Positions 1-64,000 of a DNA stretch of 64,000 nt are shown piece after piece. Made by a program: the position numbers and the translations under genes. Source of the DNA: Oikopleura dioica (Eukaryota; Animalia; Chordata); NCBI GenBank assembly GCA_907165135.1, contig OU015567.1:14818001-14882000 (forward strand), given 5' to 3'. Positions within the stretch are counted from its first letter, which is position 1. Each line of letters opens with the position of its first letter. The notes under the pieces are model-generated. The model was not told where the DNA came from. It saw nothing but the letters and a program-made list of their open reading frames with translations, and searched no databases.

Positions 1-940
1 CTCAGCATTCATAGCGGGGCCAAGGATTTGACTTATTCGGAGGTAGTGTGTGGTGAGATACTCAGCGAAGGGTTTGTACAGTTCAAGCGGCAATATTTTT
101 AGGGACTGGTAGCGTGTCTTAATTTTCAGAAAATAGCGTTGAAGGGGGGAAAATGGAACGAACCTTCATACGGACGGATATTTCAGATTTTGAGGTCGAC
201 TTCGGGGTTGTTACTGGAAACCATTTTTCGAAAAATTGACCCGTAGTCAACGAGCTGATCGGTATATTCACAAGTCCTAAAGAGACACTTTCAGGATTAC
301 AAAAAACACGATACAAATTACCGATATAATCTTTATCTTTTCTATGTTTCTTTTTGTCCGATTCGCGATAGATGTGCAAACGAATGGTTTCAATTCTGAT
401 GTCCGGCAGAAATGGAAACTCGAAGTACTCGCCCCACACAATCGACCCAGATTGAATACCGTTTGAGCTGTTTTGGATTTCTTTTACAGACGTTCTACGA
501 AACAAGTATTAACCCAGAAGACTGAGGAGCAAAGCGGCTTACCGCGCGTAGATTTGTTCGTTAAAATGGACTTCTGCATAGTAGCGTCTATTTTTTGTTG
601 GCAGACCTTTCGCTTCAGACACCCAAAGCTCAAGCTGTGTAGCATGGCGGCGCCGGTTATTCCTGTCAGGCGACTTGTTGTTATGGAAGTCTGCCAGCCA
701 GCGTTCCACGTGACCTTGTGACTCGCATTGAAGCTTGTGAATTCCCTGAGATATTGATCGATAGAAAAATCTAGTCATTTACTCAGCACCGACCTTGTGA
801 GGATGAGCTACTTCAATCGTGTAGTTCCGGCCGGATATGATGCTACTGTGCAGTGGCCGAGCGGTCCAGGGCTCCGCAACGGAACATTTGAAATTGTCAG
901 CTTTTGTAAAAACCTCGTTTTCGTCCTGCTCTCGAATCAT
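1..940 (-). CDS. RasGAP of the SynGAP/DAB2IP/RASAL2 family (PH + C2 + start of GAP domain); multi-exon, runs off the left edge
   Basis: Spliced translation: PLHSSIISGRNYTIEV (PH), LELWVSEAKGLPTKNRRYYAEVHFNEQIYARTSVK...IVWGEYFEF...IRLHIYRESDKKK (C2), and KTRYQSLKILPLELYKPFAEYLT near 1-110. These match SynGAP-family motifs, with short GT-AG introns. The ATG at 940 is tentative. Confidence 0.88.
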
Positions 941-1371
941 TTTCTCGCCTCATTTAAGACACCATTCTAAGACAAAAAGACCGCGATATTTTTTGAACCA
1001 TTGCCATCGTTAAACTCCCAGCGAAACAAGCAAATTATTACTCAAAAGAAAGTGTAATTATCCCAAAGAAAAATGAGGTTTCAGGTTATTTTTTAGCGAA
1101 TTTGCATGATGTTTTACAAACTGTACAAATTTTACCAACTCAATCAAGTAAGAACCGTATACATTCAATTAGCCACTTCCATGTTTTTTTAAATGTTTTT
1201 ATTGTATTCGTTTATTTGCTCAGAAAAGCAGAACATGTTTAGTTACAGTAGATTACGAAGCAAAACAAAGGTTTCAAAGTGTTACTTCAAAAGCTCAATT
1301 CTTTGTTCTTCAAGTTGACGAATGTTTGGGCAGGAATGAAACACAACACGGAGGAAATTGGGACGAAGTTG

Positions 1372-3517
1372 TCACAGGAAGAGGACTTGGACTGTTATGT
1401 CGTCACGGTACATTCGACTTTCTTCGGGCGAGTGAGCCAAGCTGCGGCGGACTTCTATCTCGTCATATCCTTAAAAATATAAATATCATTGACGCTTGCG
1501 GAGAGGCCCTACCATCCCATCCTTCTCCAATGGCTCTTCTTATTAACATCGTAGCAGCATTTGCTTCAAAAACTTCTGGATCGCGCTCAAGATACGCTCC
1601 AATAAGGTGAGCAACATCAGCGTGCCCTAGAACGTCCCAAAGACCATCGCTGGCGAGAACGATTGCGCGATCTGTGACGCCAAGGCGATGATAACGAATC
1701 TGAAGGATCGATCTTGATCTCGCTCGAAGAGGAGGAAGTTGATTACCTGAGGTTTTGCAGAGAGGTAAGGCGGTGTTCGGTAAAAAGGTAAAACAAGTTT
1801 GTCTGGCTGACCATCATTGTCCAAATCAAGGTTGCGGTCTTCAATCGAGGTAAGTTCTGATAGCGTCATTTTGAATCTAAGCAATTTTTGAACATGCGAT
1901 TTTCACGAAGAACAAGAATTCACCTGCAGTCGCCAAAAGCGCGAAGAGGGCTCAAATATCCAAGAAGTCGTTGATTTCGTAGCACCGATCGGGATTCGTT
2001 CTTTGGATGATTGGAGAGCACTCGCTGGACTTCGCGCTGATTCTGGCCGCTGTGGACCGAGCTCATTTTCTTCGGGATCCACTTTTTGTCGCCAGCTTGT
2101 TGGATGAGTAGGCCGGCTGCGTCGCCGATGTTTCCTACGTAGAGATGCTGGTTCTGGATATAGGTAAAGCAGGAGACGGCGCCGGATACAGCAGCACGAA
2201 TCATCCACGGATCGCAATCTGGCTCCAGCGCGTCAGAAAGCAAATCCTTGTCCAACTGTACTGCGGCGAGATAAATCGACTCTGTCGGCGAGCGACGTTG
2301 CGTTTCAAGATCGCTGATAAGCTTCTCGCCAAAGTTCATGAGCTTCCTCAAGAAATCAGCGTTGGCGTAGGTGATGGAAAGTGAGGGCTCGTGGGCAGTT
2401 CGGAAAAAGTTCGGGTTCGACTTCGGGGATTAGCGAAATCTAAAGTTCACGTCGCGACAAAGTTAACTGCGCATTATTCAATAGTTTTAAGGTCAATTAA
2501 ATTCGAAAATCCCTCCCGGAAGGGGCTTGTTCGAGTAATAGAGATCAAGCATCTTTTCAATATCTTCGTTTGAGAGACAAGCGAGATGGATGTAGTAAAA
2601 CAGACGTTCAGATGCAAGCTGAAGGCGCAGTTAATATCAGCTAAAGCGAGGAAGTGGATGGAAAAGTTTTTAAAAGGTTAACCTTACTACGCTAAGTAGT
2701 GCATTTGCGTTACCGGAGCGCTCAGTCCTTCGAATAATTAAGAAAAAATTAGTCTGTTCTATCGACTTTTAATTCAGTAGTGACTTACTTGAGCGCACCA
2801 CGGACCAGCATGACCATCGAACACGCCGCTCATGATTGAATGTCCATTTGCCGAGCGGGATTGACATAACGATCGGCTAAGCGTTCAGTAAGAATCATCA
2901 ATCGCAAACAGTTTTCATTACGCAACACTGTTTGAGTGTGTGAACTTTTGTTTCACCTCGTTTTCGTTCAAAATTTGAACTCACCGATCCTCAGTTGGAT
3001 TGTTCGAAGGGAGAAGATTTGAGTGGACTTGTCGAACGCGGCTATTTCGCGAGTTGAAATTGACGATTTGCTCGCGCAGGCCGAGAATTGACTGTACTTC
3101 TTCGGGCGATACTTCTGGTTTTGAACATCTTTCCTAGGAGAATATTAAAATATAAGACCTTTGCAAGAGAATATAACATGAGAGCGTCTTGAAATTTGCG
3201 GAAGCTTCTTTGGTGGGGTAGCTTCTTAATTAAAATTCAATTATGTTCTTTAATTGAGATGGGAGGAAGTCGTTCAGTGGGATTAAGATCTACCCAAATC
3301 TAAGTACAAGACTTCACCGAGCGTTATCTTTATGTAAAGTTTTCGCACAGAGAGGTTTGGTTATTGGGTACATTCTTATCTCACTGAAAAACTTCCTGTT
3401 ATCTCGAGTGTTGAACAATAATTGAACTTTATAATTAGACCTAAGAGTCCGCGTTATCAACTCTTTCAAGTAGAATGAACGATTTCCTGCAAGAAAAATT
3501 TCTAGCACCCTAGCCAT
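1372..3517 (-). CDS. PDP1: Pyruvate dehydrogenase phosphatase catalytic subunit (PP2C family), multi-exon
   Basis: Motifs LLPSNNPTEDR, GVFDGHAG, LYVGNIGD, RLLGYLSPLRAFGD, NAATMLIRRAIG and C-terminal EESRMYRDDITVQV (TGA at 1372-1374). The 5' exon at 3314-3517 is a tentative transit-peptide-like sequence. Confidence 0.88.
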
Positions 3518-4499
3518 AAAAATTGTGATTCTCGGCGAAGTAGGTGGCGCAGCGTCATAGCTTTTTCAAACCGATTTCTTTTTGATAGACATTCTGTCCA
3601 ATAAAGGTCTAGAAAAGCCGCTTTTCTAGCTATTATATTCTAAATTAGGAAACCTGTTTTCGAGTTTTTTTTTCATTTTTACGAGGCGCTTAATCTACTG
3701 CCCTAATTTCTACTTACGAGTCTTGTTTGTTCGGCAAAGCCGGAGATTCTTCGCAGTTGTTGAAAATGGCTGGTCTTGAGTGCTCTTTGCATTCAACTCC
3801 TTCGGTCGCTACTTTCTTATTTCTCGATAAAGCGGCTCTTTCAAGCCATAATCTTCTGATTCGATCTCTGTTGTCCAAAAGGAAGTTCGGTTATGCAATT
3901 GGGTTTTTCTCTAGCCACACCTCTTGAGCTATTCTAGGGTCAGCGAGGAGTTTATAATCAATAATTTCTAGCTCGTTTCAAATCCAAAGAGCTTTTTATA
4001 CGATTATTGCTCAAGAAATTGGAAATTAAAAAAATTCTTCTTGCAAAATTGATATTTTTCTCCTTGAAAATACAAAAATGCAATAATTGTTCTCAGACCC
4101 TAGCTTTGTGGGCGTTGCTAAAGCACTCTGTAATGGTATCTCTCTGTAGGTGTCCAGAATCAGCACAGTCACAGTGCGAAAATCGCGAATAGGCGATTGT
4201 TCTTACGATAACGAAGCGAAGCAGCTTTTTCTGAATTCGTAAATTTAGACTCTTTTTTATTCCGGCCGTAAAAGTGAAAAGTAGGGCGGTTGACTTCTGT
4301 TGAATCAGTCTGAAAAAGAACCAAAAGAACACAAATAGCAAAATAGAAAAGTCTGTAAAAAGGGTCGAATGAGAATTCTGCCATCGAAGCGCGGCTGAAC
4401 TTCTTTTGTGTATTCATGGCGCCCACGATATTCCAAGATTCCAAAAAAGGAATCTACTCCACCGGATCCAAAGAGGATAAACCTTTTCTTTTTGCATCG

Positions 4500-4673
4500 A
4501 GAACGGCAACCTGTGTAGACAAGCTGAGTCAGGGTCTGAAAGATCTTTAGTGATAAGCCGCAAGCGGCTTTATTAAAAACGAAGCCGTAATTATAAAATA
4601 GACTGAAGTGGTAATATTCTAATTTAAGATCTCTCAGACCCTGACTCAGGTTTTCAACACAGATTTCCAAACC
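4500..4673. mobile_element. MITE family A copy (degenerate)
   Basis: Inverted arms ggcaacctgtgtag...ctgagtcagggtctgaaagatct / agatctctcagaccctgactcagg, with an aagccgcaagcggctt core as in the 35-51 kb copies. Confidence 0.8.
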
Positions 4674-5020
4674 CATGTAAGAAAATTTTCATTTTTTGAA
4701 ATAAAAGTTATTCTGAAATGATTTTCTCTATAAACGCTTCAAAGAAGTTTTTAGGAAATGTTTCATTTTAGGAAAGTCGCGACTAATTAAAGAAAATCCT
4801 CGAGATATTGGATGAATGTTTCGGAGCGTTGCGAAGTGGTTCGAACGGACGAAACGAACCAATCAGCGCTAGTCTCTCGCGCTGAGCGACCGATGACGGG
4901 AAAAATGGATTTTCCTTTTTTCGCACTTTTGTTTCGCCGCCCAGATTTGGTTTTAGAGAAACTGCACGCGTGTTTCTTCCTTCATTGTTTTGATATTTAC
5001 GAATTCTTTTTTTAGATAAA

Positions 5021-7150
5021 ATGGGAGATTTCGGTCAAAATCCGATGGCAAACCAAGGATCGGGCTGGTCCGCGCCCAAAGCAATGGGAGGAGGCGGCGG
5101 TCCTCCGGTAATTTTGCTTTTTATGACTATATAACGACTTCTCTAGCCATTTATGAACGGTCCTCCTGGAGGTGGAGGCTTTGGCGGCCCTCCAGGCGGC
5201 GGAGGATTTGGCGGTCCACCAAGAGGAGGCGGCTTTGGAGGTCCTAGAGGGGGTGGCTTCGGCGGACCCCCGAGAGGAGGAGGCTTCGGGGGCGGCTTTG
5301 GAGGTCCTCCCGGTGGATTCAACGGAGGGGGCGGCTTTGGCGGCGGCGGTGGCTTCCGAGGTGGTTTTCGGGGTCGCGGCCGTGGCCGAGGAAAGCCAGC
5401 TCCAACTAATGTCGGTGAGTTACGCTTTTCCGCTTTCCCGCGGTTGATCAAATATTTAGTGAAAAAACGAAAAGGGTACAAGGGAGCGGCGCAAAAGCAA
5501 AAAGAACCCGCCAAGCCATCAAGACAGCTTTTCGTCCGCCCAATTGAAAATGGCACTAAGTAAAAACAGAAACATAGAGGAAAAGGTAGTAACGATTGTT
5601 CTAGGGTCTCGGAAGTGCGCGACTACTTCCAAGTTTTCGGAGAGCTGCGCGACGTTTACCTGCCAAAGGACTACTATACAAAAGAGATGAAAGGCGTAGC
5701 TTACGTCGAGTGAGTTTAAAAACATTCGTAACAGTACTTGTAAACAGTAACAGTGTCTTGTCAGCAACTGACCGCTAGAATGACTCACAAACGATCAAAA
5801 AATGAAAGAGTAACAGCTTTTTTCGCTCAGAATAATTCAAAGGGCCTCAATTTTGCCAACAAAAATAAGACCTCAGGATACAGACCAGAAAGTTTTCCTC
5901 CCAGACGAGAAAAAAAGCTCAGGATTGATAACACATAAACTTGAAAAATTAAGTCATTTGAGAAAGAAAAGAATGTGTGAAAGACATCATCAGAGACCTT
6001 TGAATCGGTGTGTCTTTTAATGATCACTTCTAAGACTACTTTCACTCATCCGTCTGCTTATGAGTCCGTTCCTGCGTCAAAGATTCACTTTTATTAGAAT
6101 TACTTTTCTAATTGGGACTTCCTGTTAGCTCTTAGTTGTATGCCAGTAGCAGAGCTGCTAAAAAAGATACGCCTGCATAAACAAAAGCAATCTTGTTAAA
6201 AATTTCAAGCCATGGTCATTAAAATAGCTTTCCTAAACTTTAAACCTAACCGATTCCAAAAGGTATAAGGAGCAAGAAGACGCCGAAGAAGCCCAAGCCG
6301 CCATGGACGGGTGCGAATTTAACGGCAAAAATATCTCAGTCACTTTCGCTCAGGGCGACAGAAAATGTAACTAGTAGATCATGAATCTTAATTTTAAAAA
6401 CATGAAAAATAGCGAAAGAAACGATGGCGACAGGAGTGTACGCTACTAACATGGAAATTGAAATGCTCAAAAAAGAGCTCGCCAAAGAACAGGAGAGACT
6501 ATCGAAGGCGGCAAGAGGAGAACGGATTTCTCCACCAAGGGTACGGAAATATTTTACAATCACCATGGCGCTAGCTTGATGCTTGTGTAGTTCGCCGAAT
6601 TGGACGACAATGGAGCTCCCATTGTCAAGCCAATGGTCAAAGATGATAGAGACAGAAGGAGAGGCGATCGGCGAGATCGGGACAGGCGAAGAAGAAGTCG
6701 AAGTAGAAGCCCTAGACGAGGCCTTGGCGGAGGACGCGATAGAGGACCAAGAGACGATGACGATGATTGCCCAGAGTTCAGAAAGCGTCCTGTAAGTAAT
6801 CCTCGAAAGAAACAAATCCTTACCTCTTTTAGGAATCCGATAAGGTAGATGATCATTGCCGTGCAGCAAAATTTGCTGATATCCGGCAATCAGATTAGTC
6901 TTTAGAATTTCTATTGCCTGTAAATTTTTGATATTCTGACGAGATCTTTGTTTAGGATAAAATAGATGATTGTCCAGAGTTCGCAGGTCGCCCTGGCCGA
7001 GACGATCGAAGTCGAAGCCGTCGAAGTAGCAGGGAGCCAAGAAGTAGTCGAGGTGATCGTGACGATCGACGTGACCGTGATAGGGATCGAGATAGTCGTC
7101 GTCGAGATAGAAGCCGAAGCCGAGAGAGGCGAAGATCTCGCGACAGGTGA
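5021..7150 (+). CDS. SRSF10: SR splicing factor, SRSF10/SRSF12-like: N-terminal Gly/Pro/Phe + RGG region, RRM, RS/RD tail
   Basis: Spliced RRM: LFVRPIENGTK..EVRDYFQVFGELRDVYLPKDYYTKEMKGVAYVEY..EDAEEA...ISVTFAQGDRK (FAQGDRK is an SRSF10/12 hallmark). RS/RD repeats at 6640-7150; TGA at 7148-7150. Confidence 0.78.
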
Positions 7151-7417
7151 TTTAACATTTTATATCCCCCGATCTCGAACTCTCTTCTAGACGCTGAAAT
7201 TGCATCTTGATTTGGTAAAAAGAAGGAACCGACTATTTCGACTTTCATCGCGTGATCCTCCTCTCTGCCACCTTGATCCTCAACCCTACCCAACTTATGA
7301 TCGCCGATGGAATACTTTTTCTGTCCCCACTTTTCGTTTATGTAATAACTCATTCAAAACAGCTTATTGTCAGCTCCATTTATTGTGAAACATTTATTTA
7401 TAATAAATCTATTTTCT

Positions 7418-9236
7418 TCAGTCAACATGTGCGTCGATATGATCTTTTACGATGTTCCAAATTGTACCGTCGGTAATTTTGAGCGCGACAGCTTCGATAT
7501 CAGTTGACAGAACCCGATCAGTTGTCATGAATTGTGCGCTGCTTCGTACGCAGGCGTGTACCTTCTCCAAAATTGGCGTTGATGTTAGAGGTCGACGTAG
7601 GTCAACGGCTTGACAAGCGCAAAGAAGCTCAATCGCCTTAATGAGAATAGTTTGTTTAATAATCAGATGAGGGGTGTTACCAAGATTCGCTCGACATTTT
7701 CAACGACCGTAAGGGCCTTCCGCGCTGCCCAGCCGCTCATGCTGACGTGATCTTCGTAGCCAGCACATGTAGCAATTGTGTCGACTGAAGCTGGGTGGCA
7801 GAGCGTTTTGTTTTCTGAGACAAGCGCCGAAGCTGTAACTTGGCCGATCATGAAGCCAGAATTGATGCCCCCTAAATCATTGTCAATTAAAATCGTCGAG
7901 GTAAAAAGCTGAACCTGTAGGAGTCAAGAAAGCAGGGAGCTCAGAACACGCTGGATTGAGAAGACGCTCGATACGCCGCTCGCCCATATTGCCAATTTCG
8001 TGAACGCCGATTGCCAAATAATCAAGCGCCTTTGAAATATATCCTCCGTGAAAGTTCCCGCAAGTAGTAGTCGTATTTTGGTCGACGAGAACCATCGGAT
8101 TGTCTTGTGAGCTATCCAATTCGTTTTCAATCAGCTCCGTGGCGAATTCAACGACGTCGTTGCTAATTCCGTGAACTTGGGGAATGCATCGCAGTGTGTA
8201 TGGATCCTTAATTATTCAATACTGAAGCCTTTGTTGCTTAACATTTGCGTACCTGAACACGAGTAACCGCCCAAGACTGGCCGATTTCCGACTTCTGGTG
8301 TTGGTTGTTCAACAACGATCGAATCTTCCGTGCGACTTTGATCTGCCCTTTGTGCGGCCGTGCATTGTGGATGTCCGGATCGAAGGCATCTGTAGTCCCA
8401 ACAAGGCCTTCGATCGTCATTGCAGCGACTACAGAAAAGCTTGAGTGGTTATGTAAAGACGTTATGTAAAAAGCGGTAAAATCGCTCATAAAATCATAGT
8501 TCAACAAGTGCCAGTTTTTACAACTTACCAACATCAGCTACATTTACGATCATATTGGCTCGATGGGCCGCTTCTGCGCCAAGAGCAGCTGCAAATGCAT
8601 TTCCCGAAATCATTGAAATGGCGTCTTTAGGCTTCAACTGCAAATTCTCAAGCTCATTTCGACCAAGAACCACACTTGCACTCGCTTCTTCCGAAAAACT
8701 ATCCCCGCTCCACATTTTACCTTCGCCTAGGAGCCCCAAAGTCATGTGGGATAGCTGTGCCAAGTCGTGGGCCCCGACTGAACCTCGCTCGGGAATGATG
8801 GGAAGGCAGTTTTTGTTGAGAGCGGCCAGAAGAGACTCGACTGTACTGCGACTGACACCGGAGTATCCTCCAGCAAAGTAATTGAGTCTCACTGCCATCA
8901 ACGCTCGCGTGCGCGCCGCAGAGATTGGATTTCCAGTTCCAACGCAATGCGATCGGATCAAGTTCTCGTTCAGCTCGATCAAGTTGTCCTCCGAGATGAC
9001 CACATTTCCAAGCTGAGTGCCGATCCCTGTGTTGACAGCGTACTTCGTTCTCCCTGAGCTGAGAATTTCATCTACAACAGCTCGAGACTCATCAATTCGT
9101 TTCCACGCATCTTCAGAAAGCTCAACTTTCTCGTTGAAATCCTATTCATTATAAGTTCGATTTCTAGACCTCGCCTGTTTACCTGGATTTTGAGAATGGT
9201 CTCACTATTCAGAGATTTTCCGTTTAGTTGAACCAT
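7418..9236 (-). CDS. HAL: Histidine ammonia-lyase homolog lacking the MIO-forming Ala-Ser-Gly motif
   Basis: Colinear with animal HAL: [72 protein letters not shown]. The active-site loop reads [13 protein letters not shown] instead of GTVGASGDLAPLSH. Confidence 0.9.
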
Positions 9237-9409
9237 CTTTTCATCAAATTCTCTCTATTTTTCTATTGACGTTAGTTTTCTAAGTTGTCCAAGTTGAAAT
9301 TTCCCCGCCCAGAAAAAACGGCAATAAATTTCGACTCTTCGCCACGCCTATTTCACGCGACGGGCTTTATTGATGAAAATATTTTGATTATAAAAATTAC
9401 TGTTTTAGA

Positions 9410-11114
9410 ATGGCGGAATTCGAAGGAGGAGGACCATCTCCAGTTGCAGAGACAGTGTTTACAGTTCTCCCCAGTGCCCGAAAGATATGTGGTCTTCTCG
9501 ACAGCATCTTGAATATTTACGATCCGGTTCTTGCTGGTCACTGTTCAGCGCCAGTTAGCCAACCGAAACCGCCAACTGCACCTGTAAGTCTCAGTGTTGG
9601 CAATCTCAAATTATGTTTGTTTCTAGCTCAATCCTCCTCCCATGCTTCTCAAAGATCTGGATCAATCCAACTCAATGTTGGAGCCACAAGCGATTGATGG
9701 CTTGAAGATGGGCGTCAACTGCCAGCTTAATGATCGCATCGGAGCGTCGACCAACTTTCAATACGGAAGTGGAATGCCTATGTTTGGCGTGCCTGGGCTC
9801 AAGTTTGAGGTGCAGAAGAAACTCTAAACGGATGAACATTATTAATTGTTTCTTTAGAAAACTTTGAGCTGGATGGGCAACGACTTCGTCAATTACGAAG
9901 GTCAGCTTGCCCCAAATTTGCAAGTGATGATTGGACCCTTCAACTACGGCGATCTCGTTAAGGTAATCTGATTCGCACGGGGTTAGTTCTGTAATTTTGA
10001 TGATATTTAGGGTGATCTTGGAGGCATGCAGCTGGTCAAACACGGTCGAAACTCACAACTCGTTCTTATGAACCAAGGAAACTACCAGCAGTGGAAGCTC
10101 ATGGTTCTGGCGCACAAGCAGACCATCCAAGCGGGTCCCCTCAATATGAAACGTATGAAAATTGCATGATTGAACATCTCAAACCGATTTTAGTGAACTC
10201 GACGCTGCAATCACCTGGTGGTCTCGGCGGAATCTACGGTGGTCAGTGTATGGCGGAGATTGAAGCTGCTGCTAATGTTGGCAGCTTCCGAGGAATGAAC
10301 GTCCACATTGGTGGTTCGATGGGAACTCAGATTCCTGCATACGATGGTAATAAGATGAGCTATCTCACTGGTCCTCTCACGGTAAGCTTGATGTTAACGC
10401 TCTGTACTGAAAGTATTTTAGGCCGCTGTCGGAGCTGCTGTGTCAACTTCTCCGTACATTATCTTCCAGAAGATGCCCAGCCCTTACCAACAGTGTCACG
10501 CTTTCGATACAAACGACACTATCGCTTTACGATGGAGCCGAGCGGAGAACAAGGCGAAAATCACGATTTCGTCAACTCCAGCTGGCGATGGAATGGCCAT
10601 CTCTCAGGCCATCAAGTCGCCTCATTATTTGAAGGAAGTTCCGAAGTAAGATTACTCTTCGTTGCCAAATTCTTAAAAACTCTTTCTAGGGCGGAAAGGA
10701 TGGAGTTGAATCAGTGGGCCAACTCTGAGAGACACGGCTACATGCTCAACTGTGAATATGATTATTCAGCTCATCTTGTAAGTACAGATGAATGTTCTCC
10801 TATCAATTAAAATCTCAGATGAATTACTCCGTGGCGTGGCAAACGAAGTTTTTCAACAATAAGTCCGGCATCAAGGTCGGTCTTGAAGGCAAACCCGGGG
10901 AAATTATCCCAAGCTCGATTAAAGGTAGTGGACTCGCCTAACAGACGTAAATTAAAAAATGCTTTTAGCGACGCTTTCGGACAATATGATGTTTAAATCT
11001 TCTGGCAAACCTGAAGACGCATCCCCTCTTACTTTAGATTTATCTATTGCCTACGAAGCGTCCGAAACTCCGAAGGCGCCCAAGATCGGCCTCGCTCTCA
11101 ATGTCGAGCTCTAG
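9410..11114 (+). CDS. TOM40-like / eukaryotic porin beta-barrel protein (divergent), multi-exon
   Basis: LNPPPM...LEPQAIDGLKMGVNCQLNDRIGASTNFQYG resembles the TOM40 first strands. Alternating amphipathic strands and C-terminal KIGLALNVEL* fit a porin-3 barrel. GT-AG introns join in frame. Confidence 0.55.
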
Positions 11115-11439
11115 GAAATTAATTTATTTTGTGTCTCCTGTATTTATAGTGTAATTGAAATGATACTCGATTGTTATTTGAATGAAAAAAAAAACTTCAA
11201 TCCTTTGCCACCTGACCACCTTTTATTTATTGACTCTACCTCCCGGAAAGATCTAATTTATTTTTTGCTTCCTTCAATGCTTGCTCTTCCGGGCGGAGGA
11301 GAGATCCACTCTCATGAGTGCCTAATTCATGACTGCCACTGTAATTGATCGTAAAATTACACGCATAGGCAAGAAATTTTCGTAGAGTTGCGTTCTTGAT
11401 GGGAGCTCAACTTGGTTTTTCATTGTTTATTTTCCACTG

Positions 11440-13172
11440 TCAGACAAGGTCAGCAATATCGCCCATCAAGGCATTGTGCAGGGCATAAATAGCTTGCTTC
11501 TTGTGTTTCCTCGACGCCACTCTCTCTGCCTGATCGAGTTCCCACTTGTCACAAAGGTCGTTCAAAACTGAAGCCGCGCCCATGCATAATAGAGGGCCCA
11601 CTATAATCACAGGAAACCCCAAAATCACTTAAAAATGTTAGTCGGCTAGGCAGACAAACACTTGTCAAGTAATTGGTTTTGTAAGCACTGCAAGTAAAAC
11701 CTATAAGATATGTCCAGGTGTGTTCTGAATGCACGTTCATAAAAGATTCATTAATGATCAAAGGATGGATCAGAACATGTTCCTGATTCGAGCTGACTGC
11801 AAAAGTCAATTTTCTGGGTATTCAAATTGCCTCTCAACGAAAGAAACCGTCGATACATTTAAAATTCATAAAATACCCAGCCTGTGACGTGGTCAGAAAG
11901 CAATCGAGAAAGCTTCAGCTTGAACTCGTCCGAATCATCTTTCAGTAGGTTGATGGGATGAGCGTACGATTAAAATCCGTTATTAATGGAGCCTATCAGT
12001 AATGAGAAAAGCACTTCATTCTGAGGTGGCGACATTGACAGCGAGCGACAACTGCCATAGTAATTGCAACTAAAATATTCATCCCTTGTGATAGATTGAA
12101 CTAGACTCTCGCGCGCTCATAAGGGCTCGCACATGCGGCGACTCCGGATCGCGCACTGTTGACCACATGAGCTCTTGGCAAAGTTTATGTTGCCCTATTT
12201 AATTTTGTCGGGGATCATACTATCAGTCATTTTCATGTCGTGCTTCGCCGTAAAGAGAATAGAAGTTTGGGCAGAGAGACACTTCCACGGCAATCAGGAA
12301 AACTCCACGTCAAGACTTGGTAAAAAGTTCTCCCTGTTTAAATTATAGCGTGAACTAAAATTCCCGAATTTTAGTTGTTGAAGGCTAACACTGAATATTA
12401 GGGATTCTAGGTTCACTCTCGGCATCAGCCTTTGCTGAGCAGTCGATCGTTGAATTGCACGCGAAAACTACGAACGAATGCGGCAGTGCTCAGGTGGCGA
12501 CAGTAGCAGATGTATCAAAAGTCACCACAACCCAGATCCTATAACACGATATTCCGCAGACCTAGGATGTTTGTATCATTGATTCTTGAAAAATAAAGAT
12601 ATTGCACATACTCTTTGTTAATATCTTTCAGCTTGTGTAGTAGCTGGCACTCTTCTTCGTCACTTTTTGAGAATATTTATCGACCAGATTTTTTCGGAAA
12701 AATCACGGAATAGTGGTTAAATAATCTGGTCTGTAGTTAGAATATCCGTTCCCCAGGAGTTGCCTTGGCAAATTTCGCGAACAGCGAATTCTCATCAGAT
12801 AATATATTCATTGAATTCTTGAAAGGAGTAAGTATCACTTATACTTCGCGAACCTCGTTAATAATCTCCGTTATGATGTAATGGCTGCAACATTGTCGTA
12901 GCTGATACACTCGCTTGCATTTTATCTTCGTTTCGAGCTCGCTTTCGTCATAATTATCAGAATATCAAATAGCCTCGTTTTTACCTGGTTGTTTCAGGTA
13001 TGGCCGAGTAAGCATATTTAAAGCATTTCTTGCATGTCTCGTTGTCGCACTTAGTTTTCTGCTGCACCAGTACTTGATTCACTACGCTTTCAATATTTCG
13101 TATTGAATTTTTCCCTGCTTCAACCACTTTAGGGTGTTTTCGTGAAGTCGATTTTAGAATATGCATTCGCAT
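11440..13172 (-). CDS. Divergent TBC (RabGAP)-domain gene; exon structure not resolved, possibly degenerate
   Basis: Fragments GQHKLCQELMWSTVRDPES, SQGMNILVAITMAV (TBC YCQGMN-like) and NEVLFSLLIG occur in TBC order. Terminal ORFs at 12981-13172 and 11440-11628. Confidence 0.38.
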
Positions 13173-13464
13173 AACTCTAGTTATTAAATAAACACTTCTC
13201 TTGAATAAGTAAAAACAATAAGACAGCAGTGGTCTTCATTCTTTTCTTTGAAAAGTAGAAAAGATCCCCGAAGGATCGGCTCATTTAAGAAATAGTGCCG
13301 TTTAATTAATTGGACCCGGGAGAGGCTGCAACTGCTTTGTATACGAGAGTGATTTCTTACATCTAAAATCAATTTGATTGAAAACAATAATTCTCCAGTG
13401 GCAGATTTTTAATATCCATTTGATTAATAAAGATTGTTTTTTTTATTTATTGAATACAGATTAT

Positions 13465-14765
13465 TTAAATATGTGAAACTTTTCGGCCCTGCACTTGGCA
13501 TCCAAAACAACCAGTAAAGATGATCATGAAAAAGAGGAATCCGTAGACACCTACTCCTGCAGAGCCGATTTCTTCGAAGGCCTTTTCTATTCCAGAGTCA
13601 GCCAAGAGAGTATCAACATTGAGATCTGTCAAGACATCACTGAATACATTAATGAGTACACGGGTATTATTGCTGATCTTACTCGACGATGCTATCGACC
13701 AGTGTTTCTACGTTGACGCCAGCATTATTCAAATCAATCGCAAGCTGTTCAAGAGCATCTGAGTTTGAGACGTCGATGGTGCCATCTGCTGTCACGTAGT
13801 CACCGAGTTCGAAGTCTAAATTTTACATTAATCTTAAATTTTGAAAGAATTTATACTTGGAGCTTGTTCTTTGACCGCTGCTTCAAAAGTGTTCAGATCG
13901 ATTTCTTGAATAAACTGTCCATACTCGCTGTTTGCAAGCTCAGTAGCAAGATCTTCATTGATTTGACGACGATTTCTAGTGAGAACTCCCGCCAAGTTTT
14001 CGCCTGCACCGCTTACTCCACGAGTGAGATCACTGAAGTACGACTTCAATTGAGTTGATTTGAAAAGAGACGATTTTTATGACGGATCAAAAAGTCATAA
14101 AAGCGATTTTTGTCTGATGCGAGAAATGATCGATTAGATGGTTTCTTACCTGAGCGAGTCATCGAGCAATCCACGAACAGCAGGGTTGAAAATCACAACG
14201 AGCATGGCAATGGATACTCCCATGACAATGAAGTACAAAATCGCTGACAAAACGGATAGCATGGCGGTCAGGCACTTGCAGCAGCTGCTGTTCATTTTCA
14301 ACGACATAAAAACGGAAAATGAAGCTAGCAGTCCCATCGCCAAGGGTACGATTCCGACGAGCTGGGTTCAAATTTTACGCTTCAGGATTCAAAAGTCACT
14401 TACTGTTACAATGAGGATCAGGAGATCCGTCAACTCTTCAACATTTCTTCCGAGGAAAAGACCTTGTTGCGTATCCAAAAGATCAGCAAGAGAATCAACA
14501 CTTTCGAAAAGATTTTATGAAGTGGGAGAAACTATCGGCTACCTCAACTCAATTTTGATTCCACCAAGGTCCAATAAATACTCAAAATTTTTAATTGAAT
14601 CGGGCAATTTGGCTCCTAAGTACCACCCAAGAACAGCCAGTAAAACCACATGAATGAAGACAACGAATCCGCTTGTTTATGCTTTTTACAAAAATGACAC
14701 AAGTCTCATCTCTCGCAAGTGAAGCATTTCCTGATGGCGAATCCAGCCTTTCTATTTGAGCACAT
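13465..14765 (-). CDS. Four-transmembrane, tetraspanin-topology protein with a long acidic second loop
   Basis: Hydrophobic segments FVVFIHVVLLAVLGWYL, LLILIVT..MAMGLLASFSVFMSL, CLTAMLSVLSAILYFIVMGVSIAMLVVIF and GVGVYGFLFFMIIFTGCFGC. TAA at 13465 is followed by AATAAA. Confidence 0.6.
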
Positions 14766-15132
14766 CCTTGTCTTTCTCTCGTCCTTGCCTTGGAAGGGCC
14801 TTTCACTTGAATAGAATGCCTCAAAAGTTGATTTAAGCCAAGTGGAATTACCTCGAGCGACGTTTTTAACACCAAAGAACGCTGCTGCTTCTCTTGGTAT
14901 TCACTTATTTTCGAATGATAATCCAGCGCCTGCTGTAGCTCGAAACAATAGTTAGATAATGTTGCCTTTTATGAAGAGTCTCCTTCCTCTCGTCAGAAGA
15001 GCGCCGCCAAAAATTGGTGGAAATTTTGTCCCAATTTTGAATTAATGGCTCGTATTTTACGAGGAGAGTGTAAGTTCTTTCTTTGAAAGCTTTATTCCAA
15101 GTACGTAAAACAGAAAGTGAAGGTCTCTAAGT

Positions 15133-16185
15133 TTAGTGCTGCTGGTGAACGAGGAATCCAGTGAACTTCGCTGAGTTGTAGTCGGCTCGAAATTCAATGT
15201 CTACGTTTGAACAAAAAACGTCGACGACATCTCCGACCTCCAGATTCAGCAGAGCGTGCATCGTAACTGCTGATTCAAGGCCTGAAAATGATGATGCTTT
15301 TGCGAGTCTATTGTAGATATACCTTGATTGTAGTCTTTTTGAACAGAGCCCATGTAAGCCCCGTTTTTGCGCAAATGGACGTACCAGATTTTCTTCGTGA
15401 CTCCAAATGAAATCGCCACAAAATACATTCCTGGTACTTGAGCGACAAATTGTCCCGTGTTTTTGTCATAGGCACCATCTAGGAAATTTAATGAGTAGGC
15501 TGTCTTTGAAAGTGATGATGATTGTTAACTGACCTGTTGTGTCGAGAAGCTGTTTTCCGAAAACAATGACGCCATGGCGGCCGATCCACTTTTCAGCTCT
15601 TGAGTACTCCCAGCCAACTTTTTCATTGAGCTTTCGAACACTTTCGGAAATCTTCTCCTGGAAGTTGAGTAGACTGTCGATAGCTACAGATAAATTTGAG
15701 GTCTACTCGTCAATCGTGATAATTACCCGTCAAATTCATCTGGTTCAAGTTATCAGATACGCTCGCAACTTCTTTCTCCAATCTTGTTATTTTTATCTGC
15801 GATGAAAAAGCGGATAGAATCTTGTCTTCCACAACAGAGATCCTGGAAGTGATGGCATCCAAGTCCGACGATCTTGATAAGACCGCGGTTGAGAGCTCTT
15901 CGATTTTTTCTCCGATCGTTGGTTTTCTTGAATCCGGTTGATCGTATTTTCCAACTGGTTGATTTTCACGAGGACGTGGTGAAGGAGAAGCTGGTCAATG
16001 TCCTTTGAACTGAAAGGGGTTAGGGTTAGGTAGATCGATTTATTATAGATTCCATCCTACTCTTAACGATGTAGGAAGAATTACCTTGGCGACAGCCCTA
16101 GGGGGCTATTCTCGACAATATCGCATAACATGCATTGATTTCCTGCAGTCAACTCGAAAAAACTCAAAAATATAGGAACAAGCAT
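15133..16185 (-). CDS. Secreted coiled-coil + C1q-domain protein
   Basis: Signal peptide MLVPIFLSFFELTAG, heptad region, then DGAYDKNTGQFVAQVPGMYFV...HLRKNG...ALLNLEVGDVVDV...KFTGFLV (C1q). Needs a 1-nt frameshift or an unseen intron near 15905. Confidence 0.8.
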
Positions 16186-16389
16186 TTTCTGAGGCCGGTT
16201 TCTTTCCATCGTTCTTTTTATATCAACTCGCAACGAACCCCCGCGAGGAAATATTTATTTCTCCATAAAAAACAGCAGGATTCGTTGTAAGAACTTTTTT
16301 TATTATGTTCAATCAAGGATGAGGATATCGATTTATTCAATGTGGAAGTTGATACTGAACTGAACTTTTTCTGGTTTTTCGCGGCTCAT

Positions 16390-16790
16390 TTATCGATACG
16401 CAGTTGGAATGAGCTCTGCTTCGGCTTCTACTTTCTTGTGCATCTGGCGGTTGCCCGAAGCAGTACCTATAAACTGAGGGGGATAAAGGGAGTCGAAGCG
16501 ATAAGAAAACAAACCTTCGATAAGTGCGTATCCGATGACAATAAACGAGCCGATTGTATAAGAAATCACGAGCACGAAAAATGGCATGTCAGAGTCCGAA
16601 TCCTCATTTGCCATTTTGACGGTGTTTTCGCTGATGTTTGTCTTCATTCTCAGTTCTGGGATAATTTTACTCGCAACTATTGCTGAAAGAAAATGTTTAG
16701 TACCGTTCCCAAGAGGTTAAATTAACTGGTACCTACGAAGAAAGCAAGACAAGCCAGTGAAACTATGCATTCTTTCCTAATTTTTGGGTT
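16390..16790 (-). CDS. Small membrane protein with two hydrophobic segments; 5' end unresolved (abuts MITEs)
   Basis: Spliced frame CIVSLACLAFFVAIVASK...MPFFVLVISYTIGSFIVIGYALIEGLF...; one GT-AG intron near 16682-16731. Confidence 0.45.
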
Positions 16791-16804
16791 TATTTCATTC
16801 AGAT

Positions 16805-17709
16805 CAGGGCTCTAAATAGACTAGTCCGGGCTCGGACTTAGTCCGAAGTCCGTCCGTTCTAGTCCGGCCGGACGGACCAGACTTCTGATTTTTGGCTGAG
16901 AAAATTTTCGGACTAGACCAGACCAGACTTGCCTTTTTCGCCGGACTTAGTCCGAAAGAGTCCGAAAAGTCCGAAAAAGCTGGACCACTTTCAGACTTTT
17001 GTTTTAGTCCGAAAAGTCCGAGAAGTCCGAGAAAGTCCGAGAAGACATCCTAACCCTAAGTGCTAATCCAGGGGGCTTCGCACCCTTGAAACCCCCCCTA
17101 ACACTAACATTTAGCCCGGTTACGTAACTTACCCCGAAGATTGACCGCCTATGTCGTAACTGACAGATACTGAATTATAGTTTTATCACCGTTCAACAGA
17201 ATACCTTTACACTTCTCACTGAAAAAAAAAATAATCCCGAGAATAAAAACCAAGAAAGACACAACTGTCTCTTGATAAGCTTACGATTTTCTTAAACGAA
17301 TTTATTTCGAACAAAATACGAAAATTTTACATGATTTTGTTCAAAAAATTTTCGAAAAAAATTCTAATGAATAAGTGACGATTTCTCTTATTCGAATTTA
17401 TTTCGAACATAATACTAAAGTTTTTCTTAATTTAATTCGAAAAATTTTCGAAAAAAAATCGAGTTTTTGTTGTATTTTATTCGAAAAATTTTCGGACTTT
17501 TTCGGACTAGACCGGACTAGACCGGATTTTTTGGCTTTTTTCTCGGACCAGACTTTTTCGGACTTTTTCGGACTTTTCCCGGACTAGACCAGACTTTAAG
17601 TCCGAGTTTTCCGATTCGGACCAGACCAGACCAGACTTGTAAATTTCGGCCAAGTGCCCGGACCTGGACAGACCGGACTTTTGATTTTCGCCTCAGATTT
17701 AGAGCCCTG
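16805..17709. mobile_element. hAT-type MITE (family C) with GGACT/AGTCC-rich arms
   Basis: TIRs CAGGGCTCTAAAT...ATTTAGAGCCCTG; perfect 8-bp TSD ATTCAGAT (16797-16804 and 17710-17717). Confidence 0.9.
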
Positions 17710-17739
17710 ATTCAGATTGAACTGCTTATTGCTTGATAT

Positions 17740-18102
17740 CAGAGTTGCAAATTTGCTGAGCTGAGTGAGCTGAGCTGACTGAGTGAGCTGAGCAGTCGCT
17801 CAGCTCAGCTCAGCTCACTGATTTTCGAAAATGAATTTATCTGCTCAGCTCAGCTCAGCTCAGACAATAATAATCACTCAGCTCAGCTCAGCTCAATTAT
17901 TCTCGAACATGATCTGTTCTGCTCAGCTCAGCTCAGCTTAGAAAAGTATCATTCAGCTCAGCTCAGCTCAATGATTTTAACACAATTTCACTACTAAAAA
18001 ACAGTAAAAAATAGCTCAAATCAGCTCACTCAGCTCAGCTCAGCTCAGAGAATTTCTCATTCAGCTCAGCTCAGCGAAAATAAAGCCAAATTTGCAACTC
18101 TG
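17740..18102. mobile_element. hAT-type MITE (family B) with (GAGCT)n/(AGCTC)n arms
   Basis: TIRs CAGAGTTGCAAATTT...AAATTTGCAACTCTG; flanks CTTGATAT/CTTGATAA (7 of 8 match). Confidence 0.9.
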
Positions 18103-18660
18103 CTTGATAAACCCTTTCTCTTAGAAATATTCCATAGCACTTGTAAAGCTTGGTGACGACCTCTTTTTTCATTTTGTCGCTATCTGTGTCAGTGCGGGCT
18201 TTGCGGTTGCTTCAAAGGTGGCTAATTGCATCGGTAAATGTAGTAGAAATTAGCCCGCTGGGCTGATCCGAAAGGTTTAGATTGGGATGGAACGACTTTT
18301 TCTCGGATGAAAACACAATCAATATTGGCTGATTGGAGCAAATTGCAATTCGCGCTGGAATCTTATTTTTAGCATGTCAGATGCATCATGCATGTGCTTA
18401 TCAATCGGACAGCATGTCTATTGCGTGGCTGGTTGCATAAAAACCGGGTGTAGAAGGGCTCAACTCGCTCAGTCTTAGTTTTAGACTTTCAGCTAATTCT
18501 AACACGGAGCGACTGACTGATACACAAACAAGAGATTCAGAGTTTCACTCTGGCATTTCGAGTTTTCAAAATTCTAACCAGCCTCTCAATTTAAGAAATT
18601 TCAACAGACTTCTGTAACTCTGAACAGCTCAATCTTCATGGTGGTGTTCGCGTGCGTACG

Positions 18661-19673
18661 ATGGCCGGCAAAAAGGGCTCTCAGAAGTTCGAGTTCTCAT
18701 GCAGCACCGGAGTGGCAGCATCCGTAACGGAGCTCAGCTGCTACGACGATGGAAACTTTTACGCGTCCAAAGCTGACAAGAAAAAGGGCCGACCCTTCGA
18801 TACGAACACCGTAATCGACTGCCTCGGTAAGAAAATCCTTTGTTATCAGGTTAAACAGAAACTTTAGACGGTAATTCTGGTGGAGGAGATTCTCTCGAAG
18901 AAGCTTGCTACGTTGCTTTCGATGAATTCTTTGAGAAGAAGGGACAGAGTTTGAAATTTTCGTGACTCGCGAGCGGCTCTCCTGAGAGCGAGCGAGCACG
19001 AGCATGATGCTCTTCGTGCTCCCGAGCGCATTTATTTCAGCGTTCGCGCTCTTTGCGCTCGCGAGCACATTTCATTTCGCGCTCTCGCTCTCCTGGCTCC
19101 CGAGCACTGGTCAAATTTTGCTCTCGCTCGATTGGCTCCCGAGCTGAAAAATCTGACTCGCGAGCAGCTTTCAAGAACCTAAAATGATTCGACGACCCCG
19201 TAACCTCGTGAGTCAATTCCATGGCGAGCACGAGAGCAGCCGCTCCCGCTCGTCTAGCTCCCGAGCATTGCCGACAAATGCGCTCGTGCTCTCCGCGCTC
19301 GCGAGCGGTTTCAAATTTGGGCTCGCGCTCTTTTGGCTCTCGAGCATATTCATTTTCATGCTCCCTCTCCCCTGCTCTCAGAGCAATAATATATTTTCGC
19401 TCTCGCTCTTTGCGCTCGCGAGCATTTGCGAGCATTTCAAACTCTGAGAAGGGAATTCATGTCCAGTATATTGAGGGACTAAAATCAACTTCAAACGGAC
19501 TTGAGCAAAAGTTTATGTGCGCCACTCAAGCAAAAACTATGATGGTGAGTGCAAAACCTATCTTCAGTACCTCATTCTTTTTTCAGATTGCTTGCAAGGA
19601 AGGCAAAAAGGGCAACGTCATTGTCGGCCTTCTCGGCGGCAAGACTACCAAGAAAGCCATCAAAAAATGCTGA
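18661..19673 (+). CDS. 139-aa protein, possibly a divergent profilin; exon 2 interrupted by a MITE
   Basis: Removing two GT-AG introns and the MITE plus one TSD gives an uninterrupted ORF MAGKKGSQKF...FFEKKGIHVQY...TTKKAIKKC*. Confidence 0.7.
18945..19446. mobile_element. hAT-type MITE (family D) with GCGAG/CTCGC repeats, inside a coding exon
   Basis: TIRs CAGAGTTTGAAA...TTTCAAACTCTG; perfect 8-bp TSD AGAAGGGA (18937-18944 and 19447-19454). Confidence 0.92.
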
Positions 19674-19808
19674 GCGCGCTCTCTTCCTTGATTTCAGCCT
19701 GTACCCCCTTTTTTCAAATAAATCGTAGAAATTTGTGTTTTATTGAGGTGTTTTATTGTGAAATTTTCGATGATATTAGTACTTTTGGGCAGTAAAAGTA
19801 CAAAAGAA

Positions 19809-19882
19809 TGGCCAGTACGGGGATCGAACCCGCGACATTCGCGTTATTAGCACGACGCTCTAACCAACTGAGCTAACCGGCC
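19809..19882 (-). tRNA. tRNA-Ile (anticodon AAT)
   Basis: Reverse complement GGCCGGTTAGCTCAGTTGGTTAGAGCGTCGTGCTAATAACGCGAATGTCGCGGGTTCGATCCCCGTACTGGCCA: full cloverleaf with A and B boxes, anticodon AAT. Confidence 0.97.
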
Positions 19883-20287
19883 CTGACACTGACGCTGAAG
19901 CAGGCAACTATGAAAAAAGTCAATTTTGATGAAAAATTTCAGCTTGTTTCTAGAGCCTCTTTGTTGTGATTCCCAGAATTTATTCAATCTCACAGAACAA
20001 CCAAAATCGCCACAGGTAACACATGATTTTTTTAAATTTTTCATTGAATTTTTAAAATAAGAAGAAGTTAGTTTCTGATAAAATAAAAAGTTGTTCGAAC
20101 ACTTCCTTTTATTAAAAATAAAATTGTTCAAATGAATATTTAAAAAGTCTCAAATTAAAGATAAAATGTCCCAACTTCAGTTTTTGCGCGAAAACGCGCT
20201 AAAATCGTAATTATAATTTATGATTTTCTAGATATGATTATTCTTATTATTCTTTCGGTTTTAGTTAAACTCATTTTATTCAGCGTC

Positions 20288-21089
20288 ATGTTTGGCAAAG
20301 GAAAAGGCAACAAGGTCGACTCTCGCCTCGAAGGCGTCAACATCGAAGAGCATGATAAGAAGATCGAAGAGGAAACCATGCGACTCGTCGAAATCCTCAA
20401 CGAAGACGACGGCCAGGTCCCTATCAAGATTTTGCTCTCCGTCACTCTCGTTTTCCTGTAAGTTTTGATCTTTTGATTTTTCGGATTACAGCTATTCTAG
20501 TGCTTGCTGCACTCTCATCCTGACCCCCTTCATTATCCGACAGTTCGACAACCTTTGCTACGAAGACAACACCACCCCCAACCATCCCATTGCTTTTGCC
20601 TTCGGTAAATCTGAGCCCGTCTCGTTCCAAGATGCGCAAACTTACTGCAATGATTGCTTGGGATACGCAGCCACAGCTGAAGGTGCTTGTGGCGGCGTTG
20701 CTGGCGCAACTGGACGACTTGCTAACATGAACACCACGGATGTCGACGCTATGAACGAGGTAAGACTACCTACAAACCTCAGATCTATCTATGATTTTAG
20801 CTTATCGTCGAGGTGATGCGACCTCTTTACGACGAGAAATTCTGGGTCGCCCCACATGACATTAATGGCGCGCTGCAGTACATCCAAATTCCTGAATCGT
20901 AAGTCATTAAGTTTATTCAAAGAATTTTGCGTTTATTCTTCATTTCTCAGCACTTCTTTCGATATGGACCCAGAAGTTAAAATAGAAGAGAACGCTGAAG
21001 CCACACACCAGGTCATCTGCGTCTACGAAAAACTTACTTGCGACCAAGAACGACAGCAGCGTGGTTACACTCGAATCTTGGTCCAGTAA
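20288..21089 (+). CDS. Type II membrane protein with a divergent C-type lectin-like domain
   Basis: TM segment KILLSVTLVFL..ACCTLILTPFII, then CYE...SFQDAQTYC...GRLA...KFWV...VICVYE. Probable 1-nt frameshift at about 20850. Confidence 0.6.
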
Positions 21090-21390
21090 AAACTTCATGG
21101 AAACTGCGGTTCTTATTCTATTCTTGTCATACTCTTAATAAATATCAGCATAACCTCATTTTGCAATAAAGGTAACTCGCCTTTACTAAAGGAAGTTATC
21201 TTATTGGATATTGTTCTTTTTGAAGGAAGCGGGCCTTTTGGAGTCTATAATTTACAGGTAAGTCCATCATCGACTGTAGTTGACCTTTTTCCAAGAAAAC
21301 AACTGTATCTCTAGAATATCATGTGTTTCCTTATCTTTAATTCTTACTCGACTTTAGTTCGTATCGCAGAAATCCAACACTGTTCGCTGA

Positions 21391-24036
21391 ATGGGGTTTT
21401 TCAGCAATAAAGCAGCTGAGGTACTGTATAAACTTGCACAATTACAATGTCGCGTTGTAAGAGAACTTCTGATAGACAGAAAAATGAGAAAAGAGGGACA
21501 AATCGTTTTTTTTTTAGAATAAGCTGAAAGATGAGGTGGACGCAAAGAACCAGCTCGTCGACCAGCTCAAGAACGAAGTTCAGCATCTGAAGGACAAGCT
21601 TGAAGTAGCTCGTAGCGAGCTTGAGCGATTTAAGATCAACTCTGGAATGGCAAATCTCTCACCAGATGACCAGATTCGAAAGTATGACAAGCTTCTTGTC
21701 GAAAGGACTGTTATAAAAGCTTAGACGAATGTGTTCATGAATTATTGGGAATTAAAAGCTTTTTTAACCAAAAATAGAGACAACCAGATCTCCGAGCTAA
21801 GAAAGGAACTCGAAGGTATGAAGCGAGAGATAGACGAGCAGCTCGCCACTCACGCCAAGAAGATGGAGGCTGTTCTCAACGAGAAAGACAAACAAATCAA
21901 GGTTCGTTCTAGAAAATCGCCCTTTTCACATTTTTTTTTTAGAAACTTGATGCTGGTGGTGCCGTTCGAAACGCTGTTGCCGCCGAATCCGACGACCGAA
22001 AAGTCATCGCTACCAAAGAGCTCGTTGTTATCCCCAAGAATGTTGCTGAGAAAAAAATTATCACGGATGCCCTTCTCTCCAATACATTCATGCGAGGCCT
22101 TAACCAGAATCAGCTCAACAAGTTGATTGATGCTATGGAAAAGGCCGAGTATCCTTCCAACACTGAGATCATCAAGGAAAACGGAGCTGGTGATGAAATG
22201 TACATTATCCAGGAGGGCGAAGTCAGCGTCACCAAGGTATTCGTCGAAAATAAAAGCAGAAATAAGCAAAGATTCTAGGGCAAGGGCAAGAACGCGACCC
22301 ACATCGTCAACATCAAGAGCGGTCTCTTCGGAGAACTTGCCATTATGTACAATTGCAAGCGAACCGCCACCGTCACCACAAAAACTAATGTTCAACTTTG
22401 GAAACTCCACCGCCAAATCTTCCAGATGGTGGTCAAATCTGCCGGTCAAGAGAAAGACGAAGAGAGATTCCAGATTCTCAAGTCCGTCAAGGTAATCATC
22501 TCTTACTCGTTCCGATGTTATTCAGAAAATTAAGGATTTCGCCGAGGTCAGTGAAGGCAAATTGAGAAAGATTGTCGATTGTCTCGAAGAAGAGCACTTT
22601 GAGAAGGGTGATACTATCATCAAGCAAGGAGAAGTCGGCGACAACTTCTTCATCATCAAGTCTGGAAACGTCAGGATCACCATCAACTGCCCAGTCTCCC
22701 CTGATCATCCTGAAGGCCAACAAGAAGTCGCCCGGAAGAGTGCTGGTGAATTTTTCGGCGAGAAAGCCCTCATCTCAGAGGACAAGCGATCCGCGAATGT
22801 CTACGCTGTCGACGGACCTGTTCTTTGCTTGACTCTCGACCGAATCGCCTTTACGAACCTTATCGGCACCCTTGACAACCTCAAAAAGGACGATGAAGTC
22901 GCTGTTGATAACAGTGGCCCAGAGCGAGTCATTCCTGATTACATCAAGGACTCAACCATCAAGGATGTCAAAATCATCAAGCCTCTTGGAGCTGGTGGTT
23001 TTGGCTTGGTCAAACTTGTCACGTAAGCTTATAGACATCATTATTTCATTAAAACTGTAAATTTTAGTTTCCATAAGAACCCAAGTGAGACTTATGCTCT
23101 CAAATGCATCCAGAAGCATCGAGTCGTCCAGTATGGTCAGCAGCGACATATCATGGATGAGAAGCATATTCTTGCTTCTATGAAATCTCCCTTTATTCTT
23201 GGACTCTTGAAGACATACAAAGGTAAATTTCGGATTCCCTTCCAGCTTTATCATTGCAATTAGATTCCAAGTACGTCTACATCCTCACCGATGCTTACCT
23301 CGGTGGTGATCTCTGGCGTCTTCTCCACCAGCGAGGCCCCTTCAACGACACCGTCGGTCGATTCTACACCGCCTGTGTCATTTCCGCCTTCGAATACCTC
23401 CACACGCGGCACTTCTGCTACCGAGATCTTAAACCCGAAAATCTTATGGTCGACCGACAAGGCTACGTCCGACTCGTCGATCTTGGCTTCGCAAAGAAAG
23501 TCCTTCCTGGCCACAAGACCTGGACTTTCTGTGGAACGCCCGAGTACATCTCTCCAGAAATTATTTCCAACACTGGTCATAATATCTGCGCTGATCTCTG
23601 GTCCCTTGGTATTCTTATTTACGAGTTGCTGTCCAAGCGCACGCCCTTCCGAGCTAAGGACGATCTGGCCATTTACGAAGGCATTCTCCGAGGAATCCAC
23701 TCTATCCAGTTCCCATACAAGATCTCACGAAAGGCCGAGTCCCTTATCAAAGCCCTCTGCCGACAGGATCCACAGGAACGAATCGGTTACCAGAAGAATG
23801 GCTACGACGACATCAAGAAGCATCGATGGTTCCAGGTAAACCAAGTCATAAGTAGATTTTGTATGAAACAAAAAATTAAGGGCTTTGACTGGGACGCTCT
23901 TGCTCACGAAAAACTCATGCCACCATTCACACCAGAGATCAAAAACAACGATGACACCAGCAACTTCGAACGAATCAAGGACGATGATAGAGCCAAAGTT
24001 CCCGATGAAAACTCCGGCTGGGATGCCGAATTTTAA
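21391..24036 (+). CDS. PRKG: cGMP-dependent protein kinase (leucine zipper, two cNMP domains, kinase domain)
   Basis: Coiled coil, pseudosubstrate-like AVRNAVAAES, cNMP motifs FGELAIMYNCKRTATV and FGEKALISEDKRSANV, kinase motifs LGAGGFG, YRDLKPEN, DLGFAK, TFCGTPEY, and C-terminal SGWDAEF. Confidence 0.96.
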
Positions 24037-24294
24037 TCTGCTTAAATATTGTTCTGTATATACGAATAGAATAGCAATTTTTTAAATGACCAGCAACTGG
24101 TTGTGTGTTTGTACTGTATTTTTGGAAAGTTACAGGCTAGAATGTTGTTTTATTTGAAGAAATAAATAGGCGAGCTTTTGTACTCACTGTCGTGGTTTAT
24201 GAAATTAAACAGGCTAATTCATAATGAATGGTATGATATTCAGAATATCTCTAACATTTGACTAGATATATACAGTGGAGACTTTTCAATCAGT

Positions 24295-25259
24295 TTAGAC
24301 ATAATGTAGCCATTTTTTCTCTAATTTCGCGGCTCCTGTCGGTGCAGCCATAATCTCAATTTTTGCGGCCTCACGAACCATACCAGAAATAAAGACGTCT
24401 TCTATTCTGAGACGGTTTCGGGGAACTTTTGGAATATTCTCGAGAAGGTTCAATGCGGTTGATTTTGATACGAGAAAGGCGCCAACACAATGATCGGGGT
24501 AGAATGTAGCTAAAAACGGTAAATTAACGGGTTTCGTTTTTATTAAACGGTCAGGGTTAGGGTTGGAGTTAGGGTTATGGTAAAATTTTTACCTTTTGGA
24601 AAGGTGCCGGCGATAATGAATCTTTGATTATCAAAGTAACTCGGCATTTGCTCATGAACCAATTCCTCCAGGCAAATGATAGAGTTCTGCATCTTATGAT
24701 CATAGACTTTCAAGATTTTCTCCTCAATCACGTCAAAGTTGAGGCTCGATCCCAAACGGCCGATAATAAAGACTTCGCCAAAATTTTTGCCGCAATTTTT
24801 GATGTACTGAAGAGCGGCTTCGTGGCTTCTTGTGATTTCTTGACTCAGGTAGAGAATATTTTCGTGCTCTTCGGTATAATTGGCGACGATGATATCTGCG
24901 TTGAGTTCGTCGTCAAGGAGAAGGGATCTCGTGTACTCGTAGAGTTCTCGTTTGTTTGCTCGGCCCATGAGAAAGTAGTAGAAGTTGTGCTTGCTGTATA
25001 AACCGTGCCTATTGCAGTTGGATTCTTCGCAGACATTTCTGTCTTTTTTCAGCTGCTCTCTGAAAAGCTTCCTTTGAAGTAGCTCGTATCTTGTTTGAGT
25101 GAAAATCGTTGTTATTTGCAGATTTGCTTTTGGATCCTCGCGTGCTGGCTTGCATGGTGACTTCGGTGTAAAGAAGAAATCGATTTCGGAATGATCATTC
25201 GAGTCGGACGGAGAATAGACCCATTTATTCAGATTCGTCTTTGAACAATATTGCTCCAT
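24295..25259 (-). CDS. GT31 (beta-1,3-glycosyltransferase)-like protein B, divergent
   Basis: YFLMGRA...ADIIVANYTEEHENILY and FYPDHCVGAFLVS...RIEDVFISG match GT31 motifs; intron at 24510-24592. Confidence 0.65.
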
Positions 25260-25325
25260 GGAAACTCCAAAGTCTTAAATATCAAATATCGTCGGTTTTA
25301 GGATCAGGCAGCGGGAGATAAAGTT

Positions 25326-26427
25326 TTAATCGGTTATTTTAAGCCGCGAATGTTGGCAAAACAACAATCCACGGCGGATTATTTCATCGCCAACTTATTA
25401 ATAGAAAGTGCAAAAATACTCACAGTGTTGGTAAATGTCTGGGTTCTCGCTTAGAATGTCACTTTCGACGTAAGAGAGCTCGCCGCTGGTGACTTTTTGG
25501 TGCAAATTGTGGCGGAGTTTTGTGATGTCGTTCCACTGGATTTTGTGTGGCATTGAAAAGCCGTTGATTGTTGACATGTTTCGTTCTGTCGGATGTTCTG
25601 CGAATTGAAGCTACGAGTTTGAAGCTTAGGAATGAATATTGATAGTTTTCTTACGTAACAATGCTCTCCAGCTGCTCGGAGGCCTTTCTTGCTGAGCGCT
25701 AGTTGATGGGGAGCATGAGCTTGTTCGTCCGCTCTGAGCCTGATGATGTCTGTTGAGTCTAGCATCTCCAGCGCTGTTCGTAACTTATCCTCAGAGATGT
25801 AGGCATTGTTGAGATCCATGATAAAGGCAGCGTCGAAATCGAAAATTTTTTCGTAAAACAAATAAGTTTGCGTTCCAAAACCGAGTAAGGTTCCATACGG
25901 TTGTGCGGGAGTAGCACTAGCGGCTGCGAAAGAGAAGTTAATTTTCAGAAAAACACGAAAAACAAGAACTTACTGGGATCATATTGCGAGTCGTAATTTA
26001 GCCCGCGTGTATTTCTGAAAACTAAATCTTCGCCAGAAAACGTATATTTCGACATCGCTTTTCCATGAATAAAAAACTTCAAATCGACCGTCCAGTCTTC
26101 TGAAGCGAGACCAAACTTGTTATAATGATCCCGTAGAAATGCTCGTTGAAGATGGTAGTTTTCTTTGCATTCACTGTCTTTATCTTCGCAGGGGTCAAGA
26201 GATTCGATTGCAAAATATAATTTTCTTGGTTTTTTCTTTATTTTTGCAGTATCAACTAAAATCCAATCTAAGCCAATTGTCGTCTAACGCACTTTACCTG
26301 AAGATTGTGCTTCTGAATTTTGTTTAATTTCTATTTCATTTCTCTGTTTTAAATTTTGCCGCCAAGCCAGGGCAAAAAGAAGTGTAACAATCCAACCGGA
26401 AAACGAAAAGGCGTGCCTTTTTATCAT
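25326..26427 (-). CDS. GT31/Fringe-like type II Golgi protein A, divergent
   Basis: N-terminal anchor MIKRHAFSFSGWIVTLLFALAW, stem, then KLYFAIES...QRAFLRD...FFIHG...EDLVF...AFIMDLNNAYI; several short GT-AG introns. Confidence 0.5.
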
Positions 26428-26768
26428 TTTATATTTTCTATTATAAGACTTTCTCCGATTTTGTTTTCCTTATCGAGGCGCCGTGGAACGTAGCTAGAAC
26501 CCGGAGGCGATGGCACCAATCGTCTCATTGTCAGCAAACTATTTATAGTGGAAGAGACTGCCTATTCCTACTTTTAAGTTAATCAATTAAATGCATTTAA
26601 ATTTCCAGAGATACAATAATTTATTATTTATATTGACAATAAGGCATTTGAAATGCCGCATTTCTTTAATTATTCTTTAAATTTTTTTATTGCAGGAATT
26701 AGACTAAGATAAGGAAAATGTAAGAAAGGTTCAATCGTTGATTTTTGCAGTATAACTGGGAGAAAGAA

Positions 26769-28078
26769 TCATGCGGCGGGTGGGTCAGTGAGAACTGGAG
26801 GAATGCATCCATATCCAGCAGGTTCTTCCCAATCAATTCTGCATGAAAAGCTGATGCCCTCAGGAAAATCACAGGGAACATTATCCCAGGTGTATGGATC
26901 GGCATTTCTTGTCATGACGCAAGTGTTATTAACGCCATCGTTTGGTTGGCCGGGTCCCCAAGAGAAAACATCGACTTCAACCTCCATTCGACCGTAGTGC
27001 GCTCCCCAACCGCTTTCATATTCAGGTTCACGGAAAATTCCAAGAACTTGTTCGCGGTACTCCGTCAAATTTGCTTCTTGGTTGAATTGATGAAGCTCGG
27101 ATTGAGAGCCGAAGAAGGGAAGGCTACCGATTCGATCCCAGTATGGCCAAAATTCGAAAACAATACTTTGACAGTAGTCCCGAGCTTCGTCGAATGATTC
27201 TGCTTGGAAAGGAGCAAGTTCAAAATGCACACAAGTTTCGACCCCCCAAGGAAGCATTTGGCCTTCTTCACAAATAGCTTGGTTTTTCTCCGCACAGTTT
27301 ACCGACTTTTCCTCATAAACAAAGGTCGGAGGACCTGGTGGAAGTGGAAGAACAAATTTTTCTTCAATCCAACATTGGTCAGACCCCGCCCATTGAGGAT
27401 CAAACCAAACAAATGAAACATCCTCTTCCTTCATTGTCTCCTTGATACCATAAAGCCGGAAAGGACTCTCAGGATCAGCAAGCCACATGTTTTTCGCAAA
27501 GCAATAGCCGCGAGCTTGATCGTAGGTCATTGTCTCCTCGGAAATGTGGTAAGAAATGGGTGCAGGATAGTTTGGCGGTTTATTCGCGATCTTCTCGATC
27601 TTTTTCAACGCTTTATTGATTCTTTGTTTTTCTGCTGGAGAAATAATTGTATGCCACTGTTTTGTTTAACAAATATACCGGTATAAAGGTAAATAAATTT
27701 CTGCTTATTATTGCTTATTATGTTAATATTGATTAAACTTTCCTGGATCCAGCATTCGGTCCAGTGCTTTAAATTGTTGATGTTCGTTTGTGGGCTTGTT
27801 TTCTCATCAAAACTTTGCCAGTAAGTGGGTAGAATGCACAAGCATTCACCAAGGGTATCCTCATCGACGTTGGGCCATCCATCGTAGTATCGTGCAGCTT
27901 CTCGGACTATTTCGTAGTTCTCAATCAACCGTTCGGCTCTCGCAGCATAATTTTTGATTGAATGGCGACACTGGTAGGCAAAGACATCCGCCGCTCTCCA
28001 AAAATCAAGGAAATCGTAGTCAAAGATGACAGATGAAGTTGCCAACTGGAAAATAATTGCTGAAAAAATCCTTTTCAT
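26769..28078 (-). CDS. Secreted protein with two C-type lectin domains
   Basis: Signal peptide MKRIFSAIIFQLATSS. CTLD1 TYDQARGYC...AICE; CTLD2 SFDEARDYC...WGPGQPND...CV...WDNVPC. Intron 27635-27738 joins the two ORF-track frames. Confidence 0.85.
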
Positions 28079-28602
28079 TTTCAGGTTCTTTTGATTTTTT
28101 CAATGAAAAATTTGCTTTTATACAAAAAAAATCTGCCGAGCTGGATTTTGATGGAGTAAGAGAGCTTTCAAATTTGTCGCTTATTATGAGAAAGCATCCG
28201 GTGAGACTGCTTCCACGGGAAAGTTTTATTAGACAGAAGTTGTCCTACAAGTTCCTACCATGTGATCAGCGTTCTAATTTTATCCCGTGGAATGACAGCT
28301 TATCAGTTTATGGCGCATTTCTATGTGACACACTTTAATCTCTATAAGATTTATCTGCGAATAACAATTGCTGCGTAAACTTTCCTAGCAGGAAACTGAA
28401 AGTACCATGTTTTCGAATTATTTGATGCACCGTAGCCGGCTTCGCACAAATGAACTGGCCTTCACAGTTATCGAATAGGCTGAAAATTGTTACTAGAACA
28501 ATGTTGAACAACTGAAATAATGGAAGATTAAAATCATATATTTTCTTATCACTGGCGAGATTTATTAATAAATTTGATCCGCTAAGAAAGCAAAATTTTG
28601 AA

Positions 28603-29727
28603 CTAATTTTTGAGTCGGTAAGGTGGAGGGTCTTCTACGTTTCTTTGATCTTGCTCGTTCACCATGGAAACGCTTGGTACCGGCTGTTGCCCAAGAGGTT
28701 GCAAAATGAATGCTTGTTGACCGTTTGGTAACTGGAAAGCAAAATCTGAAAGTTTTTTTTCAAACAAAACTAAAGTAGATTTACTTTGAGGTTGAGGCTG
28801 GACAGTTGTCAATTGAGGTTCAGATTGGAAATTCGTGCTTTGAGGTGGAGCATCGTCTTCAGATAGAGCTTCGGCTGGAGTTTGTTGAGAATGCATCCAG
28901 GGTTCCAAATGTGCGAACAAAAAAACTGATAGTCAGTCACTGATCACCGAGGAAACCGTCGCAGTGCGATCGCGGTAGTTCCAGCAAAATTTGGAACCCT
29001 GGTTGAGTCGTTTTTGGTCCCGCGAAAACGTCAAGAATCGGCTCGGGATAGATGTAGCAGCATTCACATCTGCATGTGTCCTCCGGCTCCTCTACACATC
29101 TGCAGCACTTTGAAATAGAATATCAAAACCCAAGTTCAAAAATAAGAGTGTACCTGTGCAGGAGAACCATGGATATTAGTGATGTAGAAAAGAAATCCCC
29201 ATTGAATCATAAAGCAGACAAGTTCACCAACCAGAGCGTACGGGTATTCGGGATCATATTTACGACGACGATGGTACCATGAGTGTGAATACTCGTATGA
29301 GGAACTCACGAACATCCCAGTAACCACGACGACATAGAAGAAAATGCAGAATGAGAAAGTCATGGTCACGTAAGCCTCGAATGTTGTTCTTTGGCAGTGA
29401 AAAATATAAGACCAAATTACCATGATAATGACGTTTTTGAAAGCCTTCTTGAACTCTTACATGTCCTTTATCGCCTCCGAATACTTGATTCCAAGATAAC
29501 CAGTTCTCATGCCAAGAAGAGAGACGAAACAGCCCAATCCAAATGTGTATGTCCAGAGGTAAGTTGCAACTGCATCGAATCTTTTATCGGTTGTTTGTTT
29601 AAAATTCGCTTGTACAAAGTAATTTTGAAACCCAATAATTAAACAACCCGTTCATAAGTTGAAAGAATGAAATGAGGATCAAGCCGTTGGAATAAAAGAG
29701 GACGACATCTTGGAGAGTTTTACTCAT
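28603..29727 (-). CDS. Four-TM membrane protein with a Pro/Gln-rich tail ending in PPPY
   Basis: Hydrophobic segments VLFYSNGLILISFF, YLWTYTFGLGCFVSLLG, FSFCIFFYVVVVTGMFV and ALVGELVCFMIQWGFLFYI; tail ...VEDPPPY. Confidence 0.55.
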
Positions 29728-29926
29728 GTCGTCGTTTTTGCTTTGACTTTTTTTTGCTGTCAATTCTCAAAAGTTTCTTCTCTCAAATTTTTATTTTCTG
29801 AATGAGTGGTACGAACGATTGGCCAGTGCAAAAATCTAGAAAGAAAACTCGACCGAGCCATTAGTGGCGCAAAATCTCTAGACATCAAATTTGAGTTGGC
29901 TGTTTTCATCGATAAGCGTTCACAAA

Positions 29927-31152
29927 ATGCCACGGAAAAATAAAGAGAAAGTGAAAAAGGGCGAAAGTGGCGGATTCATCCCCCAAAAGAGCGACCATTC
30001 GCCGCAATGCAGCGTTCAAGGCTGTTGCTCCCCTGCTGTTTCTCCTGGAACCAACTGGGACGAAATGTTCTCTTTGGAAGGGCAAATCTACACCGAGTTC
30101 ATCAAGACTGTTCCGGCGGATACCTGTACGCTTTGGGAAGTGATGGAGATGTACCAGAACATTTCTGAGGAAGAGAAGGAAAAGTACACCAGAATGGCGC
30201 AGAATCCCTACACAGAAATTCTCAAGACCGACCTTCGAGACTTGTTCAAAATCAAAGACGAATATCACCGGATCCGCCCAGAAGTAGAAGACCTTCGCTT
30301 GAAAAATGAGAGCCTGATGGAACTCTGTTGCAAAGATGAGCGAAAGCTGATCAAACAGTGCCTCGATTTGAAAAGTGAGATCAAGTCGTATTCTTCGGAG
30401 AAAGAGCTCACCATCAAAGTAAGCCTATCACATCTGCATTCCGAAAAATAGACGGAAATTTTTAGATTCAAGAGCAAAAACGTGAAATTGAAACTCTCCA
30501 ACAAGAAAATATCGATGCTTTCCGAAAAATCAAATCGCTTTCGGACGATTTCAAAGGTAAAAACAGGAAAAAGAAATTAGCCGTTAAAATTTTTTCTTAG
30601 CCGACACTTCATTTTACTGGCGAAATCTTCTTGCACACAACGAAAAAGACAAAAAACGACTAGAGGAGGAAGTAGCTGCAGAGAAACGAACGAACAAGTT
30701 GCTTTACAAGAAAATCGAAGAGCTGCGCGGGTCGATCAAAAAGTTCGCAATCAAGGAGGACAAGATGCAGAAAGAGATGGAAGATGTCCAAGCCAGACTT
30801 GAGATCGCGAAGGCTGCCGATTCAAAGAATGTCAGCGATTTGGAGAGACGAATCGAAGATCTTGAATCGTGCTCAATTTGTTGCAAGTAAGCTTTTTGTT
30901 CATTTTGTCATTTGGTCATTCGAAATTAAGTGCCTTCGATGAAGGGGAGTACCAAAAGTATGCCAAATTCTGCGGCCATTTGACTTGCTTAAAGTGCTTC
31001 AAGAAAGATTTGGCTCGACAGCGACAAGGTACTTGAAATTTATTCTCTCCGCTTTTAACTAAAAATTTTAAGATCCAAAGAAACAAGGCAAGCCCAAATG
31101 TCATTGTGAAGCAATTATCCACGAGTCCAAGGCCATCCGACTATACCAATGA
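29927..31152 (+). CDS. Coiled-coil + C-terminal RING-HC (C3HC4-like) protein
   Basis: Spliced C-terminus CSICC...KFCGHLTCLKC...KCHC, a long heptad region, and an N-terminal HMG-helix-like MYQNISEEEKEKYTRMA. Confidence 0.78.
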
Positions 31153-34100
31153 TCTTTCAGTTGAAAAAAGAACTCCAGTTAACGTAAAACTTAAAAACTA
31201 GCCAAAATAAAGGAAAAAAAAGGTTAGTCGTTGTTGATTTCAGGCAGATTTATTCGCGATCAATGTATTGCAGGTTTCAAATCAGTCTCTCGATTTCGGG
31301 ATAAGGGATGAAGAGAATGGTCGATTTGATTTGTCTAAAGCTTCCTCGTACTCGCAGTTCCCGCAGCTCATTTTCTCCAGGCCTGTTGGTGCTCAAATAA
31401 ACCATCATTGGGGCTTAGGTGGGGATTTCACTCCATAAAGATTCTTAGAGCCTTTGAACTGTTGCCACAATATCTGCGGAAACGTAGTGTTTGAGTCAGG
31501 CATATATAAAAGGAGCTGATCCCAAGAAACCCGTTAGAATTATTGATCCAACGCTAATCTCCTGGATAATCCAAATCATAAACTTATTGAGCACTTTCCT
31601 ATATTCTCCTTCAAATTTTCGCTTTCTCTTCAATTTCAGAAAAATCCAGAAAACGGCAAAAAGCACGATATTTCTCATCTCTTCTCGATTTTTGATTAAT
31701 TCTTCGATATTTTTTTGAATGAGAAAATCCCTCTTCCTTTTTTCTTTTGTCTTCCACCTGATCCTTCTCTTCTCAACGCGCGTTGCTTTTTTTGTGTTTT
31801 AAAAAAAATGGCTTTGAAAGGGAAGGAGGGTCAATCAAGATTTGGGGCCTCTTATGGGGCCTGCTTATGTGGTCAAGTGGGATTATAATTACGGTGGGAG
31901 GAGGAATGGAGGGGAGCTACTTGTGCTCGGCAAATATTTACTTGCTCTTCTTTTTGATCAAATTCTTTTGCAAATGTGAAGTTTGAGGATGTGTAGTAAT
32001 GTGGGATGTATATGCACTTTGGACGGTGTATATGAACGCGTGAGCCGACCCTTGAACATTCCCGTAAACTTAGGAAGAAGAACGCCGAAGCAGGATTTCC
32101 CGATTCCGATTCCGATAAAATTTTAGCCGCTTCTTTTTTTTGAAATTTCAACACCCTTCTTTTTTTTTATCAAGGCGACGAGTGAAATCTAAATTAATCA
32201 TCCACGTGTCTGGCTTCTCCCGGTGTTGGAATTTCTCTATTGACATGGAAACAGAGGCTCTACCAAATTTTTATGCATCAGGGCGGCGCGGGGTCACCAA
32301 GGGTAAGTGATTTTTTGTTATTGAATAATATTCACACCCTTGTTTGGGAGAAGTCTTGTTACATACATCATCACTCACGTTTTACTCTCTTCGCAAACTG
32401 CTTTAATTGCTCGGGCCGGACGAGAAGAGAGCCTCGCCCGTCTATCTTTCTAGTGCAGCTTGAAGTTTCTTTAAGCGCTAGCATTAAATACACATCAGGG
32501 GCAAAGATATGCAATTTAAATCAGATAAAGGCGACTCTTTTGGATGTTATATTATCGCTGGCTGGGTTGAAATTATAAGACCAGCGAGTCAACTTTTTGG
32601 TTAGATAAAAATAGCCCTCTACATAACATTTTACAGACTGTTATATACTGTATATGCTACATAATATATGAAGCAATGAATTTTACGATCGCTTTGAAAT
32701 TGGTCCAGATCTATGAGATTTTATGAAAACGAACTAATCCAACCGAACCAACACTTATCTGATTTTATATCTTTTTGCTCTTTCATACCCCGCTGAGCAG
32801 AAAGGTAACGATTCAATCGTTTTCTACTGCCCTCCTTTGGTGTCCTGTCAGAATATAACCGATCAAAATTAAGGGAGGGTATTCTGAAATTATGAAATGA
32901 AAACGAAAACTCGTTCACCGTCTCGATTTCCATCCGCATATTCTCTGAACACATAAATTATGTGACATAATACTGGAAAATAAAATGATCTCGAAATAAT
33001 CGTGAGCTACTATCGCCCCGACCATTATAAAATTTTGCAATTATCAAATCAAAAAAATTCTGTACCTATCGCAAACCAACACATTATAAGGCACTATTCA
33101 TACCAAAAATAGATTCACTCTATCTTTCTAGTGCAGCTTAATATATCGACCGAACCAAAAATTATCTGATTCTAATCTTTTGGATAGACATACCCGGGAT
33201 ACGATATCCCGCTGAGCAGTATCTTTTTCTACCGCCCTCTTTCGACGATAATTCAGTATTTAATCGACTCTGAATCCTCATATTCATAAGATGTAAAATA
33301 AAGACGAAATTATTACGAACGATGTCCTATATTTCGAAAAGAAATATGTATACAAACATGAACTCTACTAACGTAAAATGAAAACTTAAAAACTTCATCA
33401 ATATTTGTAATCTCTGACGATACTGAATACACTGAAACATGAACTGTTAAAATCTGATATTCTTGAAAAAATAGCTCCACCACTCAATAAACGTTCCAGT
33501 TTGCGAATCACACCTGTCGTTCCGAACGACGTGTTGTTAAAGTGGGATCTGTTTTCACGCGCTTCCTCTTGCATCCAGAGCTCAAAATGCACGGAAAATA
33601 GGGCTCGTGATTTTTCCTATTGCATTTGCTTCCAATTTTAATTATTTGAAGGACGGGATCTTCTTGCCAATAACGCACTTGGCATAAGCAGCTGTGATGA
33701 CTTCAAGACGCTTCAAGAAGTTTTTTTCATCACCCCTCGTTTGCGTTGGTAACCACGTAGTAATGAATGCAATGCGACCAAATGTTTAACCCGTGATGAC
33801 CGCCCCGCATGTGCCAGATATCCAAGGTCCTTACAGCCCCCCACAGTTTATCGATTTCAATATTTTCGCGACCAAGTTTTGCAATCTTTTAGATTCGCAC
33901 TCGAAAATTGTAACTCAAAATTTCGAGGAATTCCAGCTAGAAATCGGTACTTTGCGATTAAACACTTGTTAAAACTACTTTTCTAGCTTCTTCTCAACTA
34001 TAGTTGGATCATCTTCAATGTAACTGTATATTTTCATTACACAATCTTGAAAGATTGAAGCTCCCTTTGAACTAGAAATCTCCAAGCCCTCTCGAAAGTG

Positions 34101-34607
34101 GCTTATCCCCCGCTCGGCAGGTGACTGCTTCACTCCTCACTCGTCCTGTTTCCTCCTCACATTGGAGAAGAAAGTCTAAGTCGCTTATGCAAGAAACGAG
34201 AAGAAAGGTGAAACAAGAAGGAGTATATTTTATTTTGCATAAGGCAGGATTCTGACGCAGATTCACGCAGATGGTGGCGTCTGGACGGGGTTAGTTCTTC
34301 GTTGCTTTCTTCTTTTTTTCGTTACTCTTCCGATTTAGAATCCCCCGCCGCCTTCTGAAAGTGAATCTTAGAGACGGTATAGGACTGTTGAGCAGAGCAT
34401 CAGCTGATAAAAAAGGCTTAACCCCTATTTGCCACCTTTATCTCCCCACAGCCACCGTGATATAACCATCTGGTTCCTTTTTTGCAATGGTGCAGAAATT
34501 GACTCAGAACGTTAAACATTGAAAAGATACAGTATTTGAGCCCTGTTATCTTTTTCTGTACATGTGACCATGAAGCCTTCAATAAGGGTTTCCCTTGAAA
34601 AAACTGT

Positions 34608-34796
34608 CTTGGAGGTCTTCATTTTAACGCATCGAAAGTGGCTCAAGACGACGCTCATTTTAACGGATTTTCTAGCACGAGGACTACATATCCGGAAACA
34701 TATTAGGGGGGTCCTTAAAGGAAAATCACCGAAAATCCGTTAAAAAGAGCACCCTCTTGAGACATATTAAATCCGTTAAAATGGAGACTTTCCAAG
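34608..34796. mobile_element. Short palindromic MITE-like element
   Basis: Arms cttggaggtcttcattttaacg...cattttaacggatttt and aaaatccgttaaaa...ccgttaaaatggagactttccaag are reverse complements. Confidence 0.65.
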
Positions 34797-35566
34797 AGTT
34801 TTATCCGTTAAAATTGGGGTCACATATTTCGTGATATTTTTTGAATTTTCAGACCCTCAATTTGATTTAAACATGATTTAACAGCGAATGCGTTTATTAT
34901 TCCAAAAGGCCAAGTATATTATTCCGGTATTATAGTTCTCAGCGCGCGATAAGCTAAAGGTAATTGCTCTTTCGCGCGGTTATAAATTTACAGCATAAGC
35001 AAAGGACTAATTAGAGACTTTCAGATTGAACACGAGGGATTGCTTAGATAGGGTTAAATCGATTAAAGTCGCCTGTTGTGAAATCCACCAAGGAGGAAAA
35101 GCACCTGCCCGCGACACGCAAGCAGCTAAATTAGCCTCTGATCCAGAAATCGTAAAAAATTATCGTTTGTCATGACATTAAACCGTTCGTGATGCCATCT
35201 GACAGATTGCAGATTTAGAGCAAAGACCCAGAAGGGCGGAAATATGATCGATAGCTTCACTTTTTTACTGCGGCAGTTGTTTGCTTTTTACGTTATTCGC
35301 AAAAATCGCAGAGCTAAGAGTCAGTGATTAATGACTCCGAAAAGAGCTGCTAAACAAACATCTGCGCATTCCGGTTACGAAGAAGAAGGCAAGGGCTTTG
35401 AAGTTCAATAAAGAATTTGAAGTCTTACGGTTGCTTCTGCTCGTTCTCGGGTTCCAAAGATGTCGTTGTCACGGTGCGATCGCTCGGATACTTTTTTGCC
35501 CGTTTTGTGACCCGATTCTTGTTGATTTTCTGAAATAAGAACCGCTCAGTTTTGACCCAGGCCTTT

Positions 35567-35748
35567 CTCGGGCTCGGCAACCTGTGTAGAAAACCTGAGT
35601 CAGGGTCTGAGAGATCATATATGAAAAGCCGCGCCGCGGCTTTTAAAAACGAAGCCGCAAATCGGCTTCAAAAGAGTCGAAAATGGATTGAAAAAAATAT
35701 TTTGCAAAGCCATTTCTTTTGGACCCTGACTCAGGTTGCCGAACTCTG
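35567..35748. mobile_element. MITE family A copy
   Basis: gggctcggcaacctgtgtagaaaacctgagtcaggg...ccctgactcaggttgccga. Confidence 0.85.
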
Positions 35749-36036
35749 CCTCTTACCTTGGTTCATGTTGAAGATGTCAGATGCATTTTTATTCGAACTA
35801 GTGTGCTTCTTTCCTCGCACCTCGGTTTGAACTTCTCCGTCACCGAAAACATTGCTAAAAAGAGTACTTAGTAATTTGTACTAACTACTACCTACTAGTC
35901 TCTCAGAATGTAAGTTCGCCTGGAATGACATCTCAGATGTGTAAAATGAAAATAAATCTACGTTTCCGCGAAAATCAAATTCATGCAGCCCGACAAATTG
36001 AAATGACCCGCCTTACTCAGCAATTAAACACTTTAA

Positions 36037-36783
36037 GGGACCTGGGCGAGCAGCGCTGAGCCAAACTTCACGCGCTCGCCGTTCTTCTTGGAAACAAGAT
36101 TTTTTGAATTTTCTTTTTGTTAATTATATCTCCAAATCTTCAGCTTTCTTTTGCGATTCTTAGTTTTTCTCTATCATTCTTGGTTGATGAGCTAGCGAGA
36201 AAAAGAGAAGCCCAACTTCAAAAGGCATCAAGTCTTGCAGACTAAATTTTTTCTTCATGAAACTAGCACCATTAAAAAGAGCGTTAAATTCTGAACAGAT
36301 CCCACTCCATCAGCTTAACTAATTCTGTACTTATTGGCGTGTAAGGCCAGATTAAGAAAATTACTTAGCGCGCGCAGCTGGTCGCGGCGCGGCTGGACGC
36401 TCCGATTTAGCTATTTTGGGCTTCCTGGACATGATTCCCGCTGCGCGGGGGCTAAGTTATCTTGTTTATCTGGCCTCTATCTCCAGTATGTACAGATTTA
36501 GTTTAGCTGATGGAGTGGGATCTGTTCAGAATTTAACGCTCTTTTCAATGGTGCTAGTTTCATGAAGAAAAAATTTAGTCTGCAAGACTTGATGCCTTTT
36601 GAAGTTGGGCTTCTCTTTTTCTCGCTAGCTCATCAACCAAGAATGATAGAGAAAAACCAAGAATCGTAAAAGAAAGCTGAGGATTTGGAGATATAATTTA
36701 CAAAAAGAAATTACAAAAAATCTTATTTCTAAGAAGAACGGCGAGCGCGTGAAGTTTGGATCAGCGCTGCTCGCCCAGGTCCC
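36037..36783. mobile_element. Foldback MITE with about 310-bp TIRs and TTAA target site (Kolobok/T2-like)
   Basis: TTAA|GGGACCTGGGCGAGCAGCGCTG...CAGCGCTGCTCGCCCAGGTCCC|TTAA, with near-perfect long inverted arms. Confidence 0.9.
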
Positions 36784-36826
36784 TTAAAAATAAACTGGAC
36801 CAAGATTCTAGGACTCCAACTGTAGC

Positions 36827-37062
36827 CTGCGCTCGGCAACCTGTGTAGAAAACCTGGGTCAGGTTCTACAGAGCTTTAATGAAAAGACGCGCAGCGGCTT
36901 TTATAAAAACGAAGCCGCAGCGCGGCTATGCCAGAATTTTTGATAATGGTAATATTAGCGAAGCCGCTTCGCGGCTTCGGTTTTAAAAAAGCCGCTGCGC
37001 GGCTTTTCATTAAAGCTCTTTAGAACCTGACTCAGGTTTGCTACACAGGTTGGCGAGCCCAG
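36827..37062. mobile_element. MITE family A copy (full length)
   Basis: Termini CTG(C)GCTCGGCAACC...GGTTGGCGAGCCCAG; flanks ACTGTAGC/ATTGTAGC. Confidence 0.9.
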
Positions 37063-39020
37063 ATTGTAGCGCTAGAATCGCATTAACCTAGAAAAAGATA
37101 ACTTTATGTAACTCTTGTTTTCTTTTCGAAATCGAGAGCTAAGGGTAGATGCCGTAATTGAAAGGTATTTTAGAAGCTTTAAAAATACGAACCTGATTTG
37201 AGCGGAGGCCATATTTGTTCTGCTGCACGCTGGAAAATCTGTAAATTGTGCGTTTAGTTTACTTAGGGGGAGTCGTGGGGAGGGGATGCACGTTTTACAA
37301 GCAAAGGGATTCCATCACAGCTGACCACAAATTGGTCGTGTTTAGGTTTGGTTAGCCAGACGGTTACGTATCACATAAACGCGCCCAGAAGAAATGTTCT
37401 TATCACTAAATAAACGAAGCTGTCCGGTAATTATCAGGAACTTCTATTCGACGATGATGATGATCAATGGAATTAAAAATCTTTAAATATCTTCAATTGC
37501 CCCTTATGTTTAATCCGTCTAAAAGCATCTAAATCAACCTCATTTAATTTCCTTATCAGAATTTTTAAGCCCGAACTTGCTGAAATGGTTTGCAGGCAAT
37601 TGAAATTAATTGAAAAGAAGAATCAGCGCTTCTTTTTTGTTGCTTTTTAACTGCTTGTTGTTTCTCTCTGTTAATCAAATTCTCCCAAAGTAGAAAAAAT
37701 ATGGATCGATTGTTACAACTCTCTCTTCTCTCTTGCTGGTCCCCCGGGAAGGCCAATAAAGGCAAAGGGTAACTGGATATCAATTGCCATGGGAGTAGAC
37801 TGGCCCTTGTGTGCTTAGGCGCAGCGGCGGAGGAGGTGACCCTTCACTCAACAACTGAATCGACTCAAAAGGACCTTCACAACCTCATTCATCAAATTTG
37901 CTTTTGTTCTCGTAAATACACAGCCGTTTGTTCAAAATAAAACTGTTACAAAAAATCTTTAACGACCCAATTTTCTAACAAAGACCAAAGTAAGCCCAAT
38001 TTTTTCTATAATTCTACTTGTTTGAACATCTCTTTTGTAGATTATAGCTAGATTTAGGCCATTGTATCTTTTTTTGTAGAATTTAAGCTTGGTTACATAA
38101 GACACGTACTTTTGGCTAATGAGACATTGCGTCGCCGCCGAAGGTTTAAAAAATAAAAACACTACTTTAGGCCATCTCAGCCCTTCTTAATCGTCTTTTG
38201 AACTTTGGTAGATAACAGGCAAGCGCAACGAACTACAGTAAGTCGAACTCTTGAGAAGAAAAAACTGGACGTGGCGGGCACTTGTGGCACTTGTTGAAAA
38301 ACTGAACTAGAATCACAAAAAACTGGCTTGATTTTCTTTTTGAAGTCAAAAGCGGCACCACAATAATAACCGTCAAAATGTAACAATTAAACACTTTCGG
38401 CGAAAAAGCTGACTCACGTGATAGACAAGAATGCTTCTTCGAAGCGACTCCTTTAATTCCCTTCAAAAAAGACTTAACAGAGCGCGTCAATAGTACTTAT
38501 GCAACACGTAAGGCGACAGTAACTCGGCCATTTCCCGTTAAACAGCTTGGCTCGGGTGAAAGGTTCCGCATAAGTTCTATCGTTCCTCCAGCCCAAAAGT
38601 GTACAAAGCGCTAAACATCCAAACATGCCCAGTTTTCGGGGAAGCCGCAGTTGTTACGAAGTGGCAACAAACTAGGATTTTTTAATCTTAATTGGGTCTA
38701 ATTATGTTGTCAATGAAAACGATTTGCATTGTTTTTTTGGAAAAAGACCCTTCTCAAAATAAACCATCAAAACTACCATTCTTCAAATATTTCCTAAAAA
38801 GCTTATACGAAAGAAATGTTAAATTGAGTTGTTGAAATCGAGAATTTCTAGCTTCTCGGATTCGTTTTAGGGCTTGACCCGCCATACCAAAAGCCACGTA
38901 CGCGATTCAATTTACATTTTGATTGAATAAATGGACCGGGATTCTGTAGATACGGGCTTTAGTGAGATGTTTCAGTATATGGTGAGTGTTACAGTATTGA
39001 TCTTACAGGCGCTGGGGGAG

Positions 39021-39655
39021 CTAGATGAGGACTCCGTCGATTTCTCCCTTTTCGAGTTGCTCCATGGTTTCGTCCAAAGTCGAGTTCAGCAATTCTTGCG
39101 CTTGAATTCAAATTTAACGAACCATCAACAGAATTGAATGACTGTACCTGACTCCTTGAGCATCGTCTCCGTTTTGTCCATATCAACGTTGATCTTGCCA
39201 AGGATGGTTTCCATCTGAGCAGCTTTTTCTTTGAAAATTGTCATGGCATGAATCGCATTGTTGATTTCTTTCAGCATTTCGTTCTTTTTAGTTTCGAAGT
39301 TGCGGATTGGCTTTGCTTTCGAATTCGACTTCCGGTTTCCCAGCACTTTTCTTGGCTTTTCATCATCGCTTTCGAACGATTTCATCATTTTTGAGCTCAC
39401 TTTGAAATTTAAAAATCTCAGAAATCATTTCCTAGAATCTGAAGATTCGTCTCGATCGCGTTTTCTATTGCTGCTTTGATCGACTGCCTGGACGACTGTC
39501 ATATTCTAATGGGATGGAAAAGTCTAATTGAAAAAGTCGAAAAGGAATTCGCCTCCCCTTTCCTGTTGATTTTGTTGCTGCATCATTGTCTGCATGAATG
39601 TGTTGAACATGGCTTGCATGTCCATTCCAGGAGGCAGTTGGAAACTTCCGTTCAT
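39021..39655 (-). CDS. Small Met/Gln-rich then coiled-coil protein, unknown
   Basis: MNGSFQLPPGMDMQAMFNTFMQTMMQQQNQQ; EMLKEINNAIHAM...KTETMLKES; last exon AQELLNSTLDETMEQLEKGEIDGVLI*. Splicing only partly resolved. Confidence 0.4.
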
Positions 39656-39696
39656 TTTCTACGGACTTATTGTCAAACTGGTTTATTTCTGAGGGT

Positions 39697-40045
39697 TTAC
39701 TCGGCAACCTGTGTAGAAACCTGAGTGAGCCTCTGAAAAATCTAAAATGAAAAGCCGCAACGCGGCTTCGTTTTAAAAAAAAAATCATTTTTTAAAAAAT
39801 TTCATTTCAGCTTTTTCAAAACTTGACTAAGGTTTTCTACACAAGTTTCCAAGGCTGGGCTCGAAAACCTGAGTCAGGTTTTGAAGAGCTAAAATTGATA
39901 GCCGCGAACTGGCTTTGCGAAATAATCACTCTTTTCTATAAAAATATTGGCGAAGCCGCTTTGCGGCTTCGAATGTTAAAAACCGCTACGCGGCTATCAA
40001 TTTTAGCTCTTCAAAACCTGACTCAGGTTTTCTACGCAAGTTGCG
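39697..40045. mobile_element. Cluster of family A MITE copies and fragments
   Basis: Repeated cggcaacctgtgtagaaacctgag, aaaacctgagtcagg and aagccgcNNNgcggctt motifs. Confidence 0.8.
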
Positions 40046-41024
40046 AAGCCAATCTCTAAGTTACTGACCTTTACTCTGTTGATCTCTATCTGAGATTGTT
40101 CTGTTGAACCGGCAGAATATCAATAGAAAATCTAGAAATTGATAAGACTGAGAAAGACTAGAAAGGGACTCTTTTTTCCGGAAGGTTGAAAAAAAAGAAA
40201 GATCTTTGATGAAAAACTGCATTCGGGAGGCCAGTTGATTTTTTTTGTTTCTGAAAATCGAGCGTTATCCGCAGGTTGATTCTCAATATTTGACGAAAAG
40301 CGAACGTGGGATGGTCTGTCCGTCGCTCAGGTGGGTGTCGGATTTACGCCGAAAATTGCCTCAATTGGGATCAGATCTACGTTTCCATTCTGGGTCTGCC
40401 GGATCATCCCCGCCTCGCCCAAGAGAAAGAATCATCAGCTTGCGGCGAGCCATAAACATCACCATACGTAATATCGTATTTGACGAAAGTTAGAGACTCT
40501 CACCAAAATCGACCCAGCATCACTTTTTTCTCCAAGAAGACAACAATTTAATCCGCTATTTTTTATGCTGATGCACTTATTTTGTACACGAATGCTTTGT
40601 CTACGTTTTTGTTGATGCTTTTTGTTAGAAAAGTGATTTGTTTCCGTTGAATTGATTCATTTCACCACGTTTTGATACTAACAATGGTTTGTTTGGAGCA
40701 TCGTATACGCATTTCGAAGCATTCTAACGTCTTTTTACGAAATATGATGAAAAAAATGAGTCACGTTACTTTTCTAGCGCCGAAAAGAGACTCCAATTCG
40801 TCCAGAATACGTTCGAAACTCAAGAGGCACATAGATTGCTGGGCGATAATCTTTACTAAAAGGTCTAAATCAGACTGGTCGACAGTGATTTTCATCTGAG
40901 GATGCTTAGATTGAGAGTTGCCACTTCAGAATTGTCGATTATTCAAGTGATAAGACAGCCATTATAACGTGAGACCCACTTATCAGCTCGAAACTTCAGG
41001 CACAGACGTAATTTATCCTTATCC

Positions 41025-41125
41025 CTCTGTAGAAAACCTGAGTCAGGGTCTGAAAGAGCTGAAATGCGGCTTTTCATTTTTGATCTTCAAAAACCTGACT
41101 CAGGTTTTCTTCACAGGTTGCCAGG
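41025..41125. mobile_element. Family A MITE, internally deleted
   Basis: tgtagaaaacctgagtcagggtctgaaag...aaaacctgactcaggttttcttcacaggttgcc. Confidence 0.8.
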
Positions 41126-41894
41126 CTCCGATAAATAGAATCCAAATTGAAGTAGATAAATGTGCTTCTTCTTTTATTCATGAATTCATTTTATTTATTG
41201 ACGCTACAGTCGACCAAAACTCCTTAGAATTCCTCAGAATCTAGCACAATTTATTTTCGTTTCGTTACAAGCCTGTACCGGTAAATTGTTCATCTCCACG
41301 TGGTTGTTAGTTCCGAGCTCTAATTACATTTACTATCAGTCGTTTCTGCCTGTTTATAGCATATTAACTGGGTGTAACCGTAAATTGTTAGCTCTATTTA
41401 CACTCTATTTGATCTTGAAAATGATGAAATCGAGTCTAACATCGATTACGTTCATAATATTTTTACTACCGTTCGAAGCGATCTTTCCTTTCTTTTTTGG
41501 GTCTAATTATAGCTACAGTAATGTGGTCTTGAGCCACTAGAAAAACAGTTTAGTATATTCCGCTACTTTCTAGCAAATTATATCACGCAAAATGTGCTCA
41601 AATGAATGAACTCGAAATACCACTCAAAAACCGCTATATTCCGATAAAGATATAATATCATGGTGGAGCGAAAGGGCTCAGATGTAACAATTTTCATGGC
41701 CGCAGCGCAAACACCAAGCCAGCAGCTGATTACGCAAGGCGCTTCTAACCGTAAACGAGTTATCTTGCAAAATTGGACGCCTCTCTGATCCAGCCGCCTC
41801 ACGTTATGTTCAGTTTTTACTTCAGACAACGGCGAATTGATTAGACCTTCTATTCAGGTTCAAGAAGAATGAACGAGGCTTGGAATCTTGGCTC

Positions 41895-42075
41895 AGGACC
41901 CCTGAGTCAGGGATCTCAAAACCTGAGTCAGGTCAGAATCCGATAGAGCTTTGAATTGTTTTAGAAATACAATCAGTTCGATCTATTTCAAAATTCTGAT
42001 GAAGCCGCTTTGCGGCTTTGTTCTAAAAAAGCCGCTACGCGTCTTTTCATTTTAGCTCTTTCAGAACCAAGCTCA
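41895..42075. mobile_element. Family A MITE fragments
   Basis: ccctgagtcaggg, cctgagtcagg and aagccgctttgcggctt motifs. Confidence 0.7.
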
Positions 42076-42954
42076 AGTATTAAACTCAGATCGCTGAGCC
42101 CAATTGTGTTCAAAATTGAACCGACCATTTGTGAACCTAGCTGCCCGGCACCCCAATTAGTATAGCAATCATAAATGAGCATGCTAACATATTTCGGTAC
42201 AGAAGATTGATTGATTTGCAATCAACGTTTCTTATTCGAATAGAATCATCACGTTTTATAAGCCCGGCTTCGGCGAATCTCGCTAATTGAATTAAGCAAA
42301 TGTTCGGATTTTTCAACAAAACGGTTTTGATTAGGTCGTCATGAGCAAATCTCGAGCGGGGCTGAAGCCTCGTCCAAATATCAAATTTCAAACTTTCGAT
42401 AAAATAAATTTGCGCCGCCCCCTCTCACCATAATACGATCATAATATCATGTCATTTGGGAAAGAGTCATCATCGTTTGTTTTCTTTCCAGATTGGAACA
42501 GTTCTTCCTCAGACGACGCAAGTACTTCCGCCGCGTTGGCGCTTCCATTCCGCCGCATCGGAGGTCACTTCTTTTAATCAGAGCACTACTTTTTAAAAAA
42601 GAATTCCTCTTTCGACGTAAAGGCTCAGCGAGATTATTTCTCGCGCGTGAAATTTTCACTGCCGGGAATTTTCGTAAAAGGAGGATGTCGGATGCGAGAT
42701 TTCCAAAGTTTTAAGAATACACGTTTTTTAATTTCGAATTCTGAAATCTTCTGAAATAGATTTTCGAATTGGTCAACAAAATCAGAATTGGTTTTACAGG
42801 TTAATCGTCTTTTTGGCTATTCTCGGGACTCTAGTCAATCCAGATTGAGGATTATCCGCTGTACTACTAGTACCCACTCCTAAGGAGCCCTAGGTGAAAA
42901 AAAGATACAATTGCCGCGCTAACTATCGTCAAATTCTGAGTGAGCTTCTGAAAA

Positions 42955-43145
42955 ATGTAGAATGAAAAGCAGCGTAGCGGTTTTTCTAAAAACGAAGCCG
43001 CGAAGCGGCTTCGCAAATAATATCATTTGAATCTGTCTCCAAATTTCGGTGAAGGCGCTTTGCGGCTTCATTCTTGAAAAAACCGCTTTTTGGCTTCTTT
43101 CTTGAAAAAGCCGCTATGCGGCTTTTCATTTTTGCTCTTGGGCTT
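42955..43145. mobile_element. Family A MITE core
   Basis: aaagcagcgtagcggtttt, aagccgcgaagcggcttcgc and aagccgctatgcggcttttc motifs. Confidence 0.75.
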
Positions 43146-43584
43146 AACTTTGAGGAATATAAAAAAATCTAAATTTGTATTGATAGTCGAGCTCAATTAT
43201 TAGTTCATTTCAACATCTGCTCGTCATATTCAACGCAGACGTCACATTTCACAAAAGTCGACTAACTCTGGATGTTTTCGCAACACACGATAGTCATGTG
43301 CTATCTGCGCTGTTTCCCGATAACCGGAACTGGAAGACCTTTTTGAAGCGAAAATTCAATCTTCACCTTTTTCGTTTTATCTCAACACTGGAGGTGTTGG
43401 CGCTTAATCCGGCGCGATTCATGGTGTGTAAATAGTGAACGAAATTTTCTCACTAAAATTTTCGCCGAGGAAACAGCGGATTAATCCACTTGGATTCAAA
43501 CACAAATGAACTGATTTTGAAAATGATTTTCACAGAAAAAATATCTTTTTTAGATATTTTTATTTCCAGCATTTCTATATTCTC

Positions 43585-43943
43585 ATAAATAAGGGGACCC
43601 CAAGGGAAAATATTTCATTTTTATTTTCAGTATCTTCAATAAAAAGTAAAGGAGGGGGTCCCTTATTTACCGGACAAATAACTCTTGTAGGTCTTCCTTT
43701 TAACGGACTTGATAATCGTTAAGGGAGTCACCATTTAAACGGATTTTTTAGCTCCAGGTTTCTTGCCTGGATTTTTGATGAAATCCGTTTAGCTGGGGAC
43801 CCCCTTAATGAATATTGAGCCTGTTGAAAGGAACACCTTCAAGATTTATTTGCCCGTTAAATAAGGGACCCCCTTCTTTACTTCCTATTGAAAATGCTGA
43901 AAATAATAATGAAGTATTTTCCCTTGGGGTCACCTTATTTCAT
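43585..43943. mobile_element. Palindromic MITE-like element (family E)
   Basis: About 100-bp imperfect inverted arms aataaggggaccccaagggaaaatatttcatt... / ...aatgaagtattttcccttggggtcaccttatt. Confidence 0.75.
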
Positions 43944-44455
43944 TTTTCAATAGAAATTCTTGAGATCTAATAAGACTTCTATTTTTAGCCAAAAATTGCC
44001 GCTGCATGCTGCATATAATTTATTTTTAATCAGAGCCGGAAATCAAATCTGCTTGTTGGTGAACGTGCCAAATCAAAAAAAAAACTTCTAACGCAGCGAA
44101 GCAAATTTGAAATTGCCAAATATTGAAAAAAATCGGGAAAAACGTTTTGCGCGTTCATTTCATTACCCGCATCGGAATTCGTGCCATCGCGAAAATCTGT
44201 ATGAAAAAAATCGTAACGGAACGCGGGAGCACTCTGAGCCGACGTGGGATATTCATTCGAGATTACATTTTTCGTGAAATCGTGTGTGAGGAATGCTCCC
44301 ACTACAGTGCGGGCGACAGGTGGACAGGAAGCAAAGTGTAATTATCGGAAATGGAATTTTTATCCGAGGAGACTTTAAAACGTGGATTTTTTTCCTATAT
44401 GATCATTATGTCTGACTAATTTTCGTCTTTCGGATTGTTACTACTAGACTAGAAC

Positions 44456-44660
44456 CAGAGCTGCAAATTTTGCTTTATTTTTGCTGAGCTGAGCTGACCT
44501 GAGTAAAAATTTCTCTGAGCTGAGCTGGCAATTTTCAGAGGTCATTGAGCTGAGCTGAGCTGAGCAGAACAGATCATGCTCAAAAATAATTGAGCTGAGC
44601 TGAGCGAAAATTGTGTGAGCTGAGCAGATCAGGTCAATTTAAAAATCACTGAGCTGAGAT
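44456..44660. mobile_element. Family B (GAGCT-repeat) MITE, truncated
   Basis: Starts CAGAGCTGCAAATTTT followed by (gagct)n; no right TIR seen. Confidence 0.8.
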
Positions 44661-46325
44661 TATTTACCCTATTTTGAAGAAAGCCAAAGTTGGGCAAAAC
44701 GCGGCTTTTTTTCGTTTATCATCGAAGCCGCAAGCGGCTTTTCAATTATTTATCATCTTTCAGCAACTTTATTAACAGTCAGAATTGATCTGAAAACATT
44801 TGTTTTACTATATATATAGTTTACTATACAGGAAGAAAAATCGATTATGTGTGAATTAACGATAATTAAAATCAAGTAAATCCTTCTGGTGTTTACATTA
44901 TCTCGCTATATGTTAACATTTGTTCTCCAAACAATTTTAGATCTATGAAAATATATAAAATGACTGGAGAAATCAAGAATATGGTTTCTGAAAATGTTTA
45001 ATTCGATGATCCTGTTTGCTATTTTCTAGTTTTCTGGCTTTTGTGAAAGTGAGAAAGAAGACTAAATGTGAGTAATCACTGTGGCAGCAAGGTTCTAGTA
45101 ATTGGGTGTCGTTTCGTCGCTTCGACGTGTGTCCACAGAGGAAGTCGGTGTCGCCATGTCTGGGGACCTTTTCGCAGCTCGCCTCGCCGTCCGACGTCGC
45201 CGTTTTCGCGAAATCAGACCAGCTTCTGGAGTCGCCACTTCCGGACAAGAAGGGCAGGGAGCGAGGCATCACACGAACCCTCTTCCAAAATCAGTTTCCG
45301 TTCTACGACCTTTCCGATAATTCGCCTCCCTAACTGAAACGAATGCTCCACGAGTCGATGACGTTTGCATTTTGAAGATTTAGAATCGTATAAATATCGA
45401 TTCAACAAAGCCTCAAAATGAATCTGGACCTGAGACCTACTACTGAGAGTCTTCACTATGTTTTCTTTCAAAACCCTGACTCAGGTTTCTACACAGGTTG
45501 AACTCAGGTCAACCAAAAACGAAGAACGATAGGAACCCTATCAGAGGGTACTCCGGATACCGTAAGTAATGGACCGCGCTTCATTTTTCCATTTCTTCGC
45601 GAAGAGGATAATCCACTGCGCCTTGGAGAAAACAGCGTTATTGAATAGTCGAATCCGCTGCTTGTGAAATCCGACGTTACGTTGAGTGTGAGTTTGTGTG
45701 TCATCAGTCGAGAGCCAGATTAATGGATGCGCCCGTCAGAAAATGAGAGCACTCCGGAACTCAAAGCGGAAGTTTTCAGTCTTCACGAAAACCCAACCGC
45801 CGATTGTGCTCCAGTTGATTATAGAACAACTAGCCCGGCTGCTTGGACACGAACAACGTTTGGAACGGACGGATTCCATGCTTAACTCGTGCATCCAAAT
45901 TCCGACCTGAGTTGTGCCTCGTCAGATAATTTCGCTTCCTGTTACCGTAACCATGATTTCTTTGATTTCGAAATCGTAATTTTTAATTTACGGAACTTTG
46001 GCGGCTGATGACGATAGCGAAGAGTATTGATCATAAAAGTTTTAAGCCAATTTCATGGTATGATGATGTTTCCCAAAATGATTCCCAAAGGTGACACCCT
46101 TAGCTCGTCTCAATGCACCGAGATGACAGCGATCGGACTTTTACCAGAATTTCACGTGCTGCTCGGGCAGTTTTTATTCTTCACTACAACTTCGCAATCA
46201 TGTGTTATTTTTAAATATTTAACTATTTGACCTTCACAGATTTCAGTATATAATATTCGTGAAATCTTAAAAGATTGCACTGGTAGATGCTGTAGAAAAA
46301 AATTAAAAATCTGATAATTGGCAAA

Positions 46326-46952
46326 ATGTCATGGGAAGAACCGTACATCGAAATGTACGAGATTTATAACAATACATATACTGAGAGTTCCCGAAGTCGA
46401 CCGTTTACAAGTGCTAAAGAAACTCCAACCGCTTACCGTGAACGGAAAGCTAGGCAAAAGAGAGAATATGAAGAACGACAACGAAATCGTTTACAAAGGC
46501 AAAGGGAGTATGAAGAAAGACAACGAAAAAGAGGCTAGAATACGAGGAACGACAGCGAAATCGCTTGCAAAGACAAAGGGAGTATGAAGAACGGCAGCGG
46601 AATCGCGAAATTAGAAAACGTGAATATGAAGAGCGAAAACGGATCCGAGAGCAAAATAAAATCAATAAAGTAAAATTAAAATTATAAAAAAGCAAAAGTG
46701 AAAAATTAAGACTGAACGAATTTTGAAAATTCCCGCTGAAAAATATGGGAAAATAATTGGCCGAGGAGGAAAAACCATTAACTCAATGCGAAATGATTAC
46801 GATGTAAAGATGCACTTGAATGCATGTCAGCTAAAAATTTATGGAGATTATTGGAACGTAAGAAACTAAAAAATATTCATTCAGTGAGAATCAATTGACA
46901 ATCAATTAAGGTTGACCGTGCTGAGGAAGCAGTTAAAGCACTTCTTGACTGA
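46326..46952 (+). CDS. Charged helical repeat (REYEERQRNRLQRQ) + C-terminal KH RNA-binding domain
   Basis: After two GT-AG introns: TERILKIPAEKYGKIIGRGGKTINSMRNDYDVKMHL...LKIYG..NVDRAEEAVKALLD* (KH with GxxG). Needs +1 nt in an A-run at about 46530. Confidence 0.72.
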
Positions 46953-47344
46953 TGTTCCTTAATAAAATTATTGGTCGAAATTTCTTTGAAAGGCTTCGTT
47001 TTTTTACAAAAGTCAACTTATAAGTCGTTGAGATTTCAGTCAAACTGCAGGAGGCGGAAAAACGGCTGAAACGGTTCCAGCAGATATCGATGCAATCTGA
47101 CATTATTTGTTTATAATGTGACCGCAGCGACTCAGAATTTATAGGTTCTGATGCTCACAAACCGAATTGTTTTGGGCTCAGACGGCATTGTTTTGCAAAT
47201 ATTAGCAGTGGCCGATTTGCCAGTTCAAGAAAATGTCACAACGCCAGGACTTCGATAAAATTCCGTATCTTTTTGTTGATTTGGGAGGCAAATTATGCCG
47301 TTTTCAATTGATAATTGCGAAAACTAGGGTTGATATTTGAAGGG

Positions 47345-47605
47345 GTTTGTATGTAGAAATCCTGAGTCAGGATTCCAAAAGCTGAAATAGAAAGCCGCGC
47401 AGCGGCTTTTCCAAAAACGAAGCCGCGAAGCGGCTTCGCAAAATTAATCGTCTTGTTTTCTGTATTTCTAACAAAGCCGCGTAGCGGCTTTATTTTCTCA
47501 AGGAATTAAGAAAATGAGATGATAATTTTGGCGGTTTATGGAGAAGCCGCTGCGCGGCTTTCTATTTCAGCTTTTTTAATCCTGACTTAGGTTTTTTACA
47601 GACTT
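47345..47605. mobile_element. Family A MITE copy
   Basis: tgtagaaatcctgagtcagg...aagccgcgcagcggct...cctgacttagg. Confidence 0.85.
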
Positions 47606-48509
47606 ATTCCTTCAAATATCAACCCTAATCAATAATCAACCCAGCCTTCATAAGTCCTGAGTCAGGTTTTATTCACCTTTTGCCGAGCCGAGCTTCGGAC
47701 GTCGAAAAAGTGTTTATGCAATGTGAAGAGCTTCGCCCTCAGCTAAGTTTGTCTGATTACGATCCAAATCTCTGTGGAAAAGAAAGCATCCGCAGTGGAA
47801 TCGCCTTTCATCCCTAGTTGAGCGCTCTTCCGCGACACACCCTGCTCAGATTATTTATTGAGTGAGTTCGAATTTTATCTAACCCGCTAATACGCCCGAA
47901 CTCCCGACCAGCCTCTCCCCGATTTTTTATTAGAAAATTAATTCAGTGTTAAAGATGGACCCACGTTTAAACAGATTGCCAGGCAGCTCGTCAACCTTTT
48001 CTCCAAAAGTTCAGCTTCGTTTTTCGCGATTTAGCTGCTAGTACGTGGTATTTCAAAGCCCTTTGGGAAGCGATTTTAATGCAAATTCCGCGCCATGGAG
48101 AATGATCAAACAAGTACCATTGTCAAGCGTTAGAAAGTCGGACACTAATTGTCACTTTTCTAAAATAGCCATTATCTGCGTCACAAGTTAAGTTCATTAC
48201 TGAATAAGTTATTCAGAATAACCATTCGGGAAAGGGGTTGGAGATCTCAAAACCTGAGTTTCCATTTTAGATTGTTTTTTGAGTATACATCGCGACATCC
48301 ATTTCTTTTATCAAAACAAAAGTGACTTTAGTTCTTCATCAATATTTTCTGAGAGATGACTTTTTAGATTTCTAAAGAGTACGAAAAAAATTAAAGAATT
48401 TTTTCATCTAACTTCGTCAAAAATGACTTACCTTAACATACCCCGACTTCATTTTTGACTAATTATCTCGCTTGAATTCAGATTGTTTCTAAAATAAAAT
48501 ACTTGCTGA

Positions 48510-48625
48510 AAATCGAGAAGCCGCTTGCGGCTTCGAGTAAAAAGAAAAAGCCGCGCCTTGCGCGGCTTTTGTTCTCGTATACTGAAGCCGCAAGCGGCTT
48601 CTCGATTTTCAGCAAGTATTTTATT
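48510..48625. mobile_element. Family A MITE core palindrome
   Basis: aaatacttgctgaaaatcgagaagccgcttgcggcttc...gaagccgcaagcggcttctcgattttcagcaagtattt. Confidence 0.75.
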
Positions 48626-49158
48626 TTAGAAACTATCAGAATTCCAGTGGTAATTAGTCAGTCAGAAATGAGAGTTTATAAATGGTTATACTGATGTTAC
48701 TTACTGTTCGTTTTAGCCTGAAGTTTAATCTTACGGTATTCCTCCTACTAAAATTTACGGAACATAAGAACAACATACCTCTATTTTTTGCATGAACATT
48801 TATGTCATACAAGAATACCTGTCGTTTTTAGATAGCCTTAGATCTGCCCGCTCATAGCATTCTTATTTTGTCAAGCATGCATATTTCCTTGAGCGCCACA
48901 CAGGGGTTCCACACCATCGATTCTAATTTTCTAAGTGAGCGGCGAGTTTTGTAAAAGTGATGACGAAATATTTTCTGGGTAAAATCTGAACCGATTCATT
49001 ACATATTCTATCCCCTGTCAGACGCGCCGCAATTTTGGGCTGGCTTGACAGCGCAGTTTTTGAAAGGAGACAAATTTCTAATTAATGATACAGCAAGGAA
49101 ATGCTTTGATTCTTTATTAACGGTTTAACGGTTCGAAATTTCACAGGTTCGATTGCCA

Positions 49159-49406
49159 CTGGACTCGGCAAACTGTGAATAAAACCTGAGTCAGGGTCAG
49201 AAAGATCTGAAATGAAAAGTCGCGTAGCGGCTTTTTTAAGAACGAAGCCGCGAAGCGGCTTCGCAAAAATTATTTTTTCATTCAATTGAGAAGTTCTTGC
49301 GAAGCCGCTTCGCGGCTTCGTTCTCAAAAAAAAGCCGGTATGCGACTTTTCATTTCAGTTCTTCCCGACCCTGACTCAGGTTTTTTACACAGGTTGCCGA
49401 GCCAAG
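49159..49406. mobile_element. Family A MITE copy (full length)
   Basis: Termini CTGGACTCGG...CCGAGCCAAG; flanks GATTGCCA/GAGTGCCA. Confidence 0.9.
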
Positions 49407-49804
49407 GAGTGCCAAGCTGGTCGGCCAGTCTTATCAAGAGTAACTCCAGTCGGCAAGTTGTCTGGAATCGCACCGTCTGAAAAAGAGAACCCCGCGGTTT
49501 AATATTTATGAATATTTCGCCGCGAAATAAACCTAATGAATGCATCGAAAACGCTTCTGCGGCAGCGCCTTCGTCGTGGATCAGTGACGTTTTCCCAGCG
49601 TATACGCTAGAGAAGGTGTTATCAAATAAAATATAACGCTGGGACTAAATCTGATCCAGTTCCTATTTCCTCCAGCTTGATATTTCGGTTTAGAAGTTCG
49701 GGCAGAAGAGCTTCGAGGGTGATTGATTCTGATTCGGGGCCGATTTGGATGTTTATTTTTGAAGGATCCTACAGATAAATGAAGAGAATATTCTTCGATT
49801 AATT

Positions 49805-50050
49805 TTAGCTCGACAAGGTGTGCAGAAAACCTGAGTCAGGGTTTAAAAGATATTTAATGAAAAGCCGCGTAGCGGCTTTTTTGAAAAAGAAAGCCGAAAG
49901 CGGCTTCGCCAAAGTTTAAAGAATGGATTCAAATAGTGTCTTGCGAAGCCGCTTTGCGGCTTCGTTTTCAAAAAAAGCCGCTTCGCGGCTTTTCATAAAA
50001 GATCTATTAGACCTTCACTCAGGTTTTCTCCACAGGTTCCTGAGCCCAGA
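49805..50050. mobile_element. Family A MITE copy
   Basis: gcagaaaacctgagtcaggg...ctcaggttttctccacaggttcctgagcccag. Confidence 0.85.
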
Positions 50051-50745
50051 TTTATTAGTACCTCCCCATGCATGTACTGAATAAGAGCATCTGTTGTACC
50101 ACCGCTGCCCTGAAATAACAGTTTTTTAGGCCCAGTTTTTTAAATTAAAACTTGAAAAATCGCTAAAACTCTGAGTGCGCGTTACCATAATAAGCGTTCC
50201 AAAAATGTTGGCCCCAGTTTTGAGTGCTCGGGGAATGTAATAAGCTTCTTTTAAAAGTTCAGGCCCTTTGTTGGCAAAAATGCACGTGATTTGGCCATAC
50301 TCGCCGACAATGCCGGTTAAAATCTGAAAGACGGCTTCTTCGTCGGTTCCAAGGGGGCTTCTTTAGTGAGAGTTTCTTTTGGTCGTGCACCGTGGTCTTT
50401 CGGGAAAAAACGTTGTTCAAAGGGAGAAGAATGTTATCTGGGTATTCTGCTCTAGCAATTTGCAACTCTCTATCCTTGAGGGAGTGAAGGGTCTTCCTGG
50501 CGAGGGTGCTCCAGTGAGAATGTGAAAATCGACGCCTTTGAAGAGGACAAAAACATGTGGCGAACGCGATAAACTTTGTGAAACGTTTTTATCCGTGAAA
50601 AGCCACGTGAAGCAAAAGTTATGACCACCTCGCATTTTGATTAGGTCAAAATGGAATTTAGTCCTTCCCTGGAAGGGGTTTGTTATTTTTAACAACATCA
50701 TGGGCAAGTTGATCGGACGAGACGATAACTTCGTAAGGGCTGATT

Positions 50746-50990
50746 CCGGACTCGGCAACCTGTGTTTAAAACCTGAGTCAGGATCTGAAAGATCTAAAAT
50801 GAATAGCTGCGTAGCGGCTTTTTCCAAAATAAAGCCGCAAAGCGGCTTCGAAAAAATACTATTCAAAGATATTGTTAACTTCTTGCGAAGCCGCTTTGCG
50901 GCTTCGTTTTTAAAAAAGCCGCTACGCGGCTTTTCATTTTAGGTCTTTCAGACCCTGATTCACGTTTTCAACACAGGTTGCCGAGCCCAG
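50746..50990. mobile_element. Family A MITE copy (full length)
   Basis: Termini CCGGACTCGGCAACC...GGTTGCCGAGCCCAG; perfect 8-bp TSD GGCTGATT (50738-50745 and 50991-50998). Confidence 0.92.
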
Positions 50991-52119
50991 GGCTGATTCC
51001 GATCGTTACGATTTTGACGGCTTTTGAACCTGTGTATGTTTTGACCAATTTCGGCAAAAGACTAAACATTCAAATCCGTGACTCAATAATTGCTCTCAAA
51101 GAAAGGAGAATCCGTGGCAGCTGAGACTTGATACTCTCTCTTTCTGCCTCTTCCGCTCATTGACAAATTGTCATCGATAGCCGTATTTGACGCTCACCTT
51201 GAGATGCCGAGTAAGCCGAAAGTCACCACAGCAACAGTTCTATTTCGTGCTTTAGCCGCCGCAGATTTCGCTTAAACTTACTGTGATGACACGAATGGTC
51301 CATTCGGAATGGAACGCATGACAAGTGTTCTACAATGTGGGCGAGGATTACCTAGCTTGTCGATGTAAAACTCGAGTTTGGAGATGGTAGCACGGTCAAG
51401 ACCGATTTTGTCCGCAGAAAGAAAGATCACCTGAACTCAAGTTCACGATATTTTTTTATAAATTAATTTATTTCAACTGCTTTCTACCTCATCAAATGCT
51501 TTCTCGAAGTAATATTTTATCAAAAGCTCTCGAACATCCCGAAAGTCCGTGTTTGATAAGTCGTTGAATCCTTAAAATAAAAGTTTTATTATTGGCAAAG
51601 AACATCTGTTCTTATCACGTCATAAAAATGTATGAGATCATAAATTCTTTCGGTGTTCAATGGTAAACCACTCGTGAAATTTTGAATTGGCTTGCAAACT
51701 TCCGAAAGTATGATATATAAAAAATTAAAACAAATAGAAAAAGCTCTCAAGTATGGTTCCGCCGTAAAATCTGACGTATTCTCAAGCTTCTTTAGAATTT
51801 TTTTGCAGAAAAAAATGTCGAGAAGGTCTTTTGAAAGCGATAGTTTCGATTTTACAATAAGCCCGCCAAGACCGAGATGGGGAAGAGCAAAGGTTGTTTC
51901 GATTGCTTCAGGTACTTAGCTTAAAATTCCAATCGATGATTGTGTGTGCGATTGACCGTCACGGAAGCTTTTATCAGAAGTAAATACGATAGAACTTTCA
52001 AAAAGTTCTTCCGATTTTTGACAGGGTGGCAAATAAGAGCTCATACTTTCCCAAGTATTTGAGATCATTTTTTGTCTTTGAAGTTATCTTAAAGTTTACC
52101 TATGCCTTTGACTAGGGGG

Positions 52120-52474
52120 CAAAGTTGCAAATTTTGTGAGCTAGCTGAGCTGAGCTATCTGAGCTAGCTGAACTAAAGCTCAGCAATTTTGAGGTGAGGG
52201 TCAGCTCAGCTCGATTTCTCTGAAGAAAGCCAGCTCTGCTCAGCTCAATGCTTCTTCGAAAAGGGCCAGCTCAGCTCAGCTAGCTCAATTTTGACCTCAG
52301 CATAGCTAGCTTAGCTCAGCTCGGTCTATTGAGCTGACCGAGATCGAACCACTTTTGATGCTTTTGAACCACTAGCTCACCTCAGTAATTCTTAAAAGAG
52401 GCCAGCTCAGCTCAGCTCAATTTCGCCCTCAGCTCAGCTAGCTCAGAAAAAATTTTCAAAAATTTGCAACTCTG
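52120..52474. mobile_element. Family B (GAGCT-repeat) MITE
   Basis: CAAAGTTGCAAATTTT...AAAATTTGCAACTCTG; flanks CTAGGGGG/CTATGGGG. Confidence 0.88.
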
Positions 52475-52901
52475 CTATGGGGCACAGTACCCCTTTATCT
52501 TTATAACAACGATTATAAAATATAGACAAACCAAATTCTCTTGACGGAAATAATCGACGGGATTTTTGTTCTGAAAATATTTGGCTTCGTATTTTCTTTT
52601 CAAATGCATAGCGTTACTGATGATACGATCCTTCCGGGTCATATTTTTTTCTTAGTTTGAAAAGGAAAGCTCAGAAGACGGGAAAAAGAGAGATAAAGAA
52701 CAATCATATTTGTGAAAGTTTCAACTCAGCAGATTAGGACAGGGATGCAAATAAGGATTCACCAGTGGTAAAATTTCCCAGTTACCACCATTCGGCGCCA
52801 TCCAAATATCAAACAAAGTATCGGCGAAAAGAAAACTTTTGAAGTGTTTGCATCTTTTTTCTTCTTATTGATCATTTTCATTCTCATAAAGTTCTATGAG
52901 T

Positions 52902-55900
52902 AGTAAATGAGCCAGAGATACGAAACGGTGGAAAGGCTCTCGCTGGGGGATGAGACCCAGGTCAAGTCGAAGGGGAGACTCAGACAGATTATTACTGTAA
53001 TTGGAGGTTTGTTGTTTTGAAAATGAAGGGAACTGATTCAAAATTGACATATCAATTTCGAATAAAACAAAAATATGCTGAATTTGAAGAAATTTCTTTT
53101 CAGCAATTATCGTCGTAATTGGCGTCGGAGTAACGATCCCCCTTGTTATTCACTTTACGAAAGATGACACCAGCTCCGCTACAACGTTGCCAATAAGCTC
53201 AACAACATCCCCCACAACATCAACAACACAATCATCAGCTGGAACATCATCGTCGACAGAAATTTTTACAACCATCGAGACTCACAAATTTTCAACAGGA
53301 ACTGGAATGATCCCTGTAATCTATCTCGCTCCCGAAAACTACCGTTCCATTAAATTACTATAACACGTTAATCAACTTTTCTTTTTTTGTGATATTATGT
53401 CAGTATTGTTTAATAAGCACAGTATTACAGTATCTGATCTGGGTAAATCCTCTGACAGCCGAGCCAAACGATGACAGCACCATAAAATCCACGACCGCGG
53501 CAGAACAAACTAGCGATTCTTCCCATACAACCAATAAAGATAGTCTATTTACTACTTATGCTCACACAAGTTCGCCTCATTGGAGCCCGACTGTTACTGA
53601 AGACATGTTTACTCATACTACTCCGGGAACACCACTTGGACCTTGCGAGTTGAATCCTTGCTTGAATGGAGGGATTTGTGAGGAAGAAGATGATGATAGT
53701 TTTACATGTAAATGTCAAGATGGGTTCTCTGGAGAGCTTTGTGAAATTACTCCATGCAGTGAAAATCCATGCTACAACGATGGAGTTTGTGAGATCTCTG
53801 GAAATTCATTCACATGCAACTGCCTTGAAGGATTTTTTGGAGAAAGATGTGAGCTTTCTCCTTGTGCACCAAATCAGTGCTTGAACGATGGAACCTGTAC
53901 AATTATCGACAACATTGATTTTAAATGCGAATGCTTTGGCGGCTTCTATGGAGAATTATGTGAACTAGGCAGTTGTGATTTGAACCCTTGTCAGAACGGA
54001 GCAACTTGCGAAGAAGAAAACGGAACTTATGTTTGCTTCTGTCCTGAGCATTTCTCTGGGGTCAATTGCGAAAATGATGCATGCACACCAAATCCCTGTG
54101 AAAACGATGGAATGTGTTTAGTGAACGAAGAAGGCTTTAAATGCGAATGCTTAGACGGCTACTCCGGTGAAATATGCGAAATAACACCTTGTGCGTCTGA
54201 GCTGTGTGAAAATGATGGCGTATGCATTGAAAGTGGAGACTCTTACATTTGCGAATGTCTAGATGGATTTAGCGGAGAGCACTGCGAAGAGACGCCGTGC
54301 TCGCTTGAACCCTGTTACAATGATGGAGTGTGCGTTGAAACTGGATCGTCTTACGAATGTCAATGTCCAACAGGCTTTTATGGAGAAAACTGTGAGTTCA
54401 GTCCTTGTTCTTCAGAACCATGTATAAATGGAGAATGCGAAGTTGTTGGAAGCGGTTATCAGTGCATCTGTCTCGATGGATTTTCCGGAGTCGATTGCGA
54501 ACTTGGCCGCTGTGATTCAAATCCTTGTTTAAATGAAGGTGTTTGCGCCGATGAAGAAGATGGCACTTATGTTTGCACATGCAAAGAAGGCTTTTCCGGG
54601 GTGAATTGCGAACTGACTCCTTGTGCTCCGAACCCATGCCACAATGACGGCACTTGCTCGATTGTTGGCTCTTCGTTCGAGTGCAAATGTCTTCCAGGAT
54701 ATTTCGGCGAAACATGCGAGGAAAATTCCTGCTCCGACGAGCCCTGTGAGAATGGAGGAAGTTGTAATCCCGTTGGCGAATCTTATGAGTGTATCTGCCC
54801 TGACGGTTACACCGGCGAAAATTGTGAGCAAACACCGTGTACGTCAATGCCTTGTTTGAACGAAGGAATTTGTACGATAACTCTTGACAGCTCTTACGAA
54901 TGCGAGTGCAAGGAAGGCTTCTCGGGGGTGAATTGTGAACTTGGCCCCTGTTCGTTGAGCCCCTGTCTGAACGAAGGAATTTGCAGTGAGAATCTTGATG
55001 GGTCTTACGTGTGTGACTGTTTAGACGGCTTCTCCGGGGAAAATTGCGAGAGAACGCCCTGCGCTCCCAACCCTTGCGAAAACGATGGAACTTGCTCCAT
55101 CCAGGGATCGAGTTTCACTTGCGACTGTCGTGAGGGATTTCTCGGGACGACATGTGAACTCACACCGTGTTCTTCTAAGCCTTGTCTAAACGGCGGCCTT
55201 TGCGAAAATATCGGCGATTCCTATTTGTGCGAATGTCCAAGCCCCTTTTTTGGCGAGAACTGCGAGTCAACCCATTGCTCTTCTGAACCTTGCCTCAACG
55301 GTGGAGAATGCATTGCTAACGAAGACGGTTATACATGCAAATGCACAGAAGATTTTTCTGGAGATAATTGCGAAATTGGCGCATGTTCTTCAAGCCCCTG
55401 TCTGAACGGAGGTGTTTGCGAAGATAAAGAAACGACTTATGAATGCCAATGTCCCGAAGGCTTCACCGGGGTCAATTGCGAAAAGACTCCTTGTTCAATA
55501 AATCCGTGTCAAAACGATGGGACGTGCTTGGTCGATGGAAGTTCATTTATTTGCACTTGTCTTCCTGGCTTTTCCGGAAATACTTGTGAGACCACTCCTT
55601 GTTCTTCCGATCCATGTGGCAATGAAGGAGAGTGCTTAGTTGTTGGCGGATCTTATCAGTGTCGCTGCAAGGAGGGCTTTTCCGGAATAAACTGCGAAGA
55701 AACTCCCTGTTCGAACAGTCCTTGTGGGGCGAATGGCTCGTGTCATGTAATTGAGGGATCGTATCAGTGCACCTGCAATGAGGGATTCTCTGGCAGCAAT
55801 TGCGAGATAAATCCTTGCACTCATAAACCTTGTCAAAACAACGGGGAATGCATAATTGACGGTGGATCATATCAATGTCATTGCGAACACGGCTTTTCCG

Positions 55901-58900
55901 GAAACGATTGCCAGATTACCCCTTGCGACGACATGCCGTGTCAGAACAGCGGAGTGTGCAGCATTTCTGACGGATCTTACCAATGTCAATGTCCAGAGGG
56001 ATTTTCAGGAAGGGATTGTGAGACGACTCCCTGTACAATTAATCCTTGCAAAAATGATGGAACGTGCGCTATAATTGGAAGCTCTTATCAATGCACGTGT
56101 TTGGACGGGTTTATTGGGCAAAATTGTGAGTCTGTGGTGATCGACTCTTGTGATCCAGATCCTTGCCAAAACGGAGGGGAATGTACGACGGATGGCGAAT
56201 CGTTTATTTGTTTGTGCCCTGATGGGTACACTGGGAACGACTGTAGTGTTACTCCTTGTTCGAATTCGCCGTGCCAAAATGGCGGCGAATGTATAATTAA
56301 TGAATCATCATACCAGTGTAAATGCGAAGAGGGATTTTCTGGCGAAAACTGTGAAACCACTCCTTGTTCGATCAACCCTTGTCAAAATGATGGAATGTGC
56401 TCGATTATTGGCAGCTCTTATCAATGCACTTGCTTAGAAGGCTTCACAGGACCAAATTGCGAATCTGAAGTTATAAATCCTTGTTCACCAAATCCATGCA
56501 ACAATGACGGTACCTGCGAAATAAGTGGAGATTCTTTTGTATGCACTTGTCTTGAAGGATTCTCTGGTAAGGATTGCAGTTTAACTCCGTGCGCTCCGAA
56601 TCCATGCAGCAATGACGGAACCTGCAATATCAATGGAGAGTCCTACACATGCGACTGTCGCGAAGGTTTCACTGGAAATAATTGTGAAACAACGCCGTGT
56701 TCCGGTAATCCTTGTCAAAACAGTGGCGACTGCATCATCATCGGGGGTTCTTATAATTGCAATTGTCAAGAAGGCTTCACTGGCGAAAACTGTGAAACTA
56801 CTCCATGCTCAAATAAGCCTTGCCAAAACAGTGGAGAATGCATCATCATCGGTGGATCATATGAGTGCAGTTGCGCTGATGGCTTTGTAGGTCCAAATTG
56901 CGAGGAAATAGAAATAACTCCGTGTCGCCCAAATCCTTGCAATTATGACGGAACTTGCACGATTATTGGCGATAATTACGTATGTAGCTGTCTCGAGGGA
57001 TTCTCTGGAAGAGATTGCAACATTACACCTTGCTCAGGACGTCCTTGTCAAAATAGTGGCGAATGCTCAATCATCGGCGGTTCCTACGAATGTTCTTGCC
57101 CGGACGGATACTCAGGTGAAAATTGTGAGAAGGATCCTTGCTGGAACAATCCCTGCAAAAACGAAGGACAGTGCAGCGTTAATGGAAGTTCCTACCAATG
57201 TAGCTGCAAAGATGGTTTCTCGGGCGACGAGTGCCAGATCACGCCCTGTTCCATCAACCCGTGTAAAAATGATGGCACGTGTAACATCGTCGGCGGATCA
57301 TATGAGTGCAAGTGTTTGGATGGCTTTGCAGGAGCAACGTGCGACCTGACTCCCTGTGTTCCGAATCCTTGTGGAAATTACGGAACTTGCTCGCTTATTG
57401 GAGATAGCGGAGATTACAACTGTGCCTGCCTCGAAAGTTTTGCTGGAAAGAACTGTGAGCTCACACCGTGCGCACCAAACCCATGTGAAAATGACGGAAC
57501 TTGCTCTATCAGCGGAGATTCTCATGAGTGTCAATGTCTAGAAGGCTTCTTCGGTCCCAATTGCAATATCACTCCCTGCTCTAACAGGCATAGTTCTCAA
57601 ATTCCAGTACTTGAGAAAGTAGCGTAAAGCGTAATGGACTGTTATTTTCAAATCAACCTTCGTAACGGACATTTTTATGAACTCTTAATAAGCCCTTGCC
57701 AAAATGGAGGTGAATGCTCAATTTCAGGTGGATCTTTTGATTGCTCGTGTCCGGAAGGATTCAGTGGCGAGACATGTGAAACTACTCCCTGCTCATCAAA
57801 TCCGTGTCTCAACGGCGGAACCTGTAATATAGACGGCGGTTCTTACATCTGCAGCTGTCCCGAAGGCTTCTCCGGGAATCAATGCAACGTTACTCCTTGC
57901 TCAGATGATCCTTGTTCTAACGGCGGCTCCTGCACGATTAATGGCAGTTCTTACGAGTGTAAGTGTCCAGATGGTTTCTCCGGATCGCAATGTCAGGTCA
58001 CGCCTTGCACACCTAATCCCTGCCAGAATGATGGTCAGTGTTCGGTCGTCAACGGATCGTTCCAGTGCCAGTGTCGCGAGGGATTTTCCGGTTCACTGTG
58101 CCAAACCACGCCGTGCTCTTCTAAACCGTGTCTCAATGGCGGAGAGTGCTCAGTTACTGGCGGCTCTTATCAATGCAGTTGTCCTGATGGATTTTCTGGA
58201 AATAATTGCCAGAATACTCCTTGCACAGGAAATCCTTGCCAGCACGGCGGTGATTGCACAATCAGCGGTGGCTCGTATCAGTGCAGTTGTAAAGAAGGTT
58301 TCTCCGGGAACGATTGCTCTACGACGCCGTGCACAGGAAATCCTTGCCAGTATGGAGGTACTTGCTCAATCAGCGGTTCGTCTTACCAATGTGCTTGCGA
58401 ACCCGGCTTTTCTGGAAAGGATTGCACGACTACTCCTTGTTCTGGAAGCCCATGCGAAAATGGAGGGACTTGCTCGATTAGTGGTGGCTCCTACCAATGC
58501 GGTTGCCCGAATGGATTTTCTGGAAACGATTGTCAAATAACACCTTGCACAAATAATCCCTGCCAGCACGGTGGTGGATGCTCAATTAGCGGTGGTTCAT
58601 ACCAGTGCAACTGTAACGAAGGATTCTCCGGTAATGATTGCTCCACAACGCCTTGCACAGGAAATCCATGTCAACACGGAGGCAGTTGCTCGATCAGCGG
58701 TTCATCTTACCAATGCAGCTGTCAAGACGGTTATTCTGGAAAAGATTGCTCAACGACTCCTTGTACAAATAATCCGTGTAACACTGGCTCGTGTTATGTC
58801 GTCGGAGGGTCATATCAGTGTAGTTGCCCTGATGGGTATTCTGGGAATCAATGCCAATACAATCCTTGCTCTGGAAGCCCTTGCCAAAATGGCGGTAGTT

Positions 58901-60651
58901 GCTCAATCAATGGCGGATCCTACCAATGTGGCTGTCCAAACGGCTTCTCTGGTAAAGACTGCCAAATCACCCCTTGCACAAACAACCCTTGCAATACTGG
59001 ATCATGCAATGTTGTAGGAGGTTCGTATCAATGTGATTGCCCTGATGGATTTTCTGGAAGTCAATGTCAAGTGACTCCTTGTACGGGAAGCCCTTGTCAA
59101 AACGGAGGCAGTTGCACTATCAGTGGCGGTTCCTATCAATGTGGTTGCTCCGAGGGTTTTTCAGGGAATAATTGTGAGGTCACGCCTTGTAGTGGGCATC
59201 CATGCCAGAATGGAGGCAGTTGCTCGATCAGTGGTGGATCATATCAATGTGGCTGTCCAAATGGCTTCTCTGGTCATAATTGCCAAATCACGCCTTGCAG
59301 TGGAAGCCCTTGTCAGAATGGCGGTAGCTGCTCGATCAGTGGCGGATCTTATCAATGTGGTTGTCCTGAAGGCTTTTCCGGAAACGATTGTCAAGTCACT
59401 CCCTGTTCCTCGAAGCCATGCTCTAACGGCGGAACATGCTCTATTGACGGCAGTTCATATACCTGCAGCTGTTCTGAGGGCTTCTCAGGCAATAATTGCC
59501 AGACAACACCTTGCACTAACAATCCGTGTGAGAACAGCGGCTCGTGTAATGTCGTCGGCGGGTCTTATCAATGCTCTTGTCTTGATGGATATTCGGGTAC
59601 CAATTGCGAAGTTAATCCATGCTCGGGCTCGCCTTGTCAGAATGGAGGTAGCTGTTCCATCAATGGCGGATCCTATGATTGCGCGTGTCCTGACGGTTAT
59701 TCTGGAAACAATTGTCAGATTGATCCGTGCTCATCTAATCCCTGTCAAAATAGTGGCGAGTGCTCTGTTTCGGGAAGCTCATTCCAGTGTCGCTGTCCTG
59801 AGGGCTTTTCCGGTCCTATTTGTGAGATTACGCCTTGCTCATCAAATCCATGCGAAAATAATGGCAGTTGTTCGATCAGCGGAAGTTCATTTCAATGCCA
59901 ATGTCCTCCTGGTTTCTCTGGAGATCGGTGCCAAAATACTCCGTGCACAGGTGAACCTTGTCAGAATGGCGGAACGTGCTCGATTAATGGAGGCTCTTAC
60001 CAATGTACATGCCCAGAAGGATATTCAGGAAGTCAGTGCGAGCTTGATCCCTGTAGCGGTGGACCGTGTCAAAATGGTGGCTCCTGCTTTGTCGATGGAG
60101 GGTCCTATATCTGCGAGTGTAGCCCTGGGTTCTCTGGACGTGACTGCGAGCTAAATCCCTGTTCTAATAACCCATGCGCAAACGGCGGATCTTGTACTGT
60201 TGACGGAAGTGGCTACGAGTGTACGTGTGCCGAAGGGTTTTTCGGAAATGATTGCACGATAGAGCCAGAAATTGAAATTGATGGACTTGGAGAAGGTGAC
60301 TTGTTTTTCAATCACCGATGGTACGAGTCGATCAACCTTGCAACAGAGGGACATCCCTTTAGAGCGATTTGGGATGAAGAGAACGAAGGGTACATAATAA
60401 CGATGACCAGAGAAGATGGAGATGTGCAATACTGGAATAGCAATCAGGATGGAACCTATCTTATGTTCGGACCGAAGTACTCGTCGCGATACATGTTTCA
60501 TAAAATTTCTGATGGCTACGCTCGAATCTGCAACAATCAAGATCCCGAGCAATGTCTCGGGGCTGATTTAACTGAAGGAGCTGACATTAAGTTTGTGAGT
60601 ATCGTTACAGATACGACTTCTCAAACTATTTGGAAAATAACAAGAGTCTAA
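52902..60651 (+). CDS. Giant EGF-repeat protein (roughly 55-60 tandem EGF modules) with N-terminal TM segment, Ser/Thr stalk and a C-terminal beta-trefoil-like domain; 5' end unresolved
   Basis: ORFs 53389-57627 and 57634-60651 are arrays of C-x4-C-x5-C-x8-10-C-x-C-x8-C. Upstream exons encode IITVIGAIIVVIGVGVTIPLVIHF. A GC-AG intron at 57588-57692 restores the EGF register. Confidence 0.93.
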
Positions 60652-61974
60652 CTTAGTATTTTTCAATAAATCCTGACATTTTTCTTTCCTGCCAAAAGTT
60701 CACAAGCAAAAATGATTCGGCCATAAGAAACGTACCTTTTCTCCAATAGTAATTGCGTTCATTGGCGAAACTGACGTTATCTTTTCATGATTCTCTATCT
60801 CTGTCTGTACATTATCCTGTCTCTCGCTAATAAAAAATAGTAAAAGATTCCGTTTTAATCAGTCCTTGTAAATTTATGTAGATAGTCATCTCGCGTCTTG
60901 GTCCGAGGAAGTTTAACCCAGTTTCTAGCGTGAAACTTAACCAGAACGTTGTCGTGTTCACGTCAGTAATTAGAGAGTAAATCCATCATTGTTAGCTCCA
61001 AGAATAAAGATAATTTGTCCAAAGTATTAAATACCGCATCACGCTCTTTGATAAGGCCCTTTTCAATGTGATGAAATCTCAAGTGTCAACTTCCTGAGAT
61101 TTTTAGCGCCTTCCGGACCTCTTGGAGCTTCTGTTTTCGAGTTGTTAAAAACAAGCTCTTAATCCTCCTAATCAACTTCTTAACTAGATTCGTTCATTCA
61201 AAATGAAATTTTCGCGTTCGAGAGCAATTAACCTTTCGATTGCTTCATTAAAAATTTCATTAATCGATTCTCTTCTGGCAGCTAGACAAAATGGCGAAAA
61301 ACAATGAAAAGTGATTCGTAGACAAAAAATAATTGAAATCAAATGAAGCCGGAAAAATGATCAAAAAGTGAGCTAACCTTGTTTGTGCGAAGTGTGATTG
61401 TCTATGTGAACAAATCTGCCTTCGCTATGCATAATTTTTTCTCACAAAAATAGTTGAAAAGAGCGCATCTGGCACGACACTTGCATCAGAGGCGGCGGCG
61501 GGGAATGAAAATGAACGGGCGAGATTGTGCACCGACCGGTCGCATTCCCAGCCGAAATCTCAAGCCTCTTTCAGGCAGACGTCGTTTGAGCCCGTCACGA
61601 GTTAGTTTGGTGTTAAAATTGATATTGTTTTTTAGACTCGTTCGTCAACACTTGTTTTTCGTGAGCCAGAATCGTTGCTTCTTCTTTTGATTCCGGGAGC
61701 TGGAACACGCTTAAATGATTTGACGATCAAGAGGAGGTCCGAGCTTCGTCACGTTTCATGAACTTGTTTGCGAAAAAAAAAAATAAAACCGCCAACCGCG
61801 AAAAACAGCATCCGACAGTTTGCGGCTTCGCAGCTTTGATGCATCTCTAAACATCAAATTGCAAATAGAAAAAATAAATTCCAAGTGGCCGTCTCAAGAA
61901 CCTTTTCCAGAAATAAGCGTGAAGTGAATCAAATGTTAGTTTTTTCATGTTTTCATTAAGAGTGGTTGAAAAAA

Positions 61975-62270
61975 TGCAGATTTTTGAGAATTTTTTCTCG
62001 AAAATTTTGACAATTTTTTTGTTTGAGAAATTTTTTTTCTCAAAAATTTTCATAAATTTTTTTCTCAAAAATTTGACAATTTTTTTTGAAATTTTTTTTT
62101 CTCGAAAATTTGACAATTTTTTTTGAAAATTTTTTTTTCTCAAAAATTTTGAGAGTTTTTTGGGTAATTTTTTTTCTCGATAATTTTGACAATTTCTTTC
62201 TGAGATTTTTTTTCTCAAAAATTATGACAATTTTTTTGCGAAATTTTTCTCGAACGGACTTGTTTTCCTG
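61975..62270. repeat. AT-rich degenerate tandem repeat (ttttttctc(g/a)aaaatt(t)tgacaa units)
   Basis: About 8 imperfect units visible. Confidence 0.8.
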
Positions 62271-62323
62271 AAATTTAAAAAAGCCATTCTAAATTATCAA
62301 CAAAAAACGACTCATTAGCATCT

Positions 62324-64000
62324 TTAGACATGTCTGAGAAGAAGATCATCTCGAAGATTTATTTCCACTTTGTCGGGATTGGCAGTCTTGTTGCTTCTCC
62401 CACCAAATCTCAGACTGGACTTTTGTAACGACAAAAAGGCAGGGTGCTCGTTTCTAACCAAGAAAGTGGAAATAATAAGCAGTTTACGGGCGCCGTGGCG
62501 ATTAACTTTTGGATTGTGTAAAAGTCGCTTTGCAGTCGCTTTATCAGCCTGGCTCAATTATCAGCTAAATTCGCGAAACGAGCGGGAAACGATAAAAACT
62601 TACAGAACACTTTCTTTCATCATTTATCGAGAGGATCAGCCGCGCAGTCCGGATATCACATTGCTTAATATTTTAAGAAGTTCTAGCCAGAAAGGAGTTC
62701 CAGAGGTTGAGATCGGTTAGAGCATACTACTAGTCTTAGGAACAAACTGATAAGAGCGACTCTTATCGACAGCTTTCATGCAACTCGTGAATATCAATCA
62801 ATATATACAGTAATTATACTTAGAAAAGCAAAATGCAGTTATTCGCCAGTAAGATTTCAGTATGGTTGTAATATAAAATAGGGGATCCCTTTTACCCTAA
62901 CAATTTTTAAGGATATCCGTGCCCAAACTCGCTGTGAAAGCAATTTTAAGGGACTAAACCAAAAACGGAAGTGAATTTTGGGATAACCATTAAGATTGCT
63001 GTATTTGGCTTACCGGCCAATCAAAATCCAGATCCATAAAATCACTTCTATATTTTGGTTTAACCCTTTTAAGGGGTATTCATCTAAAATCTTGATAGGT
63101 CAAGAATGCCTCCACTCTATTGTGGTCCTGCTCTGCTCTCTAGTCTAACTGTAGCCTCTAGATAACACAGAAAAGGGTAGTTTAGGTGTTGTATTCAAGT
63201 TAGGTGAACACGGACTTGTACACTGAATTGTGTTATGGTTGCACAGACTGAACGCAGTGGAAAAGCGGCGGGCGCCTCCAGATCTCTATCAGATCTAACG
63301 GCTTCTTGCTGACCTAACAGCTCCCCAGTCTTCGAAGTCTTCTGACGATTGGAGACTCTAGAATTGAAGAAAGAAGTGTAGAGATGATCCAGCGGAAGAT
63401 GTCCAATAGGAGTAGAGATGAAAGCGGTGCTGAGCCAAGCGTTTCAATTTGTGATGCGCGTTGAGAAGATCGAACCAAGCGAGTAGAAATTATGCAGTAA
63501 GTTGTCCAAACAAGAAGGTTTACCTTGGTTGGGCACTCATGTTTTGGAACAATGAGTGGCGCGTTAGCGACTTGGTTAGAGCATAGTTCCAGTTGGCTGA
63601 TCAGAACCTGTTGCCAATCAAAGGCGCAACTTTGACGGAGGTTTTGAATATCATCCAGCTCCCCAAACTTTCGGCAAGGCATGAAGTTGGAAGAAGGTTC
63701 TAGATGAAGCAGACGGGCGGTTTCGCATCGCGTCCAGGTAAGCATCCCCAAATACATGTTTCTTCTCCAATGAGCATTTGAAGTCCAGGAAATGTCGACA
63801 TCGACGAGAAGAGTATTTCGGATGATCGTGGCACTTGAATTCTCGCTATTTTCGGACCAGTGCGCGTCCAAAAATTTCGGCGAGCTGAAGCTCTTTTGAG
63901 CCAGAGGCGCTTGGGCGTAGCTACAAAAGCATCAGAAGCAGCAAGGTCGAGCAATTCGCTGTAGCTATCTTCAGATGAAATCGACGAGTCAGCACTTACA
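62324..64000 (-). CDS. Probable multi-exon gene of unknown family, entering from the right edge
   Basis: Long open frames 63314-63954 with a donor-like AAG|GTAAAC at about 63525; ORF 62324-62557. No motif recognised. Confidence 0.3.

Follow-up and report, generated by a model that had tools for sequence, protein, structure and literature searches.

Histidine ammonia-lyases (HALs; EC 4.3.1.3) of the eukaryote type, such as those of Trypanosoma cruzi (6v6h) and vertebrates, combine the A-S-G triad and its MIO cofactor with a small set of functional residues: a lid-loop Tyr, His83 and Glu414 for the imidazole ring, Gln277, Tyr280 and Arg283 for the carboxylate, and Phe329. A further residue, Asn195, hydrogen-bonds the substrate ammonium and is essential for activity (PMC11432326). 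Family members that lack MIO have so far been characterised only in a few bacteria, where trimethylamine is split from ergothioneine or histidine betaines and leaves without the help of the cofactor. These trimethylammonia-lyases include the ergothionases of Treponema denticola (TdETL, 6s7j) and Burkholderia sp. HME13, the histidine betaine lyase Swoo_3913, and SO_3057 and SO_3299 of Shewanella oneidensis. In TdETL, Lys384 binds the ergothioneine thiolate, a position held by Asn in histidine betaine lyase (Swoo_3913 N439). The literature that we searched makes no mention of an animal enzyme degrading ergothioneine or histidine betaines, no paper pairing Oikopleura (or larvaceans) with ergothioneine, and none on its HAL.

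Here we describe a gene in a 64-kb stretch of Oikopleura dioica DNA (hereafter the window) which, on the evidence of its sequence, is an animal-type HAL homologue unable to form MIO. We weigh what such a protein might do.

Gene structure and predicted fold

The coding sequence runs on the minus strand from an ATG at 9236 to a TGA at 7420-7418 (9236..7418), exactly the span given in the original prediction. Its six exons join in frame into a 514-aa HAL-family protein with no internal stops, as had been claimed, and the five introns (41, 100, 46, 43 and 44 nt) are all GT-AG. The five larger exons cover consecutive stretches of Pfam PF00221, positions 13-465 of 466. The features, including the residues discussed below, are as follows.

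9183..9236, minus strand: exon 1, M1-Q18, with the ATG at 9236-9234; orthologous exon 1 in L009 and L014
8529..9141, minus strand: exon 2, from D19 through base 1 of V223; PF00221 match, E=1e-62; holds the Tyr loop, RSH, the former MIO site and ISGNA
8253..8428, minus strand: exon 3, ending with Q281; PF00221
7915..8206, minus strand: exon 4, from D282 through base 1 of G379; contains Y284, R287, N317 and F333
7681..7871, minus strand: exon 5, with E418-D-H-V-S-M; PF00221
7418..7636, minus strand: exon 6, including the stop codon TGA 7420-7418; PF00221
7398-7393, minus strand: AATAAA, 3' of exon 6
9016..9042, minus strand: Tyr lid loop, Y52-A-V-N-T-G-I-G-T60; clade-defining
8968..8970, minus strand: N76, at a position where Gln is 98% conserved among canonical HALs; clade-defining
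8947..8955, minus strand: R81-S82-H83, imidazole-binding His kept
8761..8778, minus strand: former MIO site, V-G-A-H-D-L where HAL has V-G-A-S-G-D-L
8755..8757, minus strand: Q147, at a position where Pro is 98% conserved among canonical HALs (DLAPL to DLAQL); clade-defining
8596..8610, minus strand: I196-S-G-N-A200, where canonical HAL has I-N-G-T-Q
8039..8059, minus strand: G331-N-F-H-G-G-Y337, F333 kept; canonical form GNFHGEY
7738..7755, minus strand: E418-D-H-V-S-M, imidazole-binding and catalytic Glu kept

A spliced contig from a sister lineage (L017) confirms the junction between exons 2 and 3 and that of exon 4, and the phase-1 intron preceding exon 5 is the only intron position common to all genomic members of the clade to which the gene belongs. 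The protein shares fold, length and phylogenetic group with eukaryote-type HALs; the roughly 110-aa N-terminal extension of vertebrate HAL (P0005) is missing from it.

Fold was assessed on P0414, a full-length clade member 67% identical to the window protein, which matches T. cruzi HAL 6v6h at E=1.4e-158. Its AF2 model (mean pLDDT 95.4, pTM 0.94) superimposes in Foldseek on 6v6h with a TM-score of 0.92, an rmsd of 1.4 A and 50% identity, and on ergothionase 6s7j with a TM-score of 0.90; the model thus shows a predicted HAL fold that is intact. Membership of PF00221 is evident from sequence over the whole domain as well as from the predicted fold. P0414 also scores 607 bits on NCBIfam TIGR01225 (hutH), above the equivalog cut-off of 539 bits (the window protein was run against NCBIfam exon by exon only). 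As P0414 has no triad and still passes, the hutH cut-off is blind to cofactor loss. Among the features of hutH-type enzymes, the A-S-G triad is absent and, in the window, so is Asn195; the Tyr base and the other binding residues are present. No model for trimethylammonia-lyases was found in NCBIfam.

The former MIO site and its clade

On the minus strand, codons 8778-8761 read GTC GGG GCC CAC GAC TTG (V140 G141 A142 H143 D144 L145), and alignment with 59 canonical HALs resolves the difference into a Ser to His replacement plus a lost Gly column, which leaves the loop one residue shorter. Codons and alignment both bear out the original reading of V-G-A-H-D-L with one residue fewer in A-S-G. Coverage of the site is deep in two independent DNA runs, and none of the 40 variants listed of 91 falls on it. 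Nine lineages, drawn from independent marine assemblies, carry the loop G-A-H-D-L-A-Q-L, at identities down to about 55-60%; across them H143, the missing Gly and Asp144 are invariant, and none of the nine has Ser or Gly at the triad. The earlier claim that MIO formation is impossible therefore stands on sequence, and the protein, judged from these residues, cannot work as an ordinary MIO-dependent histidine-degrading enzyme. The recurrence of the Ala-His loop in independent metagenome and metatranscriptome assemblies likewise upholds the view that the change is no sequencing slip.

Relatives more distant than this clade carry A-S-G: among the best 150 library matches, 128 have A-S-G and only one has A-H. 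A scan of 185,579 prokaryotic species genomes turned up no instance of the A-H loop motif. The metagenome scan used VGAHDLAQ as one of two patterns, and contigs L014-L018 were found through carrying the motif; clade-wide conservation rests on a separate search free of motif selection. Together these comparisons indicate that the Ala-His state is clade-wide and old.

In a tree built without any ergothionase sequence, the clade nests in eukaryote-type HAL with support of 100/99, on a long stem branch (0.43 changes per column). In three PDB searches ergothionase 6s7j ranked 13th to 17th; in the one where it came 15th, it lay behind all HALs, at 28% identity and 225 bits versus 532 for HAL. Common descent with the characterised bacterial trimethylammonia-lyases was thus not found. 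Because identity to ergothionase is only 28% and the clade lies within eukaryote-type HAL, the comparison indicates that MIO loss is independent of the bacterial ergothionases, and the analogy with ergothionase is a functional one only. The settings differ as well: the Shewanella trimethylammonia-lyases reside in the periplasm and share operons with flavocytochrome reductases, whereas the window protein is eukaryotic, comes from an intron-bearing gene and has no evident N-terminal signal by eye.

The members of the clade are probably compact-genome marine animals, larvacean-like. A canonical A-S-G HAL from a very compact genome whose introns span 38-43 nt (L013, Logan run DRR671455) was considered as a larvacean canonical paralogue and rejected; it belongs to a non-animal eukaryote and says nothing on larvaceans, because its UPF1 matches only plant and protist proteins, at 55-63%. 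Two other sequences have lost the central Ser-Gly, have a loop one residue shorter and fall outside the A-H clade, with different replacement residues: P0065, from a Palpitomonas bilix transcriptome ('V-AAADL'), is HAL-like, with 593 bits on hutH, and P0089, from a metagenome ('GCS-DL'), is a HAL-like sequence in which several substrate-binding motifs are also lost. P0089 was considered as a bridge to 6s7j and rejected, as it is not ergothionase-like.

Most of the remaining active site is that of HAL. The catalytic Tyr is kept as Y52 (codon 9042-9040) in K-Y-A-V-N-T-G, as are the carboxylate-binding Q281, R287 and N317, with Y284 and F333; YAVNT, RSH and EDHVSM were rightly listed as retained. 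The Tyr base, His83, the Gln/Tyr/Arg group, Phe and Glu are identical to those of eukaryote-type HAL, and each of Y52, H83, E418, Q281, Y284, R287 and F333 recurs in all modelled clade sequences that extend over its site. Of the 54 columns in which canonical HALs are at least 90% conserved, 42 keep the canonical residue here, among them every substrate-binding and base position.

Relative to HAL, a fixed set of changes accompanies A-S-G to A-H: Phe to Ile58 and an inserted Thr60, which makes the Tyr loop one residue longer, Gln to Asn76, and Pro to Gln147. The ammonium-binding Asn is not conserved in the clade. Its equivalent, in a column where Asn is 98% conserved among canonical HALs, is Ser197 in the window and reads S/S/S/S/N/N over six modelled sequences (the window and five others); the position is no longer constrained. 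The ISGNA and GNFHGGY readings of the original prediction are confirmed at 8610-8596 and 8059-8039. They belong to the window's close group only and are not clade-wide, distant lineages having INGxx and GNFHGEY; the Glu of GNFHGEY is Gly only in the window's own lineage, Ala in sister lineages and Glu in distant ones.

Loss of an essential cofactor is a classic mark of a pseudoenzyme, and the protein could be a non-catalytic relic, with the HAL fold and the pocket for histidine or urocanate retained, that binds a ligand or serves as a scaffold, for instance as a sensor or buffer of histidine or urocanate. We regard this as a serious if rather unlikely reading. Tyr52 and the lid loop are kept and have been remodelled in one fixed way in nine lineages (Ile58, Thr60), with no drift; the replacement residue, His143, does not vary either, which hints that the active site works; and the only characterised MIO-less members of the family are enzymes.

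Selection and transcription

Comparisons within the clade gave dN/dS values of 0.049, 0.046 and 0.063, the last from a comparison whose dS (0.43) is unsaturated, and polymorphisms divide into 17 synonymous and one non-synonymous (P ~3e-10). A ratio near 1 had been put forward as the test for decay; the values of about 0.05-0.06 point instead to a gene that is intact and under strong purifying selection. Such selection, together with the kept binding residues, would fit a purely binding role equally well.

Two intron-free, RNA-like contigs from relatives (L016, L017) carry the Ala-His loop. L016 is a full-length ORF without introns, and L017 matches the exon blocks of the sister genomic contig L014 at 99.5-100% identity, with four introns gone. 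Where cDNA had been proposed as a check for GASGD, these contigs read GAHDL, and they suggest that the gene is transcribed and correctly spliced in relatives. Two poly(A) RNA runs under this species label (X21 and X22, each of roughly 1.5-1.8 thousand million letters) yielded five partial reads at 90-95% likeness and none that lay on the gene, in a search that had no positive control. DNA divergence between sister lineages is about 25%. Because there was no positive control, and because reads from another cryptic lineage would not lie on the window, this result is not to be read as silence. An absence of RNA in these runs would fit a narrow, specialised use of a pseudoenzyme; it also sits awkwardly with a lyase.

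The same runs are all that speaks for an artefact of assembly or sequencing, or for a recent pseudogene. Both are refuted by a loop that recurs in the independent assemblies of several projects, an intact frame with canonical splice sites, low dN/dS with the 17:1 excess of synonymous changes, and the spliced RNA-like contigs of sister lineages.

Candidate reactions and their implications

The reading that we tentatively prefer, by analogy with the bacterial enzymes, is that of a lyase working without MIO on a hercynine-like derivative of histidine, one that carries a good leaving group; we hold it with less than even confidence. On this proposal MIO was lost in the ancestor of the clade, and the HAL-family member stayed functional. 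The protein would still bind a histidine-shaped molecule, and Tyr52 would take the beta-proton of the substrate. With no electrophile for a primary amine, the substrate would have to be a derivative whose alpha-substituent leaves unaided, the likeliest being an N-alpha-methylated histidine such as hercynine (histidine betaine), which would yield urocanate and trimethylamine. The reaction would be that of the bacterial trimethylammonia-lyases, with which the protein shares PF00221, the missing A-S-G and MIO, and the retained Tyr base and imidazole- and carboxylate-binding residues, and it would have been reached independently from a eukaryote-type HAL. A relaxed ammonium-binding Asn is what would be expected if the leaving group were no longer a primary ammonium. 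A possible dietary source is a marine Synechococcus, which accumulates histidine betaine (PMC3826126).

Two points of structure and descent weigh against such a lyase: the His that now stands where MIO was is bulky and could take up the trimethylammonium space instead of opening it, and the clade is not a relative of ergothionase. Ergothioneine itself is not favoured as the substrate, because 28 residues upstream of the conserved Glu (the spacing between N439 and E467 in Swoo_3913) the window has V390 and P0414 has Ile, so that the position of TdETL Lys384, placed by this offset and not by alignment, would hold Val/Ile as in HALs.

These same residues bear on another reading, namely that the protein has remained an ammonia-lyase acting on histidine or another primary amine, with a substitute for MIO supplied through His143-Asp144. 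The substitute might be a general acid acting on the leaving amine, a metal ion serving as Lewis acid, or some other backbone cross-link. Both His143 and Asp144 are invariant, and the substrate pocket resembles that of HAL throughout, down to the Val/Ile found where the offset places the ergothionase Lys. Elimination without MIO also occurs in the aspartase/fumarase fold, a distant relation. In HAL mutants without the Ser-derived electrophile, by contrast, activity on histidine falls by orders of magnitude. Ser has taken the place of the essential Asn195 in the window and in three more of the six modelled sequences, and there is no Gly for a cyclisation of the GFP or MIO type. On balance we think a retained ammonia-lyase distinctly unlikely, and the specific proposal that a new His143-Asp144 catalytic device lets an animal enzyme eliminate ammonia or a poor leaving group from histidine without MIO is a long shot.

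If the protein were the sole HAL of its genome, histidine catabolism would depend on it, a point in favour of a retained ammonia-lyase. The word neofunctionalised, as used in the original prediction, would presuppose a canonical paralogue. No second HAL lies within the 64-kb window. In a search for the full-length annotated protein, made with a profile of exon pieces and two guide HALs, vertebrate HALs dominated the matches and no clade member was retrieved.

The locus thus appears to record an animal-type HAL that lost its cofactor on its own and was then strongly constrained over deep divergences, with compensating changes in the active site. Clade proteins are named 'histidine ammonia-lyase' in metagenome annotations, and because the clade passes the hutH threshold, pathway reconstructions would wrongly credit these animals with HAL activity. 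Should the protein prove to be a histidine-betaine lyase, as we tentatively prefer, it would be a means by which animals, here very abundant marine grazers, turn dietary compounds of the hercynine type into urocanate and trimethylamine, and would be a clean case of convergent enzyme evolution. A pseudoenzyme or a new mechanism would be equally informative on the HAL scaffold without MIO, and the His143-Asp144 device, if true, would mean that the defining chemistry of the enzyme family had been solved a second time.

Structure of the gene and its former cofactor site

The histidine ammonia-lyase (HAL)-like gene is encoded on the minus strand in six exons running from 9236 down to 7418, and the joined frame gives 514 residues without an internal stop. 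All five introns (41, 100, 46, 43 and 44 nt) have GT...AG borders, and an AATAAA lies 20 nt 3' of the stop codon. The five larger exons cover Pfam PF00221 consecutively (positions 13-465 of 466), and the top NCBIfam model for each exon scanned is hutH (histidine ammonia-lyase), with tyrosine and phenylalanine lyases and mutases lower.

Exons of the HAL-like gene (window positions)
9236-9183, minus strand, exon 1
9141-8529, minus strand, exon 2
8428-8253, minus strand, exon 3
8206-7915, minus strand, exon 4
7871-7681, minus strand, exon 5
7636-7418, minus strand, exon 6

The MIO cofactor is formed by cyclisation of an Ala-Ser-Gly triad and dehydration of its serine. The original prediction read this site as V-G-A-H-D-L, with histidine for serine and one residue fewer, and both codons 8778-8761 and an alignment with 59 canonical HALs bear this out: the substituted Ser column and the deleted Gly column are each 100% conserved in the canonical enzymes. 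As Ser and Gly are missing, MIO cannot form in the clade that carries this A-H loop. Also present as predicted in the window sequence are ISGNA for INGTQ and GNFHGGY for GNFHGEY, together with the retained Y-A-V-N-T-G, R-S-H and E-D-H-V-S-M; the emphasis placed on ISGNA and GNFHGGY, however, does not extend to the whole clade, as the two are restricted to the window's close group. The clade-defining changes are few, and all except one fall within the Tyr-loop and MIO-loop segments: Phe to Ile58 and an inserted Thr60 (Tyr lid loop), Gln to Asn76, Ser to His143 with loss of Gly144 (MIO loop), and Pro to Gln147. The 59 canonical HALs share 54 columns with conservation of 90% or more; of these, 42 are unaltered in the three full-length members compared, and the catalytic and substrate-holding residues, whose roles were assigned from the literature on HAL, are all retained (Y52, H83, Q281, Y284, R287, F333, E418). 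The Asn of INGTQ, which is hydrogen-bonded to the substrate ammonium and reported to be essential (PMC11432326), is 98% conserved in canonical HALs; within the clade it varies freely, with Ser in four and Asn in two modelled sequences.

Relatives carrying the same loop

With exon 2 as query, HMMER retrieved 6,323 relatives across the library; the best 150 were inspected, of which 128 have the A-S-G pattern and one, the 130-aa fragment P0027, has A-H with the same gap. A word-based search of a larger collection, in which the motif played no part in selection, yielded a graded series of six marine metagenome fragments (96%, 81%, 81%, 65%, 63% and 54% identity), all reading G-A-H-D-L-A-Q-L, and aligned matches at 52% identity or below, all reading G-A-S-G-D-L-A-P-L or G-C-S-G-D-L. 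Gene models could be built from contig L009 (the same six exons, 514 aa, 90% identical to the window), from L004 (four exons, 514 aa, 68%) and, partially, from L001 and L002 combined (380 aa, 66%). Both flanking genes of the window also accompany the HAL-like gene in L008 and L009, and these loci are thus orthologous to it. Scanning JGI metagenomes brought in L014 (91%), L015, L016, L017 and L018, each of which has this loop; since the loop motif was among the patterns scanned, these are extra members and not an unbiased test. Over some 115 residues spanning the site, nine lineages with mutual identity below 95% can be distinguished, and G-[ST]-V-G-A-H-D-L-A-Q-L-[SA]-H occurs in all nine, while a degenerate DNA pattern of this 13-residue motif had no match in 185,579 bacterial and archaeal species (one genome each). 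The tiny introns and the marine plankton sources suggest that this is a larvacean clade.

The divergent upstream neighbour (window 9380-9812, plus strand) begins roughly 170 nt away from the ATG of the HAL-like gene and has its counterpart at L008:34-465; its position is conserved in this sister lineage, with synteny on both sides of the HAL-like gene. Intron positions nearly all differ between the window group (five), L004 (three) and L001/L002 (at least six, two of them of 663 and 852 nt): a phase-1 intron at G379 is the sole position common to the three, and L004 and L001 have two further positions in common. Intron 2 (8429-8528) is 100 nt in the window versus 69-70 nt in sister lineages, and has a 13-nt deletion allele at 8448 in the DNA run X6; the DNA runs each contain two haplotypes, with 12-15 changes over 160-180 nt around the introns. 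The 105-nt intron preceding the G-G-L-N-S-G exon of L004 (L004:7257-7361) contains a perfect inverted repeat of about 20 nt (GGGAACCCGGCGTGAAAT...ATTTCACGCTGGGTTCC) suggestive of a small foldback (MITE-like) insertion.

Selection and expression

Values of dN/dS are far from 1 for window-L009 (0.049), window-L014 (0.046) and L009-L014 (0.063), the last pair being unsaturated (dS = 0.43) and deeper pairs saturated. Two independent DNA runs from close relatives of the window's source contain many variants; 17 of the 18 coding variants among those listed are synonymous, the exception being Q324E, whereas 24% of random single-base changes in the coding sequence would be (P for at least 17 of 18 = 3e-10). 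The gene is therefore under strong and current purifying selection, and we give virtually no credence to the A-H change being an artefact or the gene a pseudogene.

The A-H loop is found in RNA-like contigs of relatives (L016, L017). Two poly(A) RNA runs labelled with this species gave no reads on the gene, an absence that is uninterpretable as there was no positive control and DNA divergence between the window and sister lineages is about 25%. Five partial reads of 90-95% likeness were the only matches, and none of the RNA runs listed contained more than 5% of the gene's sampled words. L017 matches the genomic contig L014 in eight blocks (99.5-100% identical), between which seven L014 segments (34-70 nt) are missing; four correspond to introns 2-5 of the HAL-like gene, with GT-AG borders, and three lie in the convergent neighbour, a pattern indicating that L017 is a spliced, RNA-derived contig. 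Its four HAL-like junctions occupy the same protein positions as window introns 2-5. L016, 1,617 nt long, holds a complete intron-free open reading frame of 515 aa from a more distant member (protein P0414). The product of the convergent gene (window 5167-6990, plus strand; L017:1365-2435, minus strand) is an RRM protein whose long tails are RGG- and Arg/Ser-rich. In the sister lineage the assembler fused the two convergent transcripts in L017; their 3' ends thus abut or overlap.

Origin, proposed reaction and annotation

A careful maximum-likelihood analysis of 39 sequences groups the six modelled members in a single clade (support 100/100) on a long stem (0.43 changes per column), nested in the eukaryote-type HAL group (100/99), which also includes sequences labelled as HALs from vertebrates and sponges. 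In a comparison with solved structures, a full-length member scores 532 bits with Trypanosoma cruzi HAL, about 350 with bacterial HAL and 225 with Treponema denticola ergothionase (6s7j). The AlphaFold2 model of P0414 (mean pLDDT 95.4, dropping to 81 in the A-H loop block) resembles both T. cruzi HAL (6v6h; TM-score 0.92, rmsd 1.4 A, 50% identity) and the ergothionase (TM-score 0.90, rmsd 2.4 A, 28% identity). The nesting and the higher scores on HAL place the loss of the cofactor inside a eukaryote-type HAL lineage, separately from the bacterial MIO-less enzymes.

Characterised MIO-less members of the family are trimethylammonia-lyases, which can work in this way because trimethylamine departs unaided. 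In the A-H clade, strong selection has preserved both a pocket shaped for histidine and the Tyr that abstracts the proton, whereas the electrophile is missing and the INGTQ Asn, which binds a primary ammonium, is no longer required. By analogy we tentatively propose a MIO-independent lyase acting on a hercynine-like histidine derivative with a good leaving group: an imidazole-propionate-type substrate would be bound in the pocket, its beta-proton would be abstracted by Tyr52, and the good leaving group would then depart. That the conserved pocket instead belongs to a non-catalytic binding protein seems to us rather unlikely, and that His143 provides a His-based MIO substitute for a residual ammonia-lyase more doubtful still. 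For the proposed lyase, an offset count from the conserved Glu puts Val or Ile, as in ordinary HALs, where ergothionase has Lys384 and histidine betaine lyase has Asn439; this weakly favours a substrate without the 2-thione, hercynine rather than ergothioneine. Histidine betaine is reported to be accumulated by a marine Synechococcus (PMC3826126), and an animal grazing on picoplankton may thus take in such compounds with its food.

MIO-less HAL-family enzymes are already known; what is new is the animal-type lineage, in which this is the first case found, with its own replacement motif and independent origin. Triad loss with a one-residue deletion is recurrent, as two other HAL-like proteins are missing the triad's Ser-Gly and have a loop shorter by one residue: P0065, from a Palpitomonas bilix transcriptome ('V-AAADL'), and P0089, from a JGI metagenome ('GCS-DL'). 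The central Ser is missing in six of the best 150 library matches. A canonical HAL is carried by the very gene-dense, eukaryotic 17-kb contig L013 (Logan DRR671455), which has about 16 genes, GT-AG introns of 38-43 nt and a UPF1 with only 55-63% identity to any named protein (plants, protists).

JGI annotates the clade fragments as 'histidine ammonia-lyase', and P0414 (607 bits) and P0065 (593) both pass the 539-bit cut-off of the hutH equivalog NCBIfam TIGR01225. Automatic annotation is thus blind to the cofactor loss in the A-H clade, and since the equivalog threshold is passed without MIO capability, score-based annotation over-calls HAL activity in these lineages.
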